IMG/VR virus record: IMGVR_UViG_2609459791_000005
Span: 1-7,996 of that record
Direction: 5' to 3' (one strand)
Source of the DNA: a virus
Lineage: Duplodnaviria; Heunggongvirae; Uroviricota; Caudoviricetes
Length of the DNA stretch: 7,996 bases
Part shown: positions 1-7,996 of the stretch, piece after piece
Layout: each line of letters starts with the position of its first letter
How positions within the stretch are numbered: the first letter of the stretch is position 1
The notes under the pieces: model-generated
Databases searched by the model: none
What the model was told of the DNA's origin: nothing
Seen by the model: only the letters and a program-made list of their open reading frames with translations
Translations under genes and position numbers: made by a program

Positions 1-222
1 ATGCAATCCATTAACTTCCGTACCGCGCGTGGCAACCTTTCTGAAGTGCTCAACAATGTTGAAGCCGGGGAAGAGGTTGAAATCACCCGCAGAGGCCGTG
101 AGCCAGCAGTAATTGTCAGCAAGGCTACTTTCGAAGCCTACAAAAAAGCGGCGCTGGATGCTGAATTTGCATCCCTGTTTGACACCCTGGACTCCACCAA
201 CAAGGAACTGGTTAACCGATAA
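1..222 (+). CDS. phd: Phd antitoxin (type II toxin-antitoxin, Phd/YefM family), P1 prevents-host-death protein
   Basis: 73-aa [76 protein letters not shown] matches my recollection of P1 Phd in sequence and length. Its stop overlaps the next ATG (TAATG at 220-224). The window begins at its start codon, so its promoter is not visible. Confidence 0.9.
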
Positions 223-602
223 TGAGGCATATATCACCGGAAGAACTTATTGCGCTTCATGATGCGAATATAAACCGCTACGGCGGCCTGCCGGGCATGT
301 CAGATCCGGGTAGGGCAGAGGCCATTATCGGGAGAGTTCAGGCCAGAGTTGCCTACGAAGAGATCACCGACCTTTTCGAAGTCTCCGCCACCTACCTGGT
401 GGCTACGGCGAGAGGGCATATATTCAATGATGCCAATAAGCGTACCGCGCTAAACAGTGCGCTGTTATTTCTACGCCGTAACGGGGTGCAGGTATTTGAT
501 TCACCTGAACTGGCAGACCTTACTGTAGGCGCTGCGACTGGCGAGATATCTGTATCTTCTGTCGCCGACACGTTACGTAGATTGTATGGTTCTGCGGAGT
601 AG
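222..602 (+). CDS. doc: Doc toxin (Fic-fold kinase, death on curing)
   Basis: 126-aa ORF directly coupled to phd. It contains the Fic-type motif HIFNDANKR (about 417-443). Sequence and length match recalled P1 Doc. Confidence 0.9.
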
Positions 603-606
603 ATTA

Positions 607-786
607 ATGGCACGCAAATACAACAAATTGTCCCGTGAAGCGTTAAAGATGCTTCTTGATGGCGTGAGTCGCCGCGAGGTAAAGCAATACCTGGTTGGTA
701 AGCAAATTGGAGCCAGGACTGCTATTGCTGTGTTATGCCGTCAGGAAATGGTTGTGCTTAAACAGAGAATGCCGGGCAGCAGATAA
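607..786 (+). CDS. small hypothetical protein with helix-turn-helix-like segment; possibly the first P1 post-doc gene by synteny
   Basis: ATG at 607 lies 7 nt after a GGAG (596-599) and just past the doc stop. The ORF track gives an in-frame upstream ATG at 586 that would overlap doc. The segment SREALKMLLDGVSRREVKQYL looks like an HTH. No family recognised from memory. Confidence 0.4.
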   Translation: MARKYNKLSREALKMLLDGVSRREVKQYLVGKQIGARTAIAVLCRQEMVVLKQRMPGSR

Positions 787-813
787 AGCCCAATCAGTGA
801 TGAAAGGTGTGAT

Positions 814-1857
814 GTGAAAGCCGTAATTACTCCCTTTGTACAAAAAGAGCTTGGCGTCGCCACATTCAAAGTGGATCAGGAAGTCAGAAAGCTGGTGGAG
901 GCTGGCCGTAAATTTATTATGGAGCCGGTGCCGCGTGAGTTAATCGAGCACATGGACGACGGCCTCGTTGTTTCCGAGCAAACTATGGCAACAAATGAGG
1001 CGTTGCAGCCGTTTTTTAACAGCGATGAACTGTTTCGCCGTATTGGTGGAATTGACGCGCTGGTGGCGTGGTTGCGCAGGAAAGAGGGGCAATGCCAGGC
1101 CGCAGATCGTAGCTGCTGTGACAACCATATTGTCCACGCAGAACGAGACAATAGCGCGGTGTTGTTGTGCTGGCATCACGATAACCATTACCGGATGCGT
1201 GGTTTTAATGAGCTGAAAGAAACGCTGCATAATAATCGCGTTAACTGGATACTGGATGTCGCCCGTCAGGAAATGGGGCTTTCAGATGGCCATGATTTAA
1301 GTATTCAGGAACTGTGCTGGTGGGCTTTCATGCGCAACATGATGCACCTGATGCCGGAAGAAGTTTGCCGTATATCAATAAATAAGATGAAAGCCGCAAC
1401 GCAGGATAGCGGACCTCTGAAAGAGGCGGATATTCGCCCGTATGACGATCGCGCTACAGCATATGTTCAGATGATGGAAGAACGCGCCGCGCCGATGCGT
1501 GCAAAAGTATGCCCTGTGGATGTTGACTCCGACCCTGGCATGGCGCATTTCAAAATACCAAAACTGCAATCGCTAAAATTACCTGAGTACATGGACTTTG
1601 TTGCTTCCCGTCCATGCTGTGGGTGTGGAGCGGCGGGAGCTGGCGCTCACATTACGCCTTATATCGTTCGTCATAGTCGATTATGCGCGCATGACATTTA
1701 CGCAATTCCTCTGTGCCAGTCATGCCAGCGTGATATTGAGCGTGACCGCGATAATTGGGAGAAGACGCACGGTAGGCTGGCGATGCATCAACGATTGTTC
1801 TTTGATTACGCGCTTGGAGTCGGCGCTATCACAAGTCACTCGTCGAGCGTTAGATAA
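814..1857 (+). CDS. Cys/His-rich protein with two HNH-like / DUF968-like zinc-motif units; possibly P1 PdcB by synteny
   Basis: 347-aa ORF with GTG start at 814 preceded by AAAGGTG. Motif units are [25 protein letters not shown] and [38 protein letters not shown]. Three Chi octamers lie inside the gene. The name is from recalled P1 gene order, not a search. Confidence 0.6.
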
Positions 1858-1858
1858 A

Positions 1859-1875
1859 ATTGCTCTAATGTATTG
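1859..1875 (+). promoter_or_regulatory. C1 repressor operator-like site upstream of lpa
   Basis: ATTGCTCTAATGTATTG matches 14 of 17 positions of the P1 C1 operator consensus ATTGCTCTAATAAATTT as I recall it. It overlaps the -35 of the candidate promoter below. Confidence 0.55.
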
Positions 1876-1903
1876 CTATTTCTTTAATCGAGGGTGTTAT
1901 ATT
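1873..1903 (+). promoter_or_regulatory. candidate sigma70 promoter for lpa (-35 TTGCTA, extended -10 TGtTATATT)
   Basis: -35-like TTGCTA at 1873-1878 and TG at 1895-1896 followed by TATATT at 1898-1903. The spacer is long (about 19 nt), so the exact elements are uncertain. Confidence 0.35.
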
Positions 1904-1945
1904 CCACGTTGATTAGTTGACATGGGCTAATCAGTAGGTGACAGG

Positions 1946-2398
1946 ATGTTACTTAACTGGCAGGGACGCCACTTCATGGAAATAAATCACTCACGAATAA
2001 CATCGTACGAGATTGCGGATTACATGATCCGCACTAAATCTCTTCTATCAGCGAAAGAACTCGCAGCAATTCTTGAAAAGGAATACCCGCATCTGGATGT
2101 CGATAAGCGCGATGTTTATCTGCGCTTAAAGGCTATCGCTGTGTCTAAGTATTCGTCTGTTTTGATTGATGACAGTACACGCCCACGTAGATTTCAGATC
2201 CACTCTCTGAATCCTGAATTCTTTCGCCGTAGCCGCGCTCCGCGCCGGTTTGATGAAAAACTCCAGAACGAACTCTATATGACGCAGGACGAAAAGGAAC
2301 GCCGGGAGCACCAGCCTTGGGTAATGGCGCGTCAACTTTTCAATAAGGTGGCCCGTCAGCACCGTCATTACGGTAATGCCACATCCGCACGTATCTGA
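1946..2398 (+). CDS. lpa: late promoter activator Lpa (P1 gene 10) candidate
   Basis: 150-aa ORF immediately upstream of pacA, preceded by AGGTG (1936-1940) 5 nt before the ATG and by a C1 operator-like site. Assignment is by position and known P1 gene order (gene 10 next to the pac operon); the protein sequence itself is not recalled. Confidence 0.6.
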   Translation: MLLNWQGRHFMEINHSRITSYEIADYMIRTKSLLSAKELAAILEKEYPHLDVDKRDVYLRLKAIAVSKYSSVLIDDSTRPRRFQIHSLNPEFFRRSRAPRRFDEKLQNELYMTQDEKERREHQPWVMARQLFNKVARQHRHYGNATSARI

Positions 2399-2408
2399 TT
2401 GATTGCTT

Positions 2409-2428
2409 GCCCGTTCCGGGCCTTTTGA
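2409..2428 (+). terminator. weak candidate intrinsic terminator after lpa
   Basis: GCCCG-TTC-CGGGC hairpin (2409-2421) followed by CTTTT. The stem is short, hence low confidence. Confidence 0.25.
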
Positions 2429-2458
2429 CATGTGACTTTCGTTACCCTCGCGTCAAAA
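2423..2458 (+). promoter_or_regulatory. candidate late-promoter / regulatory element upstream of pacA
   Basis: Near-palindromic TTGACATGTGAC (2425-2436) plus a flanking inverted repeat TTTTGAC(2423-2429)...GTCAAAA(2452-2458), about 50 bp upstream of the pacA start. The pac operon is known to be Lpa-dependent, but I cannot recall the late-promoter consensus with confidence. Confidence 0.25.
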
Positions 2459-2483
2459 AGAGTTTTTACGAAAGGAAGCATAA

Positions 2484-3677
2484 GTGACCTGGGACGATCA
2501 CAAGAAGAATTTTGCTCGCCTGGCGCGAGATGGTGGTTACACCATCGCACAGTATGCCGCCGAGTTTAATCTTAACCCTAATACTGCACGTCGTTATCTC
2601 CGTGCCTTCAAAGAAGACACCAGGACAGCGGACAGCCGCAAGCCAAATAAGCCAGTCAGGAAGCCACTAAAAAGCATGATCATTGATCACTCTAATGATC
2701 AACATGCAGGTGATCACATTGCGGCTGAAATAGCGGAAAAACAAAGGGTTAATGCCGTTGTCAGTGCCGCAGTCGAGAATGCGAAGCGCCAAAATAAGCG
2801 CATAAATGATCGTTCTGATGATCATGACGTGATCACCCGCGCCCACCGGACCTTACGTGATCGCCTGGAACGCGACACCCTGGATGATGATGGTGAACGC
2901 TTTGAATTCGAAGCTGGCGATTACCTGATAGATAACGTTGAAGCGCGGAAGGCCGCGCGCGCTATGTTGCGTCGGTCCGGGGCCGATGTTCTGGAAACCA
3001 CTCTTCTTGAAAAGTCTCTTTCTCATCTCCTTATGCTGGAGAACGCCAGGGATACGTGTATTCGCCTGGTGCAGGAAATGCGCGATCAGCAAAAAGACGA
3101 TGATGAAGGTACTCCGCCTGAATACCGTATCGCGAGCATGCTAAACAGCTGTTCCGCGCAGATAAGCAGCCTGATCAACACCATTTACAGCATCCGGAAT
3201 AACTATCGAAAAGAAAGCCTGGAGGCGGAAAAGCACGCTTTGTCTATGGGGCAAGCTGGCATTGTTAAGCTGGCATACGAACGAAAGCGTGAAAATAACT
3301 GGTCAGTGCTGGAAGCAGCTGAATTCATCGAGGCGCATGGCGGGAAAGTGCCGCCCCTGATGCTGGAGCAAATCAAAGCCGATCTGCGTGCTCTTAAGAC
3401 CAATACCGATGATGAGGAAAGGCAAACAGCCGTTGGTGGCCCTTCTCTTGAAGATCTGGACAAAGTTGCGCGAGAACGGGCCGCCAACCGCCGCGCCGAT
3501 GCCGCATTGTGGATTGAGCAGCGTAGGGAAGAAATCGCCGATATCGTTGATACAGGCGGTTATGGAGATGTTGATACTGAAGGTGTATCAAACGACCCAT
3601 GGCTGGAACAAGACCTGGACGAAGACGAGGAGGAAGACGAAGAAGTTACCCGCAAGCTATACGGGGATGATGATTAA
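2484..3677 (+). CDS. pacA: terminase small subunit / pac-recognition protein PacA
   Basis: 397-aa ORF with GTG start 5 nt after AAAGGAAG. N-terminus [42 protein letters not shown] is HTH-like, and the C-terminal tail is acidic ([13 protein letters not shown]). The pac hexamer clusters lie inside the gene. Length matches recalled P1 PacA. Confidence 0.9.
2677..2835 (+). other. P1-type pac packaging site: four TGATCA hexamers, spacer, then three TGATC(A/G) hexamers, each carrying a Dam GATC
   Basis: TGATCA at 2677-2682, 2684-2689, 2696-2701 and 2711-2716. TGATCG at 2807-2812, TGATCA at 2819-2824 and 2830-2835. This matches the published P1 pac architecture of 4+3 hexanucleotide elements flanking the cleavage region. 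Confidence 0.85.
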
Positions 3678-4531
3678 TGGCCAGAAGTTGCGTAACGGAT
3701 CCACGTTGGCGCGAGCTGGTGGCGCTATATCGTTATGACTGGATTGCGGCCGCTGATGTTTTGTTCGGCAAAACACCTACCTGGCAGCAGGATCTGATTA
3801 TTGAGTCTGTGCAGGAACAGGGTAGCAAGACATCTGTTTCGTCTGGTCACGGTACCGGGAAATCAGACATGACTTCTATCATGATCATGTTGTTCATAAT
3901 CATGTATCCCGGTGCCCGAGCCATTATCGTTGCGAACAAAATTCAGCAGGTAATGACCGGTATATTCAAGTACATCAAGATAAACTGGGCTACTGCCACC
4001 AGCCGTTTCCCATGGCTTGCTGATTATTTTGTTCTGACAGAAACCGCTTTCTATGAGGTTACTGGTAAAGGTGTATGGACTGTAGTACCGAAGGGCTTTC
4101 GTCTGGGAAGTGAAGAAGCTCTCGCCGGTGAACACGCAGATCATCTTCTGTATATTATCGATGAAGCCTCCGGTGTCAGTGATAGAGCTTTCGGTATCAT
4201 CACCGGTGCTCTTACCGGACAGGATAACCGCATCTTATTACTGTCACAGCCTACACGCCCAAGCCAACGTCTAAGGAGGCTGCCAATATGGCTACTATCC
4301 CTACCCCAACTCATCCTGAATTTATCTGCCGCTTTTACTCCTGCCAAAAACGTCACTATCACTTCGTTATTGCACCAACAGAAGATGAGGCCCGCTCTCA
4401 GCTTCCTGACGCCCCATGTATTTTCTCTGCCCGTTTTTCCACTGATTCACGCAATTCTCTCAGTTACTGGTGCCTCCCTGTTAACGCTTCTGCTCAGGAG
4501 GGACTATGAGAACGTCATTAGTCACCCGTGA
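3677..4531 (+). CDS. pacB: terminase large subunit PacB, N-terminal ATPase portion only (truncated; 3' tail of the ORF is not protein-like)
   Basis: Start overlaps the pacA stop (TAATG at 3675-3679). Walker A GHGTGKS at about 3845-3865 and Walker [10 protein letters not shown] at about 4145-4171. Terminase-like sequence runs to QPTRPS (about 4264); the frame then reads a Leu/Ser/Pro-rich string to the stop at 4531. Confidence 0.6.
4288..4509 (+). CDS. icd: Icd-like small protein (host cell-division inhibitor family of immI-type antirepressor operons)
   Basis: 73-aa ORF preceded by TAAGGAGG (4270-4277). Its stop overlaps the next ATG as ATGA (4506-4509). The segment [28 protein letters not shown] resembles Icd-like proteins; length matches recalled P1 Icd (73 aa). 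Confidence 0.5.
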
Positions 4532-5624
4532 AGAGATGATCGAGGCAATTGAACAGCACATTGCCTGTATCAGTACCAGGGATATACCAGGCGTTATTGC
4601 CAACTACTTCATGATCACCAAACAACTTTACCGGAGAAAGGACAAGAACTCGGTTCACCGTATCCTGTTGTCTGATATCCGCGAATACCTGCTCGAACAG
4701 GGTCATCTGAATTACGCAACCGTCGCAGCCGAAGCACGCAAGGAGGCACACAGAATGAAAGCAACTAACGTTAAATCAGAAAAAATTCATGCACCTTCAG
4801 TTCAGGAATCGGAGCTGGTGGTTGTTCAGAATCAGTCTGATGAAATTCCCGTTCTGGAATGGCAGGGAGCGCGTGTAGTGACAACCGAGACTCTTGCTAG
4901 AGGGTATGGGACAGAAACAATCCGTATTCGCCAAAATCATCATGAGAACAAAGTACGCTTTGTTGAAGGGAAGCACTTTTTCAAAGTTGAAGGAGAATCA
5001 TTGCGCGAGTTGAAGCACAGAGTAGCTTTAAACTACTCTGTAAAAATTGCTCGCAATGTTCGCTCACTCACCCTCTGGACAGAACGCGGCGCAGCCCGCC
5101 ACGCTAAAATGCTCGAAACCGATCAGGCATGGGCATTCTTTGAAAAACTGGAAGACAGCTACTTCCGACAAAAAGAACAGCAACCGGTCGCAATCCCCCA
5201 GACGATTCCAGAAGCTCTGCGCCTGGCTGCCGAGTTAGCTGAACAAAAGCAACTTCTGGAACAGAAAGCCCACCAGCTAAATCAGCAGCTGGTGGCCGCC
5301 GCTTCTAAAGTCGATTTTGCCGACCGGGTATCAGTAGCTAAAGGGATCCTGATTGGGAATTTTGCAAAGGTCGTTGGACTTAAACAAAATGCGCTGTTTG
5401 CCTGGTTACGGGAGAACGGCATTCTGATAGCGTCCGGAGGCCGTAAAAATGTACCGTTCCAGCAGTACATCAACGCGGGGTATTTCACGGTGAAAGAAGT
5501 GGTGCTGGATGATGAAGATGGCTACCAGATACGGTTGACGCCTCAATTAACGGGTAAAGGCCAGCAGTGGTTGACGCGTAAACTGCTCGATGCTGGTTTG
5601 TTAAAACCGGTGGCGGCTGAATAA
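4506..5624 (+). CDS. ant: phage antirepressor Ant (ORF6N-like domain plus KilAC-like C-terminal domain); nested in-frame second start at 4755 (Ant2-like)
   Basis: 372-aa ORF with AGGAGG at 4495-4500. ORF6N-like stretch [47 protein letters not shown] and KilAC-like stretch [58 protein letters not shown]. An internal in-frame ATG at 4755 follows AGGAGG at 4741-4746. Confidence 0.7.
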
Positions 5625-5631
5625 TGGAAGA

Positions 5632-5661
5632 ATGCCCGGTTGATGCCGGGCATAATTTATT
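5632..5661. terminator. bidirectional intrinsic terminator between convergent ant and c1
   Basis: Perfect 8-bp stem ATGCCCGG / CCGGGCAT (5632-5639 and 5646-5653) with 6-nt loop, T-rich on both flanks. It sits 8 nt after the ant stop and directly after the c1 stop. Confidence 0.6.
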
Positions 5662-6508
5662 GCGCGCTTTCGGGGTTGTCGTTTACTGGCTGCCCCTTCT
5701 TGGTTTTACGGCTGCGCGTAACTGATGCGGCTGACTTAACCTTTTTCTCTTCGCGAGTGATGGCAATTTGTTTTTTTACATTTTCAATATCTGCCAGGCG
5801 ATATATTTTTGCTTGCGGCCAGCGGCCGCAGATGATCGGTTCTATGGAGTCATAAAGGCTAAATTTTGCTTTTTCGAATTCACCGTTGATGATAATTCCA
5901 TCACGGAGAGTTTCATCGCAGATAAACACGCCACACAGTGGCACATGGTAACTAACTGATTTACCATCATTGTAGTTAGGGCTACTGGAAATGTAGTGGA
6001 CGCGCAGCATTGTTTCGCTAAAGCCGTGTACGCGCATACGGAATTTTTCATCCTCCGGGTACTGCTTCATTAGCTCTTTTGTTGCTTCCAGGTTCTCTAT
6101 GTATTTCGCACTGTGCTCATTGATCCCCGCGCTTTTTTGGATGCGAATGTCCTTATCAATCAGATGAATAATGCGGCCAGCGGTCATGTTGACGCTGTTC
6201 ACAGCTTCTGTCTGATAAGTTGTAACCTTACGCACACCGCGAAGGATGTTAGGCACTGGATATAAAATAGTCTTTGGGATATTGAGGTCTGGGTACTGTT
6301 CCAGTTCCCGCGCCATTAAAGTCCATTTATCAATTTCAGCCTGAATGCTGTCAGTTTCTTTGAACGGTAGAACGACAACCGGGCGTACAGGACGACCGTC
6401 GCTGGCTGTATCAACGTGTTGGGCGCGTGCAACAGCTTTTTTTAGAAAGAGATCCCTGAAGCTGACGAACTCCTGGTACAGTTGTTCGCCGTAGACATAA
6501 TTTATCAT
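5657..6508 (-). CDS. c1: C1 master repressor of lysogeny (immC)
   Basis: 283-aa ORF MINYVYGEQLYQEFVSFRDLFLKK... matches recalled P1 C1 in sequence and length. Strong SD GGAGGAGG precedes the ATG on the minus strand. Confidence 0.9.
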   Translation of the reverse strand: MINYVYGEQLYQEFVSFRDLFLKKAVARAQHVDTASDGRPVRPVVVLPFKETDSIQAEIDKWTLMARELEQYPDLNIPKTILYPVPNILRGVRKVTTYQTEAVNSVNMTAGRIIHLIDKDIRIQKSAGINEHSAKYIENLEATKELMKQYPEDEKFRMRVHGFSETMLRVHYISSSPNYNDGKSVSYHVPLCGVFICDETLRDGIIINGEFEKAKFSLYDSIEPIICGRWPQAKIYRLADIENVKKQIAITREEKKVKSAASVTRSRKTKKGQPVNDNPESAQ

Positions 6509-6602
6509 TGATCCTCCTCCAGAATTGACATGGTCAATAACGCCCGGCTGAGAAAACCGGTCATTACTGACCTATATTATAGAGGGATCAAACGAAAATA
6601 AT

Positions 6603-6619
6603 AGATTTATTAGTGCATT
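6603..6619 (-). promoter_or_regulatory. C1 operator-like site (Op99e-like) overlapping the c1 promoter, between coi and c1
   Basis: Minus strand reads AATGCACTAATAAATCT, 14 of 17 matches to ATTGCTCTAATAAATTT. A TATAAT hexamer lies downstream on the minus strand at plus coordinates 6576-6581, consistent with an autoregulated promoter. Confidence 0.5.
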
Positions 6620-6828
6620 TATTGTGAGTCTAACTGGTTAGTTGCCATGAGATATTCGATTGTGTCAGTGAGGTCATCCAGGTCGTCTTGGGTGATGCGG
6701 TACTCCTGATTGGATATCTTTGAGTAGTGTTCAGCAATGGCGCGGGCTGCGTCGGTTTCGGCAGGGTCTACAGATAAAGCGTTAGAGCAATGTCTAACGT
6801 CGTCGATGGTTGGTTGAATGAAAGCCAT
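6619..6828 (-). CDS. coi: Coi, C1 inactivator
   Basis: 69-aa acidic ORF immediately upstream of c1 on the same strand. Position and length match recalled P1 coi. Confidence 0.8.
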   Translation of the reverse strand: MAFIQPTIDDVRHCSNALSVDPAETDAARAIAEHYSKISNQEYRITQDDLDDLTDTIEYLMATNQLDSQ

Positions 6829-6947
6829 AATTATGCCTCACTGTATTGACAACACAGAGCCTGAAGCTCTGACCTACTGTTTCACCCATGATCCATGCTG
6901 GGGTAATCTAACAACGTTGCGCTGTGTGTAAGATGAGCAATGCATAG

Positions 6948-7996
<1,049 letters not shown>

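Follow-up and report, generated by a model that had tools for sequence, protein, structure and literature searches.

Chi sites in the pac-c1 region of a P1-like phage-plasmid share the genome-wide Chi enrichment of its relatives

Chi (5'-GCTGGTGG-3') is the RecBCD regulatory sequence of enteric bacteria, and on the E. coli chromosome it is strongly co-oriented with replication. The octamer is recognised by E. coli RecBCD and occurs once per 4.6 kb of the chromosome (PMC12315714). Phage P1 is the closest described system (Lobocka et al. 2004, J Bacteriol 186:7032; Subramaniam & Smith 2022; both via PMC12315714), and the P1 data relayed there match the locus studied here in octamer, family and density class. 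Published accounts of P1 (PMC12315714; PMC10028697) give 50 Chi in 94.8 kb (1 per 1.9 kb) and name Chi as its most frequent octamer. Growth of P1 requires RecA and RecBCD (PMC12315714), and Chi has been suggested to help its linear DNA recombine (PMC12315714; PMC10028697). The lambdoid LLS, which has no Rec module, resembles P1 in carrying Chi above chromosomal density and as its top octamer, and the proposed use is common to both: host RecBCD-RecA recombination of linear phage DNA (PMC12315714).

We analysed a stretch of 7,996 nucleotides (the window) with eight Chi sites. Chi falls once per 1.0 kb in the window and once per 1.9 kb across the P1 and RCS47 genomes, compared with the chromosomal figure above. 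A trio in pdcB (three of the eight) corresponds to the same sites in P1. The other five are not in P1: two at the 5' end of pacB belong to the RCS47/SJ46 lineage, and three lie in an extra icd-ant cassette that P1 is without. One conserved P1 Chi, a ninth site in the 3' part of pacB, has gone from the window through a deletion. In LLS, 20 of 23 Chi are in the active orientation and cluster towards one cos end (PMC12315714), whereas P1, RCS47 and the window bear both orientations (plus:minus 30:19, 37:24 and 6:2, respectively) with no significant strand polarity, which also distinguishes them from chromosomal Chi. Headful packaging with permuted ends would predict no single Chi polarity, and the mixed orientation fits such circularly permuted ends rather than a fixed cos end.

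The window and its eight sites

By homology, the window is the phd-doc-pdcAB-lpa-pacAB-(icd-ant)-c1-coi-IS5 region of a P1-like phage-plasmid (Punavirus) of E. coli. Identity was 98.6-99% to phage RCS47, ~95% to P1 and 98-99% to P1-like phages and plasmids of Escherichia and Salmonella. Outside the icd-ant cassette, nucleotide identity to P1 and RCS47 was 94.5-99%, with the synteny phd-doc-pdcA-pdcB-lpa-pacA-pacB-c1-coi kept. The main features are:

1-602, plus strand: phd-doc addiction module (RCS47 and P1 annotation); no Chi
814-1857, plus strand: pdcB, the 347-aa gene, with a DUF968 domain (Pfam E=3e-50); three co-oriented Chi
2484-3677, plus strand: pacA, containing the pac site (P1 annotation/alignment)
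3677-4263, plus strand: pacB, first ~196 codons only, the remainder lost by a 1237-bp deletion relative to RCS47
4288-5624, plus strand: icd-like ORF (4288-4509) overlapping ant (4506-5624); second immI-like cassette, between pacB and c1
5657-6828, minus strand: c1 repressor and coi; no Chi
6948-7996, plus strand: IS5-family element inserted in imcA; no Chi

Dam hexamers (TGATC[AG]) flank the pac site inside pacA, four at 2677-2711 and three at 2807-2830. Both arrays are intact, and alignment with P1 places the cleavage point at ~2761-2768. Homology to pacB ends at 4263, and the window holds no complete pacB terminase subunit, which a working phage requires. The element is P1-derived and, owing to this truncation, probably packaging-defective. 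Searches with the pacB/icd junction across PLSDB plasmids, 5,426 complete E. coli genomes, genome contigs and viral contigs gave no match in one piece.

Exact matches to GCTGGTGG numbered eight, six on the plus and two on the minus strand, reproducing site for site those reported by the first-pass annotation. Its placing of three in the 347-aa gene and three in the antirepressor gene was also borne out, these being pdcB and ant; the other two are in pacB. Conservation was compared across six relatives (P1, P7, RCS47, 673R5, JL22 and SJ46):

891-898, plus strand: pdcB, AAG-CTG-GTG-GAG (K-L-V-E); kept in P1, P7, RCS47, 673R5 and JL22; ACTGGTGG in SJ46
1059-1066, plus strand: pdcB, GCG-CTG-GTG-GCG (A-L-V-A); kept in all six relatives
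1316-1323, plus strand: pdcB, TGC-TGG-TGG-GCT (C-W-W-A); kept in all six relatives
3715-3722, plus strand: 5' end of pacB, GAG-CTG-GTG-GCG (E-L-V-A); in RCS47, 673R5, JL22 and SJ46; GCTTGTGG in P1 and P7
3996-4003, minus strand: pacB, template strand; in RCS47, 673R5, JL22 and SJ46, not in P1 or P7
4814-4821, plus strand: ant, GAG-CTG-GTG-GTT (E-L-V-V); in RCS47 and 673R5; ACTGGTGG in JL22
5270-5277, minus strand: ant, template strand, within a 7-aa insertion relative to P1 Ant1; in RCS47, 673R5 and JL22
5288-5295, plus strand: ant, CAG-CTG-GTG-GCC (Q-L-V-A)

Among these relatives the sites were mostly conserved, with some gain and loss. Site 5288 is the positional homologue of the single Chi of P1 ant1 (alignment column 266; P1 ant1 and RCS47 immI ant1), and site 4814 falls at the border between the Ant1-like N-terminus and the ORF6N domain of Ant. 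The eight octamers are not embedded in any longer repeat or shared motif. The IS5 part does lack Chi, as the first-pass annotation had remarked, but this is uninformative because the density of P1 predicts just ~0.56 sites in its 1.05 kb.

Chi excess beyond chance and codon usage

Dinucleotide-preserving shuffles of the window (n=200) gave a mean of 0.25 Chi and a maximum of 2, confirming over-representation beyond chance. A stricter control is called for by the possibility that Chi is a coding by-product: it encodes Leu-Val in preferred E. coli codons, and its count would then reflect protein composition and codon usage. Five of the six plus-strand sites are read in the Leu-Val frame (xxG-CTG-GTG-Gxx), which is also frequent among E. 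coli chromosomal Chi, identical in sequence and presumably in RecBCD response. Shuffle expectation on the coding strand was moreover ~four times that on the template strand. Synonymous-codon shuffles, in which every protein and its codon usage are held fixed, nevertheless yielded 1.25 Chi for the window (0.99 plus, 0.27 minus; maximum 5 in 3000 shuffles) compared with the 8 observed. Codon usage, named by the first-pass annotation as the explanation that would undo its claim, thus fails to account for the density. The same control gave 6.6 expected against 43 observed in the genes of P1 and 9.7 against 54 in those of RCS47, using ORF-based approximations (91% coding) as gene models in place of curated annotation. 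Enrichment was larger on the template strand (9-11x), where there is no Leu-Val rationale, than on the coding strand (~5x).

Codon choice for Leu-Val pointed the same way. Between flanking G's that complete the octamer (G..G), the pair was encoded as CTG-GTG in 52% (P1) and 67% (RCS47) of cases, compared with 9% and 15% in other contexts (Fisher p=2e-6 and 5e-9, respectively). Codon-pair and boundary-dinucleotide biases are lost in synonymous shuffles, and this context test covers them only partly, the flanking bases being themselves possible targets of selection. The 24 one-mismatch neighbours of Chi were ten times rarer or more, with means of 4.9 against 49 in P1 and 0.33 against 8 in the window, and Chi was the commonest octamer in P1, in RCS47 and in the window. 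The excess is therefore specific to the exact octamer and greater than protein sequence and codon usage permit; it is present on coding and template strands alike, and arises largely from the use of CTG-GTG for Leu-Val at just those places where the adjoining G's complete the octamer. Against these results, the coding by-product explanation is scarcely tenable.

Coding frame does account for the 6:2 strand split, because the Leu-Val frame favours the coding strand and the genes are mostly on the plus strand. The strong strand bias claimed earlier was not significant against 50:50 (p=0.29), nor did it depart from 3.7:1 (p=0.68), the ratio expected since nearly all genes here are on the plus strand.

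Distribution along the genome and around pac

Whole-genome counts were taken from the relatives RCS47 and P1 in place of the window's own replicon, P1 being a splice of NC_005856 1-48000 and OP279344 that is 1.9 kb shorter than wild type (conclusions unaffected). They gave 61 Chi in RCS47 and 49 in P1, where the full-length genome has 50, both 0.53 per kb and 2.4 times the 0.22 per kb of the E. coli chromosome. The Chi richness of P1 cited in the first-pass annotation is thus confirmed by count as well as by the literature (PMC12315714). At 1.0 per kb, the window has about twice the P1 average, a marginal excess (Poisson p=0.03-0.07). We rejected the window as a local Chi hotspot: 8 or more Chi occur in 14-17% of the 8-kb windows of P1 and RCS47, and its observed/expected ratio (6.4x) equals that of the coding regions of P1 (6.5x) and RCS47 (5.6x). 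The density is accordingly not peculiar to 891-5295. The window shares the genome-wide Chi enrichment of P1-like phage-plasmids, and the region is not special.

These counts also bear on whether the cluster is a local device, placed and oriented to protect both ends made by pac cleavage. The plus-strand trio in pdcB, 1.45-1.9 kb left of pac, would then serve against RecBCD heading left out of the unpackaged end, and the minus-strand sites 3996 (~1.2 kb from pac) and 5270 (2.5 kb) against RecBCD entering the packaged end after injection. The direction of packaging is taken here, after Sternberg and co-workers, to run from pac to pacB, c1 and lox. Under the RecBCD orientation rule (PMC12315714), all sites on the left and the nearest correctly oriented ones on the right have the active orientation for RecBCD leaving pac, whose hexamer arrays are intact, and 3996 reads as the first Chi oriented for RecBCD entering at the packaged pac end. 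The local density, twice the P1 average, points the same way. Several observations oppose such a device. Plus-strand Chi also predominate right of pac (3715, 4814, 5288 and the site in the deleted 3' part of pacB), so Chi orientation, which the first-pass annotation had suggested relating to the packaging direction, does not switch at pac. P1 and P7 are without 3996 and without the cassette, and the first rightward minus-strand Chi of P1 lies in cre, >5 kb away. In P1 and RCS47 Chi is densest around darB and cre-ref rather than pac, and a co-oriented trio within 430 bp is unsurprising among 49 sites (a rough estimate is ~0.3 expected). Together with the ordinary density and observed/expected ratio of the window, these make a pac-centred device quite improbable.

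A broader variant, which we regard as a long shot, is that the Chi pattern encodes headful geometry, with pac-flanking sites rescuing both pac-cut ends and a dense zone marking headful ends. The pdcB trio would guard the left of pac and the lineage-specific minus-strand sites 3996 and 5270 the right, while the dense zone clockwise from pac would receive one headful end after another. Chi is missing from 17 kb that span the tail, baseplate and sim genes (P about 0.002-0.004); this stretch would lie beyond the ends of the first three of ~4 headfuls. If this were true, the RCS47-type lineage would recently have become better at protecting the packaged pac end, in part by gaining a Chi-dense icd-ant cassette.

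Proposed role of the sites and origin of the cassette

The eight octamers are very probably genuine Chi sites and part of the genome-wide Chi enrichment of P1-like phage-plasmids. The steps proposed for them follow from what is established for RecBCD and from published work on P1. P1 DNA would be linear when freshly injected, in rolling-circle or concatemer tails, once pac has been cut, and wherever a fork of the prophage-plasmid breaks. RecBCD would enter such ends and degrade them until it met a correctly oriented Chi, where it would spare the 3' strand and load RecA. Recombination of the preserved end could then cyclise terminally redundant virion DNA without two lox sites, and could also aid concatemer formation. 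As headful packaging puts ends at many positions, Chi would be needed in both orientations and genome-wide, and this predicted pattern is the one seen. Within the window, the minus-strand pair 3996 and 5270 would face RecBCD coming in from the packaged pac end, and the plus-strand sites RecBCD that moves left. Injection, lytic concatemers, pac cleavage and plasmid fork repair are all candidate stages for the selection.

Fork repair might also be the whole explanation, Chi being kept by host-like amelioration for RecBCD repair of a low-copy plasmid, with virion and packaging ends irrelevant. P1-like elements are overwhelmingly plasmids in Escherichia and Salmonella, Chi occurs in both orientations around the genome, and all eight sites are retained here despite the truncated pacB. 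With packaging probably lost, the Chi of this element would now be of use to the plasmid state alone, or be leftovers of descent. Equilibration with the host is, on the other hand, insufficient to reach 2.4 times the chromosomal density, and the reported need of P1 growth for RecA and RecBCD argues for a role at the lytic or infection stage. The truncation is probably recent, because the deletion junction is unique to this element, and so says little about long-term selection. We consider host-like amelioration unlikely, and favour the role proposed above, in which Chi rescues linear DNA.

The first-pass annotation had also traced the icd-ant cassette to a P1-like genome by its shared Chi density. 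The origin appears largely correct by homology; the density argument for it is weak. Overlapping icd and ant ORFs are present as in the P1 immI module, with 79% (Icd) and 55% (Ant, against Ant1) protein identity, and Pfam assigned KilAC (ANT) and ORF6N domains. On this similarity, the cassette is a paralogue of P1 immI. The RCS47 cassette carries a C4 antisense RNA (Rfam, 75 bits) and isrK upstream; an Rfam scan of the window found neither, both elements lying in the deleted segment. Ant is a mosaic protein whose central ORF6N domain resembles lambdoid AntB. The one lambdoid homologue checked had no Chi in 1.9 kb, which is consistent with long residence of the cassette in a Chi-accumulating genome. 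Since some lambdoid phages are also rich in Chi (PMC12315714), the density by itself cannot discriminate the cassette's source.

Both the Chi richness of P1 and the link to its need for RecBCD and RecA have been published, and the signal in the window is that known phenomenon, now extended by another P1-like element with a few lineage-specific sites. Raw sequence is enough to reveal the Chi signature of such a phage-plasmid, and the signature survives a strict codon-preserving control. Chi excess, while not discriminating the source of the cassette, may serve as an annotation cue for long enteric, RecBCD-exposed residence.

Identity and gene layout of the window

Megablast searches against phage and plasmid collections identified the window as the immC-proximal segment of a P1-like phage-plasmid. 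Identity was 98.6–99% to Escherichia phage RCS47 and about 95% to P1 and P7, and the sequence is common to hundreds of Escherichia and Salmonella plasmids; PLSDB contains more than 500 P1-like plasmids. The gene layout was taken from the RCS47 and P1 annotations.

Genes and features of the window
1-222: phd (RCS47/P1 annotation)
222-602: doc (RCS47/P1 annotation)
586-786: pdcA (RCS47/P1 annotation)
814-1857: pdcB, the "347-aa gene" of the first-pass annotation (annotation; Pfam DUF968)
1946-2398: lpa (RCS47/P1 annotation)
2484-3677: pacA, with the packaging site pac inside it (RCS47/P1 annotation)
2677-2711 and 2807-2830: pac hexamer arrays, in pacA
about 2761-2768: pac cleavage point, in pacA
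from 3677: pacB, truncated
4288-4509: icd-like ORF, overlapping ant
4506-5624: ant, overlapped by the icd-like ORF
5657-6508: c1 (minus strand)
6619-6828: coi (minus strand)
from 6948 (6948-7996 in the window): IS5-family element

The IS5-family element interrupts imcA. Its insertion position is the same in RCS47, where it forms one end of a composite insertion with dms genes.

Chi counts and codon controls

Pattern search recovered eight exact matches to Chi, the RecBCD-regulating octamer GCTGGTGG, six on the plus strand (891, 1059, 1316, 3715, 4814 and 5288) and two on the minus strand (3996 and 5270), reproducing the count and every coordinate of the first-pass annotation. They fall in pdcB (3), pacB (2) and ant (3). 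Dinucleotide-preserving shuffles of the window contained 0.25 Chi on average and at most 2. Because five of the six plus-strand sites lie in the Leu-Val frame xxG-CTG-GTG-Gxx, a coding by-product needed to be excluded. Synonymous codons were shuffled 3000 times per gene, with every protein and each gene's codon usage held fixed. This gave an expectation of 1.25 Chi (0.99 plus, 0.27 minus; maximum 5 in 3000 shuffles) against 8 observed, so the excess noted from sequence alone withstands correction for codon usage. The exact octamer also outnumbered its 24 one-mismatch neighbours: these averaged 0.33 occurrences in the window and 4.9 in P1, where Chi itself occurred 8 and 49 times, respectively. 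The codon-fixed shuffles and the rarity of these neighbours outweigh the by-product explanation. No longer motif common to the flanks of the eight window sites was found.

Whole-replicon counts were obtained from two relatives, RCS47 (115,154 bp) and a reconstructed P1 (92.9 kb, 1.9 kb below wild type). The reconstructed P1 carried 49 Chi (30 plus, 19 minus) and RCS47 carried 61 (37 plus, 24 minus). Genome-wide shuffles used ORF-based gene models (91% coding). Under synonymous shuffling, P1 genes held 43 Chi versus 6.6 expected and RCS47 genes 54 versus 9.7; the per-strand, codon-controlled count that the first-pass annotation had proposed thus places Chi above codon expectation in both replicons. 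Enrichment over this expectation across P1 and RCS47 was 9–11-fold for template-strand Chi and about 5-fold for coding-strand Chi, and the 6.4-fold excess in the window matches the genome-wide ratios. Leu-Val pairs within a G..G context were encoded by CTG-GTG in 52% (P1) and 67% (RCS47) of cases; elsewhere the figures were 9% and 15%, near the product of codon frequencies (Fisher p=2e-6 for P1 and 5e-9 for RCS47). This context bias shows the footprint of selection acting on the octamer itself.

Chi density in the window was 1.0 per kb, about twice the P1 mean, a marginal Poisson excess over the P1 rate (p=0.03–0.07). Windows of 8 kb with at least 8 Chi make up 14–17% of those in P1 and RCS47, and the densest lie at darB and cre-ref, not at the studied region. 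The window is not special within a P1-like genome as to Chi. Both genomes, otherwise Chi-dense, contain a Chi-free stretch of ~17 kb (31,884-49,395 in reconstructed P1 and 36,810-53,930 in RCS47; P about 0.002–0.004 under random placement). The tail-fibre, baseplate, sit and sim genes lie in this stretch, and its GC content is only slightly under the genome mean.

Site turnover, the icd-ant cassette and the pacB deletion

The pdcB trio is kept in P1, P7, RCS47, phage 673R5 and JL22; SJ46 has lost site 891, which reads ACTGGTGG there. Sites 3715 and 3996 are kept in RCS47, 673R5, JL22 and SJ46, while P1 and P7 read GCTTGTGG and CTGTTAGC there. Site 4814 is missing in JL22, and an extra plus-strand Chi in the 3' part of pacB of all relatives is deleted from the window. 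Among these close relatives, some Chi sites are thus retained while others turn over.

The cassette of extra icd-like and ant genes between pacB and c1 (4264-5656) is confined to some P1-like phages, lying at the same location in 673R5 (98%), RCS47 (90%) and JL22 (89%), and is missing in P1, P7 and SJ46. Its products are paralogues of proteins of immI, the P1 c4-icd-ant immunity module (Icd-like 79% and Ant 55% protein identity), with 70–81% nucleotide identity over parts. Rfam placed an isrK-like sRNA (60 bits) and C4 antisense RNA (75 bits) ahead of the RCS47 cassette (6256-6334 and 6379-6466 of the RCS47 record, L001; both absent from the window), making it a complete second immI-like module. 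The window Ant is a mosaic: residues 1–90 and about 215–372 align with P1 Ant1, and the central ORF6N domain (116–202), which bears no relation to the middle of Ant1, shares 61% identity with AntB of lambdoid Stx phage 2851. Chi 5288 is the positional homologue of the sole Chi in P1 ant1, 4814 and 5270 are cassette-specific, and no Chi was found in the 1.9-kb antB-roi region of phage 2851. The first-pass annotation had suggested a P1-like source for the cassette from its Chi density. A P1-family origin is largely borne out by the immI homology. Chi density by itself does not identify a source, because Chi-rich lambdoid phages exist (PMC12315714).

Three genes, pacA, c1 and the ant-like gene of the cassette, carry split or shortened ORFs in the 673R5 record (L009 2483-3674): pacA is entered as Pac1/Pac2, c1 is covered by three fragments, and the ant-like gene is given as a 258-aa "Roi". 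This suggests frameshifts or sequencing errors in the record.

In the window, a deletion of 1237 bp relative to RCS47 (L001 5265-6501) truncates pacB (3677-4531 region), leaving about its first 196 codons. At the junction, 4263/4264, pacB is joined to the icd-like ORF's ribosome-binding site, and ant now follows pacA and the pacB remnant directly. The deletion also removed one Chi and the C4 and isrK RNA genes, leaving this ant copy without its own antisense repressor. Searches for the pacB/icd junction as an uninterrupted sequence found no match among 72,556 plasmids, 5,426 complete E. coli genomes, genome_contigs or viral_contigs. This P1-like plasmid is probably defective for packaging.

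Chi orientation and selection on P1-like genomes

The strand bias proposed alongside the excess was not supported, as the 6:2 split was not significant against 50:50 (p=0.29) or the 3.7:1 predicted by reading frames on plus-strand genes (p=0.68). Upper-strand Chi is recognised by RecBCD arriving from the right (PMC12315714). By this rule, plus-strand sites act on leftward and minus-strand sites on rightward RecBCD. We take P1 packaging to start at pac and to proceed towards pacB, c1 and lox. Given that direction, protection of the packaged pac end would fall to minus-strand sites 3996 and 5270, to its right, and that of the unpackaged end to plus-strand sites 1316, 1059 and 891, to its left, each set facing RecBCD entering that end. 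The cluster could then be a device oriented to protect pac-cut ends. However, plus-strand sites are in the majority on both sides of pac, 3996 and the entire cassette are absent from P1 and P7, and the first minus-strand Chi clockwise of pac in P1 lies in cre. Orientation therefore shows no polarity switch at pac, and such a device is improbable.

Chi richness of P1, noted in the first-pass annotation, is already known. PMC12315714 gives 50 sites, one per 1.9 kb versus one per 4.6 kb in E. coli, with Chi as the top octamer, and credits the observation to Lobocka et al. 2004 and Subramaniam & Smith 2022. Set against P1, the window sites are a correct rediscovery of this richness in a P1-like element; only the lineage-specific sites and the codon-context test go beyond it.

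Our analysis shows that P1-like genomes, the window included, bear statistical and codon-level signs of selection on the exact Chi octamer throughout. As to function, RecBCD digests linear DNA inward from its ends, and on meeting a correctly oriented Chi it loads RecA. P1 DNA, being linear after injection, as concatemers and upon pac cleavage, would be exposed to it, and P1 growth is reported to need RecA and RecBCD (PMC12315714; PMC10028697). Selection in the plasmid state, through fork repair, may instead maintain Chi, a rival that is partly complementary. For rescue of linear DNA, Chi in both orientations around a circularly permuted, terminally redundant genome would be well suited.

Follow-up and report, generated by a model that had tools for sequence, protein, structure and literature searches.

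In the published classification of the His-Me (HNH) finger superfamily, proteins with the DUF968 domain share group 7 with DUF1364/YbcO, and a role in recombination akin to that of NinG and Ref was hypothesised for this group by the same authors (PMC5714182). In His-Me fingers the general base is a nearly invariant histidine located at the C-terminal end of strand 1, and the metal ligand is a His or Asn in the first helical turn, often with a preceding D/E/H and a polar residue at +4 (PMC5714182). Some inactive His-Me fingers retained DNA binding, and in the PacI-type fingers the nucleophile is a tyrosine (PMC5714182).

In the record of bacteriophage P1, pdcB is annotated as 'unknown protein function; 25 pct identical to putative E. 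coli protein P76162', the latter being a protein that we take to be YdfU. The RefSeq phage records examined and PHROG 96 call the pdcB product an "HNH endonuclease", and both the gene and its family assignment were previously known. The gene is one of the 21 most conserved in 77 P1-like phage-plasmids and has also served as a PCR marker (PMC9603915). In a CRISPRi study of P1 the plating efficiency for pdcB was 0.68 and the gene was scored as non-essential, while lpa, pacA and pacB were essential, with values below 1.2e-7 (PMC10695390). An in-frame delta-pdcB strain has been constructed (PMC9024508, supplement) and scored for plaque formation, and a phage carrying pdcB::kanR remains viable and lysogenises stably (PMC10067587, PMC10999674). 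Thus, P1 needs pdcB neither for plaque formation nor for lysogeny.

The whole stretch of DNA analysed in this work (7,996 bp, hereafter the window) shares 98.6–98.8% identity with RCS47, a P1-like phage-plasmid, and with many plasmids of E. coli. The DNA identity to P1, P7, SJ46 and RCS47 lies between 94.7 and 98.8%, and the gene order is the same. The window contains the following features.

1–222, plus strand: phd, from the ORF list, profile matches and the P1/RCS47 annotation
222–602, plus strand: doc, from the same three sources
586–786, plus strand: pdcA, 66 aa
814–1857, plus strand: pdcB coding sequence, 347 aa, GTG start, TAA stop, encoding a DUF968/YdfU-family protein
1859–1875, plus strand: C1 operator Olpa, transferred from the P1 annotation via a 99%-identical alignment
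1873–1900, plus strand: promoter Plpa, transferred in the same way
1946–2398: lpa
2484–3677: pacA
3677–4264, plus strand: truncated pacB, encoding aa 1–196 of the 494 aa of PacB; the ORF continues out of frame to 4531
4288–4509: icd-like ORF
4506–5624: ant
5657–6508, minus strand: c1
6619–6828, minus strand: coi
7016–7996: IS5-family transposase

The gene at 814–1857 is pdcB ('post-doc B') of a P1/RCS47-type phage-plasmid, and the 347-aa reading frame described there in the initial annotation was recovered exactly, with its GTG start, in the ORF list. The product matches RefSeq WP_032177883.1 ('DUF968 domain-containing protein') exactly over all 347 aa and is 96–99% identical to the PdcB proteins of P1, RCS47 and JL22, differing from that of RCS47 at two residues (W101C and Y185C) and from that of P1 at 12.

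The reading frames of doc and pdcA overlap by 17 nt, the gap between the end of pdcA and pdcB is 27 nt, and on the plus strand no promoter-like or terminator-like site was found from doc to the pdcB stop codon. Olpa and Plpa begin two bases past this codon and belong to a separate transcription unit. Judging from this gene spacing, pdcA and pdcB are probably co-transcribed with phd-doc, and pdcB would therefore most probably be the last gene of the phd-doc unit and not a late packaging gene. Between pdcB and pacA stand lpa and its C1-controlled promoter, and pacA has a late promoter of its own, LPpac, according to the P1 annotation.

The window follows the pacB gene of RCS47 up to about position 4264 (aa ~196 of the 494 aa of PacB) and then jumps by ~1.24 kb to the icd/ant module; the PHROG matches to PacB end at aa 195–196, and the junction is spanned by none of the 535 matching PLSDB records. 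The alignment with RCS47 thus confirms, as a deletion, the earlier observation that the nuclease half of the terminase is missing. The term 'nuclease half' is used here after the general architecture of large terminases and a PHROG 2 match at aa 33–195, Pfam having reported no domain in the full-length PacB. The suggested link between pdcB and a terminase-deficient element did not find support: this 1.24-kb deletion is private to the window and is unrelated to pdcB, since P1-like phages with an intact pacB carry pdcB as well, and it is absent from the PLSDB plasmids. The window most likely belongs to a plasmid-only derivative incapable of packaging, and pdcB does not compensate for the packaging defect.

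Profile searches placed PdcB within the HNH-related families. Pfam DUF968 (PF06147) matched aa 161–337 over the entire profile (1–171 of 171) with 171 bits against a gathering cut-off of 27.8 bits (E=3e-50), 92 bits being reached by the C-terminal unit alone, and PHROG 96 'HNH endonuclease' matched aa 1–340 over positions 1–334 of 334 (E=5e-127). NCBIfam yielded no meaningful match, PADLOC no defence family at E<=1, and neither Pfam NinG (PF05766) nor RecA_dep_nuc (PF16786) matched at E<=0.1. An exhaustive HMMER search of 1.84 billion representatives returned 132 clusters, many of them full-length at 22–39% identity, and a second, word-indexed profile search for homologues added four new proteins only. 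Conservation was read from 61 aligned full-length relatives, the most remote of them about 20% identical. Over its full length, including the N-terminal domain and the CQ...C...CWHHDN module, PdcB is collinear with the YdfU-type DUF968 proteins, and it represents the P1 lineage in the YdfU/DUF968 family within His-Me finger group 7. Apparent fusions of the PdcB N-terminal half to fragments of tail-tip J, portal, capsid or Q proteins (clusters P0040, P0053, P0055, P0063, P0080 and P0084) were dismissed as artefacts of chimeric prediction or mis-assembly, since the domains joined to PdcB are internal pieces of structural proteins.

The protein can be divided into four parts, with the secondary structure as predicted.

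aa 1–90 (814–1083, plus strand): N-terminal alpha/beta domain without a recognisable fold match
aa 94–129 (1093–1200, plus strand): putative zinc module 1, with C94 Q95...C102, strands 106–111 and 114–119 and helix 120–129
aa 161–260 (1294–1593, plus strand): helical middle region, corresponding to the first part of the Pfam DUF968 model
aa 266–320 (1609–1773, plus strand): putative zinc module 2, predicted His-Me finger fold, with strands 280–284 and 297–301 and helix 302–310

The two Cys/His clusters to which the initial annotation drew attention are real and conserved among the 61 full-length relatives. In the first cluster C94 is retained in 59/61 sequences, C/H102 in 58/61, C119 and H/C122 in 60/61 each and D123 in 56/61. 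Q95, W120, H121 (47/61) and N124 (46/61) are also kept, and H121, D123 and N124 are conserved across all clades. The run C119-W-H121-H122-D123-N124 lies at the strand end and in helix 120–129 of this module. In the second cluster the conserved columns are C268, C271, H293, D294, P299, C301 and C/H304, with two putative zinc knuckles, C268-x2-C271 and C301-x2-C304. Not every residue of the motifs quoted earlier withstood the comparison: H105, H108, H279 and H287 are not conserved, and C101, the first C of 'SCC', is private to the window variant, position 101 being W or Y in P1, RCS47 and all other relatives and changed from W to C in the window. The W101C substitution adjoins the putative zinc ligand C102. 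Cys and His interchange at positions 102, 122 and 304 of the alignment, a pattern typical of zinc ligands, and the probable ligands are C94, C102, C119 and H122 in module 1 and C268, C271, C301 and C304 in module 2. The middle region contains the invariant motif S163-x2-E166-x-C168-W169-W170, and the linker at ~aa 190–240 was modelled with low confidence (AlphaFold2 pLDDT 61–69 for aa 191–240).

AlphaFold2 modelling of the full-length protein from a 41-sequence alignment gave a mean pLDDT of 85 and a pTM of 0.59, the latter suggesting that the domain packing is uncertain; a second run limited to aa 1–160 reached a mean pLDDT of 88.8. Both clusters were modelled as a beta-hairpin followed by a helix, i.e., as beta-beta-alpha units, in line with the HNH-like fold that had been proposed, which is structurally well supported for module 2. 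Sequence searches of the PDB with PdcB or with the family profile gave no match, and the link to solved structures was obtained via fold comparison and hhalign, in which the C-terminal unit matched YbcO at 3e-5 and Ref at 1.6e-5. The strong fold matches stem from module 2, which the models identify as a true His-Me finger in agreement with the published placement of DUF968 (PMC5714182), and with this module PdcB possesses the fold that defines the superfamily. Module 1 showed no significant hhalign similarity to module 2, YbcO or Ref, and its structural similarity to HNH enzymes is weak; it would be a zinc-braced beta-beta-alpha unit for which an HNH ancestry is plausible. An origin of the two modules by internal duplication was also considered and found no sequence support (hhalign E=0.07–0.13, probability below 1%).

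The roles of the active-site positions of PdcB were assigned from the description of the superfamily in PMC5714182. The P1-type set compared below comprises the window, P1, RCS47, JK004 and clusters at 64–81% identity.

34 of the 61 relatives, all distant: positions 282–284 (P/A)HH; 293–294 HD; 301/304/305 C, C/H, H; 309 H
P1-type sequences: positions 282–284 P(Y/F)(I/L/M); 293–294 HD; 301/304/305 C, C, Q; 309 E/A/S/R/V

In the window protein Y283, I284, Q305 and E309 stand in place of four histidines. PdcB does not have the catalytic His of strand 1, the pair Y283-I284 occupying the place of H-H found in 36/61 relatives, nor the metal-binding His residues of the helix, where Q305 replaces the H305 of 35/61 and E309 the H309 of 34/61 relatives, although the Gln or Glu may still bind a metal. 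The more distant P0020 and P0023 proteins (38% identity) are also without the full set of histidines. Relatives with an intact site score 245–272 bits on DUF968 and match Pfam HNHc_6 as well, whereas PdcB, with its 171 bits, has no HNHc_6 match. As for module 1, no conserved residue, whether His or another, occupies the general-base position at the end of strand 1 in any clade of the 61-sequence alignment. A recognisable HNH module that has lost all four of its catalytic and metal-binding histidines is unlikely to cut DNA in that way, and because of this loss PdcB would be unlikely either to cut DNA by its HNH module or to replace the truncated terminase. This clade-specific loss appears to have been previously unremarked, our literature search having returned no paper that notes a clade-specific inactivation of P1-type PdcB.

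At the same time, pdcB is under purifying selection and its putative zinc cysteines are retained. The dN/dS ratio is 0.09–0.12 across the gene and 0.06–0.14 in the C-terminal unit, in comparisons extending up to the 66%-identical JK004 orthologue.

The genomic context splits the relatives into the same two clades, those with intact sites being found in the lambdoid nin region and the His-less ones in P1-like elements. The nin-region placement comes from two loci examined. In a Serratia prophage the gene order is cI-cro-...-RusA-DUF968-...-Q-lysis-terminase, and in SfV orf45 lies between rusA and Q, a separate HNH gene of the same phage, orf53, being located at the end of the linear record beyond the lysis genes. 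This context agrees with the recombination hypothesis of the authors who defined group 7. Among the His-less relatives, JK004 (66% identity) has the order pdcB-lpa-pacA-pacB-c1, in P0020 an lpa homologue follows next after the gene, and P0023 is located in two contigs, one of 95 kb that contains ppp-, hot- and humD-type genes and another in which a ref-type gene is present in addition. The possibility of a conserved PdcA–PdcB pair was rejected: pdcA adjoins pdcB in close P1 relatives only, and no PdcA homologue is present beside pdcB in JK004, P0020, P0023 or the lambdoid relatives.

The explanation that we consider the most satisfactory, and on balance probable, derives P1-type PdcB by catalytic degeneration from an HNH nuclease of the lambdoid nin region; the protein would have been kept as an accessory factor, stabilised by zinc and probably able to bind DNA, that P1 does not require in the laboratory. 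The ancestor would have been a lambdoid-phage protein whose second module had a complete HNH active site and whose gene, with rusA and the Q antiterminator as neighbours, occupied a nin-region slot that is used by recombination nucleases such as lambda Rap/NinG. Since the lambdoid relatives combine this slot with a complete active site, the ancestral job would most likely have been the cutting of branched or recombination DNA. In the clade of P1-like phage-plasmids all four active-site histidines would then have been replaced, with the zinc scaffold and the remainder of the protein staying under purifying selection. The present-day PdcB would perform no HNH nuclease work and would most likely act as a non-catalytic, zinc-stabilised accessory binding DNA or DNA structures, probably expressed weakly by the prophage, from the phd-doc operon, and dispensable for both lytic growth and plasmid maintenance. 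It would stand outside the packaging machinery and be incapable of replacing the deleted C-terminal part of PacB. Both the nuclease activity of the ancestor and the present inactivity of PdcB we infer from the residues. As a more tentative proposal, for which the chances seem to us somewhat short of even, PdcB may represent a conserved pseudo-nuclease. In this view P1-like phage-plasmids would have captured an HNH recombination nuclease from the lambdoid nin region, which lost its four histidines and was retained through more than 60% sequence divergence as a non-catalytic protein with two zinc modules; in plasmid-prophage life, and expressed together with phd-doc, it may be a binder of branched DNA, a decoy or a regulator.

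Retention of the fold and a dN/dS of about 0.1 are points in favour of another reading, in which PdcB would be a still-active nuclease with a non-canonical catalytic set, acting on intermediates of recombination or replication in keeping with the proposal made for the family, and the databases do name the family 'HNH endonuclease'. Such a site might be built in module 2, with Y283 or Y296 as the tyrosine nucleophile or general base and the metal held by Q305, E309 and D311, or it might be formed in module 1 by the conserved H121-D123-N124 (47/61, 56/61 and 46/61). PacI provides a precedent for Tyr in place of the catalytic His (PMC5714182), and position 296 is Tyr in every P1-type sequence of at least 64% identity and Phe in the lambdoid relatives. 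However, position 283 is Phe in some P1-type members (two members of the subclade of at least 64% identity), the His-less relatives at 38% identity (P0020 and P0023) have F/W at 296 and Y/A at 305, and no substitute residue is conserved throughout the His-less clade. The option of module 1 suffers from the want of a conserved general-base residue in all clades and from the weakness of its resemblance to HNH enzymes. We regard an active non-canonical nuclease as unlikely, albeit the main rival of the explanation given above. Decay presents the opposite case. Loss of the catalytic residues, non-essentiality in all laboratory tests and the frameshifted or partial database variants (P0005, P0006, P0015 and P0019) could be read as signs of a functionless relic on its way to a pseudogene in P1-like elements, but the dN/dS remains near 0.1 even for orthologues that are 66% identical and saturated at synonymous sites, a full-length ORF is retained in all P1-like phages examined, the gene belongs to the most conserved fraction of the phage-plasmids surveyed in PMC9603915, and the probable zinc ligands together with many other columns are invariant. 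A relic is thus very improbable.

The initial annotation had asked, as a speculation, whether PdcB has a DNA-cleaving role in an element whose terminase nuclease half is missing. Taken further, PdcB would be a factor like HK97 gp74 that aids the pac cut made by PacA/PacB or even supplies the lost nuclease of PacB. Cooperation between HNH proteins and terminases occurs in other phages, pdcB lies about 630 bp upstream of pacA, and JK004, at 66% identity, retains the order pdcB-lpa-pacA-pacB, of which pdcB-lpa persists at 38%. This proposal is nevertheless largely refuted by the published non-essentiality of the gene, as P1 remains viable after knock-down, in-frame deletion or insertional disruption of pdcB, whereas pacA and pacB are essential. 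Neither cleavage nor a terminase-linked role is supported by the other data: the catalytic histidines are replaced throughout the P1-type clade, lpa with its own C1-controlled promoter parts pdcB from the late promoter LPpac, the intact-site relatives adjoin rusA and Q and not the terminase, SfV having orf53 as a separate HNH gene, and the pacB deletion is private to the window while pdcB is found in the P1-like elements examined. We consider this role the least probable of all the possibilities, with hardly any chance of being correct.

The absence of the HNH catalytic residues from the P1 lineage means that the "HNH endonuclease" label should not be read as activity. A comparison between an intact lambdoid orthologue and P1 PdcB could show what the uncharacterised DUF968/YdfU family does.

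HNH proteins of the HK97 gp74 type are required for the cutting of cos, have retained the catalytic His and are encoded in a late operon beside the terminase and portal genes. PdcB is similar to them in belonging to the HNH superfamily and in the broad vicinity of packaging genes; unlike them, it is dispensable, His-less and part of a different transcription unit, and it does not belong to this type. Lambda Rap/NinG, a branch-specific His-Me nuclease, occupies the same nin-region slot in which the intact DUF968 genes occur; PdcB gives no sequence or Pfam NinG match, and the analogy is one of position and function only. Ref of P1 itself (PDB 3plw; Pfam RecA_dep_nuc), a RecA-directed HNH nuclease, resembles PdcB at the structural and profile level only, keeping its LHH and WHH and having one module and a different N-terminus. 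YbcO of the DLP12 prophage (DUF1364; PDB 3g27), with 96 aa, likewise consists of a single module without the N-terminal and middle regions of PdcB and, unlike PdcB, retains the His of strand 1 and has CH in its helix. The same gene as the one in the window is found in P1 (AAQ14077.1), RCS47, P7 and SJ46, where a protein of 347 aa with 96–99% identity is encoded between phd-doc-pdcA and lpa-pacA-pacB. YdfU of the Qin prophage and proteins of the SfV Orf45 type have in common with PdcB the two-module architecture (about 320–360 aa, 25–32% identity), the CQ...C...CWH(H/C)DN and ELCWW motifs and the putative zinc cysteines. In the YdfU/SfV Orf45 type, however, the PHH...H...H site and the HNHc_6 match are present and the gene lies by rusA/Q in the nin region, while PdcB has lost the four histidines and is encoded in a phage-plasmid, by phd-doc and lpa.

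Alignment to RCS47, the P1-like phage-plasmid that served as our reference, revealed that a deletion of ~1.24 kb ends pacB after codon ~196, the reading frame continuing out of frame beyond the junction as far as position 4531. The open reading frames of this part of the window are as follows.

3677-4531, truncated pacB ORF, with the junction at about 4264
4288-4509, icd-like ORF, retained
4506-5624, ant, retained

As none of the 535 matching PLSDB plasmids (0/535) spans the pacB junction, the deletion appears to be confined to this element, and an element with a pacB truncated in this way should be incapable of DNA packaging. The same event that took away the end of pacB also removed, between about 4264 and 4265, two RNAs recognised by Rfam in RCS47 (5756-5966), namely isrK, which scores 60 bits, and C4 antisense RNA, which scores 75 bits. 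Both are missing from the window. In P1, icd/ant is repressed by C4. The icd-like ORF and ant of the window are left without this antisense repressor, and the pacB stump now lies upstream of them.

In the lpa promoter, which is under C1 control, the hexamer annotated as -10 differs from that of P1 by a single base at position 1896 (TGTTAT in the window vs TATTAT in P1), and the Olpa operator is identical in the two.

The CC pair quoted in the initial annotation of the DUF968/YdfU-family protein PdcB is created by a TGG to TGC change in codon 101 (1114-1116), a Trp-to-Cys substitution at a position occupied by W or Y in all other relatives and adjoining the putative zinc ligand C102. Exactly this variant is represented by WP_032177883.1 and is found on 10 public contigs. 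Outside both zinc modules, the motif D-L-S-x-x-E-L-C-W-W-A (aa 161-171, window 1294-1326) is almost invariant throughout the family, including relatives of 20% identity.

In six proteins of the representative library (P0040, P0053, P0055, P0063, P0080 and P0084), a YdfU-like N-terminal half appears joined to pieces from the interior of portal, Q antiterminator, tail-tip J, capsid or tail-fibre proteins. We rejected these as real fusion architectures; most likely they arose as chimeras during the assembly or gene calling of prophage-rich data. Phage SfV carries its two HNH-superfamily genes in separate regions.

4073-4990 of SfV, orf45, YdfU-type DUF968 gene, between rusA and Q
8854-8987 of SfV, orf53, separate HNH gene, beyond the lysis genes, where the linear record ends

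One further feature adjoins coi.

7016-7996 of the window, IS5-family (ISKpn26/InsH-like) transposase

The transposase arrangement is the same in RCS47, where imcB and an interrupted imcA are annotated on the transposase side of coi; P1 has imcB/imcA, lox and cre on the side of coi at which the window has the transposase.

Follow-up and report, generated by a model that had tools for sequence, protein, structure and literature searches.

Headful packaging is driven by the large terminase, which in phage P1 is PacB (gp110), a protein of 494 aa in the reference, close to the ~495 aa given in a preliminary description of the locus. Cleavage of pac needs both PacA and PacB (Skorupski et al. 1994, as cited in PMC10028697), and the role of the hexamers within pac is described in PMC10028697. 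P1-like phage-plasmids of the RCS47 / vB_EcoM-673R5 (673R5) type carry their genes in the order phd-doc-pdcA-pdcB-lpa-pacA-pacB-[C1 operator/promoter - leader - c4 RNA - icd - ant]-c1-coi. Venturini et al. 2019 (PMC6906374) pointed out the accessory c4-icd-ant module, which in RCS47-type plasmids separates pacB from c1. The P1 immI operon (c4 antisense RNA, Icd and Ant1/2) is the model for this module. Defective P1-like plasmids of the pJIE250-3 type (Venturini et al. 2019) consist of a P1 backbone full of IS elements in which phage functions are inactivated, the losses affecting lytic or morphogenetic genes.

The window analyzed here (the whole stretch of 7,996 nucleotides) is a P1-like phage-plasmid (Punavirus) backbone, 92-99% identical in nucleotide sequence to and collinear with P1, P7, RCS47, 673R5 and SJ46, and the synteny phd-doc-pdcA-pdcB-lpa-pacA-pacB-c1-coi is present. 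Judged from its sequence, it comes from an E. coli P1-like phage-plasmid of the RCS47 / 673R5 type. At the right side, c1 (5657..6508, minus strand, 283 aa) lies collinear with the c1 genes annotated in RCS47 and P1, and a precomputed match to PF27008 (Phage_P7_repressor_C1) exists for the same gene; coi (6619..6828, minus strand, 69 aa; named from the RCS47 and P1 annotation) is adjoined by a match to the C1 operator Oc1 (6603-6619). An IS5-family element (ISKpn26-like; 6945..7996, plus strand) is inserted in imcA as in RCS47 and is cut by the window end; it matches a second IS5 copy in L004/L005. As in the pJIE250-3-type plasmids, the IS load is considerable: the contigs sharing the allele described below, which are 7-19 kb pieces of the replicon, carry the IS5 in imcA, a Tn3 near cre and, in some contigs, an IS5 upstream of phd.

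The first packaging gene is preserved. pacA (2484..3677, plus strand, 397 aa; annotated in RCS47 and P1) is intact, and its product is identical to P1 PacA at 384/398 positions (ungapped, stop included). In the pac site within it (2684..2863, plus strand), the cleavage region is surrounded by seven hexamers of the form TGATC(A/G), a cluster of three followed by one of four, at relative positions equivalent to those in P1. Upstream, the late promoter LPpac (2430..2448, plus strand) is identical to the annotated P1 LPpac at 19/19 positions.

The next gene shares with P1 PacB and its orthologues (RCS47, 673R5, SJ46 and P7) the position after pacA, the ATGA-type overlap and orthologous codons 1-196, but it lacks residues 197-494 (the ATPase lid, linker and RNase-H-like nuclease) and has an 88-residue out-of-frame tail instead. 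The resulting chimeric ORF (3677-4531) is 284 aa long. Its first part, pacB' (codons 1-196; 3677..4264, plus strand), is 100% identical to 673R5 PacB (196/196) and 82% identical to P1-type PacB, and the identity ends precisely with residue 196 (QPTRPS, nt 4264), where the preliminary description had placed the end of terminase-like sequence. Collinearity with the 494-aa protein fails at this same residue against 673R5, RCS47, P1 and contig L011, an undeleted relative. The Walker A and Walker B motifs that had been read in this ORF are indeed there, on invariant columns of a PacB family alignment of 46 sequences: Walker A GHGTGKS (residues 57-63, nt 3845-3865, plus strand; G57, H58, G59, G61, K62 and S63 invariant) and Walker B LLYIIDEAS (residues 157-165, nt 4145-4171, plus strand; D162 and E163 invariant). 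The coupling motif III, SQPT (residues 190-193, nt 4244-4255, plus strand), is invariant as well and sits on strand 185-190 of the structural model.

The remainder of the ORF (4265..4531, plus strand; 88 codons and a stop) is not terminase. The preliminary description had called it a low-complexity Leu/Ser/Pro-rich string; the composition stands (20 L, 8 P and 8 S among the codons of 4265-4528), but the tail is in fact icd read in a different frame. No Pfam match was found for 4265-4531 at E<=10, and tblastn with PacB residues 197-494 returned no match in any frame of the window or of five longer contigs with the same allele (7-15 kb), which agrees with the earlier claim that no nuclease domain is encoded in the window. 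In NCBI, the chimeric ORF is named "putative cell division repressor domain protein", which is misleading.

Pfam gave no significant family for the 284-aa ORF, the 196-aa stump or intact PacB (best matches AAA_19/AAA_30 at E~0.14 and an RNaseH-like domain at E 0.26). As Pfam is thus blind even to intact PacB, domain content was judged by PHROGs, an AlphaFold model and Foldseek. In the 284-aa ORF, PHROG_2 ("terminase large subunit") matched residues 33-195 only. phmmer of PacB against PDB sequences gave sub-threshold matches only (Sf6 gp2, E 0.8). A homologue search with the 196-aa stump as query recovered short or truncated proteins only, and full-length PacB was used as second query; the full-length homologues among the matches listed were single chains of ~490-550 aa, with a few shorter entries that were partial or truncated.

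In the AlphaFold model (mean pLDDT 88.2), full-length PacB has the two domains of a classical large terminase, with the ATPase at about 1-255, a linker at 256-268 (confidence dip at 261-263) and the nuclease at about 269-494 (strands from 287). Foldseek matched the full model to Sf6 gp2 over its full length (4IDH/4IEI; E 7e-22), T4 gp17 (3CPE), D6E TerL (5OE8) and HK97 TerL (6Z6D), and separate domains to the P74-26 TerL ATPase domain (4ZNI) and the Sf6 gp2 nuclease domain (5C10). The solved large terminases share the fold of the PacB model (E 7e-22 to 1.5e-13) at sequence identities of just 10-20%, while the window ORF corresponds to part of the ATPase domain. The model elements beyond residue 196, namely helix 197-202, strand 217-222 and lid helices 232-253, are missing from the stump, as are nuclease residues D293, D356 and D457, which are invariant in PacB and all lie inside the deleted part. 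On this model the N-terminal ~77% of the ATPase domain remains in the stump, whereas its last core strand and lid are gone, as is all of the nuclease. Truncation had been called correctly, but not the extent: an "ATPase half" would run to residue ~255, and the stump stops at 196.

Comparison with undeleted relatives located the lesion precisely. Relative to 673R5, RCS47 and L011, ~1,209-1,212 bp are missing at a junction (…CCCAAGC|CAACGTC…; 4264..4265) with 1 nt of microhomology (C). By blastn, window 1-4264 and 4264-6947 correspond to 519-4779 and 5989-8668 of the relative L001, and window 1-4264 and 4264-6973 to 146-4409 and 5622-8331 of L011. The deletion starts after pacB codon 196 and runs 312 bp past the pacB stop; the right breakpoint precedes the icd start codon by 23 nt. 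The lost span thus holds pacB codons 197-494 (the back 60% of the gene), a C1-operator-like site, an isrK-like leader and the c4 antisense RNA. A scenario in which icd-ant was inserted into pacB was ruled out, as relatives have the module 3' of a complete pacB and no 3' part of pacB follows ant in the window; an IS5-mediated deletion at the junction was likewise ruled out, neither breakpoint having IS sequence.

The identical 284-aa chimeric ORF was traced via exact protein look-up to 16 contigs, which stem from SPAdes, MEGAHIT, Logan and NCBI assemblies and include two from the NCBI isolates E. coli 2-474-04_S1_C2 / 2-156-04_S1_C3 (GCA_000704645.1). The allele is widespread and clonal: the deletion lineage turns up in many samples, its copies differing by 0-3 SNPs, so that no obvious cost of the deletion to persistence is seen. 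On the other hand, megablast found the junction in none of the complete plasmids (PLSDB, 72,556 records) or complete E. coli genomes (5,426), and an exact junction search in genome-contig and viral-contig collections gave no match. This pacB-to-c4 deletion allele, which sets the element apart from pJIE250-3-type plasmids, is absent from the phage records, PLSDB plasmids and complete E. coli genomes searched.

As a whole, the observations are best explained by a single illegitimate deletion of ~1.2 kb at a 1-nt microhomology that made pacB a pseudogene (probability about 0.9). The deletion, its boundaries, the lost content, the domain architecture and the recurrence in independent assemblies are the demonstrated parts of this explanation.

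The deletion also altered the accessory module. The genes icd (4288..4509, plus strand, 73 aa; annotated Icd in 673R5; PHROG_1426, E 2e-43) and ant (anti-repressor; 4506..5624, plus strand, 372 aa; annotated in RCS47) are intact, with the ant start overlapping the icd stop (ATGA). Ant has ORF6N and KilAC domains, with matches to Pfam ANT (1.2e-30), ORF6N (2.1e-19) and PHROG_63 anti-repressor Ant (3.6e-129). As in the RCS47-type module, both genes stand in the same place and order and are followed by c1 and coi; in contrast to it, the window lacks the C1-operator-like site, isrK-like leader, c4 RNA gene and a2-like target, and what remains of the module is joined to pacB'. Rfam C4 (RF01695) scored 75-76 bits within the deleted span of L001, L002 and L011 (gathering score 45), and the isrK-like leader was above threshold in that of L002 and L011; at the gathering threshold neither was found in the window or in L012. 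The C1-operator-like site TTTGCTCTAATAAATTG lies at 5310-5326 in L011, 16 bp past the pacB stop; between pacB' and icd in the window there is no C1-operator match, the only ones in the window being Olpa (1859-1875) and Oc1.

Only a b2-like target, CGTCTAAGG, is retained over the icd ribosome-binding site (4268..4279, plus strand), together with the Shine-Dalgarno AAGGAGG. The c4 hairpin loop of undeleted relatives, CCUUGGACG, appears complementary to this target, one of the pairs being G·U. Pairing of the deleted c4 RNA with the retained icd leader in RNAduplex gave -44.3, which is not distinguishable from shuffled targets (mean -41.1, sd 4.7); we therefore infer the c4 target from inspection of the hairpin loop. 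In the window, icd-ant would be transcriptionally fused to pacA-pacB' and free of cis-encoded c4 control, so that its expression may be altered.

Since cutting of pac needs PacA and PacB together and headful packaging depends on the large terminase as its motor, the element should neither cut pac nor package its own DNA unless PacB is provided in trans, and should persist as a plasmid only. With pacA and pac intact, packaging would need such a PacB, and a co-resident or superinfecting P1-like phage supplying it would let the element be packaged.

Could the deletion have been favored by selection? Under this reading, which we consider very improbable, either icd-ant was rewired to the pac late operon, c4-free and responsive to the late activator of a helper, or the stump acts as a dominant negative on the packaging motors of superinfecting P1-like phages. 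The right breakpoint falls just 4 nt upstream of the b2-like target and Shine-Dalgarno, leaving icd and ant precisely intact; pacA, pac and LPpac are intact too, and the allele's wide, clonal distribution would fit. Expression and stability of the stump are hypothetical, however, and misfolding is likely for a truncated ATPase whose nonsense tail is hydrophobic. Moreover, independent, unrelated lesions of pacB turn up often in databases (P0002, P0004, P0005 and P0026), in line with neutral decay, and 0-3 SNPs between copies leave no power for a test of selection.

Slightly more doubtful still is the idea that one deletion created a helper-dependent, pac-bearing plasmid with satellite-like behavior. 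In that case icd-ant, without a promoter, C1 operator or c4 RNA of its own, would be expressed only within the late pacA-pacB' transcript; a related P1-like phage would activate the late promoters, Ant would be made and C1-controlled functions de-repressed, and the element would be packaged via helper PacB, its own PacA and its own pac site.

Very unlikely is a functional split terminase, with the ATPase part made from this ORF and the nuclease half encoded elsewhere on the replicon. Although the ORF preserves Walker A, Walker B and motif III, several points argue against it: i) the stump ends within the ATPase domain, before the last strand and lid, and not at the interdomain linker (256-268); ii) the ORF carries 88 residues of out-of-frame icd; iii) the PacB homologues listed, apart from partial or truncated entries, are single chains; iv) no C-terminal fragment was found within up to 15 kb of context; and v) one simple deletion separates the allele from its intact relatives. 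An assembly artefact, in which a short-read mis-join or collapse hides a true plasmid with full pacB, can be dismissed: although all junction contigs are draft or metagenome and closed plasmids and genomes searched lack the junction, the same junction recurs across the 16 contigs from different samples and assemblers (NCBI isolate assemblies, SPAdes NODE_, MEGAHIT k141_ and Logan) with two distinct left flanks (IS5 or hsdM), and a microhomology of just 1 nt is no repeat that could cause collapse. The junction is real.

Thus the illegitimate deletion remains the preferred explanation, and pacB here is a pseudogene chimera, a product of ordinary prophage decay. Truncated pacB genes are common, and so are P1 derivatives without lytic functions (cf. 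Venturini et al. 2019, PMC6906374), and the allele leaves the current understanding of terminases and of P1 unchallenged. For annotation, the chimeric ORF is a pseudogene recorded under a misleading NCBI name. As a natural icd-ant module without c4 or operator, the locus is usable for studying accessory antirepressor control in P1-like elements. A P1-like plasmid with the deletion allele should not spread via its own transducing particles, which bears on judging whether P1-like phage-plasmids, often carriers of resistance genes, remain active phages.

Megablast against phage records, together with a six-frame ORF list, identified the window as a P1-family (Punavirus) segment, with Escherichia phages vB_EcoM-673R5 (98.8%), RCS47 (97.9%) and JL22 as its top matches. 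The plus strand carries phd (1-222), doc (222-602), pdcA (586-786), pdcB (814-1857), lpa (1946-2398), pacA (2484-3677), the 284-aa ORF under study (3677-4531), icd (4288-4509) and ant (4506-5624), followed by c1 (5657-6508) and coi (6619-6828) on the minus strand and by a plus-strand IS5-family element in imcA (about 6945 to the window end at 7996). The homologous stretch in the three phage records is ~1.2 kb longer, and the annotated order in these best-matching records is a 494-aa pacB, then icd, an antirepressor gene and c1, unlike classical P1, where by annotation c1 directly follows pacB with neither icd nor an antirepressor gene between. Two short ORFs plus ant between pacB and c1 "as in RCS47" had already been reported by Venturini et al. 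2019 (PMC6906374).

Under blastn, window 1-4264 matched 519-4779 of the 673R5 locus (L001) and window 4264-6947 matched 5989-8668, revealing a clean 1,209-bp deletion with one shared C at the junction (…CCCAAGC/CAACGTC…). Comparison with the closest undeleted relative found, a Logan contig with an identical Ant protein (L011), gave the same breakpoints and a gap of 1,212 bp. What is lost is the 3' part of pacB (codons 197-494) along with 312 bp, counted from the pacB stop, of the 336-bp spacer that separates pacB from icd. In L011 itself (2629-3822), pacB is near-full (490 aa) but pacA is split into 102- and 282-aa ORFs, which reflects either another kind of lesion in the packaging genes or an error in sequencing.

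ORF 3677-4531 is a pacB pseudogene. Its residues 1-196 are PacB, identical to 673R5 PacB at 196/196 positions and 82% identical to a P1-type PacB; the alignment stops precisely after …QPTRPS. The Walker A (GHGTGKS, residues 57-63) and Walker B (LLYIIDE, 157-163) motifs read in the preliminary description are present and, like motif III (SQPT, 190-193), fall on invariant columns of a 46-member PacB family alignment. The tail of 88 codons is rich in Leu, Pro and Ser, as had been described, because it is the icd region read in a frame other than that of icd; Pfam gave no match to it at a cutoff as loose as E<=10, and its translation holds no nuclease domain. No reference PacB was collinear with the whole ORF. 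Moreover tblastn with PacB 197-494 found nothing in any window frame, bearing out the claim that no nuclease is encoded downstream, nor in any of five further contigs of 7-15 kb that bear the same deletion allele. At NCBI the chimeric ORF is labeled "putative cell division repressor domain protein" (KDV91267.1, KDY99630.1), which probably stems from the out-of-frame icd overlap.

PacB is not recognized by Pfam; PHROG_2 ("terminase large subunit") aligns intact PacB over 33-474 and the window ORF only over 33-195. In an AlphaFold2 model of full-length PacB (P0032; 46-sequence alignment; mean pLDDT 88.2), the core strands are 51-56 (Walker A next), 81-86, 135-140, 157-162 (Walker B) and 185-190 (motif III). 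Beyond these the model has a helix (197-202), a strand (217-222) and further helices (232-253); a linker modeled with low confidence (261-263) then leads into an α/β domain spanning ~269 to 494. Foldseek against PDB matched the model to full-length Sf6 gp2 (E 7e-22) and to the T4 gp17, D6E and HK97 large terminases, and separately to the P74-26 ATPase domain on its own and to the nuclease domain of Sf6 gp2. On the model and these matches, PacB is a classical ATPase plus RNase-H-like nuclease terminase, in agreement with the architecture initially assumed. The proposal that the ATPase half alone survives stands for the absence of the nuclease and fails for the completeness of the ATPase part: placed on the model, the breakpoint (residue 196) falls within the ATPase domain, leaving a stump devoid of the last core strand, the lid and the whole nuclease. 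The family-invariant acidic residues D293, D356 and D457, presumably catalytic, are also missing.

The junction was found in none of the PLSDB plasmids (72,556 records), complete E. coli genomes (5,426), phage records or species-representative genomes. Yet 16 contigs encode exactly this 284-aa chimera; they come from ENA metagenomes assembled with SPAdes or MEGAHIT, from Logan assemblies and from NCBI isolates. One of them, JNRK01000040.1 of E. coli 2-474-04_S1_C2, is 100% identical to the window, the remaining ones are 0-3 SNPs away, and the protein recurs unchanged in a second isolate, E. coli 2-156-04_S1_C3. On its left the allele is flanked either by IS5 adjoining a ttrBCA cluster or by the usual hsdM, and past the right-hand IS5 the P1 backbone resumes with cra-cre. 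Recurrence across several assemblers and isolates with two left flanks therefore makes an assembly artefact very unlikely; the deletion allele is a circulating, recently derived lineage.

In the source contigs (L004 and L005), two different IS5-family copies with 92-94% mutual identity bracket the phd-to-coi block (window 6945-7996; L004 567-1767 and 8812-10010; L005 5065-6265). The right-hand copy lies in imcA exactly as in RCS47, and in L005 the left-hand one is immediately next to a ttrBCA-metQ cluster carried on a plasmid; L012, another contig with the deletion allele, has hsdM on the left and no IS5 there. A related complete P1-like plasmid, CP057248.1 (L009, 2482-10052), bears, at the same imcA site as the single IS5 of the window, a dmsABCD-like cluster between two ISKpn26 copies, which suggests a composite-transposon insertion losable by IS-IS recombination.

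The pacB-c1 interval of RCS47-type P1-like phages holds a second immI-like module consisting of a C1-operator-like site, an isrK-like leader, C4 RNA, icd and ant, whose control part (L001 5677-6012; L002, a further undeleted relative, 5773-5983; L011 5310-5591) is absent from the window at 4264/4265. In undeleted relatives the spacer carries i) the C1-operator-like site (TTTGCTCTAATAAATTG) 16 bp past the pacB stop; ii) a leader that Rfam scores as isrK in L002 and L011 (60-61 bits) and that has a terminator-like hairpin in L001; and iii) a C4 antisense RNA matched by Rfam over its full length (75-76 bits; gathering score 45). No C1-operator-like site lies between the pacB remnant and icd of the window, and Rfam detected neither the isrK-like leader nor C4 RNA in the window or L012. 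By inspection, an a2-like site (UUGGUCU) also falls in the deleted part. Thus one deletion truncates pacB and strips the cis-regulatory part of the accessory immI-like module. The isrK match suggests that the Salmonella IsrK locus and the spacer leader are homologous. Inspection also pointed to pairing of the c4 loop CCUUGGACG with CGUCUAAGG over the icd Shine-Dalgarno, kept at window 4268-4276; since a global RNAduplex test did no better than shuffles, we infer this pairing tentatively.

Headful packaging is powered by the large terminase. According to Skorupski et al. 1994, as cited in PMC10028697, faithful pac cleavage needs both PacA and PacB. An element with the truncated allele should neither cut pac nor fill heads. 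As pacA (384/398 positions identical to P1), pac (seven TGATC(A/G) hexamers) and the late promoter LPpac are intact, a helper supplying PacB could in principle still package the element. Upstream of icd-ant there is now only pacA and the pacB remnant, with no consensus terminator between, so any icd-ant expression would depend on transcripts reading through from the pac promoters. The Ant of P1 counteracts C1 and is itself restrained by c4 RNA and Icd-coupled translation (PMC8201110); here c4 control of icd-ant would be possible only in trans, from another immI copy.

In PLSDB, 837 records match PacB, and in 767 of these the match spans 80% or more of the protein. Several independent pacB lesions were present in the protein database: P0002 runs into foreign sequence after PacB 1-240, P0005 and P0026 have frameshifts, and P0004, from another lineage (Logan contigs), is PacB 1-179 fused to an ORF antisense to lpa. 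Compared with window 2126-2431 (minus strand) and 3677-4213, the P0004 fusion indicates a putative inversion whose breakpoints fall in lpa and pacB, an independent route to pacB destruction. P1 derivatives without lytic functions have also been described (PMC6906374). Therefore the window deletion is a new allele of a familiar process in which phage-plasmids decay into plasmids, rather than a system of a new kind; its sole mildly unusual point is that a single deletion inactivates the terminase and also takes away the control region of the accessory antirepressor module.

Follow-up and report, generated by a model that had tools for sequence, protein, structure and literature searches.

An orphan P1-type pac site in a probable young, IS5-bounded remnant of a P1-like phage-plasmid

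The stretch of E. coli DNA analysed here, of 7,996 nucleotides and called the window below, carries a canonical pac site of the P1 family inside an undamaged pacA, immediately upstream of a truncated pacB. Very probably the block is a young, IS5-bounded remnant whose pac site would be inert in cis and a competent substrate in trans. As to its source, the comparisons below point most likely to an RCS47-like phage-plasmid, of which a young remnant is now carried in a mosaic plasmid. An earlier note on this DNA had spoken of a "recently disabled or helper-dependent element"; it is better described as a young remnant of P1, bounded by IS elements, whose pac site is orphaned.

By its sequence the window is P1-family (Punavirus) DNA, with the gene order phd, doc, pdcA, pdcB, lpa, pacA, pacB', an icd-like gene, ant, c1, coi and IS5, in which every gene save pacB is full length. 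On the plus strand, lpa (1946–2398) codes for a late promoter activator of 150 aa, complete and recognised as PF25716 (BPP1_LPA), and the Lpa-dependent late promoter LPpac is placed at 2430–2448 (plus strand) by homology to the P1 annotation; over the 151-bp LPpac region, the window, P1 and RCS47 share 100% identity. Then comes pacA (2484–3677, plus strand), which codes for the pac-recognition subunit of the pacase; this protein matches phrog_1711, "terminase", in PHROG with an E value of 2e-203 and has a weak N-terminal HTH. The c1 repressor gene (5657–6508, minus strand; 283 aa) specifies a protein 99% identical to P1 C1.

The pac site within pacA

A P1-type pac site is textbook biology, already known, and adds nothing new; it is said to go back to the work of Sternberg and Coulby in 1987–1990 and of Skorupski et al. 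in 1992 and 1994. In the window, a hexamer search finds TGATC(A/G) on the plus strand at 2677, 2684, 2696 and 2711, then at 2807, 2819 and 2830, that is four hexamers, a gap of 90 bp (2717–2806) and three hexamers, all within pacA. The earlier note had proposed just such a 4+3 array of seven hexamers, with a spacer of about 90 bp, and its positions are confirmed, in an alignment with P1 that needs no gap. Seven hexamers in 159 bp is far beyond chance: the window was simulated 5000 times with a first-order Markov model, and four was the most that any 159-bp stretch contained. Over the whole window and both strands, TGATCR occurs 26 times, against 11.1 +/- 4.1 in shuffles.

The first cluster, HEX4 (2677–2716, plus strand), is made of four TGATCA separated by spacings of 7, 12 and 15, and is in register with the corresponding cluster of P1, RCS47 and phage 673R5. 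The second, HEX3 (2807–2835, plus strand), has TGATCG at 2807 and TGATCA at 2819 and 2830, with spacings of 12 and 11. Counted from the first to the last hexamer, and by alignment to the annotated P1 pac, the minimal P1-type site extends over 2677–2835 (159 bp, plus strand) and covers pacA codons 65–118. The earlier note had suggested aligning the region to P1 pac, and the outcome speaks for it: against the P1 record NC_005856, where pac is annotated at 90.7–90.9 kb, window positions 2640–2880 are identical at 239 of 241 bases, without gap and with all the hexamers falling into register. The two substitutions are silent in PacA, whose residues 61–120 are those of P1.

Between the two clusters, the P1 annotation mapped via the alignment places an IHF binding site at 2739–2751 (plus strand), which reads AAACAAAGGGTTA in the window and AAACAAAGAGTTA in P1. 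By this homology 12 of the 13 bases are those of P1; the sole change falls on an N of the WATCAANNNNTTR consensus, and phage 673R5 has the same base as the window at this position. The staggered cleavage positions, 2759/2760, 2761/2762, 2765/2766 and 2767/2768 (2759–2768), are also placed by homology to the P1 annotation, and the cleavage zone aligns with that of P1 with no differences. The region has these sequence features of a P1-type pac: 4+3 hexamers within about 160 bp in the 5' part of pacA and, by homology, an IHF site and a cleavage zone between the clusters.

The published P1 site is likewise described as 161 bp inside pacA, composed of HEX4, an IHF site, the cleavage site and HEX3 (PMC10028697). 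According to the same paper, the GATC cores of pac are Dam targets and Dam methylation gates cleavage, which agrees with the Dam-gated P1 layout proposed in the earlier note; cleavage requires PacA, PacB, IHF and HU, and P1 genome packaging drops about 9-fold when the hexamers are mutated synonymously (PMC10028697). All seven GATC cores are present in the pac of the window. Five of them consist of a GAT (Asp) codon and the next C, so that the pac sequence at the same time encodes a repeated Asp-His/Gln/Arg motif of PacA. An eighth TGATCG (2858–2863, plus strand) stands outside the minimal pac, 23 bp past its last hexamer; although it lies beyond the published minimal site, it is present in P1 and in all alignable relatives save one (L018).

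The conservation of this architecture was examined in 62 IMG/VR loci encoding PacA relatives, of which 59 have an alignable pac region. The complete 4+3 set is found in register in 53 of these 59. Hexamer 4 is absent from the IMG/VR loci L018, L048, L051 and L054, and also from plasmid pF1273-3 (L004, outside the 62), and hexamer 5 is absent from L052; pacA and pacB are both intact in L004, L018, L048, L051 and L052 (L054 being left out of this count). A pac with 3+3 or 4+2 hexamers is thus apparently tolerated in nature. In L057, whose PacA has 70% identity, hexamer 1 is absent and the left cluster has spacings of 12 and 15, the right cluster spacings of 12 and 11, and the clusters are 96 bp apart, as in the window. 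This locus (3701–3890) also displays an extra hexamer in the middle of the spacer, at 3775.

Truncation of pacB and loss of the C4 RNA

The earlier note had also opposed an intact PacA to a truncated cutting subunit, and both halves of this statement hold. PacA has its full 397 aa, 96% identical to P1 PacA without gaps. By contrast pacB' (3677–4264, plus strand) keeps codons 1–196 of the gene for the large terminase subunit, their product 82% identical to P1 PacB 1–196 and including the Walker A (GHGTGKS) and Walker B (LLYIIDEA) motifs; the ORF then runs on out of frame for 88 codons (4265–4531, plus strand), across the icd-like gene and with no PacB homology. Of the two full-length subunits of a pacase, PacA (397 aa) and PacB (494 aa, ATPase and nuclease), the window encodes only the first. 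In P1, pacB is essential for plaque formation, with an EOP below 1.2e-7 (PMC10695390).

The closest intact relative of the window is pF1273-3; identity between the two is 99.5% before the break at 4264 and 98.9% after it. Relative to this plasmid, 1211 bp (L004 2166–3376) are missing at the junction 4264/4265, which shows 1 bp of microhomology and no IS scar. The deletion takes pacB codons 197–494, i.e. the last 60% of the gene, together with an isrK-like sRNA and the C4 antisense RNA gene. We considered an IS-mediated deletion of pacB and rejected it, the junction having neither IS sequence nor target duplication and an overlap of 1 bp only. Judging from the junction, the loss of pacB is an illegitimate deletion of 1211 bp.

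Intact PacB matches phrog_2 (TerL) over residues 33–474 (E 3e-40), and the match of the stub spans the N-terminal part of this profile only. Searches of PDB sequences gave, with PacB as single query or with a profile of 3 sequences, four matches at E ~1; all four are sub-threshold, come from Sf6 gp2 and one other large terminase, correspond to nuclease domains of terminases and align at PacB 298–310 and 411–468, within the deleted part. They are consistent with a nuclease domain in that part, and are no proof of it. A Pfam search of PacB gave no significant matches; its sub-threshold hints, AAA in the stub and RNaseH-like at residues 279–351, were not counted as evidence.

Among the 59 complete IMG/VR relatives, 56 have a full-length PacB (494 aa in 55 of them, 495 aa in L057), and the others show either different lesions (L005 and L021) or a 504-aa variant (L061). 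L005 and L021 resemble the window in having an intact pacA, with pacB disrupted differently (ORFs of 89 aa and 144 aa respectively). Besides, pacB falls into two allele classes across L005–L066, with ~99% and ~80.6% nucleotide identity to pF1273-3, beside a pac region conserved at 93% or above, which suggests that a recombination boundary lies close to where pacA meets pacB.

Is the deletion real? The junction was found in none of 5426 complete E. coli genomes and none of 72,556 PLSDB plasmids, nor in IMG/VR, the GTDB representatives or the JGI metagenomes. From these empty searches we had thought of a private, singleton mutation, an idea that was dropped when an exact-protein look-up in NCBI, ENA and Logan retrieved the exact 284-aa fusion ORF from 16 draft contigs of several samples. 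The same empty searches could also be taken to mean that the truncation is an artefact of sequencing or assembly and that the true pacB is intact. We regard this as practically negligible: the identical junction ORF was assembled on 16 contigs in independent projects and by different assemblers (SPAdes-style NODE, MEGAHIT k141, Logan, NCBI WGS) and comes from two isolates, and repeat collapse is not expected at a junction with only 1 bp of microhomology. The fusion ORF was deposited from E. coli 2-474-04_S1_C2 and E. coli 2-156-04_S1_C3. The whole window recurs at 100% identity in contig JNRK01000040.1 of the former isolate (GCA_000704645.1; L068); in the other copies 0–2 nt are changed over ~8 kb. 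A fusion ORF found on 16 contigs with so few differences shows that the deletion is genuine, common to these copies and of very recent date. In NCBI this ORF (3677–4531) bears the name "putative cell division repressor domain protein" (KDV91267.1, KDY99630.1), apparently a misannotation that probably arose because the ORF overlaps the icd-like gene out of frame.

The deletion also changed the setting of the antirepressor module. The icd-like gene (4288–4509, plus strand; 73 aa), whose Shine-Dalgarno sequence starts 11 nt past the junction, precedes ant (4506–5624, plus strand), which codes for an intact antirepressor of 372 aa with domain matches to ORF6N and KilAC. In the intact relative pF1273-3 (L004 3157–3346), an isrK-like sRNA (60.8 bits) and a C4 antisense RNA (75.9 bits) are found upstream of icd-like/ant; neither of the two scores in the window. 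In the immI region of P1, the C4 RNA blocks the translation of icd-ant. Owing to the deletion endpoint, icd-ant is deprived of a C4 RNA in cis and of its own upstream region, and now stands right behind pacA-pacB'. With C4 stripped and icd-ant behind the late pac operon, it is conceivable that the antirepressor would fire only with the Lpa of a helper. The antirepressor ORF, intact in the window (4506–5624), is annotated as frameshifted in pF1273-3 (L004 3619–4736).

IS5 boundaries and the fate of the pac site

The source assemblies were drafted from short reads and break off at IS copies. In longer contigs the P1 block, from phd to coi, is bracketed by IS5 on both sides. The right-hand copy (window 6945–7996, plus strand) bounds the segment and is a simple insertion in imcA, its left junction being that of phage RCS47; in L067, where it occupies 8812–10010, a 4-bp duplication (ATAG) flanks it, and next come lox-cra-cre-c8 and a Tn3-family transposase. 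The left-hand copy lies just left of window position 1 (L068 5066–6263; L067 568–1768), 61 bp upstream of phd in L068 and ~100 bp upstream of it in L067, where homology to P1 itself starts at 76 bp. No target duplication accompanies this left copy in either contig. Beyond it, where P1 would have humD and the genes upstream, L068 has ttrBCA-metQ and L067 has IncF-plasmid sequence. L068 misses 41 bp next to the left IS5 as compared with L067, and in L068 the IS5 end reaches the -35 hexamer of Pphd. Between them, the left and right IS5 show ~92–94% identity; since, in addition, the left one has no target duplication, the block more likely moved by IS5-mediated recombination or rearrangement than by transposition of a composite transposon as a unit.

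Both flanks of L067 are 99.6–99.9% identical to pRHB31-C14_2 (CP057263.1; L073–L075), an IncFIA/FIB plasmid which carries RepE, SopAB and metabolic cargo. Its P1 DNA amounts to ~10 kb, in three pieces: phd-coi (6.5 kb), lox-cra-cre-c8-ref' (2.4 kb) and lxc-ulx-darB' (0.9 kb). When P1 kb 1–48 and 87.5–94.8 were compared with this plasmid, nothing was found in it from P1 17–47 kb, where the genes for portal, lysis, dar, tail fibre, baseplate, tape measure and tube lie. More generally, small P1 remnants (phd-doc to coi, cre-lox-c8, lxc-ulx-darB') occur in F-type and mosaic E. coli plasmids (CP057263.1; NZ_CP061751.1, L072), where IS elements surround them and metabolic cargo, for instance ttr and dms clusters, accompanies them.

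One might nevertheless see in the window a part of a whole P1-like prophage-plasmid, functional but for one recent deletion in pacB; its P1 backbone would then continue on the far side of the IS5 copies, with ttr as cargo. Such a prophage would be in keeping with the 99% identity to intact relatives around the break, with the full length of the other window genes, with an LPpac identical to that of P1 and with the near clonality of the copies; and the right-hand IS5 junction, being common to the functional phage RCS47, does not by itself indicate a remnant. The surroundings in the draft contigs, on the other hand, point away from it: the homology to P1 ends 61–76 bp upstream of phd, at an IS5 without target duplication; humD and the P1 genes upstream of it are swapped for ttrBCA-metQ (L068) or IncF DNA (L067); and on the right side of L067, cra-cre-c8 gives way to a Tn3-family element, as in pRHB31-C14_2, which has no virion genes of the P1 region compared. 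We therefore hold a whole prophage to be unlikely. Given the IS5 bounds, the non-phage flanks and an IncF plasmid without the P1 17–47 kb genes, it is probable that the remnant was orphaned already and that the loss in pacB is one of its lesions. Of the "recently disabled" element of the earlier note, what stands is the youth (99.5% and 98.9% identity to the intact relative), as opposed to an old decayed prophage; what does not is the whole element with pacB as its key defect, the segment being IS5-bounded and flanked by non-phage DNA.

What can a pac site do in such a remnant? In intact P1, PacA together with host IHF and HU assembles on both hexamer clusters, and the Dam-methylated GATC cores license the complex; PacB then cuts the ~10-bp zone between the clusters, and headful packaging begins at that end. 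In the remnant, the site, pacA, lpa and LPpac are intact, and the PacB encoded in cis is devoid of residues 197–494, nuclease domain included, so that the element should not cleave its own pac. The intactness of the site may simply reflect its recent origin and its embedding in an undamaged ORF, and need not imply a current function. If, by contrast, a P1-type phage providing PacA and PacB were co-resident or infecting, pac would be expected to be cut and headful packaging of the carrier replicon to start there. Such an encounter is not far-fetched, the P1-family region from the 3' end of pacA to c1 being matched in 838 of 5426 complete E. coli genomes. Phagemids and chromosomal DNA need no more than a pac in cis to be packaged by P1 (PMC10028697), and ectopic chromosomal pac sites boost P1 packaging, as far as the work of Huang and Masters (2014) is cited in that paper. 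To judge from its similarity to P1 C1 (99%), the resident C1 would however tend to block a homoimmune helper.

The helper-dependence put forward in the earlier note is accordingly possible in mechanistic terms, because pac acts in cis with a pacase supplied in trans; no sign of a selected property accompanies it. A selected hitchhiker would be a remnant in which pac, pacA, lpa and LPpac were kept for high-frequency packaging and transduction of the carrier plasmid by a helper. The pac-pacA-lpa block is indeed intact and also retained in non-phage IncF plasmids, the allele is present in several samples, P1-like elements are common potential helpers, and pac in cis is sufficient for packaging by P1 (PMC10028697). 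However, the youth of the copies (0–2 differences per 8 kb) fully explains the intactness; the window and the flanks seen hold no integrase, excision or capsid-remodelling gene, and the satellite-type features amount to the packaging signal and PacA; phd-doc, c1 and cre-lox, valuable for plasmid maintenance or immunity, could be why the block was retained, pac travelling along as a passenger; and the resident C1 would repress a homoimmune helper. Selection for packaging thus appears very improbable to us.

It is likewise a long shot that the IS5-bounded remnant is more than debris in some other or wider sense, as a packaging substrate, as a decoy through the PacB stub, or through a helper-gated icd-ant. 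Were it so, pac, PacA, Lpa and LPpac would turn the carrier plasmid into a high-frequency substrate of P1-like phage-plasmids, which are found in ~15% of complete E. coli genomes, or else pac, PacA and an ATPase-only PacB stub would form a decoy poisoning the terminase of an incoming P1. A young remnant with an orphan pac remains our preferred reading.

Relation to P1, RCS47 and plasmid-borne P1 DNA

Some practical consequences follow from an orphan pac in plasmid DNA. An intact pac-pacA-c1-phd-doc block is no indicator of a P1-like phage, which matters for annotation and for surveys of mobile elements; the same block of ~7–10 kb circulates in ordinary F-type and in mosaic plasmids. A P1-type phage present in the same cell should begin headful packaging at the orphan pac, and this could raise the transduction of the adjoining DNA.

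Compared with P1 itself, which is ~95% identical to the window overall, the pac of the window has the same place in pacA, the same 4+3 hexamers, the same position of the IHF site and the same sequence in the cleavage zone. The differences are the two synonymous substitutions, one at the N of the IHF spacer and the other between hexamers 5 and 6, and a PacB that is predicted to be non-functional in the window.

The closest phage record is RCS47 (FO818745 / NC_042128), which carries blaSHV-2 and is 98.6–99.1% identical to the window, with 99.1% over window 1–4264. RCS47 shares with the window the icd-ant insertion between pacB and c1 and the same IS5 junction in imcA. Unlike the window, it has a full pacB of 1485 bp and the isrK-like/C4 region, and its ant region is 94–96% identical; upstream of phd, RCS47 has humD where the source contigs have IS5.

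Among plasmids, pRHB31-C14_2 has the same kind of block as the window, phd-doc-pdcAB-lpa-pacA-pac...c1-coi followed by IS5 and cra-cre-c8, in a non-phage plasmid; it differs by an intact pacB of the P1 allele type, by having no icd-ant and by a dms cluster between two IS5 copies. P1 derivatives without lytic functions, such as pJIE250-3, are documented as plasmids (PMC6906374). Like pJIE250-3, the window probably represents P1-derived plasmid DNA unable to make phage, as a segment which is much smaller and bounded by IS elements.

Follow-up and report, generated by a model that had tools for sequence, protein, structure and literature searches.

A 1,212-bp deletion joins truncated pacB to the icd-ant genes of a second immI-type module in a P1-like phage-plasmid derivative

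How an immI-type antirepressor unit came to lie directly against a pacB gene that breaks off before its 3′ half, between the packaging operon and the repressor gene c1, and what this placement would mean for its control, are the questions raised by the stretch of DNA analysed here (7,996 bp in all, hereafter the window). In P1, the late promoters are activated by Lpa, and translation of icd is required for the expression of ant. C1 represses Plpa at Olpa, and pairing of the c4 RNA at a2 and b2 blocks icd translation (P1 record annotation; PMC8198154). A preliminary description took the unit in the window for a cassette that had replaced the 3′ half of pacB, in an arrangement it believed undescribed, and we examine below where the unit comes from, what was lost beside it, and what may still govern it.

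Mapping of open reading frames and family searches gave the window a P1-type backbone, in which the order characteristic of RCS47-type elements, phd-doc-pdcA-pdcB-lpa-pacA-pacB-(immI-2)-c1-coi, is preserved with at least 98% DNA identity and the IS5 copy occupies the same position as in RCS47. Window positions 2419-2486 are 100% identical to positions 90464-90531 of P1 (NC_005856), the span holding the annotated LPpac. The features are as follows:

1-222, plus strand: phd
222-602, plus strand: doc
586-786, plus strand: pdcA
814-1857, plus strand: pdcB
1859-1875, plus strand: C1 operator Olpa (formerly Op94) upstream of lpa, with 3 mismatches to the operator consensus and identical to the annotated P1 Olpa
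1946-2398, plus strand: lpa, late-promoter activator, 150 aa, the annotated lpa of pDC71-1 and RCS47, with Pfam BPP1_LPA on the identical gene
2430-2448, plus strand: late promoter LPpac, placed according to the annotation of P1
2484-3677, plus strand: pacA, intact, 397 aa
3677-4264, plus strand: 5′ fragment of pacB, codons 1-196 of 494, collinear with pDC71-1 and RCS47 up to 4264
3677-4531, plus strand: open reading frame that begins as pacB (the PacB′ fusion ORF)
4264-4265, no strand: deletion junction, with 1,212 bp absent relative to pDC71-1 (3666-4877 of locus L001) and a single C as overlap
4265-4531, plus strand: last 88 aa of the PacB′ fusion ORF, read out of frame and spanning the icd ribosome-binding site (RBS), the whole of icd and the ant1 start
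4269-4276, plus strand: b2-type c4 RNA target GTCTAAGG, overlapping the icd Shine-Dalgarno (SD) sequence, complementary to the b′ loop CCUUGGAC of the pDC71-1 c4 RNA and at the position of the annotated P1 b2
4272-4279: icd SD TAAGGAGG, 8 nt before the ATG at 4288
4288-4509, plus strand: icd-like gene, 73 aa (NF033153, PHROG 1426, alignment to P1 Icd)
4506-5624, plus strand: ant1-like antirepressor gene, 372 aa (Pfam ORF6N and ANT/KilAC, PHROG 63, alignment to P1 Ant1)
4755-5624, plus strand: nested ant2-like frame, 289 aa, starting at M84 (ATG at 4755) behind the SD AAGGAGG at 4740-4746, the same codon as in P1 ant2
5632-5653, no strand: hairpin between the convergent ant and c1, with a stem of 9 bp, 6 of them GC, and on the plus strand a T-rich tail
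5657-6508, minus strand: c1 repressor gene, intact, 283 aa (NF041318 equivalog, 608.6 bits against a cut-off of 500)
6619-6828, minus strand: coi
6945-7996, plus strand: IS5 copy in the imcA region, at the same insertion place as in RCS47, forming the right bracket of the P1 segment

The cassette itself is much as the preliminary description had it, with the pacB breakpoint followed by a strong SD, a 73-aa Icd-like ORF and a 372-aa ORF6N and KilAC antirepressor, and its family membership is borne out by HMM search. The 73-aa ORF passes the NCBIfam model NF033153 ‘phage_ICD_like’ (41.3 bits, cut-off 25), matches PHROG 1426 (2e-43), and is 79% identical to P1 Icd. The 372-aa ORF matches Pfam ORF6N (2e-19) and ANT/KilAC (1.2e-30, or about 1e-30) as well as PHROG 63 ‘anti-repressor Ant’ (4e-129), and along its entire length shares 55% identity with P1 Ant1. 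Pfam recognised neither Icd nor PacB, for which NCBIfam and PHROGs were needed. The ATG of ant overlaps the stop codon of icd (ATGA, 4506-4509), and the P1-type nested Ant2 start is kept at an internal ATG, codon 84, behind its own SD; a 289-aa form of Ant is annotated within the same 90% protein cluster. The cassette is descended from an immI-type module and would act in the manner of P1 immI; it is an icd-ant1/ant2 unit of the kind the preliminary description had named, here abutting truncated pacB. On its right, the hairpin starts 7 nt after the ant stop codon (not 8, as first counted) and ends 3 nt before the stop codon of c1 (5657-5659); that it is shared with the convergent c1 holds as described, and it is likely a bidirectional terminator from its position and structure.

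The reading frames of icd and ant have both stayed intact, and neither shows any sign of decay. Relative to pDC71-1, ant differs at 14 synonymous and 7 non-synonymous positions, a divergence that for the most part probably predates the deletion described below; a dN/dS-type count was set aside as a test of relaxed selection, there being too few differences and most of them probably pre-deletion. Icd in the window carries W14C relative to most relatives. Residues 12-51 of P1 Icd form the core needed for activity, so that a change within it could equally mean attenuation. As a lineage-specific attenuating change, W14C was discarded as not diagnostic, the same change being present in an E. albertii variant.

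Homology to pacB ends at window position 4264, exactly at codon 196 of 494, by pairwise BLAST and PHROG comparison alike. PHROG 5902 and PHROG 2 (terminase large subunit) match only residues 2-196 of PacB′, and the PHROG search gave no family match to the fusion ORF beyond residue 196. The product therefore falls short of full-length PacB, which has 494 aa in both RCS47 and P1: it retains the Walker A motif (GHGTGKS) and a Walker B-like motif (LLYIIDEAS) and has lost 60% of the protein. The missing residues, 197-494, probably include the nuclease part, and with this loss of PacB the element would be unable to cut pac or package DNA.

Whether the cassette was inserted here or had stood here all along was decided by its relatives. 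Megablast of window positions 3600-5900 (2,301 bp) against PLSDB plasmids and INPHARED phages found matches in 815 plasmids and 29 phage records. Coverage of at least 80% of the region, with pacB intact, is seen in at least 237 PLSDB plasmids and in 4 phage records. Records that cover the whole query, among them at least 237 plasmids and the phages RCS47, JL22 and vB_EcoM-673R5, always do so in two or more pieces spanning about 3,512 bp, as against 2,301 in the window. The order in the annotated loci of pDC71-1 (L001) and RCS47 (L002) is pacA, pacB (494 aa), a 338-nt spacer, icd, ant and c1. The same site with the same icd, ant, terminator and c1 as in the window is found in RCS47 (FO818745), JL22, vB_EcoM-673R5, pDC71-1 and pTZ20_1P, the window being 98-99% identical in DNA to plasmids of the pDC71-1 type and 88-97% to RCS47. 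In RCS47, JL22 and vB_EcoM-673R5 this arrangement of pacB, immI module and c1 is annotated in the records themselves, and the presence of ant between pacB and c1 has been noted in print for RCS47 (Venturini et al., 2019; PMC6906374). The placement of an antirepressor gene between the pac operon and c1 is thus already known and common, and the claim that it was undescribed does not stand.

The proposal that recombination with an immI donor locus brought the cassette into pacB at the expense of the gene's 3′ half draws on two correct observations, that the cassette does abut the pacB breakpoint and that immI of P1 lies about 43 kb from pac, far away as the preliminary description stated. Yet hundreds of relatives carry a full pacB together with the cassette in the same place and have identical sequence on its right-hand side up to c1, the 24 nt upstream of icd in the window are identical to those of the relatives, and the arrangement is published; replacement by insertion accordingly appears exceedingly improbable. 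The right-hand boundary is as close as had been said, but only because the module normally ends there and nothing has disturbed this end. On the left, since the 24 nt upstream of icd agree with the relatives, the breakpoint is the end of a deletion and not of an insertion.

What took place instead can be read from a comparison with pDC71-1. In pairwise BLAST, window positions 600-4264 correspond to 1-3665 of L001, and 4264-6947 to 4877-7560, so that the absence of the 1,212 bp at L001 3666-4877 is the sole structural difference between the two. The junction reads ACGCCCAAGC up to the breakpoint and CAACGTCTAAGGAGG beyond it, with one C common to both parental flanks, and the right end of the deletion falls 24 nt before the icd ATG and 4 nt upstream of b2 and the icd RBS. 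A repeat-mediated mechanism finds no support, as only 1 nt is common to the ends, a nearby CCAA present in both flanks is out of register, and there is no flanking repeat; the microhomology sought at the left junction likewise comes down to that 1-nt overlap. The alignments show one illegitimate 1,212-bp deletion, which fused codon 196 of pacB to the RBS region of the cassette. The searches brought up no undeleted parent above roughly 98-99% identity, and we therefore infer the deletion from relatives rather than from a direct ancestor. The allele appears to be an ordinary loss-of-function lesion, undescribed as far as the searches show.

Besides residues 197-494 of PacB, the deletion removed a C1 operator, a promoter region, an a1b1/IsrK-like leader, c4 and a2, all of which the module of RCS47-type elements has and the window lacks. 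In the intact relatives, the 338-nt spacer between pacB and icd holds the C1 operator, the leader and the c4 RNA. Rfam searches of this spacer in pDC71-1 and RCS47 matched the C4 antisense RNA (RF01695, 76 and 75 bits) and isrK (RF01394, 61 and 60 bits), and the same scan of the window returned nothing, neither C4 nor isrK, even at E≤1. The operator of pDC71-1, TTTGCTCTAATAAATTG, begins 4 nt after the pacB stop codon (L001 4566-4582) and has 2 mismatches to the 17-bp consensus; an operator scan of the window found none near icd, its only matches being at 1859 (Olpa) and 6603 (Oc1, between c1 and coi). The spacer of the relatives is collinear with annotated P1 immI, in the order Oc4, P2c4/P1c4, a1, b1, c4, a2, b2 and icd. 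The leader of P1 itself matches the Rfam family c4-a1b1 (RF03163), with isrK below threshold, and for this reason the ‘isrK’ match of the relatives is probably a homologue of the a1b1 leader.

In pDC71-1, a′ of the c4 RNA (GGCCAA) is matched by a1 (TTGGCC) and a2 (TTGGTC), while the counterpart of b′ (CCUUGGAC) is GTCTAAGG at both b1 and b2; in RCS47, a′ (GUCUCAA) is matched by TTGAGAC, which occurs twice, and b′ (CCUUUGAC) by GTCAAAGG, also present twice. The c4 loops and the four targets a1, b1, a2 and b2 thus covary between the pDC71-1 type and the RCS47 type, an indication that the c4-type switch is functional where the module is intact. Of these targets the window retains only b2, within the icd SD region, and a2 (TTGGTC in pDC71-1) is deleted; of the features that define immI, the c4 gene and the operator/promoter (Oc4/Op51 type) have no counterpart in it.

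RCS47, JL22 and vB_EcoM-673R5 also keep the canonical c4-icd-ant1/ant2 at its usual site, 95-96% identical to P1, which makes the module between pacB and c1 a second immI paralogue. Such a second module normally runs from C1 operator, promoter region and a1b1/IsrK-like leader through c4, a2 and b2 to icd, ant1/ant2 and the terminator. It shows about 76% identity to P1 immI in icd and in the 5′ and 3′ parts of ant, and the ORF6N middle of its Ant resembles roi/antB of Stx phages. The cassette in the window accordingly shares with the canonical immI of P1 and P7 (Oc4-P2c4/P1c4-a1b1-c4-a2b2-icd-ant1/ant2) a 73-aa Icd that is 79% identical, the overlap of ant start and icd stop, the nested Ant1/Ant2 (M84), a homologous N-terminal 85 aa and KilAC C-terminus of Ant, and a b2-type target over the icd RBS. 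It differs from it in genomic position, in the middle of Ant (an ORF6N domain, Roi/AntB-like), in the c4 specificity of the parent module, and in lacking the control region upstream of b2. A more distant likeness is to isrK-orf45-anrP of Salmonella Gifsy-1 (Hershko-Shalev et al., 2016; PMC4825925), in that the isrK match of the relatives (60-61 bits, with its own terminator) precedes a small ORF and an antirepressor gene and in that, in both systems, expression of the antirepressor is controlled by whether the small ORF is translated. The window, however, is without an isrK match, the relatives have c4 in addition, and the downstream target is AntQ in Gifsy-1 whereas it is C1 in P1-like elements. 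Defective P1 plasmids of the pJIE250-3 type (Venturini et al., 2019) similarly lost lytic or packaging functions through deletions and the activity of insertion sequences and, persisting as plasmids, kept c1 and phd-doc; the lesion in the window differs in affecting the 3′ part of pacB and the control region of the second immI.

Could the junction be an artefact of assembly, a chimeric contig or a collapsed repeat? It is missing from PLSDB, 5,426 complete E. coli genomes, GTDB representative genomes, IMG/VR and JGI metagenomes when searched with a 161-bp megablast query and an exact 30-nt pattern, and among INPHARED phages no match of the 2,301-bp region runs contiguously across it. An exact-protein look-up, however, found the 284-aa PacB′ fusion protein on 16 contigs (NCBI isolates, ENA and Logan), including the E. 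coli isolates 2-474-04_S1_C2 and 2-156-04_S1_C3 (KDV91267, KDY99630; assembly GCA_000704645.1 for 2-156-04_S1_C3) and three ENA metagenome assemblies, with both SPAdes and MEGAHIT among the assemblers. Five contigs that were checked are 99.96-100% identical to the window in DNA across the junction, one of them, JNRK01000040.1, being 100% identical over all 7,996 bp, and a 1-nt overlap offers no repeat to collapse. The occurrence of the fusion protein in different projects and with different assemblers rules out misassembly, so the chimeric assembly that the preliminary description had raised against its own reading is hardly conceivable as the origin of the junction. An IS5 copy stands on either side of the P1 segment, the two sharing no more than about 94% identity. 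To its left, JNRK01000040.1 has a ttrBCA-metQ block 100% identical to E. coli plasmid DNA, whereas an ENA contig has other DNA there, with P1 cra-cre continuing on the right. Spread over 16 contigs with differing left contexts, the allele is old enough to have moved between contexts.

What may the deletion have done to the expression of icd and ant? Bereft of their own promoter and of c4 in cis, the two genes would be transcribed only as the tail of a pacA-pacB′ transcript from the Lpa-dependent LPpac, leaving Olpa as the one remaining and indirect route by which C1 would control this transcript. As C1 would repress lpa through Olpa and so keep LPpac silent, and c1 is intact, the cassette is expected to be off at rest. 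Were late transcription turned on, ribosomes translating the PacB′ frame would cross b2, icd and the ant1 start (to 4531), and would probably override both c4 acting in trans and Rho-dependent polarity.

From this it might be argued that the deletion was selected as a rewiring, placing Icd and Ant under a late promoter, blind to c4 and free of direct C1 control, possibly as a feed-forward lock on C1 inactivation, or so that a superinfecting P1-like phage that supplies or derepresses Lpa would cause the antirepressor and the FtsZ inhibitor to be expressed; C1 would then be inactivated irreversibly, a co-resident prophage might be induced, or Icd would bring about an abortive division block. That both ORFs have been preserved with their SDs, along with the Ant2 start and the terminator, would fit such a role, as would a breakpoint that spares the icd RBS by 4 nt, the persistence of the allele in 16 contigs and two flanking contexts, and the retention of lpa, Olpa, LPpac and c1. 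The lineage, though, is rare and nearly clonal (at least 99.96% identity), the same event kills pacB, the IS5-bracketed segment is typical of decay, and W14C in the 12-51 region of Icd could just as well signify attenuation, which together make selection for this wiring unlikely. It might alternatively be supposed that the fusion created or exposed a constitutive promoter within pacB′ and that continuous Ant keeps C1 inactive, with the c4 brake and the operator both lost. There are indeed two weak sigma-70-like matches (9 of 12 positions) inside pacB′, at 4129-4158 and 4173-4200, and the P1 record has a predicted PpacB promoter; from either, low constitutive transcription of icd-ant could arise. 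A consensus scan, however, found 7 such matches near the junction against 5.3 ± 2.2 expected, a chance level, those in pacB′ also occur in relatives with intact pacB, and constitutive Icd was toxic in P1 studies, so that counter-selection would be expected unless W14C inactivates Icd; a constitutive source of Ant is for these reasons quite improbable. It is highly probable, in our judgement, that the window belongs to a derivative of an E. coli RCS47-type P1-like phage-plasmid made defective by the 1,212-bp deletion, and that it reflects the decay of a prophage-plasmid and no designed circuit.

As a rare deletion allele expected to inactivate packaging, the locus has little discovery value. 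It does offer a clean example of how a phage-plasmid may lose its phage functions and yet hold on to c1, phd-doc and an antirepressor gene left orphaned, which is relevant to tools that class phage-plasmids as intact or defective. The presence of two immI modules per RCS47-type element and the covariation of c4 loops with their targets point to distinct specificities, and these could bear on heteroimmunity among co-circulating P1-like plasmids.

Two smaller observations concern the sequence and its annotation. The three Chi octamers reported for the cassette, at 4814 and 5288 on the plus strand and 5270 on the minus strand, were confirmed, and as the window as a whole contains 8 of them against 0.25 expected by chance, their density characterises the backbone rather than the cassette, in line with the earlier remark that the surrounding DNA has them too. 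Gene callers label the PacB′ read-through ORF a ‘cell division repressor domain protein’ and often omit icd.

Besides the canonical immI module, RCS47-type phage-plasmids carry a second one between pacB and c1, and in the latter the leader upstream of c4 scores above threshold with the Rfam model of isrK, the Gifsy-1 sRNA.

immI modules and matches to the Rfam isrK model
L001 (pDC71-1 region), 4566-4900: immI module
L002 (RCS47 region), 4566-4921: immI module
RCS47 record, 52685-53543: immI module
L001, 4657-4734: isrK-model match
L002, 4657-4735: isrK-model match
L009 (P1 immI region), 331-412: isrK-model match, below threshold

P1's own a1b1 leader reaches 35 bits with this model, below threshold, and it and IsrK are probably homologous. 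Between the second modules of pDC71-1 and RCS47, the c4 loops covary with their a1, b1, a2 and b2 targets, and P1 differs from both; this implies the existence of several c4 specificities, which could matter for heteroimmunity.

The antirepressor gene of the same module appears to be composite. Ant of the window/pDC71-1 type is 88% identical overall to that of RCS47, and the flanks of its ORF6N segment are 94-99% identical, but between them the segment itself (window 4915-5061 versus L002 5549-5692) is too divergent for BLASTN to return any alignment. This pattern points to a mosaic, in which a stretch within ant would have been exchanged; the ORF6N segment resembles roi/antB of Stx phages. 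In the neighboring icd-like gene, codon 14 (window 4327-4329) encodes Cys; the residue there is Trp in P1, RCS47, and almost every cluster member. This W14C change, also present in an Escherichia albertii variant, falls inside the 12-51 core that P1 Icd requires for division inhibition, and the exact Icd sequence of the window is recorded on only two contigs. Most gene callers leave out the real icd ORF, overlapped as it is by the PacB' read-through ORF (window 3677-4531), which bears the public name "putative cell division repressor domain protein" (KDV91267, KDY99630); both the naming and the lost icd call are annotation artefacts produced by the 1,212-bp deletion.

The 7-kb P1 segment from phd to coi has one IS5 on each side, the two in direct orientation and with a mutual identity of only ~94%.

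IS5 copies, direct orientation
window, 6945-7996: IS5
L004 (contig with the same P1 segment), 5066-6265 and 13269-14396: IS5
L003 (contig with the same P1 segment), 567-1767 and 8812-10010: IS5

The left IS5 adjoins the phd promoter, at a contact point shifted by 40 nt between two contigs, and beyond it lies either a ttrBCA-metQ block, which matches E. coli plasmids at 100% identity, or other DNA. The bracketed segment looks like a remnant, IS5-mobilized or IS5-eroded. The IS5 in the imcA region (end at window 6945; compare L001 7560-7779), like its counterpart in RCS47, cuts coi-c1 off from the upstream operators Oc1d and Oc1e and from the P1coi promoter, so that in the window only Oc1ab/Pc1-proximal control is left to c1 and coi.

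The 8-kb window holds eight Chi octamers where chance would predict 0.25; six lie on the plus strand.

Chi octamers in the window
891, 1059, 1316, 3715, 4814, 5288, plus strand: Chi
3996, 5270, minus strand: Chi

Inside ant, the pair at 5270-5295 is arranged as an inverted Chi-Chi repeat, which gives rise to a 10-bp hairpin.

Follow-up and report, generated by a model that had tools for sequence, protein, structure and literature searches.

Does the extra antirepressor cassette that some P1-like elements carry still hold what is needed to make two nested proteins from a gene whose start overlaps the stop of its upstream neighbor, as the immI region of P1 does, and from where would it be transcribed in a copy whose upstream part is gone? 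The window, i.e., the whole 7,996-nt stretch of DNA analysed here, comes from a P1-like phage-plasmid (Punavirus) and has the gene order phd, doc, pdcA, pdcB (DUF968), lpa, pacA, truncated pacB, an icd-like gene, an antirepressor gene, c1/coi and an IS5-family transposase, c1 and coi being on the opposite strand to icd and ant. Over all 7996 nt it is 100% identical to contig JNRK01000040.1 of NCBI assembly GCA_000704645.1, in which IS5-family elements flank the segment, and its sequence marks the element as a remnant of P1 flanked by IS5. The cassette is not P1's canonical immI; it is an extra module inserted, in some P1-like elements, between pacB and c1. It is likely that positions 4288-5624 of the window correspond to icd-ant1/ant2 of a P1-type immI cassette, present as an extra copy of the type found in RCS47, and that it would employ the coupling and two-start mechanism that its features suggest. 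Next to it lies c1 (5657..6508, - strand), recognized from its open reading frame, from the C1 annotation in relatives and from PF27008; it encodes the 283-aa repressor that is the presumed target of Ant. A terminator-like hairpin (5632..5653, + strand) is located between the convergent ant and c1.

Probable coupling of ant to icd

The upstream partner is an icd-like gene of 73 aa (4288..4509, + strand). Its product matches the NCBIfam model NF033153 phage_ICD_like with 41.3 bits (cutoff 25) and phrog_1426 at 2e-43, and 53 of the 73 residues (73%) are identical to those of P1 Icd. The Shine-Dalgarno (SD) sequence AGGAGG (4274..4279, + strand) stands 8 nt before its ATG. At the other end of the gene the icd TGA (4507-4509) and the ant ATG (4506-4508) overlap as ATGA (4506..4509, + strand), an arrangement that the preliminary description had pointed out and that can be read directly in the DNA. 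The same description placed AGGAGG 5 nt before the ant ATG: the motif is indeed there (4496-4501), and as it is followed by GACT the spacer is 4 nt, the discrepancy being one of counting. Taken as AGGAGGG (4496..4502, + strand), the ant1 SD has a spacer of 3-4 nt. P1 has GGGGGG and a 3-nt spacer at this position, and in both lineages the 3-4 nt at ant1 are to be set against the 8 nt at icd and at ant2.

Is the ant1 SD masked unless ribosomes traverse the end of icd? Single-sequence RNA folds around both starts, that of ant1 and the internal one considered below, gave no significant structure (z -0.28 to +1.26). From the two lineages together, RNAalifold derives a candidate consensus hairpin (4468..4506, + strand) in which an icd-coding arm, 4468-4477, pairs with 4497-4506, so that the 3' arm takes in the ant1 SD, the spacer and the first base of the ATG. 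It has 9 pairs, 100% paired, with 1 compensatory and 2 one-sided changes, and its score was reached by 36 of 500 shuffles; it is absent from the single-sequence minimum-free-energy (MFE) folds, which prefer other pairings. This weakly supported SD-sequestering hairpin would fit classical coupling. A further feature is the rut-like composition of the 5' half of icd, rich in C and poor in G (C/G up to 4.4), which is compatible with Rho-dependent polarity. Such polarity is reported for P1 icd.

The probable nested second start

The long, Ant1-like antirepressor ORF (4506..5624, + strand; 372 aa, 42.4 kDa) is 52% identical to P1 Ant1 and matches phrog_63, anti-repressor Ant. Its Pfam domains are ORF6N (PF10543; 2.1e-19, 70.1 bits vs a cutoff of 27.8) and KilAC (PF03374; 1.2e-30, 106.5 bits vs a cutoff of 25.3), the latter having the same E-value in the P1 protein. 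The first 83 codons (4506..4754, + strand), 63% identical to the N-terminus of P1 Ant1, form an Ant1-specific N-module. Within the last of these codons a second AGGAGG (4741-4746) had been noticed earlier, 8 nt before an ATG (4755-4757) that had been taken to be in frame, and so it is, since (4755-4506)/3 = 83. The motif is better given as AAGGAGG (SD2; 4740..4746, + strand), which corresponds to a ribosome binding site (RBS) annotated in P1. Initiation at codon 84 would give a short, Ant2-like product of 289 aa and 32.7 kDa (4755..5624, + strand). According to a domain search of this predicted product, it would keep ORF6N (residues 33-119) and KilAC (177-278) while lacking the N-terminal 83 residues, which agrees with what had been proposed. 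SD2 is read as the codons AAG GAG GCA, and AAGGAGGCA can be recoded synonymously as AAAGAAGCT. As to structure, an AlphaFold2 single-sequence model of the 372-aa protein was unusable (mean pLDDT 41.4, pTM 0.23), and a PDB sequence search returned noise only, with E >= 0.17.

In P1, icd (48470-48691, 73 aa) overlaps ant1 (48688-49731) by 4 nt and ant2 (48937-49731) begins at codon 84; the icd/ant1/ant2 geometry of P7 is that of P1. An older P1 record (X15639) annotates the RBS AAGGAGG 8 nt before the ant2 ATG, and the internal start, which reads CAAGGAGGCACACAGAATGA in the window, reads AAAGGAGGCACATAGAATGA in P1. That P1 immI yields two in-frame antirepressor products, and that its ant depends on the translation of icd, both of which the preliminary description had brought up, is known from the literature on the Ant1-Ant2 complex and the c4-icd-ant operon (PMC8546580, PMC8198154) and from the NC_005856 annotation. 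The interpretation of the locus in terms of P1 immI is thus supported, and its main support is the direct homology, on sequence comparison, to experimentally studied P1 genes. The KilAC region has ~86% nucleotide identity to P1. Upstream of it, the DNA homology of the N-terminal part to P1 stops at window position 4758, directly past the internal ATG, and therefore the internal start is a mosaic joint as well.

How exceptional are signals of this strength in the window? There are 4 occurrences of AGGAGGN{4,9}ATG vs 0.32 expected, a count that none of 200 shuffles reached, and all four are gene starts, those of icd, ant1, the ant2-like product and c1. Ranked by anti-SD pairing among the 180 ATGs of the + strand, the best three are icd 4288 (-12.0 kcal/mol), 4755 (-11.4) and 4506 (-10.8). 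The region of ATG 4755 is less structured than shuffles (z +1.25), in the window and in P1 alike.

Conservation and mosaicism

The sample for comparison, 80 IMG/VR loci together with phage records, contained 70 distinct haplotypes of the window lineage and 4 of the P1 lineage. In all 70 of the former both ORFs are open and the icd TGA, the ant1 ATG and the internal ATG are kept. Of the 70, 69 agree in all 16 nt that precede the internal ATG, the single change being synonymous and outside the SD, and AAGGAGG is invariant. Across the 74 haplotypes of both lineages TATGA does not vary, and AAGGAGGC ranks second in length among the invariant blocks of 470 nt. Third codon positions of the N-module are variable at 65 of 83 codons (78%), and those within the SD, 4742 and 4745 (codons for K and E, for which synonymous alternatives exist), never vary; comparative power is low, however, such invariance having a chance probability no better than ~0.05, and part of the SD invariance is due to coding constraint, as the SD overlaps the conserved residues K79-E80-A81. 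Values of dN/dS for the N-module, 0.011/0.149 within the lineage and 0.28/3.8 against P1, i.e., ~0.07, show that it is under strong purifying selection and hence that the long form is likely translated.

The N-module family is tiny. An exhaustive search of 1.84 billion cluster representatives gave 16 matches, and a word-indexed protein search with the N-module gave mostly fragments. A family of this size makes deep comparative analysis impossible, and the comparative evidence, which comes from essentially two lineages, is no more than suggestive. Within it, the unit of N-module, SD and ATG is joined to two types of body, one with ORF6N and one with the central segment of P1, and so the two-start design persists through domain swapping. 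One representative, of 467 aa, carries both central segments. Kinship of the N-module with Lpa, which PF25716 in the matches P0036 and P0037 had brought to attention, was rejected: BLASTP gives E = 5.5 and both matches are lpa::ant deletion chimeras.

Could it be that only the 372-aa protein is made, and that the internal AAGGAGG...ATG is conserved merely for the peptide R-K-E-A-H-R-M which it encodes? RKEA[H/R]RM is invariant in all full-length family members, the lineages that are independent number only about two, and the region has other invariant nucleotide blocks of equal length. However, the homologous P1 site is the annotated and published Ant2 start, complete with RBS, and the constancy of 4742 and 4745 contrasts with the 78% of third positions that vary. 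Add to this that the second-best anti-SD pairing of 180 ATGs is found here, in a stretch less structured than its shuffles, and that the mosaic joint comes directly after the ATG, and a single product seems very improbable. Another consideration is the origin of the site rather than its use. N-module and body may once have been separate genes, in which case the internal SD and ATG would be an old gene start, a history compatible with present use. A standalone homolog of the N-module, P0018, is 71% identical and ends just past the domain; phage D6 couples icd directly, by TGATG, to a Rha-type ant without the N-module; the P1 DNA homology breaks at the internal ATG; and bodies were swapped behind a constant N-module, SD and ATG. 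On the other hand, a stop between the N-module and M84 occurs in 0 of the 70 haplotypes and no such relative was found, while the standalone P0018 is in an unrelated gene context. Fusion of formerly separate genes is an origin that we consider rather unlikely, though worth bearing in mind alongside the reading preferred here, namely that the internal ATG serves as a second start.

The missing upstream part

The window differs from its intact relatives, for which 673R5, RCS47 and contig L020 (99.2-99.9% identical) were used in comparison, by ~1.2 kb that is missing at a junction at 4264..4265: in the alignment L020 1-1546 corresponds to window 2719-4264, and L020 2759-5468 to window 4264-6973. 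Homology to the pacB of these three relatives ends at 4264. What is left is the first 196 codons of pacB (3677..4264, + strand), the last ~298 being in the deleted piece. Codon 196 is fused to the icd leader, the resulting ORF extending over 3677-4531; past the junction the pacB' frame is out of frame with icd and continues to a TGA at 4529-4531. Also deleted are an operator-like ATTTGCTCTAATAAATT (L020 2446-2462) with a promoter region, an isrK/a1b1-like leader, and the C4 antisense RNA (RF01695, 75.9 bits) with its putative target a2, which is TTGGTCT in the relatives. L001, L002 and L020, all of them intact relatives, have RF01695 with 75-76 bits, and an Rfam scan of the window detected no C4 or other RNA (E<=1). 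Retained past the junction are the putative C4 target b2, the icd SD and everything downstream. Target b2 (CGTCTAAGG; 4268..4276, + strand) overlaps the icd SD and is complementary, with one G-U, to the C4 loop CCUUGGACG of 673R5 and L020; P1 has its b2 at the same position, and a2 and b2 were both assigned by eye from complementarity to the C4 loops of the relatives. It had been stated earlier that the same signals as in P1 are preserved. This holds for the icd-ant part, whose geometry is that of P1 and P7, and does not hold for immI regulation as a whole, because operator/promoter, C4 RNA and a2 are deleted and truncated pacB stands in their place.

Exact protein look-up finds the fusion protein on at least 16 public contigs, and the contigs with the deletion are 99.97-100% identical. 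The exact junction was not found in GTDB representatives, IMG/VR or 5426 complete E. coli genomes. On the evidence of these contigs the deletion is natural. The extent of their identity makes the signals kept after the deletion uninformative on selection.

Transcription and a possible mode of action

From where, then, could icd and ant be transcribed? No promoter belonging to the cassette itself is seen in the window, and an Op51/P51-type operator upstream of icd was not found, the operator-like sites in the window being only those at 1859 and 6603. The former (1859..1875, + strand) lies upstream of lpa and is a C1-operator-like site, apparently the equivalent of Olpa: it matches ATTGCTCTAATAAATTT with 3 mismatches, where 0.04 chance matches are expected, and P1 annotates Olpa at the same place. 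Then comes the equivalent of the late promoter LPpac (2430..2448, + strand), in a stretch, window 2399-2490, that is 100% identical to P1 90444-90535 with its annotated LPpac. It is, a predicted PpacB aside, the sole annotated-type promoter upstream of icd-ant on the + strand. Between pacA and icd no promoter-like or terminator-like site is seen on that strand. With LPpac intact and nothing of either sort intervening, late Lpa-dependent read-through seems the likeliest source of transcript, and any expression of icd-ant would probably rely on read-through from Lpa-dependent LPpac, without C4 control in cis. The out-of-frame pacB' ORF extends across icd to 4531, and icd initiation and coupling could thus be disturbed or the cassette be silent.

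On such a transcript, ribosomes would first enter at the icd start, where AGGAGG-N8-ATG 4288 is a strong signal, read the 73 codons and terminate at the TGA within ATGA. They would then re-start at ATG 4506, where the short-spacer SD can pair with icd-coding sequence, and so give the 372-aa long form. Ribosomes that load independently at AAGGAGG-N8-ATG 4755, where there is little structure, would give the 289-aa form without the N-module, and both forms would jointly bind and inactivate the C1 encoded adjacently, as in P1. The coupling, the two products, the C1 antagonism and the new transcriptional wiring are what we infer by homology to P1.

Might this copy instead be a relic that is no longer expressed, its promoter having been lost with the deletion and its signals surviving just because little time has passed since then? 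Between pacB' and icd there is neither a sigma-70-like promoter nor a C1 operator. Not only are the deletion contigs 99.97-100% identical to the window, L020 differs from it at just 4 of 2710 nt downstream of the junction, and near-identity of this degree means that there was no time for decay. Moreover, with pacB destroyed the element is a defective IS5-flanked remnant. Yet both LPpac, identical to that of P1, and the region of the lpa operator have been kept intact, and as there is no terminator-like site from pacA to icd on the + strand, read-through is plausible. Loss of expression would in any case concern the use of the signals in the window copy only and not what the signals are; we regard it as unlikely, without dismissing it. 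Further removed, and quite doubtful, is the proposal that the 1.2-kb deletion was a rewiring which brought a C4-free icd-ant under the Lpa-dependent late promoter in a small IS5-flanked remnant that has phd-doc, lpa, pacA, c1 and coi. Were that the case, a weakening of C1 would let Lpa drive the synthesis of more antirepressor, a positive feedback, and the cassette, freed of the C4 brake, could induce, or interfere in trans with, co-resident or incoming P1-like phage-plasmids. That the element recurs unchanged in at least 16 independent assemblies would then be due to selection and not to clonal spread alone. Whether or not the deletion had such consequences, the preferred reading of the cassette itself as coupled icd and ant with two starts is one of a known mechanism, and it is against known systems that it is best seen.

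Comparison with known systems

It is three decades since the icd-ant mechanism was elucidated in P1. The present cassette is that mechanism in a variant copy, and current mechanistic understanding is unchanged by it. What is modestly new is the constancy of N-module and internal start across swapped bodies, and the existence of a naturally decapitated, clonally spread copy. The former means that the 83-aa N-module and the internal start are a conserved unit that outlasts the swapping of antirepressor bodies. The latter, widespread and deprived of its promoter as well as its RNA brake, lends itself as a natural mutant to asking how much of immI control is needed. There is also a practical side. 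Among the common carriers of resistance genes in Enterobacteriaceae are P1-like phage-plasmids, and which of these elements can coexist, or induce one another, is probably determined by extra antirepressor cassettes that differ in C4 specificity.

With immI of P1 and P7 the cassette shares the 73-codon icd, the ATGA overlap, the homologous 83-codon N-module, the AAGGAGG-N8-ATG internal start at codon 84, the KilAC C-terminus and, at the icd SD, a putative C4 target of the b2 type. It differs in being located between pacB and c1 and not beside sim/kilA-repL, in having ORF6N as its central domain where the middle of the P1 protein has no Pfam match, and in lacking the operator/promoter, a1/b1, C4 RNA and a2, with truncated pacB fused upstream instead. 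Much closer is the ant module of RCS47, pTZ20_1P, vB_EcoM-673R5 and JL22, which is at the same locus and has 93-99% nucleotide identity over icd-ant. The extra ant insertion between pacB and c1 has been noted (PMC6906374). Unlike the window, the RCS47-type elements keep full pacB and a ~340-bp leader with C4. Their annotations have a single 'ant' or 'Roi' gene and show neither the coupling to icd nor the start of ant2. For RCS47-type genes of this kind in P1-like phage-plasmids, the appropriate annotation would be icd followed by an ant1/ant2 gene that has two products.

A more distant parallel is IsrK-orf45-anrP of Gifsy-1 in Salmonella, the Rfam isrK model matching the leader of the window's intact relatives. 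There also, translation of a small upstream ORF is needed for a downstream antirepressor and is RNA-controlled (review, PMC12197685). However, the proteins are others, a two-isoform antirepressor is not described for it, and the isrK-like segment is deleted in the window. In phage D6, finally, an Icd-like gene directly overlaps the antirepressor start, which implies coupling of the pair. The two overlap as TGATG, the antirepressor belongs to the Rha type (PF09669), and neither the 83-aa N-module nor a nested start is present. Since D6 would thus have coupling without the N-module, the coupling of icd to an antirepressor appears to be older and wider than the nested start.

Deletions at the pacB-icd junction and beyond

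The pacB gene of the window does not run to its end. At 4264-4265 (context 3677-4531) its codon 196 is joined to the icd leader by a 1.2-kb deletion that has destroyed the terminase large subunit it encoded, and with the missing DNA went the operator/promoter, the a1/b1 leader, the C4 antisense RNA and a2. The identical deletion is carried by at least 16 public contigs; it was not found in IMG/VR, GTDB representatives or complete E. coli genomes. Is this the only way in which the region has been curtailed? P0036 and P0037, proteins recovered in the search with the Ant1 N-module, are chimeras in which the N-terminus of Lpa is fused to Ant at a stretch of ten residues (letters not shown). Theirs is a second and independent deletion type, from other samples, running from lpa to ant with the loss of pacA, pacB, C4 and icd.

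On either side of the entire phd-doc to c1-coi segment (window 1-7996; 1137-10320 in locus L014) lies an IS5-family transposase gene; the two genes share about 94% identity and point the same way. In L014 the segment adjoins ttrA/metQ-like genes known from E. coli plasmids. The segment looks like a P1 remnant resembling a composite transposon.

Variation among relatives

At the a2/b2 positions, the 60 nt upstream of icd show at least four types of sequence (IMG/VR loci L026-L105), presumably different C4 immunity specificities, and several single contigs carry two or three icd-ant modules, e.g., UViG_2698536372_000019 (L030, L069, L094). In some relatives, of the JL22 type, icd starts with GTG in place of ATG, with the SD unchanged (L012 1498-1743, and 11 of the 70 distinct haplotypes). 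E. albertii and E. coli have a standalone homolog of the Ant1 N-module, 71% identical (L006 and L007, both 4001-4402). It follows DUF927 primase-like, SSB and ProQ/FinO-like genes, and no antirepressor body is attached to it.

The record of phage vB_EcoM-673R5 lists ant (L001 5117-5890) as ‘DNA binding protein Roi’, 257 aa long, and breaks c1 into several short CDSs, which suggests frameshifts or sequencing errors in it.

In intact relatives the leader 5′ of C4 matches the Rfam model of isrK, the Hfq-binding RNA of Gifsy-1, at 50-61 bits (L001 4657-4733; L002 4657-4735; L020 2538-2615), and a weak c4-a1b1 match overlaps it. The isrK match ties the leader of P1 type to the IsrK-orf45-anrP system of Salmonella.

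Follow-up and report, generated by a model that had tools for sequence, protein, structure and literature searches.

A probable deletion scar places an accessory P1-type icd-ant cassette behind a truncated pacB

Described antirepressor cassettes and the undeleted relatives

In P1, C1 represses lpa and Lpa activates the late promoters, while Ant antagonises C1 and c4 represses the synthesis of Ant (PMC8546580). Icd is a cell-division inhibitor, and the expression of ant apparently needs the expression of icd (PMC8201110). Both icd and ant lie in the immI region of P1 and P7, which has the order Op51/P51-a1 b1-c4-a2 b2-icd-ant1/ant2. The cassette described here shares with immI a 73-codon icd-like ORF that overlaps ant, an ANT/KilAC domain and an icd ribosome-binding site with a b2-type c4 target. 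In contrast to immI, it has no operator, promoter, a1/b1, c4 or a2, it lies between pacB and c1 and not beside sim/kilA/repL, and it encodes a single 372-aa Ant with an ORF6N domain. In the undeleted ancestor of this locus, the order and spacing of operator, a1/b1, c4 and a2/b2 would have been those of immI.

More closely related is the accessory ant cassette of RCS47 and pTZ20_1P (PMC6906374), in which ant is "inserted between pacB and c1, as in RCS47" (Venturini et al. 2019, PMC6906374). RCS47 possesses a canonical immI (c4, icd, ant1/ant2, kilA, repL; 52.9-56.1 kb) besides the pacB-c1 cassette, and thus the latter is an accessory module. Our locus has the same position and the same genes. 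However, the described members and those in the databases have a full-length pacB and a c4 spacer of ~340 bp, whereas the lineage studied here lacks 1,212 bp.

A third system with similarities is isrK-orf45-anrP of Salmonella Gifsy-1 (Hershko-Shalev et al. 2016, PMC4825925), for which translational coupling of the small ORF and the antirepressor is documented. The ancestral spacer of our locus would likewise have contained an Rfam isrK element with a Rho-independent terminator, and the ancestral locus likewise a processed small RNA region, a small ORF and a coupled antirepressor. Unlike in Gifsy-1, the isrK-like element is deleted, the small ORF is icd-like (73 aa) and not orf45, and no antQ target is in view at the locus. 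Finally, the P1 remnant of plasmid pRHB31-C22_2 resembles our locus in being an IS5-associated phd-doc-pdcA-pdcB-lpa-pacA-pacB-c1-coi block on a plasmid without phage structural genes. There, however, c1 comes directly after a full pacB as in P1, with no icd-ant, whereas our locus has the cassette and the deletion.

For the undeleted state, about 240-270 related P1-like plasmids and phage RCS47 were compared. In these relatives, the spacer between pacB and icd contains, in this order, an operator-like site, an isrK-family RNA with a terminator, a C4 RNA and the icd leader. The operator-like site, TTTGCTCTAATAAATTG, has two mismatches to the C1 operator consensus and lies 4 nt past the pacB stop; a similar site is found ~200 nt upstream of c4 in the canonical immI of RCS47. 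The isrK-family RNA (RF01394) scored 58-61 bits (60.8 in the spacer that the window lacks) and has an intrinsic terminator at its end (4913-4929 of the pTX376-2 comparison sequence). C4 (RF01695) reached 75-77 bits (75.9 in that spacer) at a gathering score of 45; the C4 of P1 has 68.8 bits in Rfam. No terminator was found between the pacB stop and the cassette operator in the undeleted relatives, so that a degree of late read-through into the leader may already have existed in the ancestor. In some of the undeleted relatives, e. g. pTX376-2, ant is cut short by a premature stop.

The unpaired parts of c4 pair with a2 and b2 downstream and with a1 and b1 upstream, which is the pairing scheme of P1 immI, and b2 lies over the Shine-Dalgarno sequence of icd. 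These contacts were obtained from a search for contiguous complementarity; whole-molecule RNAduplex was uninformative, as it melts everything. Three alleles were distinguished: allele A (pTX376-2 type) with a' AGGCCAA and b' CCUUGGAC (also given as CCUUGGACG), allele B (RCS47, pXJW9B263-2) with a' GUCUCAA and b' CCUUUGAC, and allele C (p1493-4) with a' GUUCCAA and b' CCUUUUGC. Across the three alleles, a'/a1/a2 and b'/b1/b2 show full compensatory covariation, which argues for a working antisense system. This is strong comparative evidence that c4 functions in the relatives and sets the specificity there.

Organisation of the window and the sequence upstream of icd

The window, i. e. the whole stretch of 7,996 nt that was analysed, is identified by its ORF map and by annotated records as a P1-type "immC-side" block (Table 1). 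The length of lpa is that of P1 lpa, and c1 has a match to PF27008, obtained on the identical gene. In the P1 annotation Oc1a/b adjoins the end of coi. Homology to P1 stops at 6947, and the IS5-family element is the right edge of the P1 block; the imcA of RCS47 carries the same IS5 insertion.

Table 1. Positions of genes and sites in the window and the evidence for each.
Feature	Position	Strand	Evidence and remarks
phd	1-222		ORF map, annotated records
doc	222-602		ORF map, annotated records
pdcA	586-786		ORF map, annotated records
pdcB	814-1857		ORF map, annotated records
Olpa (Op94), C1 operator	1859-1875	+	17/17 to annotated P1 Olpa; operator scan
Plpa	1873-1900		27/28 to P1; -35 overlapped by Olpa
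lpa, late promoter activator, intact, 150 aa	1946-2398	+	PF25716 BPP1_LPA, E=3e-57
LPpac, Lpa-dependent late promoter (-22 box and -10)	2430-2448	+	31/31 to annotated P1 region
pacA, intact, 397 aa	2484-3677	+	ORF list, P1 annotation
PpacB counterpart (sigma-70 promoter merely predicted in P1), 3' end of pacA	3538-3566		26/29
pacB, genuine 5' part, codons 1-196 of 494	3677-4264	+	DNA colinear with pTX376-2 and RCS47
Deletion junction, 1,212 bp lost	4264/4265		1-nt C microhomology; BLAST, base-by-base comparison
Remnant of native icd leader, 23 nt	4265-4287	+	Complementarity analysis against allele-A c4
b2, c4 target, CGTCTAAGG (also given as CGUCUAAGG)	4268-4276	+	
icd Shine-Dalgarno AAGGAGG	4273-4279	+	Overlaps b2
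PacB' fusion ORF, out-of-frame tail of 88 codons	4265-4531	+	Stop at 4529-4531
icd-like small ORF, 73 aa	4288-4509	+	
ant, antirepressor homologue, intact, 372 aa	4506-5624	+	ORF6N and ANT/KilAC
GC-rich hairpin between convergent ant and c1	5632-5653	+	9 pairs, 6 GC
c1 repressor, intact, 283 aa	5657-6508	-	ORF; annotated C1 in relatives and P1
C1-operator-like site, position of P1 Oc1ab, upstream of c1	6603-6619	-	Operator scan
coi	6619-6828	-	ORF map, annotated records
IS5-family element (ISKpn26/IS5D-like), in imcA	~6945-7996	+	DDE_Tnp_1 ORF

A preliminary description of this DNA had noted that the cassette appears to have neither an antisense RNA nor an operator of its own, and that the 150 bp upstream of icd are pacB coding sequence. 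Both statements agree with our results. Positions 4141-4264 are pacB sequence with 99-100% identity to the pacB of pTX376-2 and RCS47; the last 23 nt belong to the native icd leader, and the pacB' ORF runs through the whole stretch. A scan with the C1 operator consensus ATTGCTCTAATAAATTT, in which up to three mismatches were allowed, gave matches in the window solely at Olpa and at the site in the c1/coi region, i. e. none in 1876-6602. Rfam models, among them C4 (RF01695), c4-a1b1 and isrK (RF01394), had zero matches in the window, be it with gathering thresholds or with E<=5. When the window was searched for a complement of the icd ribosome-binding site, as a c4-like RNA would contain, just the ribosome-binding site itself was found. 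On the strength of the Rfam and complement searches, we rejected the idea that the window conceals an overlooked or degenerate c4, or some other RNA.

The preliminary description had also seen no terminator between pacA and the hairpin at 5632. Indeed, no convincing one was found on the + strand in this interval; the candidate at 4797-4818 is weak, with three GC pairs and a poor T tail. From phd onward the + strand contains weak candidates alone. The hairpin at 5632-5653 is the top terminator-like match on the + strand of the window and likely ends the icd-ant unit as its terminator. Near 4129-4200, eight sigma-70-like matches were observed at 9.2 expected from shuffled sequence; the hexamer pairs at 4129-4158 and 4173-4200 weakly resemble a promoter. 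That the junction itself had generated a promoter was rejected, since these matches sit in unaltered pacB and occur at background frequency. A second late promoter near icd was rejected as well, because the LPpac motif occurs in the window only once. LPpac is the sole recognisable regulated promoter upstream of icd-ant on the + strand. Thus the window sequence contains no promoter or operator belonging to the cassette, no c4-like RNA and no convincing terminator between pacB and icd.

Pfam returned no domain for PacB or Icd. Icd is 98.6% identical to the Icd of the pTX376-2 cassette, 79% to the canonical one of RCS47 and 72% to that of P1, and in relatives the gene is annotated as 'host cell division inhibitor Icd-like'. 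The Ant protein contains PF10543 (E=2e-19) and PF03374 (E=1e-30) and is 88% identical to the cassette Ant of RCS47, but only 52-55% to Ant1 of P1 and RCS47. The stop of icd overlaps the start of ant (ATGA, 4506-4509), and translational coupling of the two is expected by analogy with immI and IsrK-orf45-AnrP. That both ORFs are intact is compatible with kept function or with a recent deletion. Of the c4 targets, only the allele-A b2 and the Shine-Dalgarno sequence remain, and a2 is deleted. The retained segment is a perfect complement of the allele-A c4 loop with one G-U pair, whereas the canonical c4 of P1 and RCS47 and the c4 of alleles B and C do not match it. The predicted unpaired probabilities from the Shine-Dalgarno sequence to the ATG were nearly equal in the native and in the deleted context and gave no discrimination.

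The deletion, its carriers and their context

The window is colinear with pTX376-2 and RCS47 apart from a clean 1,212-bp gap at the junction. The missing part corresponds to positions 3866-5077 of the pTX376-2 comparison sequence, and the closest relatives in the databases align with the query as two separate blocks, over a span ~1.2 kb longer than that of the window. Left and right of the gap, the DNA identity to the relatives is 94-99%. Lost from pacB are 897 bp at its 3' end, and from the ~338-bp pacB-icd spacer 315 bp. The controls are therefore missing upstream of icd because they were removed together with part of pacB. A single deletion with a 1-nt microhomology is the signature of an accident.

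The preliminary description took pacB for an intact gene and the layout for the native one, which is not the case: the PacB-like ORF (3677-4531) encodes 284 aa instead of the 494 aa of P1 PacB. Residues 1-196 are 100% identical to PacB of RCS47 and 82% to that of P1. There the homology ends, and the 88-aa tail has no similarity to PacB. The C-terminal 298 residues, presumably the nuclease half of the large terminase, are absent from the window. With LPpac and an intact pacA present but no intact 494-aa pacB, the functional pac operon is gone and the element is unable to package DNA. The frame of the tail crosses the icd ribosome-binding site, the whole of icd and the start of ant, and ribosomes translating it would cross the start sites of both genes.

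Sixteen contigs encode exactly the 284-aa fusion protein; their sources are metagenome assemblies of the ENA, Logan and a single NCBI genome. They stem from separate projects and were built with different assemblers (SPAdes-style NODE, MEGAHIT-style k141, Logan unitigs and NCBI WGS). One of them, GCA_000704645.1 JNRK01000040.1, matches the window along its entire 7,996 bases with 100% identity, and the others differ from the window by at most two SNPs. Left of IS5 two different contexts occur, and hence the deletion is older than at least one rearrangement. The deletion lineage is real, clonal and naturally circulating. The exact junction was found zero times in PLSDB, 5,426 complete E. coli genomes, the GTDB representatives, IMG/VR and the JGI metagenomes. 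In PLSDB, 274 plasmids contain at least 80% of the control region contiguous with icd, and 0/274 have the junction of the window.

In the longer carrier contigs, the phd-to-coi block lies between two IS5-family copies with ~92-94% mutual identity. On one contig the left-hand neighbour is the ttrBCA-metQ cluster, which in E. coli is found mostly on plasmids; in another both flanks are 99.6-99.96% identical to the IncFIA/FIB plasmid pRHB31-C22_2 (CP057248.1). The carrier contigs of 15-19 kb contain no phage structural genes and no c4 but IS5, ttr/metQ, Tn3 and IncF-like DNA instead; beyond these contigs, a complete P1-like element or a cognate c4 could be present in the same cell. Similarly, the complete pRHB31-C22_2 carries a P1 remnant from phd to coi together with IS5 and cre, and neither phage structural genes nor a C4 RNA were found on the whole plasmid. 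The simplest reading is therefore that a non-phage, IncF-type plasmid carries the element as a P1 remnant bracketed by IS5, probably kept there for the phd-doc addiction module. Since the element looks like a remnant and has no functional pac operon, a 'late phase' is probably meaningless for it alone.

Expression of the cassette and alternative readings

Most likely, a P1-like element has degraded and the region is the scar of a deletion within it. According to this explanation, an intact pacB and c1 flanked a second, accessory module of the immI type in the ancestor, with the order C1-operator-like site, IsrK-family leader (a1/b1 and terminator), c4 (a', b'), a2/b2, icd and ant. One event of illegitimate recombination at the 1-nt microhomology removed the 1,212 bp and with them all controls of the cassette except b2 and the icd ribosome-binding site. 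Now icd-ant would be promoterless and independent of c4, and its only route of transcription would be as the distal end of a pacA-pacB' message starting at LPpac or at weak cryptic promoters.

Loss of c4 is destabilising in P1 if the promoter is kept. In the window, c1 is intact and lpa lies behind an intact C1 operator; in the P1 record, the overlap of Olpa with the -35 of Plpa keeps lpa off when C1 is present. The cassette should therefore be essentially silent at rest, which would explain why the loss of c4 is tolerated here. The predicted PpacB in the 3' end of pacA (26/29) could, however, give low constitutive expression. Going by the P1 annotation, icd-ant would be silent under C1 and expressed by read-through from LPpac. 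If C1 failed, or if a superinfecting P1-type phage supplied Lpa, a pacA-pacB'-icd-ant message reaching to the hairpin at 5632 would be made. The Ant paralogue of the window would, by analogy, act on C1. A positive loop could then follow, in which Ant blocks C1, lpa is released, LPpac becomes active and more Ant is made, with Icd alongside.

The preliminary description had proposed just such expression by read-through. The cassette has no promoter of its own, it is continuous with pacA-pacB', and LPpac is identical to its P1 counterpart at 31/31 positions. This part of the proposal is in agreement with our analysis, but a native 'wiring' is not supported. The family-typical state, a full set of immI-style controls (274 plasmids, RCS47), speaks against a design that ties the synthesis of Ant to late or packaging transcription. 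Hence the earlier hypothesis was right on connectivity and wrong on meaning.

Four other readings were considered, and all are rated well below the deletion-scar explanation. The first is a constitutive leak, i. e. low expression of icd-ant that starts at cryptic sigma-70 promoters within pacA/pacB' or reads through from Pphd, and that is tolerated as no lytic functions are left in the remnant that could be derepressed. Operator, IsrK terminator, c4 and a2, and with them all cis-repression, are lost; the + strand from phd onward has no terminator save the weak matches; and, besides the two weak hexamer pairs in pacB', a PpacB counterpart exists with 26/29 identical positions. However, the promoter-like matches are at background level, and PpacB is only predicted in the P1 record, with its hexamers partly changed in the window. 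Moreover, with Icd inhibiting cell division (PMC8201110), selection against such a leak would be expected, yet the icd ORF is intact. We regard this reading as unlikely.

A second possibility is control in trans, in which a cognate c4 from elsewhere in the cell, e. g. from a co-resident allele-A P1-like phage-plasmid, represses icd via b2. The c4 of P1 acts in trans (PMC8546580), P1-like plasmids with allele A are common in E. coli, and the surviving b2 and Shine-Dalgarno sequence (4268-4279) are complementary to the allele-A c4 loop. On the other hand, a2 is lost, and the covariation indicates selection on both the a and the b contacts. Of the c4 variants compared, those of canonical P1/RCS47, allele B and allele C mismatch the retained b2. 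Neither the carrier contigs (15-19 kb) nor the complete IncF plasmid used as a model contain a c4, and incompatibility may prevent two plasmids of the same type from residing together. Trans control therefore seems to us distinctly improbable.

Slightly less credible again is an adaptive rewiring, according to which the cassette is meant to be without c4 and operator and is co-transcribed with pac so that late Ant locks in lytic growth. It would fit the continuity of the cassette with pacA-pacB' without a terminator between them, the perfect conservation of LPpac and the intact icd and ant. The undeleted relatives, too, have no terminator from the pacB stop to the cassette operator, and the deletion lineage occurs in several samples and has outlived at least one rearrangement of its flanks. 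Yet the same event destroyed pacB, so that no packaging function is left to coordinate with. Furthermore, 274 relatives retain the full control region and none has the junction, the contexts observed are IS5-bracketed remnants beside non-phage plasmid DNA, and the deletion itself bears the mark of an accident. Finally, that the deletion is an artefact of assembly or sequencing is next to impossible: the junction is indeed in none of the complete plasmid and genome collections searched, but the identical fusion ORF stands on 16 contigs from different projects and assemblers, with 0-2 SNPs and two left contexts.

With the deletion scar as the preferred explanation, one may ask whether the deletion created a working c4-blind sensor, in which Lpa from a superinfecting or co-resident P1-type phage, or a stochastic loss of C1, fires LPpac. 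We give this only a slim chance. If it were true, Icd and Ant would be made and Ant would feed back on C1, resulting in a self-reinforcing switch that could induce a co-resident P1-like prophage or stop the infected cell from dividing. In that case the remnant would be a phage-responsive module and not junk.

The value of these findings is mostly corrective. The odd layout was probably left by a single deletion in a defective prophage remnant, through ordinary decay, and does not warrant the assumption of a novel mode of antirepressor control. The cassette is most suitably classed as a degenerate form, produced by deletion, of the known accessory icd-ant copy of the P1 immI type. At the same time, the deletion lineage would provide a natural 'c4-less, promoter-less' icd-ant construct behind an Lpa-dependent promoter. 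For the family as a whole, the comparison indicates that many P1-like phage-plasmids possess a second, accessory immI-like module with a hybrid IsrK/c4 leader. Its at least three specificity alleles with co-varying a and b contacts may serve as a natural dataset on antisense-RNA heteroimmunity.

Leader alleles and decay of the accessory cassette

Among the immI-like leaders of P1-like plasmids, accessory and canonical alike, at least three specificity alleles were distinguished, and the a'/b' loops of c4 co-vary perfectly with all four targets, a1, b1, a2 and b2. The a1/b1 segment of the relatives' leaders was matched by Rfam isrK (58-61 bits), with no call for c4-a1b1. This links P1 immI-type control to the IsrK-orf45-AnrP system of Salmonella Gifsy-1.

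Directly 3' of the icd Shine-Dalgarno, the window carries GAGGCTGCC, a segment conserved in the leaders of every allele. It can form 9 bp, including 2 G-U pairs, with the stretch GGUAGUCUC in the c4 of allele B. This complementarity is probably due to chance, or else would represent a conserved secondary contact.

The accessory ant frame of pTX376-2, an O157:H7 plasmid, is interrupted at codon 257 by a premature stop, and its annotation covers no more than a 110-aa fragment. Independent decay of the accessory cassette is therefore seen in other lineages as well.

Coordinates of the features discussed
Feature	Sequence	Positions
Leader region compared	pTX376-2 (L001)	4766-5100
Leader region compared	phage RCS47 (L002)	4766-5121
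Leader region compared	relative L014	1500-1860
Leader region compared	relative L015	1250-1516
Leader stretch with GAGGCTGCC	window	4268-4284
Accessory ant frame	pTX376-2	5319-6440
Oc1ab-like operator	window	6603-6619
Oc1d/Oc1e operators	pTX376-2	7879-7895, 7962-7978
IS5 insertion in imcA	window	6945-7016
IS5-family copy	window	6945-7996
IS5-family copies	carrier contig L003	568-1768, 8812-10014
IS5-family copies	carrier contig L004	5065-6265, 13269-14396
ttrBCA-MetQ/NlpA segment	carrier contig L004	1-5060

IS5 and the phd-to-coi block

The IS5 insertion in imcA, which the window has in common with RCS47, cuts coi-c1 off from promoter P1coi and operators Oc1d/Oc1e still found in pTX376-2. In the window the proximal Oc1ab-like site is the sole operator left to c1.

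Two IS5-family copies, whose mutual identity is merely about 92-94%, flank the entire phd-to-coi block. Left of the upstream copy the two carrier contigs differ (ttrBCA-metQ versus IncF plasmid sequence), and the IS5-phd gap is longer by about 40 bases in L003. This arrangement suggests that the block was relocated via IS5.

P1 remnants and neighbouring DNA

In L004 the P1 block is adjoined by a tetrathionate reductase cluster, ttrBCA, and a gene for a MetQ/NlpA lipoprotein. Identical segments in complete E. coli genomes are plasmid-borne in 26 of 35 places.

On CP057248.1, a complete IncFIA/FIB plasmid, lies a remnant of P1 (phd, doc, pdcA, pdcB, lpa, pacA, pacB, c1, coi, IS5, dms operon, IS5, cra, cre), in which metabolic cargo sits between IS5 copies; phage structural genes are absent from the whole plasmid. 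Non-phage plasmids thus retain P1 immC/addiction blocks.
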